Part shown: positions 1 to 64,000 of the stretch, in pieces
Layout of the letters: the number at the start of each line of letters is the position of its first letter
How positions within the stretch are numbered: the stretch's first letter is position 1
Source: Octopus vulgaris
Lineage: Eukaryota
DNA: 64,000 bases
Reading direction: 5' to 3'
NCBI GenBank assembly: GCA_951406725.2
Contig: OX597825.1
Span: forward strand, 71,548,001 to 71,612,000
Translations under genes and position numbers: made by a program
The notes under the pieces: generated by a model
The model's input: only the letters and a program-made list of their open reading frames with translations
Told to the model about the DNA's origin: nothing
The model's database searches: none

Positions 1-419
1 AGCTAATGTTTCAAACAAAATCCTTCATTCGACCAAAAATGACAAGAGAGAAATAAAAGAAAGGCAATACAATTTTACATCCTCTATATGTAAGACACTG
101 GCTGCATACACACACACATGTATATATTATTTGTAAAGAAATATATGAAGCGTGTGATATCTATTTTTGCAAAGAATGTCAAAAACATGTAGTATCATGA
201 AACTATGGATGCGATTATTATCTAACTATTGTGATAGCCACACATGAATGTTGTTTCATCACCATATTGCTTGTGTTGACATAACTATTGGATGTTGTTA
301 TACACTGCTGTTCACAATGCACTTCCAGTTCTTTCTCATTTGCATCCTTGTCTAAAACTGCAAAAACATCTGCTGTTGGTAGGACATCAATCCAAGACAA
401 ATTCATGAGCATCACTTTA

Positions 420-815
420 CCCATCATCATCATCATCAATGTCCGCTTTCAATGCTAGCATGGGTTGGACGGTTTAACTGAGGTCTGGGAAGCTGGAAGG
501 CTGTACCAGGCCAGTCAGATCTGGCGGTGTTTCTACAGCTGGATGCCCTTCCTAACGCCAACCACTCCATGAGTGTAGTGGGTACTTTTATGTGCCACCA
601 GCATAAGGGCCAGTCAGCCAGTACTGGCAACGGCCATGCCCAAATGGTGTTTTCTTTTATGTGCCACCTGCACACTGGCACAAGTGCCAGTAAGGCAATG
701 CTGGTGACGATCACGCTTGAATGGTGCCAGTTAGCCGCTCTGGCAATGATCATGCTCGGGTGGTGCTCTTAGTGCTCCACTAGTACGGATGCCAGTCATC
801 GAATTTGATTTCGAT
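420..815 (-). mobile_element. RTE-3'UTR-derived retroposon copy
   Basis: (cat)n tail, then ccgctttcaatgctagcatgggttggacgg...ctacagctggatgcccttcctaacgccaacc; same family as 6304-6674. Confidence 0.8.
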
Positions 816-1364
816 TTCTGTGAATGCATAAAAGTGGGATGCTGTGTGGAAAACTTTGATGTAATAGGCACATATTCCTTTGATGACGGTGGACAAACAA
901 TAACACTGCATGTACTCGTGTGGTACAGTGTCCTTCTAGAATTGAACAGACTTCACAATTGATACATGACATGTATTGATTGTTTCAATAAGTCAGAGTA
1001 AAAACTTCCATGGATGTTATTGAAGAAATGAGCAACCTTTGGTTTTTAGTACACACATCTGTGAGACTGATAATGATACCAAAACAATTTGGGAAAATAC
1101 AAAAATACATTTTAGTATTCCAAGTTAAGTTAAATAAATATGTAAATGCTTAAATGTCATTATTAAAGATTTCTCTTTTTAGTTGTTGAACAGCATAATT
1201 TTTTTGAAGCTGTTATGACATGTTGTAAAAAAGGAAACACTTCTTATCACAAAAAAACTATGCTTACAAAAATTGCCGACTGAAAACAAATATAAATATA
1301 TTTGAAAGTAGTGCAAATTGAAAACTCATTTCAATATATTATAATAATAATTATTATTATTGTT

Positions 1365-1720
1365 GTTTTTGTTGCCTTTGCACAGCTTCTAACGCTGGAG
1401 ATGTACTACAGTGTCTGCTGTTCACTACCATTAAACTAAGGTAACACCTCTTATTTTTCAAGCACCTTCTGGAGTATTCAAGCAGTTCTAAGCAGTGCTG
1501 TTTTCTTCAAGTGCTCCACCCTTATTGCAGCCCCTATTTGTTCCACGTACTTCTCGAGATTTTTGCTCACTGTCCCCAGGGCTCTGACTGCTACCTTTTT
1601 TCATCGACCACAACTGCTTAACTTCCCAAGCTAACCTGTCATATCTCTTGACTTTTCTTTCTTCCTTATCGCATATCTTGTTGCTATGTCTATGATCTAG
1701 CATAGTTTGTTTTCTTTCTC
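1365..1720 (-). mobile_element. 3' fragment of an R4/Dong-like non-LTR retrotransposon (restriction-like endonuclease C-terminus)
   Basis: Degenerate translation KICDKEERKVKRYDRLAWEVKQLWSMKK...LGTVSKNLEKYVEQIGAAIRVEHLKKTALL resembles the RLE C-terminus; flanked by (AAT/TTA)n, the known Dong-type target. Confidence 0.6.
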
Positions 1721-2269
1721 AATTATTATTATTATTATGATCATTAAGTATTGGCAAGAAGCAATGATAAGAAATTAATTTAACTCATGTAGAAGGGAAA
1801 AATACGTCACAAATATATTTGAGCTAAGTTAAAATTTATAAAGATTATTGATTTTTTTATGATGCTCATGTTAAATGATGATGATGAAGATGATTGTAGT
1901 AACTTCAAAAAATTACATTGTTCAGACATTAACAAGAGAAATCTGAAATAATTCTTTCTACTCTAGGCACAAGGACTGAAAATTTGGTGGAGGAGGCTGG
2001 TCGATTACATCAACCCCCCCCCAAATTTTATTATCCCCAAAAGGATGAAAAGCAAAGTTGACTTTGGCAGTATTTGAAGTCAGAATGTAAAGCTAAAAGA
2101 AATGCCACTAAGCATGTTATCTACATCTTGCCGCCTGAAAAATCTGGAATAATGACATTTAATTCCTGACTATAAAGTGTTTACATAATTGTTTTACTTA
2201 CTTGAGATATCCAAGCTATTTTCGTATTTTTCTGAATTGTTTTAATAGCCATTATCAATCCCGCAGGTA

Positions 2270-2477
2270 TACTCTCTTTTACTCGTTTCAGTCATTTGAC
2301 TGCGGCCATGCTGGAGCACCGCCTTTAACCGAGCAACTCGACCCCGGGACTTATTCTTTTGTAAGCCCAGTACTTATTCTATCGGTCTTTTTTGCCGAAC
2401 CGCTAAGTAACGGGGACATAAACACACCAGCATCGGTTGTCAAGCAATGCTAGGGGGACAAACACAGACACACAAAC

Positions 2478-2530
<53 letters not shown>

Positions 2531-2622
2531 ACAGGCTTCTTTCAGTTTCCGTCTACCAAATCCACTCACAAGGCTTTGGTCGGCCCGAGGCTATAGTAGA
2601 AGACACTTGCCCAAGGTGCCAC
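2270..2622 (-). mobile_element. tRNA-derived CORE-like SINE (family A), 5'-truncated
   Basis: Tail ...cagtcatttgactgcggccatgctggagcaccgcc, internal (TA)n, ggcaccttgggcaagtgtctt core. Confidence 0.85.
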
Positions 2623-2678
2623 AAACTGTTCACACTAGATGAACCGAAAGCTGCACTTCCTCTAGAAATCATGGCAAT

Positions 2679-3082
2679 ACTCTCTTTACTCTTTTACTTG
2701 TTTCAGTCATTTGACTTTGGCCATGCTGGAGCACCGCCTTTAGTCAAGCAAATCGACTCCAGGACTTATTCTTTGGAAGCCTAGTACTTATTCTATCGGT
2801 CTCTTTTGTTGAATCGCTAAGTTACGGGGACGTAAACACACCAGCATCGGTTGTCAAGTGATGTTGGGGGACAAACACAGACACACAAACATATACACAC
2901 ACATATATATATGCATATATATGACGGGCTTCTTTCAGTTTCTGTCTACCAAATCCATTCACAAGGCTTTGGTCGGCCCGAGGCTATAGTAGAAGACACT
3001 TGCCCAAGGTGCCACGCAGTGGGACTGAACCCGGAACCATGTGGTTCATAAGCAAGCTACTTACCACACAGCCACTCCTACC
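2679..3082 (-). mobile_element. SINE family A, full length
   Basis: tRNA-like head ggagtggctgtgtggtaag...ggttcagtccc on the minus strand plus family tail. Confidence 0.85.
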
Positions 3083-4284
3083 CCTATTAGTATACAATAC
3101 GTCTAATAGTATACAGTATAGAATGATGTGCAAGAGAGAACTTCTATGCTAGGCTTCACATATGAGCAAAGGAATGGGAAAAATTTAGATGATATTATTT
3201 CAAGACTAAATGCTCTGTTACCCTTTGTTACTTATATGTTTTTATATGGTGTCTATTGTTCTTTACTGAGACTGAGACAATAAAGGTTGCTGATATCCTA
3301 TATCCTCTTATTGCTAAAATTATATCCATTAAAAAAAATCTATTAGTTTTCTTTGTTGAAACTTGCATAATAACCAATTCAAACATATAAAATATGTAAT
3401 CAATCAAGCAAGGGATCGCAAAAAAAGTGTGCAAATATACATAAGCTTACATGTAATTACACAAACAAGCTCAAATTACAAAATACATGGCTATGTTAAT
3501 GTTATAAATATAATAGGATGAAAGAGATATACATCTAGAAAGGAAATTTCTCTAAGACAACTAAATACACATGTCTGGGTCAATTACAAGTAGGACAGAG
3601 AGATCGGATCAGATAAAATAGATACAAATACAACTTGCATGAGAACTGCATTGAACTAAATGGACACCACAGTTATTAATGAAGGAAGGGTCAGAAATGG
3701 TGATTACTGGTAGTAGCAATTAGTTGAATGTCAGCTGAAGAACTGAGCCACAAATATGACCAATGATTGGGTGTGAGCAACCAAAAGAAACCATATATAT
3801 GAAAGTGTATATGTTTGTGTGTGTGTGTATATACACACACACACTTGGCTCTGGGTTCAATCACACTGTGTGGTACCTTGAGCAAGTGTTTTCTACAATA
3901 GCCTTGGACTGACAAAGCCTTATGAGTGGGTTTGGTATATGGAAACTGAAGGAAGCCCATCTTATATGTGTGTGTATGTATCAGTGTCTGTCCCCTTCCA
4001 CCACTTGGTAACTGGTGATCGTGTGTTAACGTCCCTATAACTTAATGGTTCAGCAAAAGAGACTGATAAAATAAGAACTAGGTTTCAAAAAGGTAAGTCC
4101 TAAGATCGATTTGTTCAACTAAAACAACCCTTCAAAACAGTGCCCCAGCATGGCCACAGTCAAATTACTGAAACAAGTAAAACACACAAACACACACAAA
4201 CATACATCCTTTTCCCAGATATTCTCAAACTTATATAAATGTGAGGTAGCCATTTAGTAAGATACTTATGCTTGTCCTTGGCAT

Positions 4285-4640
4285 AAGGAGAATTCGAGGG
4301 AAGGATGGTAGAATTGGACAAAGGAGAGGAAGGAGTCCAGTTGTTTATGGGAGAGTGAGGTCGTGCTGATACAGTCATCAATATAATGGCCATATAACTT
4401 GGGAGTGGAACTAGTGAATTGTAAGAATATTTGGGCCTCAACATAGCCAATGAACAGGTTCGCATAGTTGGGGCCCATTCTTGTCCCCATGGCCACTCCC
4501 AAGATCTGTTGGTAAAACTCCCCCATGAATGAGAAGCAGTTGAGGATGAGGACAAGTTCAGTTAGATGAAGAAGTGTGGAGGTGTCAGGTTGAGGGTCAG
4601 GCCGATGGTCAAGGAAGTGTTTTAAGTGCAAGAAGTCCCT
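4285..4640 (-). mobile_element. Penelope-like element reverse transcriptase fragment
   Basis: ELVLILNCFSFMGEFYQQILGVAMGTRMGPNYANLF...YGHYIDD...YHPSLEFS: the PLE RT motifs G.AMG..MGP.YANLF and YIDD. Confidence 0.85.
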
Positions 4641-5926
4641 CGTTGTGATCTTCACTTGTTCATTTAATGCCTGTGTTTCTGAGTTTGCATGGGGTAGATG
4701 ACAATGTATTTGGGGCAGGATTTTATGGGTATTGCAGTTTGTGTCACCAATCCATACCGGTTTTTCAGGTAAGATCATCTTTATTCCACAAGACTTTGAA
4801 AGCACAGAGCAACTGATCATAATGCCAACTCAAGCTAAGCCATGGGATAGTAAGATTCACACACACACACACTTTGAAATGTGATCAATGAGTTAACAAT
4901 AAATACCAGGTACTTATTTTATCAGGCCTCAGAATCACAAAATGTAAAGAAGGTTTCAGCAACTGTAGTTAGAACTTAGTCTTGTAACTAAATACTGTAA
5001 GGAATATTTTGTCAAAAGCAAACCATTTTTCATCTTATTCTCTCTGTGAACCTATAGAAATCATATGGCTTTGTGGTTAAGGTGTTAGGTTTAAGAGTGT
5101 AAGGTGGTAAGTTCAATTTCTGGACCAGACCAGGCAGTGTGTTGCTTCCTTCAATAAAAACACTATAGTCCAGTCTATTTCGCTGGCATAGTCCTTTCTC
5201 CCTCCACTTGTCACATACTCCATGTTCTGATGGGTTGAGCCAAAAAGGTATCTAAGTCGGCTCACAACTACATAGGCCCCTATAACAACTAACAAAAGCA
5301 TGGTACATGCTACAAGGCCATACTTGTTTGTGAGTGATAGTATGTTAGAAATCATCATTACACATCTGTATTTTGTGCTGTATGTGTATTACTTGATGGC
5401 ATAAAAGTCACACGTGCATATTAGATGTCCCCTGGATGAACAAAGGTTTGTGAATGGATTTGGTGATCAGAAATAGAAAGAACCTTGTCGTGTGTGTGTG
5501 TGTGTGTGTGAGCGTGTGTGTGTGTGTGTATGTGTCCTTGTCAAAACATTACGTGATGGTTGTAAATGAGCATCATTGTCATACAACCATGCTCATCTTC
5601 TAGGAAAAACATGTCTAATTATGAGAAAATGTTACCTTAATTGGAAACAGGTGATGGCTGGTGACAGGAAGGGAATCTAACTGCAGATGAAGCTGCCTCA
5701 ACCAAATCCACCTGAGCCCCAATGATTACAGATATGTATATTTATACGTATGTGCATATATATATGCACATCCTCTTATCTTTTACTTGTTTCAGTCATT
5801 AGATTGTGGCCATGCTGGGGCACCACCTCAAAGAGTTTTTAGTTGGATGAATCAATCGCAGTACATGTATTCTTTAAGCCTGGTACTTATTCTGTCGGTC
5901 ACTTTTGCTAAACTACTAAGTTACAG

Positions 5927-6729
5927 TCTTTCTTAGAGACCACCAATGATGGATGCAGCTTCAGCTGGTAGCAGAGGTTTTAGAGGTAGTTTCAGTAGTA
6001 GAGGTCATTGTTGTGGACAGGGTCAAGAATGTGGAAGAGGCTGCAAAAGAGGTCAAGGTGCTAAAGATGCTGACAAAGAATGGGTTCCTGTAACTGAATT
6101 AAGGTTGTCTGGGGGACGTCATCTAAATCAAGACCCTTGAAGAAATCTGTCTGTTCTTGCATCCAACCACAGAGGCAGAAATCATTAATTTTTTTTTTTT
6201 TCCCCCTGGACTCAACTCTTACGGATGAAGTTTTGAAGATAAAGTCTACACAAAAGCAAACTCAAGGTGGCAAAAGAACATGATTTAAGGCATTTGTTGC
6301 CATAAGAGAACCATCCGAACATGGCCGTAGCCAGCACCACATCGACTGGCCTCCGTGCTGGTGGCACGTAACAAACACCATCCGATTGTGGCTGTTGCCA
6401 GCCTCGCCTGGCCTCCGTGCCGGTGGCACGTAAAAAGTACCATCTGAGCATGGCCGTTCGCCAGCCTCGTCTGGCACCTGTGTCGGTGGCACATAAAAAG
6501 TATCCACTACACTCACGGAGTGGTTGGCGTTAGGAAGGGCATCCAGCTGTAGAAATACTGCCAGATCTGACTGGCCTGGTGCAGCCTTTGGGCTTCCCAG
6601 ACCCCAGTTGAACCGTCCAACCTATGCTAGCATGGAAAGCGGACGTTAAACGATGATGATGATGATGATGATGATGTTGCCATTGATGACCATGATGATC
6701 ATGTAGGTTTGGGTGTGAAATGTTCAAAG
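5927..6729 (+). pseudogene. RPS2: Processed pseudogene of 40S ribosomal protein S2 (uS5), N-terminal part, interrupted by a retroposon
   Basis: Pyrimidine (TOP-like) start ctttctt, ATG at 5946. Translated with frameshifts: RG-rich N-terminus, [48 protein letters not shown], and after the insertion [18 protein letters not shown]. All are colinear with eukaryotic RPS2 ([53 protein letters not shown]). Intronless, with stops and frameshifts. Confidence 0.92.
6304..6674 (+). mobile_element. RTE-3'UTR-derived retroposon inserted in the RPS2 pseudogene
   Basis: Family core tggttggcgttaggaagggcatccagctgtagaaa...ggacgttaaac(gat)n; flanked by TSD tgttgccat (6295-6303 / 6675-6683). Confidence 0.85.
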
Positions 6730-7139
6730 TGTGTGTGTGTGTGTATAAACACATCCTACATGTAGGCATAAGATATATGAATGCAAATACAAAGCAATAA
6801 AGTCAGTAAAAAAAAATCTTTTGTCAATAATCTGAACTGAACAGAACAGGAAAGAAATACGGTTCCAAGACTAAAATATCAATATTAGTAAACATGACTC
6901 ACAATGTTAATAGATGTAGTGGTGATGGTGTTAGTAGCAGACTTTGTAGTAGTAGTAGTAGTAGTAGTAGTAGCAGCAGTAGTATCTCAGCCACATGCTT
7001 CATTTGTAAAAGCCTCTCTTTGCAAGTCACATAAAAAAAGTTTCTAGCTCAACACAAAAATGGCTGTAAGGGATACAAATTAATGAGACCCTTCACCAAA
7101 GGTAGCTTCATTCCATTCTACACTTGGCCAGTGCGTCTC

Positions 7140-7188
<49 letters not shown>

Positions 7189-7190
7189 TG

Positions 7191-7622
7191 CCCTGATGCA
7201 GTACCAGGCACTGGCTTTGCCCTGATGCAGTACGAGGCTCTGGCTTTGCTCTGATGCAGTACCAGGCACTGGCTTTGCCCTGTTGCAGTACCAGGCGCTG
7301 ACTTTGCCCTGATACAGTACCGGGTGCTGGCTTTGCCTTGATGCAGTACCAGGCACTGGCTTTGCCCTGATGCAGTAGCAGGCACTGGCTTTGCCCTGAT
7401 GCAGTAGCAGGCTCTGGCTTTGCCCTGATGCAGTACCAGGCACTAGCTTTGCCCTGATGCAGTACCAGGCACTGGCTTTGCCCTAATGCAGTACCAGGCG
7501 CTGGCTTTGCCCTCATGCAGTACCAGGCACTGGCTTTGTCCTGATGCAGTACCAGGCGCTGGCTTTGTCCTGATGCAGTACCAGGCGCTGGCTTTGCCCT
7601 GATGTAATACTAGGAACTGGCT
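7191..7622 (+). repeat. 29-bp minisatellite (~15 copies) at the end of a dispersed repeat
   Basis: Unit ccctgatgcagtaccaggcactggctttg; preceded by (AAT)n. The following body (to ~8010) shares sequence with 9885-10075. Confidence 0.92.
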
Positions 7623-8227
7623 CTCATAGCTTCTGACTATAACTAATTGGAAGTGTTATCCTGTACATTGTTTTGCCTTGGTATAAAAGATGTACTACAG
7701 CAAATATTCTGTTTAATAACAGAGATTTGCTTGTTAGTTGTTTGATCTTAACCAGTTGAGCATGTGTTGGCAGCTGACAATATGTGCATCTCTGATCACA
7801 AGCAGAAGTAGTGGGGGAGCATCATAGCCATGTGTTGAGAGGGATTCTTTGGGGTTTGAATAATTCACCTCTGGAAACATAGGTGTTTCGTTCAACATCC
7901 TTAAACAACCCTTATTCAAGGACCATTTGAGCAGGATAGGCTACTCCTTAAAAAAATTCTAACTGGGCCCCACCTGCAAGGCCATGCAATGTTTATCTTG
8001 ATGAGATCGCCAATAATAATGATAATAATAATGACGATGCTTTCTAATATCGATACAAGGCCTGAAGTTTCGTGGTAGAAGGTTAGTCAATTAAATTGCC
8101 AATAGTACTCAGTTGGTACTTATTTTATCAATCCTGAAAGGATGAAAGGCAAAGCCAACTTCAACAGTATTTGAACTCAGAACATAAGAAGCTGGAGCAA
8201 AATGCCACCAAGCATTTTGTCTGATAT

Positions 8228-8935
8228 AGGGACATTGACCCCTAGTTCAAAGTTGAGTAAGGACATTGACCTGTGTCACAGTTGAGAAAGGGCATCAACC
8301 CCTACATTATAGTTGAGTAAGGGCATCGACTCCTACATCACACTTGAGTAAGGGCATTCATTGACTCCTATGTCACACTTGAGTAAGGGCATTGACTCCT
8401 ATGTCACACTTGAGTAAGGGCATTGACTCCTATGTCACACTTGAGTAAGGGCATTGACTCCTACGCTACACTTGAGTAAGGGCATTGACTCCTATGTCAC
8501 ACTTGAGTGAGAGCATTGACTCCTACGTCACACTTAAGTAAGGGCATTGACCCTATATCACAGTTAAGTAAGGGCACTGACTCCTACGTCACAGCTGAGT
8601 AAGGACATCGACTCCTATGCCACTAATGAGTAAGGACATTGACTCCTATGTCACAGCTGAGTAAGGACATTGACTCTTACTTCACAGCTGAATAAGGAAA
8701 TTGATTCTTCCCAGTCAAGTAAAGAAATCGACTCTGTCCAGGTGAGGAAGGAAATTGATTCCTCAGTTGAGTAAGGATATTGACTCTTACTTCACAGTTG
8801 AGCAAGGGCATAAATCCTTCACAGCAGTGTGAGGGCTGTGACTCTTCAGTTGAACAGTGACATTAACTACTATTTTACAGTTGAGAAAGGTCACTGACTC
8901 TTAGTTCACAATTAAGTAGAATCATTGAACCTTGC
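8228..8935 (+). repeat. 31-bp minisatellite (~20 copies, degenerating toward the ends)
   Basis: Unit gagtaagggcattgactcctatgtcacactt. Confidence 0.9.
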
Positions 8936-9839
8936 TTTATAGTGAAGTGGTTGTTAACAGGAAAGACTTTCACTTGACTTCTACTTCACAGCCGAATGGT
9001 TGTAAACATGAAAGACCTGCAATTGTGAAAAAAATATGCCCCAACAAATGAGGCGTTGCAGACATGCAAGCATGCAAAAATGAATGCAAAAAGAAAAAAA
9101 AAATGAAATATCTTACAATAACACAAATGCATATATTTATAAGAAGAAGGACATAGGTGACTGAATTAAACCCAGAATATAACTGGTACTTAATTTTCAA
9201 AAAGTTAAAAAATTTTTTAAAAAAATTTATAATCATTCCAGTCAAGATTTGAACACAGAATGGAGAAGGACAAAACCAATTACTACAAAGGTTCTAATTC
9301 AACACTATAATGATTTGGCTATTTTCACTGCCCCCAATAATAATAATAATGATATAGGTTGAAAATTTTAGCCCAACACTAGCAATTCAAGGGGAGAAAG
9401 TCAGTCAGTTACATTGCATACTTGGGAAATATTTACTTTATCAACCCAGAAAGTATGAAAGGCAAAGTTGATCTCGGTGGAATTTGAAGCCAGAATGTAA
9501 TAAGTCAGAAGAAATACCACAAAATACTTTTTCTGACAGGGTAACAATTCTGCCAGCTTGCTGCCTTACTAATACTAATACTAATACTACTACTACTACT
9601 AATAATAATAATAATAATAATAATGCTTTCTGCTAGAGGCACAAGGGCCTGAAATTTTAAGGGAGGGGCTAAGTCAATTACATCGATCCCATTGTTCAAC
9701 TGGTACTTATGTTATCAACCCTGAAAGGGGGAAGTCGAGCCTGGTGGAATTTGAACTCAGAGTGTAAAGACAGATGAAAAGCTGCTAAGCATTTTGCTCG
9801 ATGTGCTAATGATTCTGCCAGCTCACCACCTTCTCAATG

Positions 9840-9870
<31 letters not shown>

Positions 9871-10567
9871 CAACAACAATGACCACTTGACCTGAAGAAA
9901 ATTCTAACAGGGTCCTCATCTGCAAGGCCATGCACAGTTTTTCTTGCACGTATGGTTGTGATACACGTGCTTGGTGTACCCTTATCAGATGGGTAGTCAT
10001 GATGGGTATACTGGGCTTTGTATATTTGTACCCCAGTATCACTTTGATGGCATGCACTGCTCTCTCACTCAATAATAATAGTAATAATAATTCTTTCTAC
10101 TATAGGCACAAGGCCTGAAATTTGGGGGGCAGGAACTAACCAATTACATCGACCCCAATGTGCAACTGGTACTTATTTCAAAAACCCAGAAAAGATGAAA
10201 GGCAATGATGACCTTGGTAGAATAATAATGATAATGACGATGATGATATTTGTGGTGGATAAAACTACTCAAAGTATTTAGTTCCTCTCTAAATTGTGCA
10301 TTCAAATATCACTTAGAGTTGATAATACTTTTTATTTTTCCATTGGTGGGGGAATGAAGATCAAAAAAATATTGGAAGTACCAAGAAACTACTGGAGTTA
10401 ATTCACTTGCTACACCCTTCAATTAAAAATCTGTGGCACTGTGCAAACACAAGACATAATAATGATGATGATAATAATTATAATAATAATTCAGTAAGTG
10501 GTAATAAATTAATGCATACTCTATAATATAATATAGAAAAAATTATAAATAAAATGCATTTAATAAC

Positions 10568-10630
10568 CTGTAAATGGTCAACTGTTTTCTTTAATCGACT
10601 TGCGTAGTTCCACGCTTGAACAGCCTCTTG
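10568..10630 (-). CDS. Probable downstream exon of the same gene (QEAVQAWNYASRLKKTVDHLQ)
   Basis: Acceptor atgtttag, donor CAG/gttatt; 63 nt, phase 0 to 0, open, helical composition, non-repetitive context. Confidence 0.6.
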
Positions 10631-11248
10631 CTAAACATTTGTGGGGAATGAGACAAAGAGAGAGAGAGAGAGACACAGGTTGAGTGAATGAATGTGTGAT
10701 ACAGAGAGAGACAGAGAGAGGTTGAAAGAGAGCAAATAAATATATTCTCTCAAGAACAAATGTATTTCAACAAATACTGACTTCTTTTTTTACCAGGCAC
10801 AAGGTTCTCTTTAAAATTAAGTTACACGGAGGAAGTGTGTGTGTGTGGGTGTGTGCATGCACTAAATGGCGTAGTTATCATGTTCATGCCTTTTCTAAAG
10901 ACATCAAGACATCAGTAGAATAAATGTACTGAGATAATTTCAAATAGGAACTAAAACAGAAGAGGTGGGGATCACTTAACTATGATTCTTGTAGTATTGA
11001 TCTCTGATGAGAATATAAGTGGAAAGGAGATTATATGGCATGCATGCCTTTCTCAAAAGCATTTGAAATTCACCTATATTTTTTTTTATCTTAATATCTG
11101 TGTTTCCATGTTAGCAGGGGTTGTTAAATGAAAATATTACAGAGACATCAGTTTGCAGCCGGATACCCTTCCTGTCGCTAATCCTCAACTGTTTTCAAAA
11201 GTAGGATATCTTATTACACACATCTCTGAAGGCACAGAGCCCGTGGAT

Positions 11249-11447
11249 CAGTGGTTTTCAACCAGGGTTCTGCCTGTACAGTCCAGGGGTTCCGCAAGAA
11301 GTTACAAAACTGCTAAAATCGGCAGTAATTTTTAATTCTCCTGTGCAGATATGTGGGCATAAGACTTAAATTATTGCACAGGGGTTCCTCGAGCCAGTGG
11401 AATGTTTCCTTGGGGTTCCGCTCCAGCAAAATGTTTGAAAAGCACTG
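11249..11447. mobile_element. hAT-type MITE
   Basis: TIRs cagtggttttcaa / ttgaaaagcactg; perfect 8-bp TSD ccgtggat (11241-11248, 11448-11455). Confidence 0.9.
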
Positions 11448-12811
11448 CCGTGGATGATATATCAACAAGAAAATGACAGCAATAATTCACAGCTGAGCAA
11501 TTTGTGGACAAGTGCAAACGTAAACAAAAACACACACATGTAAAGAACAGGCTACTTCCAGCTTCTGTCAATCAAGGTCACTCAAAGCTTTGGTGAACCC
11601 AGGGCTATGGTAGAAGACACTAAGGTGTCACACAGTCAGATTGAACTCCAAACCATTTGGTTTGGAAGTAAACTTCTCAACCACACAGCCATATCTGTGC
11701 CTATGTAATGAATGTGAATAAAGAAATAACTACTGTATTTCCTGGCATACAAATCAAATAGACCAAAATTTACAGCCAGAATGGACAGGTTGACCTATTA
11801 TACACTAAGACAACTTTGGAGGACAAAACTTTTACACAGAATGCAGCAGGATTTAGAAAGATAGTGATGATACTTGAATGCTTACACTACATGATTACAC
11901 TATATACTACATAGAACTTATGTTAGAAAATACTGTACAGATGGTGTTTGGAATGAAGGCTTGCATCTAGTTTGCTGGCAAACTGACCACTGCTCTACAG
12001 TGTACTCTTTATTCTAAATAAGATGCTCTTATGTTCATACCTTTCCCAAAGTCATTGTTGTATGTCCGAAAACCTATTTTCTTGTTGTGGATCTACTAGA
12101 GATTTTATTTCAGTCTTAAGTATTTTGGCCAAGTCTTCTGGCCAGAGGTCACCATCCCTTGCAAGCTCTATAAGCAGAAGTTTAAACTTGGTATCATAAC
12201 AAGTTAATGAAACACTGGCCAGTTTTGCAGGCCTACTACACACCATCTGAAACTCATGACAACCTGTGTTTGTAAATGTGTGTGCGTGTGCGTGGTCTTG
12301 TAATTATCTGTCTCTCTACTTTTGTAGGGTCTTCCCTGTTGCTATCACATATTGCGAAATTTTAAAATTATGCCAACATTTCCAAATTTGGTATATCGAA
12401 ATAATTTTCCACGTTAAATTCAATTTTGTTATTTATTTGTTCCAGAAAAGTTTCAGCAAAATGTTACTGGGGTTTAAAGTTCAATCAATTTTACCTAATG
12501 AGAAAGCAGGATTTAGAAGCTGGCATTTTCTGGTGACTGGTTACTTCAAGGTTTTGTCAATATTGGTTTTTGTAAACCCAAATGTTTTGAGAAGTCAGAT
12601 TTGTCAAAATTTCGAAACAGATAATCACCATTCGTAGATAAATATTTTGTTCCTACAACCTGTACTGAATCCCTCATGCACTACATGTTTAATAATATAC
12701 AGACTTATAAATGAAGCAATTATATATGTGTGCAATGTGTGTGCATGTGCATTAGTGGCAGTACATGTGCAAGCTACTGAAAGAACATTCAAACTGACTC
12801 ACAAACTACAT

Positions 12812-13214
12812 ACTCTCTCTTTACTTGTTTCAGTCATTTGACTGCGGCCATGCTGGAGCACCGCCTTTAGTCGAGCAAATCGACCCTGAGACTTATTCTT
12901 TGTAAGCTCAGTACTTATTCTATCAGTCTCTTTTGCCGAACCGCTTAGTGACGGGGTCGTAAACACACCAGCATCGGTTGTCAAGCAATGCTAGGGAGAT
13001 TAACACAGACACACAAACATATACACACACATAAATATATATATATATATACATATATACGACAGGCTTCTTTCAGTTTCCGTCTACCAAATCCACTCAC
13101 AAGGCATTGGTTCGCCCGAGGCTATAGCAGAAGACACTTTCCCAAGATGCCACGCAGTGGGACTGAACCCAGAACCATGTGGTTTGTAAGCAAGCTACTT
13201 ACCACACAGCCATT
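12812..13214 (-). mobile_element. SINE family A
   Basis: Near-identical to other family A copies. Confidence 0.85.
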
Positions 13215-14134
13215 CCAGTTTTAAAATATTTTCATTGACTATTTTGCTTTTTTTATTATGCGAAGATGCTTTGTTTTGAACAACAGATTTCTTAGGTCCA
13301 TCAAATCTTTGAAATAAGTTTAATAGTGTTTATTATTGCTGTTCTTGGTATTGAATATAACTTCAAACTGTATCTGGTAGTGGGGCCCTGGTTTGGGAGA
13401 ACTAGGGTTTTGAGGAATGTGGAACCACCTCTTAGCCACTTTTGTTCCCAGGTCTGACCCAGATTAGTAGCATCCATCAGGGACCTCACTATAGATTAAT
13501 TAGCATGTTATGGAAGAAATGTCAACCACAAACCCTCATTATCTTGTGAGTGCCTTGGGAAAGGAAATGGCTAGGGGAGATAACCATGATAGCAAATCAA
13601 GGAGAGGAGTCTCTGAAGTAATCTGGTGCCCTCTGACACCTTTCCAGCTATCTAAGGTAGGTAGAGATATCTAGCTCTGTAAAGTAACCTAAAAGAAGGC
13701 TACTCCAATGTATAAAACCTACTGCTTACTGGTCACTTCACCCATCTTAGCATGCTGAGATACTATGGTCAGGCCTTCAAGTTTATAGAATGAGACTGAA
13801 TTTTGGGCACTAATTTTCACTTAAAAACTTACTTAGCATGGACAAGAAGAAAAGCCCTGCAGTGATGGAGAAAAGATGAAAATACCAAAAAAAAAAAAAA
13901 AAAAAAAAGACCCATTTCATGACCCCCAAGTGTACCAGAGCCTCTTGATCAAGGTTTGGTTTACATAACCACTTGAGGGCATGTCACTCTTCCTTATGTT
14001 CTTTGGATACAAAGAAACTGCAGTCAGCAACAGTGTAGAACTACATAGAAAAACATCAGCTGACAGAACAACTATCTTATATATATCTGTTGCCACTTCA
14101 ACATGATTGTTCTGTATGGTACAATAACAAACCA

Positions 14135-14288
14135 CTATTTTTCAACCCCAGGAGAACATCTCCAACTGGTTAACAACCAGCTCCCCTGCTGGCTCCCCTG
14201 GTTCCCTCCCCTACTTGCAATACATCAGACACAGATTGTCGTTAACCAGCCGGAGAAGACATTCTCCTGGAGTTAAAAAAATAATAGT
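14135..14288. mobile_element. Small palindromic MITE-like element
   Basis: ~40-bp imperfect inverted repeats tttttcaaccccaggagaa..ctggttaac / gttaaccag..ttctcctggagttaaaaaa. Confidence 0.6.
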
Positions 14289-15138
14289 AACATTGTTCCA
14301 TATGGAACAGCCTGTTGAGGTGGCAATGGACATTACTTTGCTTGTTAAGAACTAGCTACTTTGCTTATATTTTGCTGATTTCCATAAAAACCAGATTTGT
14401 TATAAAACTATCACATAAACAATAGAACCAAGCAACAAACTAACACAAGTATTCATGGTTAAATTAGTTACTAATTGGTGAAAAATGCATGGTGCCAACA
14501 GTTAAAACCATTTAAGACACCTATATATGCTCTCACACATGTGTATGTGCCTGTGTGTATGTAATGTCATGTGTGTGTAGTAATGTCATGCCAACCACCA
14601 CTGTCCTTGCCATAACATGAAGATAATTAAGGTAGTCAGGAAATGGATAAGGCAACTGAAGTAGTCACAGTGTACAATAGACTAATTAAGTGTAAAGTAG
14701 TTCTGAGACAACAGGGAAACAAGATTTATTGCTTTATTCATACCGTAAACAGGGCTGGCAAATGAGAAAACAAAATGACCATTTTCAGGAAGTACTTCTG
14801 CAAATAATCTTGATAACTATTAACAGAACCCTTGTTACCATGGCTGGTGTTTTTAACAGACATACTAGGCGACAGCATGATAGAGTCTACAGTATACATG
14901 GATATCATGAATATCTTTTATCTCTTACTTGTTTCAGTCACTGGACTGTGGCCATACTGCAGCATTGCCTTGAAGGGTTTTAGTTGAACAAATCAACCCT
15001 ACTACATATGGTAAGTAAGGTACTTGTTCTATCTCTTGGTCTCTTTCACCAAACCACTAAATTACAGGGACATTAATTAACAAACCAAAACTAGTTTTTA
15101 AATGGTAGTGAAGGACTCTCTCACACACACACACACAT

Positions 15139-16218
15139 CAGGTCATTAAGAATGAAATGTTTGATTTTAAACTGAAAGTTTATTTTACTTTATCTCAACA
15201 AAAAGCAATGCAGTTAATCAAAGTATGCCCATAAATTATCAACACAATTTTGACATTTTATTGGAAGTTTATTATTCTGGCAGCGAAGAATTGTGGAGAG
15301 CAAGAGGTGATGAAATCACGAAATGCTATTTTTGCATCTTCTTCAGATTTAAAATTTTTTCTTTGCAAAAAGTTGTCTAATGCCTGGAAAACATGATAGT
15401 CAGTTAGTGCAAGGTCTGGTAAGTATGGTGGATGACAGAGTACTTCAAGTTCAGTTCCTGTAACTTGAGTAGTATTCTTTTTGCAACATGTGGTCGAGCA
15501 TTGTCTTGCAAGAGAATTGGCCTATCTCTATGGACCAATCTCTATTGTTTAATTGCAAATTCACTCATCATTTCATTCAATTGGTTGATGTATACATCTG
15601 CTGTAATTGACCTACCAGGTCTCATGAAGTTGTAGTGAATGGCACCAGTGCTGGACCACCAAACAGATTCCATTAGCTTTTTATGGTGAATATTCTTTTT
15701 TGGATTGTGTTTTGGCACTTCGTCTCTATCCAACCACCATGCAGAATTTTGCTATTGTTGAAAAGAAACCAGTTTTCATCACACGTAACAATACAATGCA
15801 AAAATGGTTTGCTTTTATGCCATGCCAGTAAAGAACAGCAAATTTCAAGATGACATATCATTTAATGCTTGTTCAGTTTGTGTGGTACACACTTGTCCAG
15901 CTTCTTTACCTTGCTGATTTGTTTCAGATGGTCCAATACAATTGGAATCGAAACATCAAACCTTGCTGCTAACTCATGTGTAGTTTGAGATGTATCCACT
16001 TCCACTACAATTTCCAGCTCATCATTATCCACCTTGGCCTCAGATCTACCACAGGGCTGATTTTCAAGAGTAAAGTCGCCAGACCGGAACTTCTCAAACC
16101 ATCGACATACAGTGTGATCATTCACCACATCTTCACCAAACACCTCATGGATGTTTCAAGCTGTCTGAGATGCATTGGTTCCATGAGAGTACTCATATTC
16201 ATAAACAACATGAATTTT
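15139..16218 (-). mobile_element. Decayed mariner transposon
   Basis: Fragments FGEDVVNDHTVCRWFEKFRSGDF (HTH), CVPHKL (WVPHEL motif), IVTCDENW, HPPYLPDLALTD (YSPDLAP motif); multiple stops and frameshifts. Confidence 0.92.
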
Positions 16219-16403
16219 TGAGAGAGGGAGCTTAATCAGTAACACTGATCCCAGTATTGGGCTGGTCCTTTATTTTGTTGACCAGGGAAAAATGAAAGGC
16301 ATAGTCAACTTTTCAGAGATTTTGAAATCAGAGCATAAACTATTTGGAAAAATGTCACTAAGCATTTTGTACAACACATTAAAGATTCCACCACATGCTG
16401 CCT

Positions 16404-16444
<41 letters not shown>

Positions 16445-16499
16445 ATAATAATAATAATAATCATCATCATACTAATAATGATGATGATGAAGATGATTT

Positions 16500-16944
16500 C
16501 AAATTCTGGCACAAGGCCAGCAATTTTAGGAGAGGCGATAGGTAGATTGCATTCAACAGGCATTCAACTTATTTTATCAACCCCGAAAGGATGAAAGGCA
16601 AAGTTGACCTCAGTGGAATTTGAACTCAAAACATGAAGATGAAATGCTGCACAGCATTTCCGCTGGTGTGCTAGCCATTCTACTGGCTTGTTGCTTTAAC
16701 AACAACTACAATAATGATAATGGTTTCAAATTTTGCCACAAGGGCAGCAGTTTTGGGGAAGGGGATGAGTTGATTACTCTTATTTTTATCGACCCTGAAA
16801 GGATGAAAGGCAAGGTTGACGTCGGCGAAATTTGAACTCAGAATGTAGCGGCAGACGAAATACCGCCAAGCATTTCGCTTGGCATGCTAACGATTCTGCC
16901 AGCTCACCACCTTAGAGATGATGATGGTTATAATAATAATAATG

Positions 16945-17007
<63 letters not shown>

Positions 17008-17230
17008 CAAATAATGATAATAATAATGATTTCAAAATTTGGCACAAGGCCAGAAATTTTGGGTGGATAGGGTAAGTTGATTACATCAACCAGTGCTCAA
17101 CTGGTACCTATATTTATCGACCCAGAAAGGATGAAAGGCAAAGTCAACCATGACGGAATTTGGACTTGGAATGTAAAAATGGATGAAATACTGCTAAGCA
17201 TTTCGTTCAGGGTGCTTGAATCTGCCAGTG
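16500..17230 (-). mobile_element. Cluster of tRNA-derived SINE family B copies interleaved with (AAT)n
   Basis: Repeated gaaaggatgaaaggcaaagtcgacct..ggaatttgaactcagaa motif; the central part resembles the Meta/Sauria-type SINE domain. Confidence 0.75.
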
Positions 17231-19796
17231 CAACACTTTTTACAAATTTTGGCACCTTATGTATGCATGTATGTATATACATACATACATGCGGCTATGT
17301 GTATGTATAATTAACATTAAATTTATCCTGAACATTACATTTATTCATAAGTTTTAATAAAGTAAAAAGTAAAACAACTGATATATCACAAGTGTGCTGT
17401 CTTATATCAATGTTTACATTGTATTATAGAATATTTCTACAGACTTTTTACTCATGACTATGTACAGACAGATATAAGCATCTTGTCGTTTATTTCTTAC
17501 TTATTTCAGTCACTGGACTCCGGCTTTGCTGGGACACCACCTTGAAGGGCTAATCAAACAAATCAACACTGGTAGTTTTTTTCTGAAGTCTGGTACTTAT
17601 TTTATCAGTCTCATTTGCTGAACTGTTAATTTACAGGAACATAAACAAACCAACAATGGATATCGGGTGGTGGACACGAGGGGAAGGGGGACAAAAACAC
17701 AGACACAAAGGCACACACATGCATGCATGCTCACTTCAAAACAATTTCTTAAGCTATCTGTACAACAGTAATTTTTTGTCTGATCTCCACAAATAGAAGA
17801 AAAACAGAAATCTCAAGAAAACCGAGGCTCACTACCATATATTTTTAAAATTAATAACTCATATTAAAATATATATCAAATTCTTTTTGTCTTTCTCTAA
17901 AGTAATCTCACATTCACAAAAAGAAAAAAAAAAGAGTATAGGTGCCATACGCTAAAAATTAGATAGAAGAAAATTGGAACTTTTTTTTTGATTAAATGCA
18001 TTTGAAAAGGTCAATAATGAAAGAAAAAAAAAAGAACCAAATCTTGAAAGTTAATTTAAAATTTGAAGATTATTTTCTAAATAGAATTTTTCATTTTTTA
18101 CTATTTCACTTGTGAAGACATGCAGCCTAGTGGTTAGGGTGTTTGGCTCATGATCATAAGGCTGTGGGTTCAATTCCTGAACTAGGTGGCATGTTGTGTC
18201 CTTGAGCAAGGCACCTTACTTTACATTGCTGTAGTCTGCTAAGCTGTAATGTGTACCAACCAAGTGATGGCACAGACCTCTCTCTCTCTCCTTCTATCCC
18301 TCCCTCCAGCCATTACATCCTAGATGTTGTGTTGGGTCATGGGTAATAGGGGAGGGGACGAGAAGGCATCAATGTCTGTTGAAGCATGACTGTGAAGTTA
18401 AGAAGCATACTTTGCAACCACATGGTTTCAGGTTCAATCACATTGCATGGCACCATGGGCAAGTGTACTCTACTATAGATCTAGACTGACCAGTGCTTTG
18501 TGAGTGAATTTGCCAGGTAGAAACTGTGTGAGAGCCAATGATGTATATGGGTTGACCACCCCACAGACATGCATACCCTTAACGTAGTTTTTAGGGAGAT
18601 TCAACATGATACAGAATGTGGCAAGTCTGGCCATTTGAAATATAGATTCTGTTCGTTTTTGCCAGGTGAATGGACTGGAGCAATATGAAATAAAATGTCT
18701 TGCTTAAGGACACAACACACTGCTGAGAATCAAACTCACAACCTTACGATCATGAGCCAAATGCTCAAACTACTAAGCCATATGCCTTCACAAGGCTTTT
18801 TGTTTTTCTTATCTAGAAATTCACTGAAACATCAATACTAAACTACTTTAGAGAAGAACATTTTGCCATTTTCTTCATTTTTATATTCAATTCAAATTTT
18901 AACTTCTATTGAAATTTCCTTCAGCTACAAATTTTTTAATACAAGAAAATGTTTTTTTTTTTTTGTTTTTTTTTGTAGATTTCCTCCTGTTTTGGAGGTT
19001 AAAGAAACTATTTCAATTTTATTTTCGCTTAAAGATAATAATCTCAGTTCTATTTTTATCAATTTGACAATTCAGATATTCAGGTAAGACAAAAAAAAAA
19101 TTGGAATTCCCATGTTTTAGATTTGAACTAATCACTGAATAGTTAACAATCCTATAACCACTCTGCCGACCTTGTAGTTATTGTACATTGGAATTAAATG
19201 TAATAATTAAAAAAAATAAAATGATCAATATTTCAATGACAAAAAAAAAAAATTAGAAGAAAAAAAAATTGATATTGTAACCTTTAAATGAAAACTTCAT
19301 TTCATTTATAAAACAACGGAGAAAAGAAAATTGGTAGAACAGGGTATTAAATGGGGAATATACACACACACACACACACATGTAACGTATAACGCAAAAT
19401 ACAGTCAAAAGAAAAAACAGCAAAAGGAGAAATGCAGGGAAAGGGAGTAAAAAAAAAAAAAATAAAAATAAAAAATAAAAAAACAAAACAAAAAGGAAAT
19501 GAACTTATAAAACCAAAAACTCTACACAAAAGAACAGGTAAAAATCATTAAGGCATTTAATTAAAACCTAAAATACTGTCTTCGCCTTGGATTGTTGCAG
19601 TTAATGTAGTATCATGCTTGACTGTCAAAAATATTAATGTCATGTTAATAGTAGTAGTAACAGCAGTACTAATAGTGAGGTTATGACTGTTATTATTATT
19701 ATTATTATGATTGTTGTTGTTATTAGATAATGAGCCATCAGAATTGTTTGAATGTCAGACAAAATGCCTTTTGGTAATTGTTCTGCCTCCATCAGG

Positions 19797-20275
19797 TAGT
19801 TGCCATATTCTGAACACCTTACTTCCCTGGGCATGGATACATTGAAACTCCGACGTCTGGCAGCTGACTTGGCAGACACCCATAAAATTATTAACCATTT
19901 TACAAGCAATAACTCTCAGCACCTTTTCAAACTCCATCTATCTAACACCCATGGACATATTTACAAAGTCAGAAAACAGCACAGCTCCCATGACTTTCGG
20001 AAACATTTTTTGACGCTAAGAGTTGCTGAAGCATGGAACAAACTGCCAGCATCAGTTGTTAGTTGTCAGAGCACTGCATCCTTCAAAACTTCCATGCTTT
20101 CTGAGATTCGCCAACACTACACCTGATTTTCTCCCCTCCATACACACGCAAGCATGTATCTGACTCATACACTGTTCACTTTCCAGACATTTGTACATTA
20201 CTGCATATGCTTTATATGCACTTTTGACAAGTTGTGGTGCACCTGAGCACTGTATACAATAATTTCATTATCATA
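19797..20275 (+). mobile_element. CR1/L2-group LINE 3' end
   Basis: PYSEHLTSLGMDTLKLRRLAADL...GHIYKV...FRKHFLTLRVAEAWNKLP: typical CR1 ORF2 C-terminus, followed by a 3'UTR and (att)-like tail. Confidence 0.85.
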
Positions 20276-20939
20276 TTATTTTTTATATTCTGGCCGTTCA
20301 TCACCAGAATTGATAGAATAAGATACCAGACAAGCACTAGGGATATTGGGGCTGATGGGGTCAATTTATCTGCTCCTCTCAAAATTGCTGGTGTTGTGCC
20401 AAAATTAGAAAGGGTTATTTTTATTATAATTATCAGAATTACTGTTATCAAGGCAGTGAACTTACAGAATCATTAGCATGCTGGACAAAATGTTTTGTGG
20501 CATCTCTTCCAGCTTTACATTCTAAGTTCAAATTCTGCCATGGTCAATTTTGCCTTTCATCCTTTGAGGGTCAAGGAAATGAATATCAGTTGAGCAATAG
20601 GGTCAATGTAATTGCCTAACCTCCTCTCTCCAAATTTCAGGTCTACTACCTATAGTAAAATGTATTAATATTATTATTATTATTTCCTTTCTTGGAAATG
20701 TATTTTTATCCAATTTTTTACTAGTTTATTTGTCTTTTGTTTTTTCACCTTGTGCTGTACTGAATACTTGATGTGGTTTTAGAATCGGGTTTTGACAGCT
20801 ATTTCAAGCATGGTGGTATCTCTTAGATACCCTTATTTATCATTTTAATAATTATTATAACCTATAAGGGTTTTTCTTTCCATGCTGCCACTAGATTTGA
20901 TCGCAATTTAAAATAACAATCTTATCCTTATTTATATAG

Positions 20940-20984
<45 letters not shown>

Positions 20985-21548
20985 TCATCATCGTTTAACA
21001 TCCGTTCTCCATATACACACACACACACACACATATACACCTAGAGACAAATTACAGACAATAATTTTGAGTCTGGATGCATTTTATGTATTATGATGTC
21101 TTACACAAGCTAATACTTGTTATATTATAGAAGTTTCAACTTAACAATATAGTTTTTCTTAATTTCTATTTTATTCTATTTTATTTATTTATCATTATTT
21201 ATTTAGTTATTCCTGTCTATTAATTTCAAACATAATGTTCAAGAAGTAGGCACCATTTTTATAGTTCTGAAACATCAGAGAGCTTGATACTTCTCAACAG
21301 TCATTAGTTCTTTGATCCTAATCCTGCTACCATTCGCAATTATTTATTTTAAAACATTTTTCTTCTTTCATTACAACAATATTTGATCTCCTAATTGCCT
21401 TGAATGCTGAAATCCAACACGATTTTGAGGCTTTTCAATTCAATTACACTATACAGCTAGATTTAAATCACATGGGTATCTTGCTTCAATTTTCAATGGA
21501 CAATTTATGAAAAAAAAAAAAAAACCATTGAATATTTTTCAGTATTCT

Positions 21549-21767
21549 TTAACCCTTCTGTTACCAACCCGACTGAAACTGGCTCTGGCTACAAATGCCT
21601 TGTTTTCATAGGCTTTGAGTTAAAATCTTCCACCAAACCTTAATCAGAATTTATGTCCCTAACACTAGTTTAATGATAACTAAGTTATTTTACTAATTTT
21701 TTTGTTATATTTCAAGTAATTGAAAGAAACAGAGTATCTCAAGGTAAATACAGTAAAGAAGGGCTAA
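21549..21767. mobile_element. TTAA-flanked piggyBac-like MITE
   Basis: ttaacccttctgttac...gtaaagaagggctaa; homologous to 36648-36846. Confidence 0.65.
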
Positions 21768-23016
21768 AAACAAGTTTACATTTACTTTTTAAAAGATACT
21801 CTTCCCCCTTCTATGTTTATAGTTATTTGCTTACTTAAGCCTCTGCTCCCATTGGAGCATAGACCATTGATGATTTTTCTCCATTGTGATTTTAAATATG
21901 CTTTATTTTTTTGAGGTAGGGGTGTTGGGCCTATGCAAACCATTTTTTTTTTTACCTCTGGGATATCTTGTAGGGCCATTGAAACACACAAGCCACCACA
22001 CAGCAGTAAGGATTGGGATTCTATGTATATAGTGGTTGACCTTAAATCAATATAGAACTGATGGAATTAGTGTTTATATCTATGTTTTCATGTCAAGATT
22101 TAAGTTTAATTTCCTTCCTCATAACCTTAAAACTACAAATGCATTTTCTTTTGTTTCCAAGTTCTATGCCCATCCTTAATACTTTTGATATCAACCTGCC
22201 TGAGACTGCCCCTAGCTCTTTGATATGAACTCCCAGTTTTAAAGTGATCTAAATTTAAATAGTCCATCTCAATTTTGATATGGATTTATGTTGCAAATAC
22301 TAAAATTATGTTACTAAATTCTTCATTATTTTGAAAATTAACTGGAAGAAAGGTAGAATGTTTCAATAGAAATATGGTAACAAAAGATTTAAACTATTTC
22401 CTTTTCAATTGTTCAATCAAAATCATTCTAGCCACCTGTGAAATGAAACCATATAATGTAAGAACTACTGTGAAATTGATGTTTTTCAAGCATTAGTTAC
22501 ACACTAGGCCTTATATGGAATGGCTTCAACTCACAGATGGCACCATGTCTCTTCAATTACACTGCTTTAATGCTTTTAGGAAATATTTCAATGTGAAAAT
22601 ATCTCATGATTTATCTTCTGAAATATGGGGTCTTTGTGCACAGCAAAAAGAAGTCAATGTTTGTATTTCTTTTTATTGAAATTAAGATTAGAAGTATATA
22701 AGTATAAACACTATTGCTTGGAAATCTCAAAAATTTAGTCAGTCCTGATTCAGGACTAATTTGTGGTATGTAGGTACTCAGGTGAATGACAATGAATAAT
22801 TCACAGATCCACAGCTTCAGATGTACTATACTTCTGCATGGTTGAAGACCATTCTACACTCTGATATACAAAGGTTTTATCAGGCTTTGTCCTGGTCTTT
22901 AAATTAGTTTGATTTTTGTATACCTGTAAGGGTTTGGCTGTGATCACAGCAGACACAGGTAAAGTGGACTAGGTTAGAAATTGTCCAGTAATTACTTCTC
23001 TATCATTATTATTGTG

Positions 23017-23495
23017 AGTAGATGGCTTCCAGAGGAGAAGAGTAGAAATTGCCTCGTTTTCAACTCTACAACAACTGGACTCTCCTACCTTTCATAAGAG
23101 ATGACACAGGTGGTAGTTTCCCATATATTTGCATTTTGGTTGGATGACGCTTCCACGAGAGATTTTGAGCTCTCATAAGGAGGCGAGTGTAGATTCCATC
23201 CAACCGCCTCTCAAGCTTCTTTGATAACGTCTAGGTTTCTGAGCCATATAGTAGAATTGGTTCGACTGTGGCTTTGAAGATTTCAAGTTTGAAGTCTCTA
23301 CCTAGATTTGATGACCAGATCTGGAAGCCATCTACTTGCAATACCAGAGGGCGCACACTCTCCTACCCTGATGTAATCTCCAGGGATACAGGCATCCAGC
23401 AACAGGACCTCCGTAATGCTATGATGGACCGTGAAGTCTGGCGTAGCATGGTAAATTCCATTGTCTCGACCACAGTCGAACAATGATGATGATGA
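23017..23495. mobile_element. RTE LINE 3' fragment with 5' inversion
   Basis: Minus segment 23017-23320 encodes IFKATVEPILLYGSET*TL...LLLWKPST; plus segment 23321-23495 continues WKPST...DREVWRSMV and ends in a (tga)n tail. Confidence 0.85.
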
Positions 23496-26379
23496 TTATT
23501 GTAAGGATCCCAGCAGAATATTTATTGTGTGTAGTTTATATTACTCTGGCTTGATTGGCATAATGTCGCTAGGATAGTATTGCAGCAGAATTCTAATGTG
23601 GTGTAACAGTATTTTGCAGTGTTACAGTAGTGTCTTGCAGGGTTCTAGGCGCAGTTAATTCCTTGGAAGTGATTATTTATGTAATAAACGGGACTGGAGT
23701 TTATTGCAGCAACAAACAGTCATCTTCCCTAATTAGCCAAATTGAAAGGCCTGGTCATCCTTTCAATTTCATGTCAGTGACCAATGAGTATAATTTGTGT
23801 TAGACTGTGATGATATAAGATGCACTGTTTCCTTTTTCTTTCTCCAGTGTGTTGTAGATTTATTGGAGATCAAGTCAAGACTGGACTGGCATAATCCATG
23901 ATGTATGTCTATTACACAGCTGCTTCCAATTATTGCTGCTATGAAATATCAGCTGACGAAATCTCTAAATTACTTTAATATTCATAGGAAGTGTGGGGTG
24001 TGGTGTTATATGGTGGTAGATAATTTAGTTATTATGAGAACTAGAAGATGGTGGTAGGTGGGGGTATCTTTGAGTTTGCATTTGCCACAATCCAGACATC
24101 AATAATTTATTCCATAATTCCTCTCACTGAGGTATATTCTTTTTTAATACCAAAATATGAAGGCAACACTGGAAGTGTGTGGTACAAAGTGCAGGGATAA
24201 TACTTACTGCATCTATTTTGCAAATATTTATTTTGTTTGCATATCATATATGACCAAAGATTCAGTTTGGTGATTACAATCACAGAGCAGACAAGCCAAG
24301 AGTATTCTTAATATATGTGTTGAAGGTTTACTGGAGGTTCCTGACAAACCATCACAGAATGACAACATGTGCAAACACTGACTGAATGCAGAGTCAATCT
24401 ATAACTTTAGTTTCTGTAGCATAAAGTAGATGAAACAAATCTTCCTCTAATCAGGAGGCTAGCCTGTTGCTAGAAATTTTTCCTTGAAAGACAAAGGTAT
24501 ATTCCTTAGCTAAGTCACATGATGCAATCTAGAATTATGTATCTTGTAAGCTATATTTACATGTAAAAGTAGTTAAAAAGCAAAAACAAAGGAAAGTGAC
24601 ACTGAATTTCTTAAAGAAGTAAAAAAAAATTAACATGTATGTCACAATGTAAAAATTGAAGGCAACACACAGGCAGATTATGAATGAACAAAACTGTGCA
24701 TTGAACAGTAAGAAATACTGAGAAATAAATAAATAATATATATATATATATATGTGTGCCAGCCTCGTCTGGCACCTGTGTCGGTGGCACATAAAATCAC
24801 CCACTACACTCTCGGAGTGGTTGGCGTTAGGAAGGGCATCCAGCTGTAGAAACACTGCCAGATCTGACTGGCCTGGTGCAGCCTTCGGGCTTGCCAGACC
24901 CCAGTTGAACCGTCCAACCCATGCTAGCATGGAAAGCGGACGTTAAACGATGATGATGATGATTGATGATGTGTATATATATATGTGTGTATATATATAT
25001 ATGTGTGTGTGTATGTATATATATTCAACAAAATAGCAAAATAAAAGCAACAAAAAAAAGAAAAACAACAGCAATAAAAAAAAATTTAAACAGACATTCG
25101 AGAAAATGGTTGGAACCAGAGGAAAAATAAACATGCAAAAGCCACAATAAAGAATACGCATCTAAATCTCAACATCAAATAGTAATCATAAAGTGTTATT
25201 GAACAGAATATTGGCACTGTGTGGAGGCAAAGCAAATTCAAACGTAGAGCAAAGAAAACAGTTCAACCATTCTGAGTAAACATATTGGTAAAAATATTCT
25301 TCAATATTGTTGTAGATCAATAACTATAACATAGAACTATAATATGGCTGACAGCTGATACTTTTCCACTGGCCACTCGAAAAGTCAGTCTCCAATTCTT
25401 TAGTTAGAGCCAGATATCCATTGTTGTGCCACAATCTTATGCTAGATACTATTTGGGTTTTGATAGCTCTAGGACATAAGCATTAACAAAAGAAACCGGC
25501 CTTAATCAATAAGCTTGGCCCATCTTTTGCAAAGATTTTAGAAGGAGGTTTAGGAACCAAAATTCCTCCTTAGATGAGCAAACAATGAAATAAAACCTAC
25601 ACCATATTATACTTTTGTTCTGATGTGAAAAGGGAAAATATAAAATTTATAGTATGAAATAAAAGTGAAGCATCACTCTAAAGAACTGCAAACATCACTT
25701 CAAGCAAGTTTGAATTTTCTTTTTAACCCTTCAGTATTCAGATTTATTTATCAAACGTAAGAAACCCTTATTTATTCCCATTGTTTTAAATTTATCAATC
25801 ATTATCTAATAGCTTCAAGACTTTGATGATGTGATTGTGTATTTTTAGAATGACATTGTAGGGTAGGTGAGAGAAGCCAGATGTGGCTGGCCTGAACATA
25901 AAACAGGTAGAATATCTGGGCTGGATATGGCTAGTTTAAAAATACTAAATGTTAATCTAACTAAAAGGGAAGCACTGTCTTTATTGGCGGCAAGTCTTCT
26001 CAGATGGGTGAAGCTGATGTGATAAATAGTAAACAAGGACTTCAGAGAATTTCGTGAACAGAAAGTGAGCTCCAAAAGATTGAAAATCTGAGAAAGAAGA
26101 ACTAGGAGAAATGTACAGAAAGAGAGAAACACAAAAGGGATGAAGAATGGAAGTAAGGGATGTATGTTGATTTTAACTAGGTGCAGGTATGGCTGTGTGG
26201 TCAAGAAGCTTGCTTCCAAGCCATTTGGTCTTGGTCTTGGGTTCAGTCCCACTGTGTAGCATGCTGGTCAAGTGTCTTTTATAGAGCACTGGGCTGACAA
26301 AAGCCTTGTAAGAAGACTTGGTAGATAGAAACTGAAAGAAGCCTGTTGTATGTATACATCTCTTTTTCTTTTTTTTTTC

Positions 26380-26725
26380 TCTTTTTTACTTGTTTCAGTC
26401 ATTTTGACTGCGGCCATGCTGGAGCACCACCTTTAATCGAGCAACTCGACCCCGGGACTTATTCTTTGTAAGCCCAGTACTTATTCTATCGGTCTCTTTT
26501 GCCAAACCACTAAGTGACGGGGTCATAAACACACCAGCATCGGTTGTCAAGCAATGCTAGGGGGACAAACACAGACACACAAACATACACGCACACACAT
26601 ATACATATATATATATACGACGAGCTTCTTTCAGTTTCCGTCTACCAAATCTACTCACAAGGCGTTGGTCGGCCCGAGGCTATAGTAGAAGACACTTGCC
26701 CAAGGTGCCACACAGTGGGACTGAC
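26380..26725 (-). mobile_element. SINE family A, 5'-truncated
   Basis: Family consensus match. Confidence 0.85.
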
Positions 26726-27059
26726 CCGCGTGCAAGCACACGTGTATACCTTGTCTTGACATCACATGATGCTTGTAAAGAAGCACGATGTTCATTTCCA
26801 GTCTTCCCTGAAAAATACGTCTGACCATTGGTGATATTACTTTGTTTAAAAACAAGTAAGTGTTGGTCACAAAAAGGGCATCTGGCCATAGAAAATATAC
26901 CTCAGCAAATTCTGTCTGACCCATGCATAGAAAATATAGAGACAAAAGTGAGACTGTGACAACGTGTGAAGGGCATAAGTATTGTAAGTGTGGTTAAATG
27001 GTTACAACCTGCAATCTACAGCTGGATTACAGATTTACTTAATCACTATCAACTACTCC

Positions 27060-27243
27060 AGGTGCAGGAGTGACTGTGTGGTAAGTAGCTTGTTTACCAA
27101 CCACATGGTTCCGGGTTCGGTCCCACTGCGTGGCACCTTGGGCAAGTGTCTTCTACTATAGCCTCGGGCCGACCAAAGCCGTGTGAGTGGATTTGGTAGG
27201 CGGAAACTGAAAAGAAGCCCATCGTATATATGTATATGTATAT

Positions 27244-27298
<55 letters not shown>

Positions 27299-27520
27299 TG
27301 TGTGTGTTTGTGTGTCTGTGTTTGTCCCCCTAGCATTGCTTGACAATCGATGCTGGTGTGTTTATGTTCCCGCTACTTAGCGGTTTGGCAAAAGAGACCG
27401 ATAGAATAAGTACTGGGCTTACAAAAGAATAAGTCCCGGGGTCGAGTTGCTCGATTAAAGGCGGTGCTCCAGTATGGCCACAGTCAAATGACTGAAACAA
27501 GTAAAAGAGAGTAAAGAGTA
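27060..27520 (+). mobile_element. SINE family A, full length
   Basis: tRNA head, core, (TA)n, and (aagagta)n-like tail. Confidence 0.88.
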
Positions 27521-28782
27521 CTCTCTTCACGAGACAACAACATAATTCATGATAATCATTCCTTCTTCAAAGTCATTATTAACCCTCTTGGGTCAACCAG
27601 GCCAATTGATTGGCCCAAGTGATACAAGCCGAAAGGACATTAAGGCCGATCCATCAGCCCGATGGAACAAATGTTGTGAATGGTTGGTTTTGAAGTGTAA
27701 CAGCTAATCAGAAATCATCTTTCAGTAGATGTATCTCAGCAGAAAAAAAATTTTGGTCTTTTTGATTACACATACCAAAACACCATGTGTCTAAAAAGGG
27801 ATTAACATTCAGCTAGTACAATGTTTTTTTGTTTTTTTTTGAGATATGGAGTCAGATAAATCACAAGTCTTCCTTGACTTCACTGAAGATTTAAGCAGAT
27901 CAGCACAGTTCGATATTAGTTATCTTTTACTTGTTTCAATCATTGGATTGCGACCATGCTGGGGCACAGGTTTTGAAGGGCTTAGTTGAACAAATTGGCC
28001 TCAGGATTTAATTTTTTAAAGTTTGGCACTTATATCAATCACTTCTGCTGAACTGTTAAGTTATGGGGACATACAAACACACACACACATGAGGCACACA
28101 TGATGGACTCTAGTCGAAGATGACGTACGAGTGTTCAGCTTTTGCCATATGACCTGCACAAATAATTTGTTTATAGTGATCAAATGTTCGTGCTGTGCAT
28201 TAGTTCACCCCTTCCATCAAATCGACATCGTCCGAACAGGTGCACTGTATCAGGTGTCAAAGTGATCACAGCGCAACATGAGATGAAGTGTTTTGCTCAA
28301 GAACACAATGCACCACCTGGTCTAGGAATTGAAATCATGAGTCCCACTCCCTAACCACTAGGCCATACACCCTCACACACACATGTATATATACACACAA
28401 CAGGCTTCTTTCGGTTTTGTTTTACCAAATGCACTTGCAAGGTATTGGTAGGCCTGGAGTATAGCAATGCAATGGGACTGAACCTGAAATCATTTGGTAA
28501 CAAAGTGAGCTTCTTAATCACTAGGCCATGCATCCACCTTGTTGAGTACATTTTTTTTTTATCACTTAATCAGAGTAAAAGAGCAACACCCAAGAGTTTC
28601 TTCAAATATTCCACAATTGGTGAGTGGGGAAGGAAGGAGGACATTTATCCTCAGATGGAGAGTGTGGTCTAGATGTCTGCAACAGAGAGAGAGAATTCTG
28701 TTAAAAGCACCCACAGAGGAGAATTGATGTCCCCATATTGGCAGTAAATTACTTCACCTTTCAAAGAGATACAAGCACTAAC

Positions 28783-28865
28783 CTGTTGTAGTTCAACTTG
28801 CTTCTTCAATTCATCTAACTCCGATTTCAATTGTTTGTACTCTCGCACAATGTTAGCATTCTCAT
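28783..28865 (-). CDS. Internal exon of coiled-coil protein gene (DENANIVREYKQLKSELDELKKQVELQQ)
   Basis: Acceptor tttttcttctttgcag, donor gttagt; 83 nt, phase 1 to 0, exactly complementing the phase-1 end of exon 32332-32482 (G+AT = Asp). Confidence 0.88.
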
Positions 28866-29707
28866 CTGCAAAGAAGAAAAACTTGTTAAATATTTTACAT
28901 ATGTATACACACACACACGTGTGTGTCTGTCTGCATAATGGACATACTTACACACATCTAATGCCACTTAATTTTAAGATAACCAGTGTCTGAGATAAGC
29001 TGTCTTCACCAAATAGTATGATGAGCAGAGAATCCAAAAATACAATGCTTTATAAGTAACAACACCAACATCACACACAGAGAGCTTACACTTGAGGCAA
29101 AGTTTAAACATTATTTATAACACTAAATGCTCACTTATTTCCAAGTATCACCACCACTTCCATCATCATTACTTTATGGTCATTTTTCCATGGTGGCGTG
29201 GCATGAATTGGTCAGTACAGTCAGAGTTAGTCCTTATTCAGTGTTATTAAATGGGCCAGGGATCACATCTTACTTGTATGTTCAATTTTTGGCATAGCTT
29301 CTATGGCCAGACACCTTTTCTTAACACCAGTCACTTTACAAAAGTGTACTGTGTAAATTATATTATGGCACCAGCACTTGAGAGGTTGCTTTACTATCAG
29401 TAAGACCAAGGAGTCCTTCCTCCCACACATTATCACATTATCACTACTTTATATCGATCACAGGGTGCATTTTACAGAGGCACCTTGTGTGTGTGTATGT
29501 ATACAATCATTTACTTGTTTCAGTCATTGGAGTGCAGCCATGTTGGTGAAATGCCGTGAAGAGTCTTTAGTAAGACAAATGGACCACTGTATTTACTTTC
29601 TCGGCCTGGTACTTATTCTATGGGGATGTAAACAAACAAACAAACACCAGTTGTCAAACAATGGGGGCAAGGACAAACATGCACACATACATATAATATA
29701 TATGTGT

Positions 29708-30580
29708 GTGTGGTCTGATCAATAAGTATTCAGACTGTTGCCATAGAAACGAAGCTAAAACACACAGAGTAAAGCTGCTTGTCACAGATTGACCTTGACC
29801 TCTGCTGTGCACATGCGTTAAATTTTAATGTTCTAGCTCACTTCTGTTATTTACAGTAGTGCTTGGAAGGAAGGTGTGTAGCGTATGATCATTGCATTGA
29901 CCAGGACACAGGAAGTAGAGCAGAGAATCTGCATCAAATTTTGCCAAAAGCTTTGTGATACCTGTTCAGAGGCCTACACAAAGTTTTCAAAAGGTTTTCA
30001 TTGTTCTTAACACAATCAAGGAGATCTTGTGAGTGACTTTTTGGTTAGCTGAAAGCAGTTTTTGCACAAACTTTGCAGACACGCGTTAATACCCAAATCT
30101 TCAGTGATAATGGAGTGAACTGAACCATAACTAATCTGCACATCCTCTGATAACTCATGGATGGTGATTCGACAATTTCCCTTCACAGCTGCATGTACAT
30201 CTGCAATGTTTTTCTCTGTTCTGCAAGTTGCAAGTCTCCCAGAACATTCATTAATATTGACATGTTTTCAGCCATCTAGGAAACATCTGAACCACCCGTA
30301 CACTTGGGTGTGGCTCATACACTCTTCTCCATACACTTTCTGCAACTTTGCATAGGCCTCTGAGCAAGTATTGCCATGACAACTTTCTCTGTCCTGGTCA
30401 ATGCAATGATCACACACTACACACCTTCCTTCCAAGCACTTTTGTAAACAGCAGAAGAGAGAACGTTAAAGCTTAGTGTGCATGCACAGCAGAGTTCAAG
30501 GTCAATCTGTGCCAAGTGGCTTCACTCTGCATGCTTTAGCTTTGCTACTATAGCAACAGTCTGGATACTTATTGATCAGA

Positions 30581-30585
<5 letters not shown>
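29708..30585. mobile_element. Fold-back mariner derivative made of two inverted left ends
   Basis: More than 200 bp of inverted repeat (tctgatcaataagta... / ...tacttattgatcaga). The minus arm encodes the transposase N-terminus (AYAKLQKVYGEECMSHTQVYGWF...RITIHELSEDVQISYGSVHSII). Confidence 0.85.
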
Positions 30586-30629
<44 letters not shown>

Positions 30630-30649
30630 TACAGTATGGTGATGCAAAC

Positions 30650-30682
<33 letters not shown>

Positions 30683-30693
30683 CATATATATGT

Positions 30694-30740
<47 letters not shown>

Positions 30741-31280
30741 GAGTATGGTGATGCAAACAGGAAAATTATAACTCAAAATAAGTATATGTATAGTTTTATT
30801 AATATTTAGTAGAAACAAAAGAGTGACTCAAGTCACTAGTTTCAGCTACTTTTAGTTTTTCTGGATTTGATCCTTTGCTTTGACAGTGTAAACATTGCGT
30901 GCTTTAAAGTCTTTCATGCACTCCCCTTAAAAACTCTATTACAAGAAAGCTGACACACCCAATTACTAAATTTTTAGTTACTAGACTATCTTTACATGGT
31001 CAAAGCAAATGTAATAAAATATAATAAAACCAAAAATAACTTAAAACTAGTGACACATTTACTGACCAAAATGAAACTCTCTCTACCTGACTGCTGCTTC
31101 CTTTTTGTAAAGTGTTCACTTGTTCTACAAGTGTTTTGCAGTGTACTAGGATAATATACTTAATGGCATTAAACTTCTGACTGTCGAAAACAGATATCAA
31201 CTAAACCCTCTGAGAATGTTGGCTATAATAGATTAATCTACAGTAAAAATTGTTTCCTATCTCATTAATGACAAACAAAC

Positions 31281-31284
<4 letters not shown>

Positions 31285-31330
<46 letters not shown>

Positions 31331-31403
31331 TGAGAAAGAGAGAGAGTGAGAAAGAGAGAGAGAGAGAAAGAGAGAGAGTGAGAAAGAGAGAGAGAGAGAG
31401 AGA

Positions 31404-31434
<31 letters not shown>
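31285..31434. repeat. (GA)n compound microsatellite
   Basis: Direct inspection. Confidence 0.95.
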
Positions 31435-31435
<1 letters not shown>

Positions 31436-31532
31436 TTCCCCAGAAACCACATTGAAGCAAAGTGAGCTTCTTAACCACATAGTACATCTGCATAAAAATT
31501 TTTTTACAGCTGGATGTCTTTTCTATTGTTAA

Positions 31533-32196
31533 CCCCTTGACACCGGTATTACCCAAAGCATACAAGACACTGCTCCAGTTTTTTTATCTAATAAGGCCAC
31601 ACAAACACACAAGTGCCAACGAGCTCGCATCTATTTACGTTCACCGTTACAATAACATAGCTTCGTACATTTATGTCTACTGGTTTATGAAAACGAAATA
31701 TGTGAAGCTATTTATCATAATATGATATGCACAAGTTATTCTTGTGCAGCTGTGAAGGGAAATTGTTGAATCACCATCCATGAGTTACCAGAGGATGTGC
31801 AGATTAGTTATGGTTCAGTTCAGTCCATTATCACTGAAGATTTGGGTATGAGATGCATGTCTGCAAAGTTTGTGCAAAAACTGCTTTCAGCTAAAAAATA
31901 GTTTGCGTGTGATACAACTCAAAACACGGTATTATGCATGTAAAGTATCCGCATGTCGATTGGTCGACTGCTAGTCTCATGACTTGAACGTAACCTAAAA
32001 TAGCTCAGATAATGCATGGGACAGTGAGCGTGCACACCTCAAGAGATAAAGTACGCGATAGCGAATGTAAATACACATCAGCCACTAAAAAGTCCGTGAT
32101 AGATGTAGGGCAGCTCTAGATCATATATTTACGTTAATCATGGGTAGGCAAGCAAAAGTGTGATTGCATATTTGCATCAACTGTTTTGTCAGGGGG
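31533..32196. mobile_element. piggyBac-like non-autonomous element carrying a mariner fragment
   Basis: TTAA-ccccttgaca...tgtcaggggg-TTAA; internal 31745-31893 is an inverted copy of 30045-30192. Confidence 0.65.
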
Positions 32197-32331
32197 TTAA
32201 ACATTTAACAATGAAAAAAAGTGTAACTTGTGGTTAGCGACCACACAGAGAATGGGCATCATGATAATCCTTGGTTCTGCTCTGAAAGCTACAGAACAAT
32301 AAAAGCCATAACAAAATTAGACATAGCATAC

Positions 32332-32482
32332 CTTTGAGTTTAACAATCTCCATTTCTTTTTCTTGCTTTAACTGCATATATTCCTGATTTCTGTTCATAT
32401 CTTTTTGTCTGTTGTCTTCAGAGAATTTTTCATATTTTTGTTGTAGTCTATTGTACTCATTCTCTAAATCTTGATGTTGAGT
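32332..32482 (-). CDS. Internal exon of coiled-coil protein gene (TQHQDLENEYNRLQQKYEKFSEDNRQKDMNRNQEYMQLKQEKEMEIVKLK)
   Basis: Acceptor ttttttgccacttcag, donor gtatgc; 151 nt, phase 0 to 1; heptad-like E/K/Q/L-rich sequence; lies within track ORF 32234..32494. Confidence 0.88.
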
Positions 32483-33112
32483 CTGAAGTGGCAAAAAACC
32501 AGATCAATTTATGAGATTATAGTTACGAAAATAGAAATGGCTACATAGTGAAATCTTTTATTTCTTATTCCTTTATGTTTCAGTCATAGGTACATATTAT
32601 GTTAGTTTCTTTTGACAAGCTGCTAAGTTAATGGGATGTAAACAAACCGACATCAGTTGTCAAACAGTGATGTGGGACAAACACAAAGGCATGCACACAC
32701 AAACATAAGGGCTGCCATACAGTTTCCATCTCCCAAATCTACTCATAAAGCATAGATCTAAGAATGTGGTTTATTAAATGTGACTGATGGAGTGTCAACT
32801 GAATGAAATGTCACCTTGCAGTAAATAAATTAACATCTCAGTGCTGTTGCATGAATTACAGAGTTATATTTTGTATGTTTGACACAATCCAGTATTTATA
32901 CTATCAGCCAATATAATTAATTGATCCTTGAAGGCTGAATATCTATGACCTATTGGACTGAGTAAATAGAAATAAATAAATAAGTAATAATAAATTAATA
33001 GCATATGATTGATGACGTGATAGAAATAATGTAACCCAGAACAGACACTAAAAGAAATAACACATTGTACATTTGCTTAATCCCTTGTCCATATTGAGTG
33101 ACATAGTAGAAG

Positions 33113-33350
33113 CAAGGTGGCAAGCTGGCAGAAATGTTAGCACGCCAGGCGAAATACTTAGAGGTATTTCGTCTGTCTTTATGTTCTGAGTTCAAATTCC
33201 GCCGAGGTTGACTTTGCCTTTCATCCTTTCGGGGTTGATAAATTAAATACCAGTTACGCACTGGGGTCAATGTAATCGACTTAATCTCCTTGTCTGTCCT
33301 TGTTTGTTCCCTTTATGTTTAGCCCCTTGTGGGCAATAAAGAAATAAGAA
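33113..33350 (+). mobile_element. SINE family B, full length
   Basis: tRNA-like head aaggtggcaagctggcagaaa...gagttcaaattc, central gactttgcctttcatcctttcgggg, tail aataaagaaataag. Confidence 0.85.
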
Positions 33351-34274
33351 GCATGCTGAGTCCATAACCCAGAGGCTTGTAAATCAAATCTGCAATCTTT
33401 GACGAAATAGATACTATTTTTTGATATTTATACATTGCAGTTAAGTTGTCTAGAAGTATACCAACCATATACATGTATATATACCTACAGGAGAGGTACA
33501 GATTACCTTAGAAATTTGTACAGGGTCAAAGGGTCACCAACAGAATGTGCAGCAAAACCCAAATTGCATAATGGACAAAGATGACAACAGGGGTTTTTGC
33601 TTAGTATATAGGATTATTAATGATGATTATCATCAAAGAATATAATAAGAAGAATCAAGCACAAGGACTGTGAGAATTACATGAAAATAATATATTTTAT
33701 TTTACTTGTTTCAGTCATTAGACTGTGGCCATGCTGGGCACTGCTTTGAAGAATTTTTAGTCGAATGAATTGAGATCAGAACTTATTTTTTAAAGCCTAC
33801 TATTTATGCTATCGGCATCTTATGCGGAACTGCTAAGATACAGGGATGGAAACAAACCAAACACCAGTTGTCAAGCAGTGGTAGGGGACAATTATAGACA
33901 CAAACACAAACAACCCCCAACACACATGAACAATGAGTTTCTTTCAGTTTCTGCTTGCCAAATCCAATTATGAATTTGGTTGGCCTGGGGCTATAGTAGA
34001 AGATGCTTCCCTAAGGTACCACACAGGGGGATCAAACTTGGAACCATGCAGTTAAGAAGCAAACTTCTTACCACACAGCCATGCCAGCACATATATATAT
34101 ATATATATACATATCCAAAACTTTGTAGGAATGACTGAGAAGAATATATAAAACTAAATATAAGAAATAAGAGCAAATAGTTTCCTTTTTAAATAATTTC
34201 ATTGAAAAAAGTTCTAATCATATCATGGACGTGAATGCCATCCACAGCAAACTAATTATCTTAAATTGCATTAA

Positions 34275-34305
<31 letters not shown>

Positions 34306-35240
34306 AAGAAGCAAATTAATTACATTTTTTTGTCAGTTTTGTTGAATTATTTGTATCACCTATGCCTTGCAGATAACATAGAAGATGAGTTACTGTCAAG
34401 GACAACTTAATTATAATGCAAGAAGATAATCCCTGCTCCATGCTAATGAAAACTAAAAAGGAATACCAAATGATAAAATTAAAACACTCAGGCAGATAAT
34501 TAATGAATTTAAATGTGTTTCATCACAAGCAATATTATCTTTTACACTGGTGAGGTTCTGCTGATTACAAAGAAACAACACATGGGACGTTCACTAGAAC
34601 TATTCTACTAAATTAGCCCAAAGGTTTTACATCATCAATAACTGCGATGAACAACTTCAAACATTTAGTTCAGGATTCAGAATGAAGCTTATTTCTTCCT
34701 GTTATTACCAGTGTTCCGTTATGGAACTTTTTGTTTTAGCTTTTGTTTATATAAACAAACCAAGTGTTATTCTGGACTGAGTTTTTCTAGTATAATGAAC
34801 CCCCACCACTTTTTCTGTTCTTTTTTTGAAAAAAAAAAAAAAAAAAGGAAAAAAAAGAAAAAGAAATGGCAAATTCTTTGCAGAATTACAGATCTTGTGG
34901 ACTGCACCATGTCATTTTAGCAATTGCCTATGTTCCATTGTCCTGCTAGATCAAGGCTGATCTGGAACGACAACAACAACAACAACAACAATAGCAACAG
35001 CAGCAGCAGCAACAACACCATCACTGCTACCAACACCACCAACAATGCCACTACTACCACTGCTGCCACCACCACCACCACCAACAAAAGTGTTATGAGA
35101 TATTCTTTTTCTAAAGTGAACTTGAGAGAGAATAAGTCTACCCACTGAAATGTTTCAAGCACCTCTACAGCAATATGACTAAAGTAGCAGAAAAATGGTT
35201 AGGCATATTTCCATATTTGATGGCATAAATAAATGTTGGA

Positions 35241-35400
35241 AGGGCGTTCACGAGATGCACGCCGTCGATACGGCGACGCGGTCCGTCCCGTAAAAAACCC
35301 GAAAGATGGCAAACTGCGGCTAGCACGGTCGCCCGTAGCTCCGCCGCCCTAACGTGCCCGAAATCGAAAGAACGAACTTGAGCGTGCGGTCTCGCCCACG
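35241..35400. other. Compositionally foreign CpG/GC-rich island with predicted secondary structure, identity unknown
   Basis: About 26 CpGs in 160 bp inside a CpG-poor AT-rich intron; ends complementary (gagatgcacgc / gcgtgcggtctc). Confidence 0.8.
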
Positions 35401-35724
35401 TATCAGCTGCACCCCAATTTCAGCAGCACAGCACATATTCAGGAAGAAAAGTTCTTAAAGCATGCAATGTAGGGCCAACTCTGCAAATGGGAACAAAGGT
35501 AATTTCTTTTCTAAAGACATTTTGGTGGGTAAAAAAATGTCATACATGTCACTAAAAATGGTAAATAGAAAATTATGCAACACCATAAAAAATTCCAAGA
35601 AAGAGAAAAACAAAAATAAGCTCTCTGACCACCCATACTAGAACAGGAAAATAGATGTAATACAGAGATATCAATAAAATAAAAAAGTTTTTTTAATACA
35701 AAGAATTAAAAGAAAACTACATAC

Positions 35725-35778
35725 TTGTAACATTTTATGCTTTTGTTCAGCTTCTGAAAATCTTGCAGCTAGTTCTTG
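35725..35778 (-). CDS. Internal exon of coiled-coil protein gene (QELAARFSEAEQKHKMLQ)
   Basis: Acceptor tatgtgtttcag, donor gtatgt; 54 nt, phase 0 to 0; charged helical composition; joins the next exon in frame. Confidence 0.8.
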
Positions 35779-35994
35779 CTGAAACACATAATTTAAAGAG
35801 AAGACAATTCAGAATCCAAGTATCATGAGGTCATGCAGAAATGTACTGTATTCAATTGCATAAAAGATGCACAAGCATATTAGGTACATCCTGATTTCAA
35901 TAGTGTGTATTTAGGAAAAAGAGTTTGTAGTGTAACAAAGCTTATAAAGAGGCCCCTACCTTCACATAGAGGATCTGGTGTAATTTTTTTTGAG

Positions 35995-36495
35995 ATGACT
36001 GGCATTCGTGCTAGTGGAGTACAAAGAGCACCATACAAGTGTGATTGTTGACAGAGTGGCTATTCGAGTATGATCATTACCAGCGTCGCCTTACTGGCAC
36101 TTATGCCTGTGCTAGTAGGGTGCCAAGAGCACCATCCGAGCATGATCGTTGCCAGAACAGCCAACTGGCTTCCGTACCTGTGGCACGTAAAAGGGCACCA
36201 TTCGAGTGTGATCTTTACCAACGTCGCTTCACTGGCACCTGTGCCGGTGGCATGTGTAAAAAGATTCGAGTGAGGTCGTTGCCAGTGCCGCCTGACTGAC
36301 CCCGTGTCGGTGGCATGTAAAAAGCACCCACTACACTCTTGGAGTGGTTGGCGTTAGGAAGGGCATCCAGCTGTAGAAACTCTGGCAGATCAAGATTGGA
36401 ACCTGGTGCAGCCATCTGGCTTGCCAGCCCTCAGTCAAAATCATCCAACCCATGCTAGCATGGAAAGCGGACGTTAAACGATGATGATGATGATG
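35995..36495 (+). mobile_element. RTE-3'UTR-derived retroposon copy
   Basis: Internal ggcacgtaaaaagcacc repeats, family core, (gat)n tail. Confidence 0.8.
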
Positions 36496-36647
36496 TGTTT
36501 TGGATAAAAACTACACCATATATCTCATCAGATGCAGCATGTTCTTCATTTGTTTCATACTGTACTGCACATTGGTCTGTCTTTGGTCAGTTTAACCAAT
36601 CGCTACCATGAACCCAATTTGGGGATCTGGTTGTTTGTTTGTTGTAT

Positions 36648-36846
36648 TTAACCCTTTCGTAACCAACCCGGCTCTGGCTCTGAGCATAAATGTCTCGTTT
36701 TCGTAAGTTGTGAATTGAAATCTTCCAACAAACTTTAACACTAGCTGAATGATAACTAAGTTATTTTAGTAAATTCTTTGTTATATTTAAAATAATTGAA
36801 AGAAACACAGAGCATCTCAAAATAAATACAGTAACAAAAGGGTTAA
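36648..36846. mobile_element. TTAA-flanked piggyBac-like MITE
   Basis: ttaaccctttcgtaac...gtaacaaaagggttaa terminal inverted repeats. Confidence 0.75.
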
Positions 36847-37548
36847 AGTGAATTGCTTATGTGTGTTTAACAATGTTTAGTAGTTAAAGTTTGTCATTAT
36901 TAGCTTTGGTTAATCCTAGAGGGCATTTTATGTCATAAATTGCAATTTTTGAACTACAAAAATATTGACTGTTTTGAAAACGTTTTCTTTTCGCATTTCC
37001 TATTTTTATCATTCATTGATATTTCATACACCTTCACATTTGTTATTATAGTTTCAAAAAAACTAAAATGTTTATTATTGCAATTGAAGAGAAAAGAATA
37101 AATATGCTTTTTTCCACCCCCATTTGGGACTTTTTGAGAAATTTATCATAATTTCCAAAATAGTCCACATATGAAGAAAATTTAAATACTATATATTATT
37201 TTAACTTCTAAGACACCTGGCAAAGCCAAAAAAATATGAATAAAAATTTGGCAGTTAATGGGTTAAGTAGCGTATCAGGATTTCTACTAGAAGAAATAGC
37301 TAGTCTCCCTCATTCAACCAACCCTTCTCCATTTTCTGAAGACAGTGACACTGTAAGTGATCCACTCTCCTTCCATGACCTCTCTCACAACTCAACATAG
37401 AAAAGAGAGAGAGTTTAAAAGATTATAACCATCTTTCTTTTCAAACATGGCAATTTGTCTACTCCTTATTTGACCTTGATCAGTGTCACTCCAAGAGAAA
37501 CACTCACCTATGTGTCCAACTGATTAAAAATTTTATTTATTTATTTAC

Positions 37549-37632
37549 GCAGCTGATGATAGCCCTGCATTTAAATTGATGTAATGATTGCATTGTTCAA
37601 TTAGATGGAGCTGCTTGAAACAGTCGTACTGC
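37549..37632 (+). ncRNA. Putative type I minimal hammerhead ribozyme (Penelope-type)
   Basis: gcag-CTGATGA-(long stem II)-GAAA-C-agtc-GTA-ctgc; stem I gcag/ctgc; stem II catttaaattga/tcaattagatg. Confidence 0.65.
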
Positions 37633-37921
37633 ATCACCTCTTGATATCCTGTTGCTTATTTTGATTTTATTCACCTTACTAGGAGTTGTACGGATAATAC
37701 CTCACAGATTTGGTGCTTCAACTTAAGTACCTAATTCATCTGAACCTCAATTATATATACATATACACACACACATATATACATACATACACTTTTATTT
37801 ATGCATGCTAACCACTGGTAATAAATTATTTTTTATTTATTACCCTCATATATACGATAGTAATATTTATAATTCAGAGGCTATATAAAACACAATTTAA
37901 AATTTATTTATTTACTGCTGG

Positions 37922-37964
<43 letters not shown>

Positions 37965-38406
37965 TTGCGCACTTAGTTTGAATCCATAATGGATAAAGAT
38001 GTAGCTGTCTTGCACACGTGTTTTCGGTACATGTTTGTAACTACATAATTATTCATCGCACTGCAGCACACTGGACCTTATGGAAGTGTATTAAACCTTT
38101 AGCATGTAAATAGGCCATATCCAGCCAAAATATTCAACCAGTTTTATGTTCAGAACAGTCAGATCTGTCCTCTTACACTTGCCCTACAATGTCATTCTAA
38201 AGATAAGCAATCTCAAAGCTATGAAGATAACGGCATGATTGATTCAAACATTGTGACTTAAATAAGTATTATAGTTGACAGAATAACCTGAATGCCAATG
38301 GTTTAAACAAGAAGATTTAAAAAGAAAATGGGATGGTTGCAGCTAAAAATCGTTGATCACTGTGGTGCTCAATTAGGGTTTAACTAGGGCTAAACAATAA
38401 AGATAC

Positions 38407-39278
38407 ATTGGGTTGACAGATAAATTTTTCTGTTTCTTTCCAATTTAATTTTAATTAACGCAAAAAATATTTTTATCAAGTGTTTTATGGCTTTTTCTGT
38501 TGTTCTATTCTTCCTCTACAAAGAACAAAAAAAAAAAAAAACAGTATTTTTAACATGAGCTTCATTTTACTTTAAATCTAGATTCCAAAGCTGCCAAAGT
38601 TGCCAGAGACATTTGTGCTGTATATGGAGAAGGCGCTATTACTGAAAGAATTGCACAGAAATGGTTTTTGTGCTTCAAGGATGATGAAATTCAACCTCAC
38701 AGAACCTCTCTGTTCCAGCCATGCTGTTCAGTTCAATGAGGATTGATTGAAAAAGCTCATCAAAGATGATCTGTGCCTATCCACGAGGGAACTGACCTAG
38801 TAAAAGAGATGCTCTCCTTTTACGATTGCCCATCACCTTCATTCAATGGGAAAAGTCCAAAACCCCAACACAGGGACAATGTGATTCTTCATCAAAATGA
38901 CATACCTTCACATTGCTAATTTGACCAAAAATGCTATTCAAAAGCTTGACTGGAAAGTTCTACCATGCCTAGCATATTCTCCTGATATAGCACTCTCAGA
39001 TCACCATTTTTTCAGTTGTTCTCCAACAGTCTGTGAGGCATTTCATTCAACAACACAGAGCTGAGATCATAAGTCAATGAATTCTTTTGAATTTTTTGAG
39101 TCCTGGTGATTTTGAAACCTGGTGATTTCAACCATCAAGGCAATGACAAACTAGTGGAATGTTGACAAGAAGTTGCAAACAATGAAGAGTATATTACTGG
39201 CTGACTTGTTAAAATTGTTGATGGAAAATGAAGATTAAAAATAAATGGAAGAAAATGAGTTTATCCAAAAATCTGATA
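38407..39278 (+). mobile_element. Decayed, internally deleted mariner transposon
   Basis: SKAAKVARDICAVYGEGAITERIAQKWF (HTH) and LDWKVLPCLAYSPDIALSD (YSPDLAPSD motif). Confidence 0.88.
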
Positions 39279-39340
39279 AAAGTAATTGAAACACAAATAT
39301 CTAAAACAAAAATATTTAAAGTAATAAAAATTTAACTTAC

Positions 39341-39390
39341 TCTGTCTTTGTAATATTTTTCTTTCATATTTGATTTTTCTAAGTTTATTT
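39341..39390 (-). CDS. Internal exon of unidentified coiled-coil protein gene (xINLEKSNMKEKYYKDR)
   Basis: Minus strand: strong acceptor tttttttcttttgcag and donor gtaagt; 50 nt, phase 1 to 0, open and in frame with exon 35725-35778. Confidence 0.7.
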
Positions 39391-39442
39391 CTGCAAAAGA
39401 AAAAAATTATGGTCATTACATATAATACCATAGAGAATAATG

Positions 39443-39473
<31 letters not shown>

Positions 39474-39555
39474 CAATAATAATCCTTTCAACTATAGGCA
39501 CATGGCCTGAAATCCTATGCATGAAAATCTTGGCCTTTGAGTTACTCTGTCATTT

Positions 39556-39619
<64 letters not shown>

Positions 39620-40517
39620 TATATACACACACACACATATATTTCGTTTTTGTATTTGGTTTACAAGATTCTTTATGTGAATTCATGTACTGAAGCATAT
39701 TTTGTTGTGTCAAGGTACTTAATTTATCGCCCCGAAAGGATGAAAGGCAAAGTCGACCTTGGCAGAATTTGAACTCAGAACGTAACACCCGACAAAATCC
39801 CGCTAAGCATTTCTCCCGGCATGCTAACGTTTCTGCCAGCTCGCTACCTTAAGAATATATTTCTACATTTCTACAGGTAACATTCCAGCCAATCCAGTTT
39901 AATCGGTAGAGTAATAAGTGTTGAAATAATATACAAAGTGAGGCAAAGGGGAATATAAACGATAGTTCATGTGTTACATTAAATGACAATTCATATAATT
40001 AGTACAAAATACGATCAAGACAGATTTAATTCAGCAGTGTTAAGTACTTGATCTATCAGGCTACTTTTTCTGAGAAACTGCTGCTTCACGGGAATGCAAA
40101 CAAAGAAACGAGAGACAGACATAAACACACACAAACACACACGTACACACACACACTCTACGTAGACTGAAAAATTATCTTAGATGTTAAAGACAACGGC
40201 TGTCAGCAACGTCCATGCTGAAATCTGAAGTCAGCAACAGATTGCACAACACTGTTAACACTCCCACCTACACAGCCAAGTAGTCCAGAAACAAGCAAGG
40301 GCAACATATGTAGCTTAACAATGACGTGGGTGTTATTTCAGAATTTCCTTATCCTACAGAGATGTTTAAACAAAGACTAAAGGCCTCACACCACCAGTTA
40401 TGGGATGGTCATTAACTCTTCTGTGTCCATTTGTCTTTTGATTCAATAGACTCGATGCTCTGCCAGGGAGTCAAATGCGTGCAACCTTATGACCATGAGT
40501 TGAAAACCCTAACTATT

Positions 40518-41588
40518 AGGCGCAGGAGTGGCTGTGTGGTAAGTAGCTTGCTTACCAACCACATGGTTCCGGGTTCAGTCCCACTGCGTGGCGCCTTGGG
40601 CAAGTGTCTTCTACTATAGCCTCGGGCTGACCAAAGCCTTGTGAGTGGATTTGGTAGACAGAAACTGAAAGAAGCCTGTCGTATATCGTCGTCGTCGTCG
40701 TCGTCATTTAACGTCCGTTCTCCATGCTAGCATGGGTTGGACGGTTCAACCGGGGTTCTGGGAAGCCAGAAGGCTGCACCAGGCTCCAGTCTAAATTTGG
40801 CAATGTTTCTACAGCTGGATGCCCTTCCTAACGCCAACCACTCCGTGAGTGTAGTGGGTGCTTTTTACGTGCCACCTGCACAGGTGCCAGGCGGGGCTAG
40901 CAACGGCCACGGTCAGATTGGTGTATTTTTATGTGCCACCGGCACGGAAGCCAGTCGAGGCGGTGCTGGCATCGGCCACGAGTCGGATAGTGCTTTTTAC
41001 GTACCACCAGACCAGGGATCCTGGCTGGTTCAATTCGATTTCGATTTCGATTTCGCTTGCCCCAACATGTCTTCACAAGCAAAGGGGGTTGGCAAGGGTG
41101 CCTGTCGTACGGTCGCATTGGAGTATTTTACGTGCCACGGCCACGAGTCGGATAGTGCTTTTTACGTACCATCAGACCAGGGATCCTGGCTGGTTCAATT
41201 CGATTTCGATTTCGATTTCGCTTGCCCCAACATGTCTTCACAAGCAAAGGGGTTGGCATGGGTGCCTGTCGTACGGTCGCATTGGAGTATTTTACGTGCC
41301 ACGGCCACGAGTCGGATAGTGCTTTTTACATACCACCAGGCCAGGGATCCTGGCTGGTTGTGTGAGTATATGTTTGTGTGTCAGTGTTTGTCACCCCAAC
41401 ATCGCTTGACAACTGATGCTGGTGTGTTTACATCCCTGTAACTTAGCGGTTCGGCAAAGAGACCGATAGACTAAGTACTAGGCTTACAAAGAATAAGTCC
41501 TGGGGTCAATTTGCTCGACTAAAGGCGGTGCTCCAGCATGGCCACAGTCAAAGGACTGAAACAAGTAAAAGACTAAAGAGTAAGAGTA
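40518..41588 (+). mobile_element. SINE family A with a nested opposite-strand RTE-3'UTR element (40687-41358)
   Basis: Head and core at 40518-40685, tail at 41360-41588. The nested element sits at the internal microsatellite and carries a ~165-bp internal tandem duplication. Confidence 0.85.
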
Positions 41589-42147
41589 TTAAGCTTAGAA
41601 ACTACGAGAGTGACTCAAGAGCAAATAGTTTTCTTGCCAAAATACATGTCAAACTCACCAAATTCTATTTATTTTCACATATAGACCCTTGAGTTACTCA
41701 TTCAACTTACTTCCCCAACACCTGTTTCACATACATGCATGCACACACACACACACACACATACATATGCACAGACATGCTTTGTTTCATATACTGAATT
41801 GTATTTCTCTTTGTAAAACCAAGCCAAACCTGTCTGGATGGGAACATATAAGTGTCTGTGTGAATTATTCATTGTGCATCAGTAAAATGCATTCAGCATA
41901 ACACAATGAGATTTGTTGACATTCAAATAAACCATTATGTAGCTCTCTGTTCTCGCAAAGACAAATGAAAGATAAGAAAATATATTTTTTTAAAAATAGT
42001 AAAGGGTCTGAAACAGGAAAGACATCTGACTGTAAAACAAGGCCTCAATATGTATTCACCCAACCCATGCTAGCATGGGAAAATGGGTAGGACACGAACA
42101 ATTATATATGTGGTTGTGTGGTAAGGAATTTGCTTCCTAAAAACATT

Positions 42148-42300
42148 GGATAGATAGATAGATAGAGAGAAAGAAAGAGAGATAGATAGATAGATAGAGA
42201 GAAAGAAAGAGAGATAGATAGATAGATAGAGAGAAAGAAAGAGAGATAGATAGATAGATAGAGAGAAAGAAAGAGAGATAGATAGAGATAGAGAGAGCTA
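42148..42300. repeat. (GATA)/(GA) compound microsatellite
   Basis: Direct inspection. Confidence 0.95.
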
Positions 42301-42317
42301 GAGAGATGGACATAGAT

Positions 42318-43195
42318 ATCATCATCAGTTAACATCCGTTGTCCATGCTGGCATGAGTTGGATCGTCTGACCAGGGCTGGCAAACTGGGAGCCTGCACCA
42401 GACTCCAGTCTGTTTTGACAGGGTTTCTACAGCTGGATGTCCATCCTAACGCCAACCACTCCAAGAGTGTAATGGGTGCTTTTATGTGCCATTGGTAGAG
42501 GTGCTATTTGCATGACACTGCGGTTTTACTTGGCTTGATGGGTCTTCTTCTCAAATGGACTCAGTCATTGCCTCCATGAGGCCCAATGCTCGAAGCACAG
42601 CATAATGCCAAATGGTCTCAGTCCTTGCCGCTGTGAGGCCCAATGCCCAGAAGGTGCTTTTACATGTCACCGGCATGGGTGGTCTTTGTGTGACACCGGT
42701 ACTTGCCACAACTGCAATTTTACTTGGCTTGATTATGGTTCTTCTCAAGCACAACATAATGCCAAAGATCTTGGTCATTGCCTCTGTGAGGTCCAACATT
42801 TGAAAGGAGCTCAACCACTTTGCCTCCATGAGGCTTGACACTTGAAAGGTGCTTTTTACATGTCACCTGCACAAGTGCCGCTTACGTGACACCAGACTGA
42901 AATTTCACTTGGCTTTTCTACTCAAGCACAGCATATCACCAAAGATCTTGGTCACTAATCATTGCCTCTGTGAGGTCCAAAGTTTGGAGATCATGCTTCA
43001 CCACCTCATCCCATGTCTCCTTGGATAAACCTCTACCACAGGTTCCTTCCACAGTTAGGGATTCATGCTTCTTTACCCAGCTGTCATCATCCATATGCAT
43101 CACATGACCAGACCAGTGCATTCATCTCTCTTGCACACTACATCTGATACTTCTTGTACCTAACTTTTCTCTCAATGTGATTACACTCTGTTGAA
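42318..43195 (-). mobile_element. RTE LINE 3' end (ORF2 C-terminus plus repetitive 3'UTR)
   Basis: MHWSGHVMHMDDDSWVKK...VEGTCGRG..KETWDEVVKHDL..LDLTEAM..D.DLW, running into the ggagtggttggcgttagga..catccagctgtagaaac...(gat)n tail. Confidence 0.85.
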
Positions 43196-43423
43196 CATAT
43201 ATATATATATATATCATCATCATCATTTAACGTCTGCTTTCCATGCTAGCATGAGTTGGACAATTTGACTGTGGACTGGTGAACCAGATGGCTGCCCCAG
43301 GCTCCAGTCTGATCTGACAGAGTTTCTACAGCTGGATGCCCTTCGTTACACCAACAGATGCCCTTCCTAACATATATATATATATATATAATCAAAAATA
43401 AGCAACAAGAATGACTCCGGTAA

Positions 43424-43511
43424 TTTGGTACAATTGTTTCACACTACAACATTTTATTAAAAGTTGTAATTATTACAGCAGATTTAAGATGCTGAGTGCT
43501 CTTCGGCCAAA
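43424..43511 (-). ncRNA. Putative type I minimal hammerhead ribozyme (Penelope-type), U4C core variant
   Basis: Minus strand: tttgg-CCGAAGA-gcactcagcatctta...taaaatgttgtagtgt-GAAA-C-aatt-GTA-ccaaa; palindromic stem III region caattg; inside a short (TA)n-flanked element. Confidence 0.65.
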
Positions 43512-43547
43512 AATATAGGTTTTCCAATAATACAAAAGCTTTTAAAT

Positions 43548-43594
<47 letters not shown>

Positions 43595-43599
43595 GATAC

Positions 43600-43820
43600 A
43601 CGTGAGATTTACTGGAAAGTTCCTGGTTTTAAGGGTATTGTAAAAAGCCTGGTTGGAGGCCCAACCTTCCCAGTTCTTTTACAGGGTTTAGGAAAATTGA
43701 AGGACCGCTGCAATAAGTGTGTGAACCTGGGAGGGGAATAGATTGAATAAAATCATCATTAACTTATGCTCCTGTATTTTCTTTCACCCAAAGCCAGGAA
43801 CTTTTCAGCACCCCCCTCAT
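43600..43820. mobile_element. Tc1/mariner-type MITE remnant
   Basis: Inverted ends tggaaagttcctggtttt / aaagccaggaacttttca. Confidence 0.6.
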
Positions 43821-43839
43821 GCATGTGTGTATGTGTGTG

Positions 43840-43877
<38 letters not shown>

Positions 43878-44224
43878 CAGATAGATATACACATCATATC
43901 ATCAAGTGATTATAATAAAAATTTCCTTTAACAAGAGAGGTATTAGTTGGTCAGTGCAATTTATGTAATTGATATTAGAGATTAGTCTAAAATACGTAAA
44001 AAAGCAAAACAAACAAAACTGTATGAAGAGAGAGAGAGAGAAGGAAGGAGGGAGGGAGGGAGGTTAATAAATAAATATATGTACTAAAAGAAGACAAAGA
44101 AATCTACTTGCATGACAGGAAAAGCAAGTTTAAACATGTAGTGCTTGTATTATTGTATTTATGAATGCTGTGGGTGCATGTATGTGAACATCATGTGCAT
44201 ATATACATATAATTATATTTACAC

Positions 44225-44259
<35 letters not shown>

Positions 44260-45279
44260 TATTTACACACAAATATATATATATATATATATATAATAAT
44301 TATATTTACACACAAATATATATATATATATATATCATCATCATCATCATCATCATCATCGTTTAACGTCCGCTTTCCGCGCTAGCACGGGTTGGACGGT
44401 TTGACCGGGTCTGGGAAGCCAGGGGCCGCACCAGGCTCCAGTCTGAATCTGGCAGAGTTTCTACGGCTGGATGCCCTTCCTAACGCCAACCACTCCGTGA
44501 GTGGATTGGGTGCTTTTTACGTGCCACCTGCACAGGGGCCGGAGGGTCCGGCATCGTCACGATCGGTTCGAGCATTTTAACGTGTCAGCGGCACGGGGGC
44601 AACGAGGTCCGGGGTACTTTGGGGATCCAGGGTACTTTGGGGATCTGGGGTACTTAGAATGAGTAGGGGGTATGTGGAATTGCTGCAGAAAGCAGCCCAG
44701 GTCTTTGTAGTCACAGCATTTATCGTCACTGAGTAAGGAAGGGTTGGTGTAGGTTCCTAAGAAATAAAGACATTCGTTATCGTCACTGAGTAACGTTATT
44801 AGGTAGAGGAAAGAATACAGATATTCTAGAGTTGAGTTGGGGAGGGGGGGTCCAGTTGAGGTGGGTAATATAGGGGAGCAACCAGTGGGGAAGGTTGGGG
44901 TAAGGAGGAACGATGGCAGGAAGGGTTGGTGTAGGTTCCTAAGAAATAAAAACGTAGGATATTACGAGGCGGGAGGGTGCTAAAGGGGGATAGTCGGAAT
45001 GAAGCAGTGTCCGGAGGAAGCGTAAGATCGGTGGGCAGTTGATGAGCTATGGCGCTAGCAGCTTGTCTTTTCACAGTGAAAGCATATGAGGAGAAGGGGT
45101 AGTGGGGGGAGGAGGAGGGAGTAGGGCTTACCCGGTGTAGATGAGTAAGGCGTATCCGGTGTAGATGGTGAGGACAGGGTATACTGGTATTGGTGGTGGG
45201 GGGTGAGGAACAGTGTTCACCAGTATTGGTGGTGTTGGCGGTGAGAACAGTGTTCACCGGTATTGGTGGTGGGGGTGAG

Positions 45280-45437
45280 AACAGTGTTCATCGGTATTGG
45301 TGGTGTTCATCGGTATTGGTGGTGTTCATCGGTATTGGTGGTGTTCATCGGTATTGGTGGTGTTCATCGGTATTGGTGGTGTTCATCGGTATTGGTGGTG
45401 TTCATCGGTATTGGTGGTGTTCATCGGTATTGGTGGT
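45280..45437. repeat. 19-bp VNTR
   Basis: Unit ggtattggtggtgttcatc, ~8 copies. Confidence 0.95.
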
Positions 45438-45457
45438 GGGGGTGGGGGGCGGGGCGC

Positions 45458-46398
45458 ACCGCCAATGGCTGAAAGATGGCTGAAAGATGGGAAGAGATGG
45501 GAAGAGATGGGATTACGGCTTGAGGTAGCCTCGCCTAAGGTTAAATTTTGTAGAGAGAGAGATAGAAAGATAAATCAAGTTATGGCGAAGGCTTGAAAGT
45601 AGCCTTAAAAGGTTAAATTTTCGTAACAATGTATGAATAAACGTAGTAACAACGAATGGAAATATTAAGATAAATTTTTAAAGAACTTGCTGCGGACATC
45701 GATCGGGAGTTGAAATTTAAGAAGTAAGTTAGTTGAATTGGGAATTTAAATTGTAGAATCGTAATGGTAAGAGGAGGAAAAAAGACCGCCAATGGCTGAA
45801 AGATGGCTGAAAGATGGCTGAAAGATGGGAAGAGATGGGAAGAGATGGGATTACGGCTTGAGGTAGCCTCGCCTAAGGTTAAATTTTGTAGAGAGAGAGA
45901 TAGAAAGATAAATCAAGTTATGGCGAAGGCTTGAAAGTAGCCTTAAAAGGTTAAATTTTCGTAACAATGTATGAATAAACGTAGTAACAACGAATGGAAA
46001 TATTAAGATAAATTTTTAAAGAACTTGCTGCGGACATCGATCGGGAGTTGAAATTTAAGAAGTAAGTTAGTTGAATTGGGAATTTAAATTGTAGAATCGT
46101 AATGGTAAGAGGAGGAAAAAAGACCGCCAATGGCTGAAAGATGGCTGAAAGATGGCTGAAAGATGGGAAGAGATGGGAAGAGATGGGATTACGGCTTGAG
46201 GTAGCCTCGCCTAAGGTTAAATTTTGTAGAGAGAGAGATAGAAAGATAAATCAAGTTATGGCGAAGGCTTGAAAGTAGCCTTAAAAGGTTAAATTTTCGT
46301 AACAATGTATGAATAAACGTAGTAACAACGAATGGAAATATTAAGATAAATTTTTAAAGAACTTGCTGCGGACATCGATCGGGAGTTGAAATTTAAGA
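45458..46398. repeat. Tandem repeat of 327/338-bp unit, ~2.8 near-identical copies
   Basis: Units start accgccaatggctgaaag at 45458, 45785 and 46123; they differ by one 11-bp subunit. Confidence 0.95.
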
Positions 46399-48079
46399 TA
46401 TATATATATATATATATAATAATTATATTTACACACAAATATATATATATATATATATCTTGATGTAATATAATTATATTTATGTAATTATATTACTTCT
46501 TAAGGCAAAGCAAAATGTGGTCCACATTACAATTTATCTATCAATTTTCCTGATATTTTATTTAGTTACTGAGAAATTCTGTGTCTATTTGTTTTTGACC
46601 TGTTTACCAGGTAAGTCTCAATTTACATAGGAAGGAAAAGAAAAAAAAAAACCCATCAAATATGGTGAAGATATATTTAGATACTGAAAATAGTTGAGTA
46701 GTCTAGATAAAAGTTCAAATTTCAAACAGTGTTTGGTAATCTACACATTTTTGCTGCTGCTGTTGATGTCCAGGTACTAAAGAGGTAAATTCTAGGAATA
46801 ATTATAATAATAATAATCCTCTCTATTATAGGTACGAAGCCTGAAATTTTGGGGAGGGGAACAGTCGATTACATTGACTCCAGTACACAACTGGTACTTG
46901 TTTTATCAACCCTTAAAGGACGAAGGGCAAAGTCGACCTCGGCAGAATTTGAACTCATAACATGAAGACAGACAAAATACCGCTAAGCATTCTGCCAGCT
47001 CACCACCTGAAGAATAATAATAATAATAATCCTTATTACTGTAGGCACAAGGCCTGAAATTTTGGGGGAGCGGATAATGTCCAGCTATGGAGAAATACTA
47101 CATTGCTTTGAAACAGGCAAAGGTTGGCAACAGGAAATGCATCCAGCATTAGAAAATCTGCCTCACAAAATTCTGTCTCACCCATGCAGGCAAGGAAAAG
47201 AGTATGTTAAAATAATGATGATGATGCTCTATGATGATGATAATAATAACTATTACTCTTATTGTTATCATTATTATTATTGTGGTGGTGGATTGGCATG
47301 ATCATACGAGCATCAGAAAGAATGCCTTGTGGTATTTCTTCTGACTCCTAACATTCTGAGTTCAAATTCTGCCAGGGGTTGAATTTGCTTTTCATCCCTC
47401 CAGGGATAATAAAATATAGTTGTCAAGTACTGAGAGCTGATGTAATCAATTAATTCCAACTCCTCAAAATTGTTGTCCTTATGCTTTAAGTCAGAAACAA
47501 TTATCAACACTGAACAGTGACACAAAGCCATAAATGTGTAGAGGGAAGGAGATAATCATTTAGATGACACCCAGCACTCAAACTTGGTGGTATTTATTAT
47601 ATCAGCCTTGGTAAGGTTTATATCTACAATACAGAAGAGTAATAAAACCACCACCATTACTACCACTTCCCCTGCTACCACCACCGCCATTACTAATATT
47701 CTTTTCTACTCTAGGCCCGAGGCCCCAAATTTTGGGGGAGGGGACCAGTTAATTAAATCGACCCCAGTATGCAACTGGCACTTAATTTACCAACCATGAA
47801 AAGATGAAAGGCAAAGTCAACCTCGGTGGAATTTGAACTCAGAACGTAAAGACAGACAAAATGCCGCTAAGCATTTTGCCTGACCTGCTAACGTTTCTGC
47901 CATTACTAATATTGTTTCTATTCAGGTGTGGCTGTGTGGTAAGAAGCTTGCTTCCTAACCACATGGTTCCGGGTTCAGTCCCACTGTGCAGCACCTAGGG
48001 CAAGTGTCTTCTACTGTAGCCTTGGGCCTACCAAAGCCTTGTGAGTGGATTTGGCAGACGGAAACTGAAAGAAGCCCGT

Positions 48080-48138
<59 letters not shown>

Positions 48139-48307
48139 GTATATATATATATACTCGCGGAGTGGTTGGTGTTAGGAAGGGCATCCAGCTGTAGAAACTC
48201 TCCAGATCAGACTGGAGCCTGGTGCAGCCCCTGGCTTCCCAGACCCCGGTCGAACCGTCCAACCCGTGCTAGCGCGGAAAACGGACGTTAAACGATGATG
48301 ATGATGA

Positions 48308-48375
<68 letters not shown>

Positions 48376-50124
48376 GTGTATGTGTTATGTGTGTGTTTGT
48401 CCCCCACCATCGTTTAACAACTAGATTTGGTGTGCTTTCATTCCTGTAATCTAGCAGTTCAGCAAAAGAGACCAACAGAATAAGAACCAAGCTTAAATAA
48501 AAAAAAAGTACTGGGTTTGATTCATTTGACTAAGAATTCTTCAAAGCAGTGCCTCAGCATGGCCACAGTCTAATGACTGAAACAAGTAAAAGAAAAGATA
48601 AAAGAAAAAAGATACTGTTACCGCTAACAATAATTACTATAACCAACAGAAGGTTCTAATATAGTAACACCGTTGAGGTGGTACTATATTCCAAAAGGAA
48701 TGCAAATTACTTGTCTAGTAAATTCGCCCAAGGCACAATTCTCCACAGCCCGTGTTCTCTTCAGAAGTTTCAAATCTCAATACAATCATTTCAAGTTGAA
48801 TCCATTCAGCCACTTCAACAGGAATTGCAACTTTGAAATATCATTTAATATTTATAATATAATCAATAGAATGTATATGAACCATTTTAAATTCTAATTT
48901 TAGAAATCTATTTCAAATCTTGCAAAAATGCTGGAGACAAATTACAAAAAAAAACAATCACCAAACAAGCTACATGGATTTAACCTGGTCTTTTTCGCAT
49001 CTCTCATACATTGTATATTGTCAACTTTGCCATTATTGCTGTAGCAGCTATTTTCCCATACCAGTAGACACTAGGTGGGTTTGTCAAAGAAAAAGCATCA
49101 TTCATGCATTGTGTTAACCTTCAGTCAACTTATCTGAAGCTTAATGTCTGCAGATCTGACTTCTCCCTGCATACTTTTGTCTGTTACTATTGTTATAGTT
49201 TCTGCTCTTTTGGACCTGGCTGGGTTCATGTTACCTCCACTCAAGCATGCCACAATATCAAGTTTCTGGAACTATGCCTCTGTTCATGTTTGTTTCTCAG
49301 GTGTTGACTTGCAATGGTTCAGGTGGAACATTATTAAAATCAATTCCACTGATTTCAGAGAGCATACAAAACCTATAAGCATTACCCATTCCTTCACACT
49401 TCACGGATGCTCTTCACTGATAGCACACAAAGCCCACATCAGCACAACTGACTCTCCTGCATACACTGACATCTTTGACTAACCCATTTGGAGGAAGAAT
49501 TTATTGAAATACCTTAATTGCTGTTAAGCTGGAGTTTGAAGCATAAATTAACATGAAATCTTAATGGCAAATTTTCATTTAGATATCATCATCATCATCT
49601 TCGTTTAACGTCTGCTTTCCATGCCAGCATGGGTTGAACGATTTGACTGAGGACTGGCGAACCAGATGGCTGCATCAGACTCCAATCTGATCTGGCAGAG
49701 TTTCTACAGCTGGATGCCCTTCCTAACGCCAACCACTCAGAGTGTAATGGGTGCTTTTACGTGCCACCGGCATGAAGGCCAGTCAGGCAGTACTGGCAAC
49801 GGCCACGCTCAAATGGTGCTTTTTATGTGCCACCTGCACAGGAACCAGTCCAGTGGCACTGGCAACGACCTCACTCGAATAATTTTTTCACGTGCCACCA
49901 GCACAAGTACCAGTAAGGCGATGCTGACAACGATCATGCTCAAAACAAAGAATTGGTATCACAAGCTATGGGCAGGTCCCAGACAGGTTAGTATCAAAAG
50001 GGTTCAAGCCCAACTACTCCCTCAGCCAACTTATACTCCACCTTCAAATCCAGTTGATATACAATATGAAAGAATGCACTTGTTTCATATCTTTTCAGTC
50101 ACAACTAGATTCAGTTTTCATCTC

Positions 50125-50357
50125 ACTCTGTCTGTCTCTCAGTCTTTCTCTCTGTTTCTCTGTCTGTCTGTTTGTCTCTCTGCTTCTCTGTTTATTTCTC
50201 TGTTTGTCTCTCTGTTTGTCTGTCTGTCTGTTTGTCTCTCTGTTTCTCTGTCTGTCTGTTTGTCTCTCTGCTTCTCTGTTTATTTCTCTGTTTGTCTGTC
50301 TGTCTCTCTGTTGTCTCTCTGTTTCTTTGTCTCTCTGTCTGTTTGTCTCTCTGTTTC

Positions 50358-50391
<34 letters not shown>

Positions 50392-50392
50392 C
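50125..50392. repeat. (TCTG/TC)n compound microsatellite
   Basis: Direct inspection; source of several spurious ORFs. Confidence 0.95.
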
Positions 50393-51060
50393 CTCCTTAC
50401 CATGTAGCATCACATCTTCACATTTTTTACACATGCCTCCTGTAATCCACCTTTTAGAGAAAGGCAGAAACACCGTTGCCAACAGAAACAACATCTCCCA
50501 AATTTTATTTATTCCTTCCTTTCTCAAGCAACTAAACTTCCATTATAGTCATACCTCTATTAACAAGAACACCTAATTAAAGCAAAAAAAAAAAAATCAA
50601 TAAATTACAATGAACCATTTCATCATTTCATGGACTTCGATTCAGGGATGTTCCAAACAGATCTGTCACACCTGAAGTTCTGATTCTCTCTCTCTCTCTA
50701 TTTCTCTCTCTCACTCTCTCTCAGTTTATCAGAGATCACCACCACAGCTTTTGTGTATCCAGTGCTTTTACTAATTATATAGATTCGAGCTTATACCAAC
50801 TAGCTTCCTACATATTGAACAAGACATGGTTGATAAAAATCTTTATTGTTGTTATAACACCTAAATTAGTACTGCATTTATCAAAGTCATTCAAGGAACA
50901 CCAGAGTACTGTGAAAAAAATAGGAGGGGGAGGGAAGGAGAGACAAGAGATAATGTACTTTTTTCTAACTAAAATATATAGTTTCTAATATAAGCACAAA
51001 ACCTGAAAATTGGAGGAGAGGCATAGTTGATCAGTTTATACCAACCCTAGTTCTTGACTA

Positions 51061-51469
51061 AGTGATGCCATCACTTTGTCTCCAACAATTCGGTGCGACA
51101 CCAGTGCAGAATCACCTCCCTCCGACAAGTCATCCTAACAAGACATCTGTGTTGGCTGGGTCATGCCCTCCGTCGTCAACCAGGAGAATTCATCTATGAA
51201 GCAATTGCCCCAGCTCCCCTTCAGGGTTGGTGAAAGCAATGTGGTGGACAACGAAAAACCTGGCTGATGACAGTCAAGGCTGATCTGGAACCCAACTTAG
51301 GCCCCCATATCTACAGCGTTCGCCACTGGAATAAGGAGTGATTGGAGATCACGCGGCCGTTAGCCTCAAATCGCCAGGCCTGGTCGGCGTTTGTGAGAGA
51401 TGCAGCATTGAGGATGAATGAAGCCAGCTCAACCCACCCCGGGTGAATGCTGTCTCAAGTCAAGTGAAG
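51061..51469 (+). mobile_element. 5'-truncated RTE LINE with TSD
   Basis: LCWLGHALRR...RKTWLMTVKADL...NRQAWSAFVRD; (caagt)n-like tail; 13-bp TSD tagttcttgacta (51048-51060, 51470-51482). Confidence 0.88.
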
Positions 51470-53167
51470 TAGTTCTTGACTAGTATTTAATTTTATTAAG
51501 GTTGGATGGACAAAAGACAAAGTTGACTTTAAAAGGATTTGAACTCAGAATGTAAAGAGTTAGAACATATACTGTGAAGCATTATTTCCTATGCTCTAAC
51601 AATTCAGCCAATCAACTGCTTTAAACCTTTAGTATTTAAAACTGGTCAAAATATTCTATGTTATCTTCAAACTGGCCAGATCTGGCTTCTCACTCCTGTC
51701 CTACAATGATTTTCTATCTAAAAATAAACAATCACACCATCAAAATCTAGAAGTTACAAGACAATTCATGGTTGATTCAAAACAATGAGAATAAATAAGC
51801 AGTACATTTGACAGAATATTCTGAATGCTAAGGGGTTAATAAAATTCAATTAAAAAAAATGTTATTTAATAAAAAATATGGTATTTGCAGTTTTCAAAAA
51901 TAAGGTCTTTTTTTAAAGAATAAATTCTGTCTCTAAAATATTTTTTGCTTTGTTTAATGTGGAACTGTCTGTAAAATATAGGTAAGGTTTCTATGTCAAA
52001 CTAAGCTGGAGTATAACTGACCTCAACAACTTCCCCTTCGGTTGTATACACTGTGTGTTCTGTTGTTCGACATATATATTAACTTAATGTGAAGGAGGAC
52101 TTAAACAGCAAGAGTCCTAGGTCAGTAGTACATTTCTATTTATAATTGACAACTTACTAAAGCTGGCTACTACATGAGCTTTTAAAAGTTCCCTCCACTG
52201 TGGTAGATTTAAGACAGCCATTTAAAACACACACACACACACACATATATATGGCTATGTGGTTAAAAAGTTCACTCTGCAACCATTTGGTTTTTGGGTT
52301 CAGTCCCACTGTGGAAGGAATACAAGCAAATGTCTTCTACAGTAGCCCCAGGATAACCAAGGGTGAATTTTGTAGGTGAAAACTGAATGAAGCCTGGAAT
52401 TCCTCAATGCATCACCTTATCTTTACCATTGGTTCTCATGTTGTATGGAAGTCAACAAATATGCTTCATGGGATGGAACTTCATGTTACATGAAGATTTT
52501 TAGGGTTGGGGTTAGGGTTAGATTTTTATGAACCTCATTCTCCTGTAATATGACTGGATGCTTGTTGTTTTCTTAAAGCATGACAACTTAGGCACAGGCA
52601 TGGCAGTGTGGTTAAAAAAACTCTCTTTGCAAGCACATGATTTTGGGTTCAGTCCCACTGTGTGACAGCTTGGGGAAGTGTCTTCCACTATAGCTCCCAA
52701 GTTGGCCAATGCCGAATGAGTGAATCTGGTAGATGGAAACTATGAAAAAACCCATTTTATATAAATGTGTGTGTATGTGTGCGTGTGTGTGTGTATGTGT
52801 GCGTGCGTGTGTGTGCGTGTGTGTGTGTGTGTTTATGTTAGTCCCCACCTCAGTTCTGCTTGACAACCGGTATTGGTTTGTTCGTATTCCCATAACTTAG
52901 TAGTTTGGCAAAAAGGACTGATAGATTAAGTACCAGGTTTAAAAAATAAGCACTTGACTAAACACTTCAAGGTGATGTCCCAACACACTCACAGTTCGGT
53001 GACTAAAACAACAAACAAAAAAAAAAATACAAAACACAACTTGCAAAACACTTACAAAACATAATTCACACCTCAAGGCTTTGTCCTCGCATAGTTGCAG
53101 TTCAATTACCCAAAACAAGTAAAAAGAAGAAATACAACATATATGAAACACAATCAAGTCTCTATAT

Positions 53168-53352
53168 TAGTGCTCTGAACCGATGTGTCACAGCACACTG
53201 GTGTGTCACAAGACGATGCTAGGTATGCCACAATGTAACCTGTATATAATTTTTTTCCCTGTACTTTTAGTTATATTTCTAGTCCATGTTTGCTACTGAA
53301 TTTTGAAAAGAATATAAATGTACCGCAAGTGAAAAAAGGTTGCAGAGCACTG
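53168..53352. mobile_element. hAT-type MITE
   Basis: TIRs tagtgctctgaacc / ggttgcagagcactg; imperfect 8-bp TSD ctctatat/ctctatta. Confidence 0.65.
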
Positions 53353-54202
53353 CTCTATTAAGCTGCTCAAACAGGCGACAAACAGCACAAGTAGCAGCTA
53401 AGATCTCTATCATATCATGCCCTGCCACATTAAATAGAGGATAATGTAGACCTTGATATACAGAGAGGATAGTCTTGGCTGGAATACCTTCCATTGTAGG
53501 TCAGCTCAATCAAGCTGGAATACCTTCCATCGTAGGTCAGCTCAATCAGGCCTGGCATTTGAAGTAAAATATGGCCACAACCATCCAACATATAATAACA
53601 ATACCAGCGATAATAATTGTTTCTAATTTAGGCATGAGGCAAGTAACTTTCGAGGGAAAGTGAGGATAGTTGGTCACACCAATCCTAGTATTTGACTTGC
53701 AGTTTATTTCATCAACCCCAGAAGGATGAAAGGTAAAGTTGACCAAAGTGAGATTTGAACTCAGAACATATATTTCTTTACTACCCACAAGGGGTTAAAC
53801 ATAGAGGGGACAAACAAAGACAGACAAACAGATTAAGTCGATAACATTGACCCCAGTGCGTAACTGGTACTTAATTTATCAACCCCGAAAGGATGAAAGG
53901 CAAAGTCGACCTCGGCGGAATTTGAACCCAGAACGTAACGGCAGATGAAATACGGCTACGCATTTTGCCTGACGTGCTAACGTTTCTGCTAGCTAAAGAG
54001 CTGGAACAATTACTACGAGGCATTTTTCACATTGCTTTGGCAAGCCTGCCAGCTCACCACCATGATGAAAATAAAAACGACCTTGAAGACGGCAATGATG
54101 ACAACGAGGATCATGACATCAGTGATATGCTGTAATGATTCACTAGAATTTTTGCAAGAAATTTGGTTCAACATGCACAGGAAGGAGCTATATTCCTTTT
54201 GT

Positions 54203-54587
54203 GTGGAGGCGCAATGACCCAGTGGTTAGGGCAGCGGACTCGCGGTCAGAGGATCGCGGTTTCGATTCCCAGACTGGGCGTTGTGAGTGTTTATTGAGCG
54301 AAAACACCTAAAGCTCCACGAGGCTCCTGCAGGGGATGGTGGTGATCCCTGCTGTACTCTTTCACCACAACTTTCTCTCACTCTTACTTCCTGTTTCTGT
54401 TGTACCTGTATTTCAAGGGGCCGGCCTTGTCACTCTCTGTGTCATGCTGAATATCCTTGAGAACTACGTTAAGGGTACATGTGTCTGTGGAGTGCTCAGC
54501 CACTTACATGTTAATTTCACGAGCAGGCTGTTCCGTTGATTCGAATCAACTGGAACCCTCGTCGTCGTAACCGACGGAGTGCTTCCA
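54203..54587 (+). mobile_element. tRNA-derived SINE (family C), intact head
   Basis: A box tgacccagtggttag and B box ggtttcgattccc. Central segment homologous to the inverted 18560-18620. Confidence 0.8.
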
Positions 54588-55374
54588 CCCACATATTCCT
54601 TTTGTGAGAATAGAAATGCAAGCCTTTAAGAACAATGAAATGAGATTGTTGGAGGACTTTCCTAAACAAATTGAAAGAAGAACAGAAATACAAAAGACTG
54701 GATATTGTATTCACTGATAAAAAGTAAAAAACAACAAACAAACACGTATTGTAATCAATGTGAAATGCTAACTTGATACCAGAATAAAAGGAGAAGTAGA
54801 GCTTTATATAATGATTTGAAGTATAATGGTGACAAAGATATTTTAAGAAATTCACTACTTCAAAACAAAACAAAGACCATGTGTATCAAGAAATAAGGCA
54901 ACAAAAGGGTTAACACTATTTACTACTACCACCAACACGACAACTACTAATACTCTTACCACCACCACCACTGCTACTACTACACTTGTTGTTACTTCTT
55001 TTGTTTTTTATCAGAACCGATACTTGAAGATGTGTTTTAGTGATATCAGATTATTTACTCTTAACTGCAATGGCTCATTCACAGAAGTACTCCAGTTAAG
55101 TAGATGTTGTTTATTAGTACCTCAGCCTTGACAGAGCGGATCTTTTGGTCAAAAGTGTCCCAGTTACTACAAGTGTGTCTCTTTGTATAATCAGGGACTA
55201 CATTGCCCAACATGTTATTTTCTTCTTCTTCTTAAGACAAAGATGGGGTTCAAGGGAGATTTAGCTGCTATTTTTCTAACAGGTTGAGCAACTATATACT
55301 GATGTTACTATGCTATTACAATTGTTGCTACTTAATTTGAGATGCCTTCTCATAGTGTTTAGCTATTACTAAGA

Positions 55375-55640
55375 AGATCAAAAAATTAGCAACACTAAGG
55401 TAAGAGACATTAACAGCACTTAGACCAAAATCATTAGTATCATTAAGATAAGAGACATTAGCAACAAGACCAAAAACATTAGCATTGCTAAGATAAGTGG
55501 CATTAATAACATTAACACTAAAAACATTGGCATCATTAAAATAAGATGCATTAGCAACACTAAGAGACATTAGCAATACTTGAACCAGAGGGCATTAGCA
55601 ACACTAAAACCAAAGACTTTAGCAGGACTAAGACCAGGCT
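55375..55640. repeat. Degenerate minisatellite (acattagcaacactaaga-based units)
   Basis: Repeated cattagcaacactaag / taagagacatta motifs. Confidence 0.8.
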
Positions 55641-55939
55641 GGTGCTACCTCTCTAGAAGTTGAAGGTACCTTATAAAGAAGCACAACACTTCCAATATGG
55701 ACAAAGCAATGTGTTGCAACAACATCAAAATCACTTATTCTCAGATTCCTCCCCACTACGTCCCAGCCCATCCTTTAATTAATTTTCTTAATTACAATCA
55801 CAACTGCTAAAGACCACCAGCACAAGTGGAAAAGTAACAACAGAAGCACACTTAATTTTTACACACTTCCATTATCCTAACTATTTGGGAATATTTGAAT
55901 ATTTACCAGATCATTTTGAGATAAGAAAGAGAGAGAAAA

Positions 55940-55972
<33 letters not shown>

Positions 55973-57144
55973 AAGAGAGAGAGAGAAAGAGAGAGGTGTC
56001 CTACCCTTGAGTAAGATACCTCTCTTTCTTGCATTCTTGCAGTCACCTAATGTCACAAAACTGGAGTTAAGCAGTTATCCTTAACCCTCTATGTATATTA
56101 TTTATATTATTTACATTTAAATCAAAAACTATGTAAAAGTACTCAGCACACTCTGAAAGTGGTTGATGGTAGGAAGGGCATCCAGCCAGAGAAACCATGC
56201 CAAATCAGACTGGAATCTAGTGCAGCTCCCCAGCTTGCCAGCTCTGGTCAAACCCTCCAACCCATGACACTATGGACAACAGATGTTAAATGATGATGAT
56301 GATGATGATGATGATGGTGATGTCATGAGCCCTGGGAATCATAAGGTCAAGGCTTAACCTCGTTTCCATGGCATATAAGTGACTGAGGTTACAACACATC
56401 CTGTTGAACAGGACACTGGTTTATTGCAGGATTAACTTCCCAGCAATTACTGGAACTCAGTTATAGCAGAGCGACCTAAAGCAATATGAAAAGAAATGTT
56501 TTTCCTCAAAAACACATTGCATTGCCTGGTTTGGAAATCACAATCAGAACCTTATACAATGAATGCAACACTAACCACTAGGTCACACACCTTCATATAT
56601 TATTTACATTATGATATATTATATACATTACTAATATGTTAACTGCTTTTGTTTCAAAGCCTTACTATACAAAATATATTTATAGACTTTTTGGTCAACA
56701 GTGAATGTATAGGGAGGAAGTAAATATCTTATCTTTTCTGTCTGTCAAGGTATTGCATGTATATAAAGATAAGCTGTTTACAACAATCTATATATTGTGC
56801 TGTCTATGAATATATTCTGAAATACTTAATACAAAACATTTTTATTATTTCTCAAGACATAACAGAATAACTGCCTCAGGTGTATGTGGTTAATATATTT
56901 TTTAAAACCCTGTTCCGTTTCATTGTGTAGACTATATCAAGTTTATTATGGAATACCTGTTTATTTATGGAGGTTTTAGGCTATTTTTATATTTCCCCGT
57001 GTTAACTTGGATTATTATGAAAATACAATAACTTGTCTACTTGCTTCATGCATTTGAAGTCATGTGGAGTAGGAGATTCTTTACTTGCAAAATAGTTTAG
57101 AGTTAGTTATCAGGGAGGAGATCTAGCCATAAGAAACAATACCT

Positions 57145-57592
57145 ATTTCTTTACTACCCACAAGGGGCTAAACACAGAGAGGACAAACAAGGACAGACAA
57201 ACGGATAAAGTCAATTATATCAACCCCAGTGCATAACTGGTACTTATTTAATCAACCCCGAAAGGATGAAAGGCAAAGTCAACCTTGGCGGAATTTGAAC
57301 TCAGAATGTAGCGGCAGACGAAATATTGCTAAGCATTTTGCCCGGCGTGCTAACGTTTCTTATTTCTTTATTGCCCACAAGGGGCTAAACATAGAAGGGA
57401 CAAACAAGGACAGACAAAGGAATTAAGTCAATTATATCGACCCCAGTACATAACTGGTACTTATTTAACCGACCCGAAAGGATGAAAGGCAAAGTCGACC
57501 TTGGCGGAATTTGAACTCAGAACGTAGCGGCAGACGAAATACTGCTAAGCATTTCGCTCGACGTGCTAATGTTTCTGCCAGCTCGCCGCCTT
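57145..57592 (-). mobile_element. Tandem pair of SINE family B copies
   Basis: Two consecutive copies; flanked by the direct repeat atctagccataagaaacaatacct (57121-57144 and 57596-57619), which looks like a TSD. Confidence 0.85.
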
Positions 57593-58214
57593 TGTATCTA
57601 GCCATAAGAAACAATACCTTAATAATATATTCATCTAAAATGAAAAAAATATGATAAAATAGGGGTGGGGAAAAAAAACAATAAAATGCAGATGGACATA
57701 AGAAGATAAACAAACAAGTCTCAAGAATAAGAAAGGCATTCGTGGCTTGAAATGGTTGTAAATTAACATAGCAACTAATTTATACCAACAAGACTAGAGG
57801 CGAGGAAGCAGTATGGGTTGGAAAAGAGAGTAGTGATTTACTGTTCTGTTCACACTTCTTGTCAGGTCAGTTTTTGAATTTGAACTGTTGTGAAGCTTGT
57901 TTCTATGTGTTTAGTTTGGCAATGTATATGTATGTCTGTTGTGATGATGAAAGGGGTGTTTTGAATGAGTTTTGGAAGTGTTGCTTTTGTTGTTGTCGTG
58001 GAGCAGAAATAACTGAGTCAATGCAGTACCAGACAAGTTGCCAAGAGGTTGGCAGTTTGTCAGGAGATCTAAACCAGTGTGCGGTGTCCATAAGTAAAGA
58101 ACCCGACTAACTTGTAAATAACCCGACTAATTCAATGAGGCTATTTAAATCTAAAAGTTAGCAAGGTAGACCTAGACAGTAAATCTGGAGAAGAGTTCCG
58201 AAGACTGTCAAACT

Positions 58215-58632
58215 CTCTCTTTTCTCTTTCTCTTTTACTTGTTTCAGTCATTTGACTGCGGCCATGCTGGAGCACCGCCTTTGGTCGAGCAAATCGACCC
58301 CGGGACTTATTCTTTGTAAGCCCAGTACTTATTCTATCGGTCTCTTTTACTGAACCGCTAAGTGATGGGGACGTAAACACACCAGCATCAGTTGTCAAGC
58401 AATGCTAGGGGGACAAACACAGACACACAAACACATACACACACACACACATATATATATACATACATATATATGACAGGCTTCTTTCAGTTTCCGTCTA
58501 CCAAATCCACTCACAAGACATTGGTCGGCCCGGGGCTAGAGCAGAAGACACTTGCCCAAGATGCCACACAGTGGGACTGAACCCGGAACCATGTGGTTGG
58601 TAAGCAAGCTACTTACCACACAGCCACTCCTG
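58215..58632 (-). mobile_element. SINE family A
   Basis: Family consensus match. Confidence 0.85.
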
Positions 58633-59820
58633 ATTACTTTTATTTGGCTTTTTTTTTCTTTTATTTATTTCAGACATTGGACTGTGGCCATGATGGGGTA
58701 CCACCTTAAAAGATTTAGTCAAACAAATTGACCCCAGCATATATATTTTAAAGTCTGGTACCACTTCTGTTGATATCTTTTGCTCAACTACTAAGTTATG
58801 GGGATGTAAACAAACCAACACCAGTTGTCAAGTGGTTGGGGAACAAAGAGAGATATACATACACACACTTATAAGTGACAGGCCTCCACACAGTTTTTGT
58901 CTTCCAAATTCACTCACAAGGCATTGGTCAGCCCAGCGTTTTGGTAGAAGACACTCACTCAAGGTGCCACTCAGTAGGACTGAACCCAAAGCCCACATGT
59001 GCTTGCAATGTGGGCTTCTTAATTTCACAGCCATGCCTGTGCCGTTCTAGAAGTTTCTGCAACCAAATTAGTTTTCTTTTTATGATTTTCATTTTATTTA
59101 GTTAGTTAGAAAAGCAGCAATTTAGTAGAGTTGGTAGACCACTGAGCAGAATGCATCATGGTTTTGATTGGTGTAACTGTTAGCAGGCAGGAAAGATGTC
59201 CTGTAGTGTGTGTTCTGGTACTTTGGCTTCTCATAGTGAGGTCTGCGATGACACTGGTACCAAATTGTATTGACTTAAGTAGGTAGCCATTCCTTTGTTT
59301 AAACACCGGTGGTATGAGGTTGAGAGACTTGCAAGCAAGGGCAATGGCCAGATTTGCTCAAAAGAAGCTTGACCTGGCTGGCATATGCATGTGCAGAGGC
59401 ATGGCCAACTTGGACCAACAAAGGTCCTAATAATTAGTCATAAGAAGAGAGAAAAGCAGTATCCATGGCCCTCACAAGGCCATCAAAACTGATAAGATCA
59501 ATGTGACTGATGTTAATATGTGTAGATTAAAATCATCAGGAAAAGAAACTAAAAATGGAATATCAGAGGATTACAGCTGGGAATAGGAACAAATGAACAA
59601 TTACTAGTGTAAAGCAGTATGAGGCATAGTAGAGACGACAAGAGCAGCGGATGTGCAGGAAAGGCTTAAGAGGAGGGTGATAAACAGCTTGCAACATATA
59701 ATAGTACATAATGCAGCTACTACAACATAAAGCACATGTGAGGGCCATGGCATGTCTGTGTCGGCACTGCTCATTTGGTATCACTGATTTGATGCTAACT
59801 TATTTGACTCTTTCCCTCTG

Positions 59821-59860
<40 letters not shown>

Positions 59861-59924
59861 GCTCTCTCACTCAGTTTATGTGTGAGAGTATATTTCTTTA
59901 TATGTATGAAGAGTGGGAATGTTT

Positions 59925-60614
59925 ATACTCTTTACTCTTAACTCTTTTACTTGTTTCAGTCATTTGACTGCGGCCATGCTGGAGCACCGCCTTTAGTCGA
60001 GCAAATCAACCCCGGGACTTATTCTTTTGTAAGCCCAGTACTTATTCTATCAGTCTCTTTTGCCGAACCGCTAAGTGACGGGGACGTAAACACACCAGCA
60101 TCGGTTGTCAAGCAATGCTAGGGGGACAAACACAGACACACAAATACACACATATATACGACAGGCTTCTTTCAGTTTCCGTCTACCAAATCCACTCACA
60201 AGGCATTGGTCGGCCCGGGGCTATAGCAGAAGACACTTGCCGAAGATGCCACGCAGTGGGACTGAACCCGGAACCATGTGGTTGGTTAGCAAGCTACTTA
60301 CCACACAGCCACTCCTGATTACTTTTATTTGGCCCCTTTTTTTTTTTTATTTATTTCAGACATTGGACTTTGGCCATGATGGGGTACCACCTTGAAGGGT
60401 TTAGTCGAACAAATTGACCCCAGCATATATATTTTAAAGTCTGGTACCACTTCTGTTGATATCTTTAGCTCAACTACTAAGTTATGGGGATGTAAACAAA
60501 CCAACACCAGTTGTCAAGCAGAAGACACTTGCCCAAGATCCCACACAGTGGGACTGAAGCCGCAACCATGTGGTTGGTTAGCAAGCTACTTACCACACAG
60601 CCACTCCTGCGCCT
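59925..60614 (-). mobile_element. Chimeric SINE family A (head + captured flank + full copy)
   Basis: 60317-60518 duplicates 58633-58830; extra SINE head at 60519-60614. Confidence 0.75.
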
Positions 60615-61954
60615 TATGTCAATCATGTTCGATTAATAAATTGTAATGTTTCTCTTTCTCTCTCTCTCTCTCTCTTGCTATCTGTGTGTATATTTCTGCA
60701 CATATGTCTGTATACATGCACGCACATGCACACATGCATGTGCGAGTGTCTAAGACTGCTGCCATGCCAAAACACAGCCGCCAAAACAGGGTGAATGTCC
60801 AGTCAGCTATGCCAAGTCATCAGCATCCAAACAGCCACACCCAATCATCTTATTTCAGTGGGTTAGTACTTGTGGTATTTATTCTTGTTCTCTGTATTTT
60901 GAGTTCAAATCCTCCAGAGGTCAACTATGATTTTCATGTTTTTAAGGTCAATAAAATAAAGTACCAGTCTTGGATGGTAGATTGACAGAATAGTTACAGA
61001 GCTGCACCAGATGTCATGAGGTATTTTGCTGTAGTTCTAAGCCTTTCAGCAGATTTCACTCTATGGCAAGCATTTTTCCATTCTTCCACTTGTTTCAGAG
61101 ACCTTATAAAAATAAAAGCTCATGGCCATTGCCCTTTCCTCACTGATTAAGCAGTAAAAAAATAAAAGGCTGACAAACGAACCTTTATTAGTCTTTTGAA
61201 TACAATCTAGGAGGGGCAGAGAGGTTATAGTACCCCTATCATAGATATTACCTAATTGACAGTTCAGATTGAGGGTCAGCATTTCTAACTGTGGGCAGTA
61301 AATCTTTGTGGGTGCAGGCATGGCTGTATGGTTAAGAAGCTTGCTTTACAAATGCATGATTTCGGGTTCAATTCCACTAGGCAAAACCTTGAGCAAAATG
61401 TCTTCTACAATAGTCCCAGGTCAGTCAATGGATTGTGAGTGAATTAGTTAGATGGAAACTGTATGGAAGCCTGTTTTATATGTGTGTGTTTATGTTTGTT
61501 TTTTTCCCCATGATTGTTTGACAACTGTTGGTCAGCGAAAGTGACCAATATAGTATATACCAATTTGTTTGATTAAATCCTTCAAGGCAGTGCTCCAGCA
61601 TGGCTGCAGTGCAATGACTGAAAACAAGTAAAAGACAAATAATCATTATGTCTATTTCTTATTTTCTATCCGAAGATTTACAACTCAAGCAATGATGTTC
61701 TTCCCTTTAAATTATAAATTTGTGTCCATATAAGAAATACAAAAAAAAAGAAGAAAAGTAACAAATAAAATTACAATGAAAACACCAAAACAAAAATAAA
61801 ATAATTTTTGCTTTTAATTAAAAACAGAGTCTGAGTGTGTTTTGTTTTTTATATTTTATTTTTCTTTTCTTGTTAAGGCAACCTGGAGAATTACATCACT
61901 GTAAGATCGTTGCAGAAGAATTGACTAATTAATTTTCACCAACTGTAATTCTTT

Positions 61955-62182
61955 TATACTTTTATTCTTTTACATGTTTCAGTCATTTTGACTGTGGCCA
62001 TGCTGGAGCACCACCTTAATGGGTTTTTAGCCGAAGCAATTGACCGCAGGACTTATTCTTTTAAGCCTAGTAAGCACTATCTATCGGTCTATTTTGCAGA
62101 ACTGCTGAGATACAGGGTGTAGACACACTGACATTGGTTGTCAAGAGATGGTGGGGGGGGGGACAAACACAGACACAAAGAT

Positions 62183-62245
<63 letters not shown>

Positions 62246-62422
62246 TACATATATGTATATGATAGGCTTCTTTCAGTTTCTGTCTACCAAATCCACTGAC
62301 AAGGCTTTGGTCAGCACAAGGCTATAGAAGAAGACACTTTCCCAAGGTGCCACGCAATGGGATTGAACCCGGAACCATGTGGAGGAGAAGCAAGATTCTT
62401 ACCACACAGCCATGCTTGTGGC
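61955..62422 (-). mobile_element. SINE family A (older variant)
   Basis: Family consensus match. Confidence 0.8.
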
Positions 62423-62664
62423 TGTAATGGAAAACATTTGAAAAATTGAAGACATTATACTCAGTAACAATTCTCTTTTGTTTATATTCTTTGGTGAAGG
62501 GTATTACAACTTCAGACTATGGTCAACTACCACAACAGAAGATGATATTGTTAAGATATATTGATGCAAAGATGTGAAAGGAATGTGTGTATACATGCGC
62601 AATGCAGTAGGTTTTTTTTTATAAATTACAAAATTTGATCTGGATACATAATATTAGAATTGGT

Positions 62665-63160
62665 AAGAAGGGTGCTTTTTACATGCCAGTCACAATGTCA
62701 GTGTTGTGTGGCTGGCATGTAAAACGCACCCTTTGAACATTGGGTGACATGCTTGAGAAGACCTGTTAAGCCAAATGAAATCGTAGTTGTGGCTGATGCC
62801 AGTGCTATGTGACTGGCACCTGTGCCAGTGGCACATAAAAAGCACCATTCAAATGTTGGGCCTCATGTAGGCAGTGACAGGTGACTGAGACCTTTGGCAA
62901 TATACTGTGCTTGAGATGACCTGTCAAGCCAAGTGAGATCATAATTGAGGCCAATGCCGGTGACACATAACTGGCACCCATGGTTGTAGCATGTAAAAGG
63001 CACTCACTAGACTCTTGGATTGGTTGGCATTAGGAAGGGCATCCAGCCATAGAAACCATACCAAACCAGTCTGGAACTTGGTGCAGCTCCCCAGCTTATC
63101 AGTTCTCAGTCAAACCATCCAACCCATGCCAGCATGGAAAGCAGAAGTTAAATGATGACG
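62665..63160 (+). mobile_element. RTE-3'UTR-derived retroposon copy
   Basis: Internal repeats and ttaggaagggcatccagcc...gttaaatgatgac end. Confidence 0.75.
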
Positions 63161-64000
63161 TTATCAAAAGAGATAGGTAACTGAAGCCATTAAGTAGCAA
63201 AACATTAAGTAGCCCCCAAAAAAAAAAATTTGAAATAGAAACCATGTTCCCATATGCTGAAAAGACTAATTAATAACAAATGAAACAGCAATTACAGGAG
63301 TTTGTATAAATCAAATGCACATATACATGCACACACGTACACACACAAGAATGTATGTGTGTATGCATGTATGTATGTCATAGAAAGGCTTTGAAACAGT
63401 GTCCTTGAGGAAAATGAATTTGATTTTTGAAATCTGCATCCCAAGAAGGTTTTCACTTATTATTAATCAAAAAATATGATTTCCTACAAAAAATAACTCA
63501 ACTTTTAGATTGCCAAATCTACCTGGCTTTCTCTTTCTTTTACACTTTTCCCCTCTCTCTATATATTTGCCAGATTCTATGTTACTCTTTGTCTATATAA
63601 GTATCTCTCTTGCATGCTGCTCTATCTCTCTCTCTCTCTTACATGCTGCTCTATCTCTCTCTTGATATGACATTTAATGCAATATCAAGAGCTTAATGAA
63701 TAATCATTAAAACTTAATAAAACTTCTTACAACTTTCATCATTGTTATGTTTTGCTCTCATTTTGTATAAAACTGTGTTGTCATAATGTTTTTGCTTTTG
63801 TTTTGTGATAGACAACTATCACGCAGAAAATGCTAGCTTCCAATTCCTGTTTTCTGATTGGGTAATAATGATGATATTTTAAACTTCTGTAATATTTTTC
63901 TGAAGATTTTCTAGAATAAATGAATCACAAAATCAGATTCAGCATGAAAAAATTATATCAATATATCAAATTTGAAAATTTTCACTTAATCTTAAAATTT

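Follow-up and report, generated by a model that had tools for sequence, protein, structure and literature searches.

The host intron and its CpG-rich island

The window, i.e., the whole stretch of 64,000 nt that was analysed, carries on its minus strand a gene for a coiled-coil-like protein, and a sharply bounded CpG-rich island lies within one of its introns. The exon structure follows from one contig of run X9, a run whose RNA status is guessed, which joins the exon at 35725-35778 to those at 39341-39390 and 32332-32482. For the gene product, Pfam yielded no match below E 0.02, and the protein-cluster atlas returned only a generic coiled coil with low recognition. The features of the locus are, in gene direction:

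39341..39390, minus strand: previous exon of the host gene; a loose end of the X9 contig matches
35725..35778, minus strand: 54-bp exon of the gene for the coiled-coil-like protein; lies upstream of the insert when read along the gene; spliced in the X9 contig
32483..35724, minus strand: host intron of 3242 bp holding the insert; exon joints in X9 contig 27, GT and AG ends
35207..35492, no strand assigned: old low-copy dispersed repeat interrupted by the insert; ~80% identity to four other places
35236..35398, plus strand: inserted piece of a 45S rDNA intergenic-spacer subrepeat; 163 bp, 25 CpG, 98.2% donor identity
32332..32482, minus strand: next exon of the host gene; a loose end of the X9 contig matches

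CpG counting gave 26 between 35241 and 35400 (160 bp, 62.5% GC), confirming the number of about 26 in the original prediction; the next-highest 160-bp stretch elsewhere in the window has 15, and the window median is 1. Also in agreement with that prediction, no second stretch resembling the island was found elsewhere in the 64,000 nt, and the insert shows neither a target-site duplication nor a tail, with poly(A) and AATAAA absent as well. Its edge lies 326 bp from the donor splice site of exon 35725-35778, where about 325 bp had been estimated, and all ten of the tested pairing words that had been named for it (its ends, a hairpin and crossing pairs) are present in the island. The island is sharp, as described, but its proposed limits of 35241-35400 have to be corrected: the inserted bases proper span 35236-35398 and the homology to the donor 35233-35402. 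Elsewhere in the window, a decayed stretch at 38540-39230 reads like the remnant of a putative mariner-type transposase, judged from its motifs.

Origin in the 45S rDNA intergenic spacer

A search of the animal's own genome, as suggested for a copy-number check, returned 206 matches to the island, the best with 98% identity over 35233-35402. The best donor copies, in G000:C33, are 98.2% identical over 170 bp with three differences, and 22 of the 465 matches in five fetched array regions are full-length. The window sits on C12, and donor copies are found on C33, C20, C5, and C1. Rfam places 18S, 5.8S, and 28S genes next to the repeat clusters on C5, C1 (two places), and C33; on C5, the 28S gene ends at C5:100920872, the repeats occupy 100923347-100928211, and the 18S gene starts at C5:100930120. 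The spacer copies on C5 run in the same direction as the plus strand of the window, and the plus strand of the island is rDNA sense and antisense to the host gene. In the C20 array, a single unit of 18.3 kb contains 18S, 5.8S, and 28S genes as well as spacer repeats, as identified by BLAST to the C5 genes. Spacer repeats also occur in contigs of all DNA runs examined; across the island, contig depth exceeds that of the flanks by a factor of thousands, a value that is not a copy number. No run recorded as RNA was among those listed for the island, and the guessed-RNA run X9 contains one low-depth spacer-repeat contig, which is no evidence either way on expression.

Judged by sequence identity, the source of the island is the host's own 45S intergenic-spacer subrepeat, neither LSU rRNA nor foreign DNA. 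Thus, of the proposed recently acquired foreign or rDNA-like fragment, the rDNA-like nature and the recent arrival hold, whereas the foreign source and the LSU rRNA do not. The high CpG density of the island follows from that of the donor itself, the CpGs of which are kept. CpG density and sharp edges together likely reflect GC-rich rDNA placed in an AT-rich intron, where CpG decay has lacked time.

Compared with the best donor, the island has one homopolymer length change among its three differences, and two of the three also occur in assembled array copies. The minority variant G>A at 35352, one of these two, is present in two C33 array copies versus 40 majority copies in the five regions, and is also found in the off-array copies L054, L055, and L056. 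The T>A at 35337 is absent from all five array regions checked.

The spacer consists of 190-bp tandem arrays nested in super-repeats of 1.24-1.43 kb, each of which opens with a copy of a block that we call promoter-like from the layout alone; a fifth copy lies 1.6 kb before the 18S gene. In most cases (12 of 17 places measured), the start of the donor type lies ~300 bp downstream of a promoter-like duplicate, and the donor repeat is similar to the sequence preceding the last promoter-like block (0/500 shuffles). This placement of donor repeats between promoter-like duplicates, with putative start sites, would fit a Pol I enhancer repeat. The spacer promoters and enhancer repeats described for Xenopus, Drosophila, and mammals (PMC12326227, PMC3036644, in the portions cited here) have a similar layout to that of the donor spacer, with its five promoter-like blocks and 190-bp repeats between them; in contrast to the rDNA of those animals, start sites and enhancer role are here putative, being read from layout alone. 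A map of this animal's rDNA spacer is a by-product of our analysis, and the titles and abstract openings listed by our literature searches included no octopus or cephalopod spacer map or description.

Several further observations concern the rDNA itself. The host 18S gene spans ~2.6 kb and the 28S gene ~4.9 kb (L038, L049; G000:C5, C1), well in excess of the Rfam model lengths of 1831 and 3401. In G000:C33, ~174,500-232,500 (L042-L048), ~58 kb of spacer super-repeats carry 52 promoter-like blocks, with no Rfam rRNA match in L042-L047, and an inversion lies near 232,500, directly ahead of an 18S gene. These super-repeats resemble the spacer-derived satellite of tomato as it is presented in the part of PMC2679016 cited here.

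Empty alleles and junctions

The site was compared in 8 of the 24 runs listed, drawn from seven studies and comprising five samples labelled organism A and single samples labelled B, C, and D. In all eight, single-copy contigs that lack the island bridge the site and extend 47-136 letters on their shorter side. In X1, X2, X9, and X10, position 35235 is joined to 35399 with six other letters between, and in X4, X5, X7, and X8 it is joined to 35401 with eight letters between. Relative to the closest alleles, 163 bp (35236-35398) thus stand in place of 6 bp, and copy L071 of the old low-copy repeat has the same six letters at the matching place. At both junctions, a few bases are shared by host flank and donor:

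35233..35235, plus strand: left junction microhomology of 3 bp; the donor match begins at 35233 and empty alleles keep the host sequence to 35235
35399..35402, plus strand: right junction microhomology of 4 bp; the donor match ends at 35402 and the empty alleles of X1, X2, X9, and X10 resume at 35399

The 4-bp microhomology is valid only for the allele type of these four runs. In random host/donor pairs, the joint chance of at least 3 and at least 4 bp is 0.0004, or 0.0007 in either order.

The flanks in X2 are identical to the window over 136+474 bases (610), and the event is therefore young. No contig bridging either filled junction was found among the contigs listed for the eight runs, and contigs drop rare variants; hence, the filled allele is known from the assembly alone and no carrier demonstrates polymorphism. 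It is probably rare or private, and the insert is a possible population marker. As a separate observation, X4, although labelled organism A, groups over 35152-35538 with runs labelled B and C rather than with X1 and X2 in its flank variants and in the eight-letter form of the site, indicating either a deep allele or a label difference.

Proposed mechanism of insertion

Taken together, we consider it quite probable that the island is a 163-bp copy of a host spacer subrepeat which was recently used to patch a germline double-strand break and which is probably without function. A double-strand break would have arisen in the intron in the germline and would then have been joined to a spacer fragment, supplied as free DNA, by a template switch or as a copy of a spacer transcript. 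Joining would have proceeded by microhomology-guided end joining or template switching, with loss of six host bases. We infer this likely course from the donor, the empty allele, the 6-bp loss, the two microhomologies, and the lack of a target-site duplication or tail. These junction features would fit classical as well as polymerase-theta end joining, and a DNA as well as an RNA template. The donor start ~300 bp after a promoter-like block may allow an RNA route, without showing it, and an RNA template used without endonuclease cutting is a possible part of the best explanation. One base counts against a break patch, namely the T>A at 35337, which the checked arrays lack.

The site resembles the class 2 templated sequence insertion polymorphisms (TSIPs) of Onozawa and Aplan, which are characterized in the cited parts of PMC5110952 by microdeletion, microhomology, and the lack of a target duplication and of a poly(A) signal or tail. 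Likewise, the donor lies at a distant locus (C12 versus C33, C20, C5, and C1), the allele is empty in 8 of 8 runs examined, and 6 bp are lost with 3 + 4 bp shared and no target-site duplication or poly(A). The 163 bp also fall within their experimental range of 73-414 bp. In contrast to the class 2 TSIPs, for which the screen required unique donors (PMC5110952), the donor here is a multi-copy rDNA spacer repeat; moreover, the animal is not human, and the filled allele comes from an assembly alone. Double-strand breaks in yeast are known to take up rDNA as donor sequence, which, in the sections cited of PMC11372161, is captured by end joining with microhomology, as we propose here. The yeast breaks were induced and the genes tested (PMC11372161), whereas the octopus case is a natural animal allele with an inferred pathway.

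Alternative explanations

The original prediction had listed an assembly or contamination artefact among its options. In this case, an assembly or polishing error would have written a piece of the high-coverage spacer into a single-copy site, or would have taken a somatic or chimeric long read as consensus. Such an error would agree with the empty site in 8 of 8 runs and with the lack of a filled junction among the contigs listed. In addition, the best run reaches a fraction of 0.77 of the words sampled, close to the value expected from flanks and shared donor words, and one donor difference is a homopolymer length change. However, the insert cleanly takes the place of six bases, its two ends show microhomology (3/4 bp), and the host flanks are otherwise intact; the genome also contains scattered spacer pieces of this kind that are older and more diverged. 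It also carries a minority spacer variant common to independent off-array copies: since G>A (35352) is shared with L054-L056, an insert made by error is less likely to carry it. We therefore regard the artefact as unlikely, with the missing filled-junction contig as the part of that proposal that stands, and the clean junctions and the minority variant as what speaks against it.

A break patch is also preferred over a class 1 event, in which a retrotransposon would have copied a spacer transcript by target-primed reverse transcription. The donor start ~300 bp after a promoter-like duplicate (12/17) lies where spacer transcripts would run, and other animals are known to produce RNAs from spacer promoters (PMC12326227, in the part cited). 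Class 1 (LINE-mediated) insertions are defined by a target-site duplication of at least 5 bp and a poly(A) tail with its signal. The insert has no target duplication, poly(A), or AATAAA; six host bases are gone, and the empty allele already contradicts such an event at this site, making it very unlikely.

Even less probable is that the island serves as a functional structured ncRNA or as a regulatory CpG micro-island of the host gene, both of which had been suggested for it. The hairpin words do exist in the island, and the 5′ half of the donor is similar to sequence located upstream of what is presumed to be the Pol I gene promoter (0/500 shuffles), so that the island might bind Pol I factors. 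Yet folding of the plus strand reaches a z of -1.18 (25/200 dinucleotide shuffles equally good) and that of the minus strand -0.70 (46/200), i.e., the level of shuffles on both strands, an outcome which the original prediction itself had named as speaking against it. Rfam gave no match on the island at E<=10, which also leaves the suggested comparison with LSU_rRNA_eukarya negative; on the donor super-repeat it gave chance-level matches only, with no LSU_rRNA_eukarya (RF02543) match at E<=10. The empty site in 8/8 runs examined also speaks against a structured ncRNA and against a micro-island, the CpG density of which is simply that of the donor. On the gene strand, neither a GTRAG donor word nor a pyrimidine-tract acceptor word is introduced by the insert, and with no obvious splice word added it is likely neutral.

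Relationship to 28S rRNA

The remaining proposal, a diverged 28S fragment or foreign (contaminant) rDNA, can be practically dismissed. It would draw on a short exact match to the host gene and on a second short colinear block that appears in lenient alignments:

35297..35310, plus strand: 14-bp word identical to the host 28S gene, at ~position 1206 of the 28S stretch used; chance-level

Words of 14 bp were reached by 110 of 2000 shuffles. Ancestry from 28S was assessed by local alignment under 3+5+3 scorings, with a profile of 119 copies and by the longest-word test, none of which was significant. Local alignment was not beyond shuffles (41/300, 181/300, and 205/300); in a further comparison of the island 86/150 shuffles were as good, with 17-112/150 across five scorings, and 26 of 150 shuffled targets matched or beat the 119-copy profile. 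The colinearity with LSU rRNA domain II claimed in the original prediction is therefore not upheld: the 28S likeness stays within the shuffle range throughout, and the CCGTAGC motif, which is absent from host 28S, needs a base private to the island, which all assembled array copies checked lack. A foreign source is contradicted by the 98% identity to host spacer repeats that are found in all DNA runs examined. As immediate source of the island, 28S is refuted by the spacer identity and the shuffle-level 28S scores.

A more remote connection is conceivable and seems doubtful to us: the 190-bp spacer repeat might descend from a piece of 28S coding sequence that was recruited as a Pol I enhancer-like repeat, with its transcripts patching breaks genome-wide. 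Such an origin is possible because a different stretch of 28S is present in the same spacer as a decayed copy. If true, regulatory spacer DNA would have been built from rRNA coding sequence. No 28S-derived spacer repeats figured among the titles and abstract openings listed by our literature searches. The decayed copy is a tandem copy of host 28S 3289-3453 in the 5′ spacer (L037:1366-1586; C5 spacer 494-714) with 73-82% identity (E 7e-11 and 3e-8). This part of the 28S gene holds the R2 retrotransposon target. A 141-bp x10.7 repeat that follows the decayed copy weakly resembles it (4/500 shuffles).

Dispersed spacer pieces in the genome

Exact-word searches yielded 132 and 192 places, from each of which the first 100 were taken, so that solitary copies are undercounted. 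Among those listed, 18 places lie outside both the known arrays and the window. Nine of these are short solitary spacer pieces of 50-378 bp with 86-99% identity (L053, L055, L056, L058-L060, L063, L068, and L069), and the other nine are pieces of at least 1.5 kb. Dispersed rDNA fragments, including IGS, have been described in human (Robicheau et al., PMC5381670), and, as in the cited parts of that report, the octopus pieces are short and long, include spacer, lie far from arrays, and are of mixed ages. Unlike the human pieces (PMC5381670), the insert in the window is a very young event with empty allele and junctions resolved, which at this site favours the patching of a break over the gradual decay of an entire rDNA unit.

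The island adds to the dispersed rDNA fragments as an insertion of an ordinary type; it is not a new RNA gene. As a break patch, it would represent a young, junction-resolved example of patching by rDNA spacer in an invertebrate. It also serves as a warning that an isolated CpG island in this genome can be debris of the spacer that repeat libraries overlook.

Overall, the fragments L052-L069 are 77-99% identical to the spacer and are spread over C1, C2, C4, C6, C9, C10, C11, C12, C16, C20, C21, and C27, and several of the short ones lie in or beside AT microsatellites. One of them, a 49-bp piece at L056:2950-2999 (G000:C21 near 36,822,450), lies between 17-bp direct repeats that overlap the end of the piece by six bases, which suggests a templated insertion with duplication.

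Follow-up and report, generated by a model that had tools for sequence, protein, structure and literature searches.

A hammerhead motif in an intron of Octopus vulgaris as the probable truncated 3' end of a Hydra-clade Penelope-like retrotransposon

The element at 43391..43550 of the window (the whole 64-kb stretch of Octopus vulgaris DNA analysed here) is very probably a 160-bp remnant of the 3' end of a Hydra-clade Penelope-like retrotransposon, truncated on its 5' side. It sits within a (TA)n repeat of a host intron, was likely inserted by target-primed reverse transcription and is probably inert. Its minus strand reads, from 43,511 to 43,424, UUUGG CCGAAGA GCACU...AGUGU GAAA CAAUUG UA CCAAA, which is a type I hammerhead; positions are numbered according to standard usage for this ribozyme. 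Based on hammerhead geometry, the cut is predicted to fall after GUA, with 122 nt of the piece upstream and about 38 nt downstream of it. The parts of the element are the following:

43372..43390, unstranded: (TA)n target repeat at the 3' junction of the element
43391..43550, minus strand: very probable 5'-truncated pseudo-LTR-region 3' end of a Hydra-clade Penelope-like element, with the proximal ("short") terminus
43391..43406, minus strand: GTTGCTTATTTTTGAT motif, kept across sister families, directly before the proximal 3' terminus
43424..43428, minus strand: 3' strand of stem I, CCAAA (descriptor and alignment)
43428..43429, minus strand: predicted self-cleavage site after GUA, A17 being 43,429 (hammerhead geometry)
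43430..43440, minus strand: GAAA core box and palindromic stem III ACAAUUGU, 2 bp plus a tetraloop as a monomer and 8 bp as a dimer
43441..43499, minus strand: stem II, GCACU/AGUGU, with a long irregular closing hairpin of ~50 nt (alignment, covariation)
43500..43506, minus strand: core box CUGANGA, here CCGAAGA, with U4C at 43,505
43507..43511, minus strand: 5' strand of stem I, UUUGG (descriptor and alignment)
43551..43586, unstranded: (TA)n repeat at the 5' junction of the element

A relaxed type I descriptor matched only this motif and a second one at 37.5 kb within the window, and nothing in 60 dinucleotide shuffles. An Rfam scan of the window motifs returned no hammerhead family at E<=1, and the minimum-free-energy folding of the 96-nt motif was not better than that of shuffles (z = -0.73); the case for the structure therefore rests on comparison, not on energy. 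We aligned 20 hand-picked motifs from several families and wrote the hammerhead structure by hand. Double-sided changes occur in 12 of the 26 modelled pairs, and 86.5% of the cells pair across these 20 sequences. The covariation score of 0.367 was equalled by none of 500 shuffles (a control inflated by relatedness), and slid controls reached at most 0.127. RNAalifold independently recovered stems I and II as well as an inner hairpin; stem III was not recovered. The blank Rfam scan and the folding score would fit a chance match to a loose descriptor, a reading with practically no prospect of being right given the empty shuffles, a conserved core with stems covarying across families, and a position and form as in published Hydra-clade hammerheads; covariation and family context refute it. 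The hammerhead of the initial annotation is thus real, as is its palindromic stem III, ACAAUUGU. For stem III, the computed pairing probability is about 0.04 in a monomer, against full pairing in the dimer, and no same-strand hammerhead partner lies within the 64-kb window. At position 11.1 (43,441) the window copy has U versus C in 26 of the 29 nearest copies, a CpG-type change.

The second motif belongs to the following feature:

37510..37752, plus strand: sister-family end with intact core (CUGAUGA at 37,553; A17 at 37,628) and a ~95-nt tail that reaches the distal terminus; it is antisense within a host intron

Stems I and II had been described as differing entirely between the two motifs, but these align end to end, with 52 of 86 columns identical and with compensatory changes. 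The two window hammerheads are homologues from sister families, and the proposal of a diversified set of related families holds. The sequence said to follow both of them was also found: GTTGCTTATTTT(T)GAT begins 22 nt past the predicted cut, at 43,406, and recurs downstream of the 37.5-kb motif at 37,651. We rejected the idea that the motifs are two arms of one insertion, since they are of different families, 5.7 kb apart and convergent.

The 160-bp piece belongs to a high-copy repeat, with 1,791 first-look candidates in the 2.8-Gb genome, the 40 that were scored being 93-98% identical to it apart from the self-match; the 37.5-kb motif belongs to another family, with 3,317 candidates. Combining half of the ribozyme with the downstream motif (GAAAC-N4-GTA-N16-24-TGTTGCTT) yielded 11,283 genome matches versus 15 for the reversed control, and CTGANGA stands upstream in 21 of the first 30 inspected matches.

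Other copies run past both ends of the 160-bp piece, and the longer ones are coding. In L061 and L062, which match it at 95-96% identity, an endonuclease frame and a reverse transcriptase (RT) frame with LYRDD, both broken, lie upstream. A more distant copy (L104, 89%) is a full pLTR-ORF-pLTR unit that is flanked by TA repeats on either side; its direct-repeat hammerheads are separated by 3,465 nt and its ORF is broken. The link to Penelope-like pseudo-LTRs drawn in the initial annotation is borne out. In a sister family (L090-L092, 78%) we found open RT-endonuclease (RT-EN) frames of ~950 aa with an Asn-rich insert, and near-identical hammerheads. The arms of one of its members (L090:1889-4750, minus strand) are 99.6-99.9% identical, which suggests, on sequence grounds, that this family was recently active. 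The family of the 37.5-kb motif has RT and EN upstream in L226, one of nine extended loci, and EN in L041. The fetched copies of the window's own family included none with an intact ORF, and its autonomous source is therefore inferred from broken full-length copies and the intact sister family. The endonuclease piece matches Pfam GIY-YIG at E=2.9e-4 with 21.5 bits, just under the cut-off of 22.6; at least 150 relatives of it were scored genome-wide. For the RT, Pfam gave no family at E<=0.1, either for the whole 954-aa ORF or for the RT piece, and a PDB sequence search of the RT region returned no RT and a single chance match to angiogenin. The Atlas places this region beside animal clusters partly annotated as RVT_1 (17% of members, top match). 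The assignment as RT is consequently a putative one, based on motifs and on Atlas matches to clusters in which RVT_1 is a minority annotation.

The Hydra clade as described in PMC8557442 is characterized by RWK, DKT in place of DKG, a CxCX5C linker, and CxxC and CxH around a conserved E and N, with no CCHH, with canonical hammerheads and with insertion into (TA)n. Hydra-1_Obim, an Octopus bimaculoides element that has a canonical hammerhead and prefers (TA)n, is listed in the supplement of that paper. In our loci, RT is followed by a GIY-YIG endonuclease at the C terminus of a single ORF upstream of the hammerhead (open in L090-L092; broken in L061, L062 and L104). IRWK and ADKT are present in L090-L092 and ADKT in L096 and L104, with RWI replacing RWK in the window's own family. 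The endonuclease carries CNCRIRSKC (the CxCX5C linker), CQLC (CxxC) and CIH (CxH), with no CCHH, as matched by eye to the motifs given in PMC8557442. The Hydra-1_Obim protein of the supplement has the same motifs as the octopus ORFs, and GLYRDDAL. The octopus families hence resemble the clade, as far as PMC8557442 describes it, in their single RT-EN ORF with RWK, DKT, GLYRDD, CxCX5C, CxxC and CxH, in a type I hammerhead that lies in sense close to the 3' end and whose stem II has G-C or U-U at its base, in a short, often palindromic stem III, and in (TA)n insertion, 5' truncation and inverted 5' copies. They differ from Hydra-1_Obim in hammerhead sequence (by eye), and from the published Hydra hammerheads in the ~50-nt extended hairpin of stem II, versus loops of 3-10 nt (PMC8557442). 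The units are also longer, about 3.5 kb (L104) and about 4.7 kb (L090) versus generally <3 kb in the description of the Hydra elements (PMC8557442), owing to Asn-rich inserts and long 3' UTRs. Literature searches, mostly of open-access papers, returned no description of these particular octopus families, and the main text of PMC13282606 nowhere mentions hammerhead, ribozyme or Hydra. We thus assign the window element to the Hydra clade of Penelope-like elements by motifs and a visual comparison with Hydra-1_Obim rather than by phylogeny, and consider it a new family of this known clade. Endonuclease frames of more distant Hydra-like families (L062:4254-4994 and L101:2018-4333) are inserted near window-family copies.

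We surveyed the ends of 97 copies at 90 loci; a 23-nt pattern located downstream of the core has 887 exact matches, and the loci were chosen among the first 100 of these. The 5' ends of the copies vary widely, from 2 to >1,400 nt, and share no fixed boundary, and the median 5' extent of 122 nt equals that of the window copy. The upstream extent is at most 500 nt in 92/97 copies and reaches 1 kb in 3/97, figures obtained by a banded extension that under-measures large indels or a differing 3' UTR. Two candidate boundaries were rejected. A fixed end at -421 belongs to a subfamily with a longer, different 3' UTR, an extended member of which (L234) has RT and EN upstream; a pile-up at the cut site was unsupported (5/97 within 10 nt, none at position 0).

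The initial annotation had seen a tiny element here, one of a family of short, non-autonomous elements that would be retrozyme-like or solo pseudo-LTRs. On such a reading, the family would amplify as its own small, possibly circular RNA by means of Penelope enzymes. The abundance of short copies fits this, as does a proposal that non-LTR retrozymes derive from PLE pseudo-LTRs (put forward in bioRxiv 10.64898/2026.07.22.740005). Metazoan non-LTR retrozymes also share with the window family, in the descriptions of PMC7229834 and bioRxiv 10.64898/2026.07.22.740005, a type I hammerhead with a weak palindromic helix III and a probable dependence on PLE enzymes. As characterized in PMC7229834, however, they are head-to-tail tandem arrays of 150-450-bp non-coding units, each with a hammerhead, whereas 120 loci of the window family of about 2.5-3.2 kb contained no pair of same-strand hammerhead halves, and its longer copies are coding. 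The scatter of the 5' ends, the -421 cluster with its coding member, and the relatives of both window motifs that reach RT and GIY-YIG (with one of nine extended loci, L226, and the EN of L041 for the 37.5-kb family) further argue against it, so that we consider a self-amplifying short family extremely unlikely. The 160-bp piece, having no fixed 5' boundary, is instead read as a truncated part of a longer element. Given that 92/97 copies extend at most 500 nt upstream, some of them may nevertheless derive from trans-mobilised short RNAs.

The 3' ends of the same 97 copies are organized differently from the 5' ends, as they fall at two discrete termini past the cut: from +28 to +51 in 57 copies, from +117 to +136 in 37, and in between in the remaining 3. 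Both termini recur in the sister families. The GTTGCTTATTTTTGAT motif sits just before the proximal terminus, the copies ending at about +37 or +130 from the cut, and it is likely close to a start site of reverse transcription. The 3' end is followed by TA repeats in 80/97 copies versus 7.5% of background positions, and (TA)n flanks the window copy on both sides, in agreement with the TA-repeat targeting suggested initially. At 57 proximal junctions, a variable letter separates the TTTTGA end from the TA repeat, T being commonest and G accounting for about a fifth; this letter may be a non-templated base or target-derived sequence. The ~95-nt tail of the longer ends (e.g., L074:2859-2997) has two predicted hairpins, TGG-N6-CCA and GGTGC...GTACC, conserved across families. 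Double-sided changes were seen in 2 of 8 tail pairs, which supports these hairpins weakly.

Short and read-through ends are about equally frequent genome-wide (1,823 versus 1,927 exact matches), and an inverted copy adjoins the 5' side in 52/97 copies. All 22 head-to-head pairs detected on contig C1 consist of one short and one tailed end (p=2.4e-7 versus independence, from the first 100 listed places of each). In the fetched loci (L002-L226, partly overlapping the C1 set), a script scored 43 of 48 pairs as mixed and the other 5 as tail-tail, with no short-short pair among them; a further pair was uncallable. Upon rereading, the 5 tail-tail calls resolved into 3 mixed pairs, one internal repeat of a full element and one true tail-tail pair.

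The two-terminus pattern is the "tail" pattern known from Penelope elements. A one-sided tail of 30-40 bp has already been described (Fig. 2 legend of PMC8557442; Adineta Pen2a in PMC3846280), and the account of Poseidon_Ac by Frangieh et al. (2024, PMC11167929) traces the tail to a pair of internal positions at which RT starts on uncleaved RNA. In the descriptions given in these three papers, the systems share with octopus two discrete 3' termini past an uncut hammerhead, a tail on one end of inverted insertions, and AT-rich targets. The octopus tail is longer (about 90-120 nt versus 30-40 nt), lies upstream of the ORF start and not inside the ORF, and, unlike the tails as published there, both octopus termini end at a TATA-like sequence matching the target. 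Moreover, the pairing of short and tailed ends is near-strict in octopus, while the in vitro data described in PMC11167929 show no strand difference in start site. Compared with described Penelope tails, the only fresh points are thus the tail length of about 90-120 nt and the strictness of the pairing.

These observations would be compatible with an insertion in which the GIY-YIG endonuclease of the element nicks TA repeats and RT initiates within the RNA at either of two sites, each of which likely serves one target strand. In the window copy, internal priming would have occurred at the proximal site and copying of the cDNA would have stopped after about 160 nt. Because the template includes the cut site, it would have been either uncleaved RNA or a re-ligated circle. 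Tandem transcripts of the parent element are likely processed by its hammerhead, which would act in dimeric form or with the help of protein. A more specific version of this scheme, twin priming, would have a dimeric RT-endonuclease start one cDNA right after the GTTGCT motif and a second one about 95 nt downstream of it on a single RNA molecule, either uncut or re-ligated into a circle, with the conserved tail hairpins as guides; we put it forward tentatively, with somewhat less than even confidence. If it were true, the head-to-head pairs of one short and one tailed end would be a direct record of the Penelope insertion mechanism, and the intact young sister family would offer material to test it in vitro.

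The host intron was delimited with contigs of four runs taken as RNA, in which the same three CT..AC joints link minus-strand exons of the host gene:

39,341-39,391, minus strand: host gene exon, downstream of a ~71-kb intron (spliced contigs)
35,725-35,778; 32,332-32,482; 28,783-28,865, minus strand: further host exons (spliced contigs)
G000:C12:71,658,801, outside the window, minus strand: end of the upstream host exon (the loose end of a contig maps uniquely, with a GT donor)

The spliced contigs and the unique mapping of the upstream exon place the 43.4-kb copy in sense within the ~71-kb intron, on the host-gene strand as first annotated; the 37.5-kb copy is antisense in the next intron. 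The spliced gene, from 28,783-39,391 (minus strand) to G000:C12:71,658,801, encodes a coiled-coil protein, for which the Atlas gives generic coiled-coil clusters of low recognition value. The sister element is patchily covered in the four runs taken as RNA, whose data, being contigs, carry no information on strand, ends, level or circles. Those contigs that have U4 at 43,505 probably stem from other copies.

The U4C change itself is present in the window copy, which reads CCGAAGA at 43500..43506 on the minus strand. All 29 nearest copies have U4, the change being private to the window copy among these; over 498 genomic matches, U4 is found in 494 and C4 in 4, spread over three sequence variants. 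Among the 60 of the 97 surveyed copies that span the ribozyme, the core is intact in 53 and changed in some way in 7. Core cells differ in 9/660 cases (1.4%) versus 99/4,157 (2.4%) in other columns when columns with >5 differences are dropped, or 5.4% with them. With this lower rate in the core, and with 7/60 copies hit, the core stays constant between subfamilies and decays in single copies.

It had been suggested that U4C would be consistent with a loss of self-cleavage if the copy lies inside the pre-mRNA, and selection could have favoured it if a sense hammerhead would cut the host pre-mRNA. The copy lies in sense in an intron of an expressed gene, the antisense 37.5-kb copy has an intact core, and U4C considerably lowers activity in vitro, according to the data described in PMC3088659. 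Still, this is one observation, C4 recurs in 4/498 matches over three sequence variants, and private changes are rarer in the core than elsewhere, with 7/60 copies hit. The low monomer pairing probability of stem III and the lack of a same-strand partner in the window also speak against it. In the accounts of PMC4209133 and PMC11167929, respectively, metazoan PLE hammerheads cleave poorly alone or need protein, the published examples cleaving weakly, in dimeric form or with protein. U4C also keeps enough activity for viroid infectivity in the work described in PMC3088659. Monomer activity is nevertheless conceivable, as an axolotl hammerhead with a 2-bp stem III is described to reach 22% monomer cleavage in one hour (PMC7229834). 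We found no support for more than a chance coincidence of U4C with the intronic sense position, and selection is very unlikely to account for it. U4C is likely a random post-insertion mutation, neutral decay being the simplest reading in view of the 4/498 matches with U4C and the 7/60 copies with some core change.

The window copy itself matters little, as a single fossil end out of thousands. By contrast, the several sister families, with their >11,000 hammerhead-bearing ends, offer natural covariation for the unusually long stem II and for the tail, and with these copies it could be examined across the genome whether introns are purged of sense-strand ribozymes. Together with an intact sister ORF, the near-strict pairing of short and tailed ends makes it testable how PLEs prime both strands and what role the hammerhead plays.

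Other repeats were observed in the window. A perfect (100%) 338-bp tandem repeat of 2.8 copies at 45,465-46,398, adjoining a G-rich 19-bp array at 45,284-45,438, is either a recent duplication or an assembly feature. A 165-bp tandem repeat (2.4 copies, 97%) at 40,973-41,359 lies within a very common short interspersed repeat. Finally, 4,266-4,829 (minus strand) carries a fragment of another RT-like frame, GVAMGTRMGP...YIDD, which by its motifs we take to resemble a different Penelope-type element.
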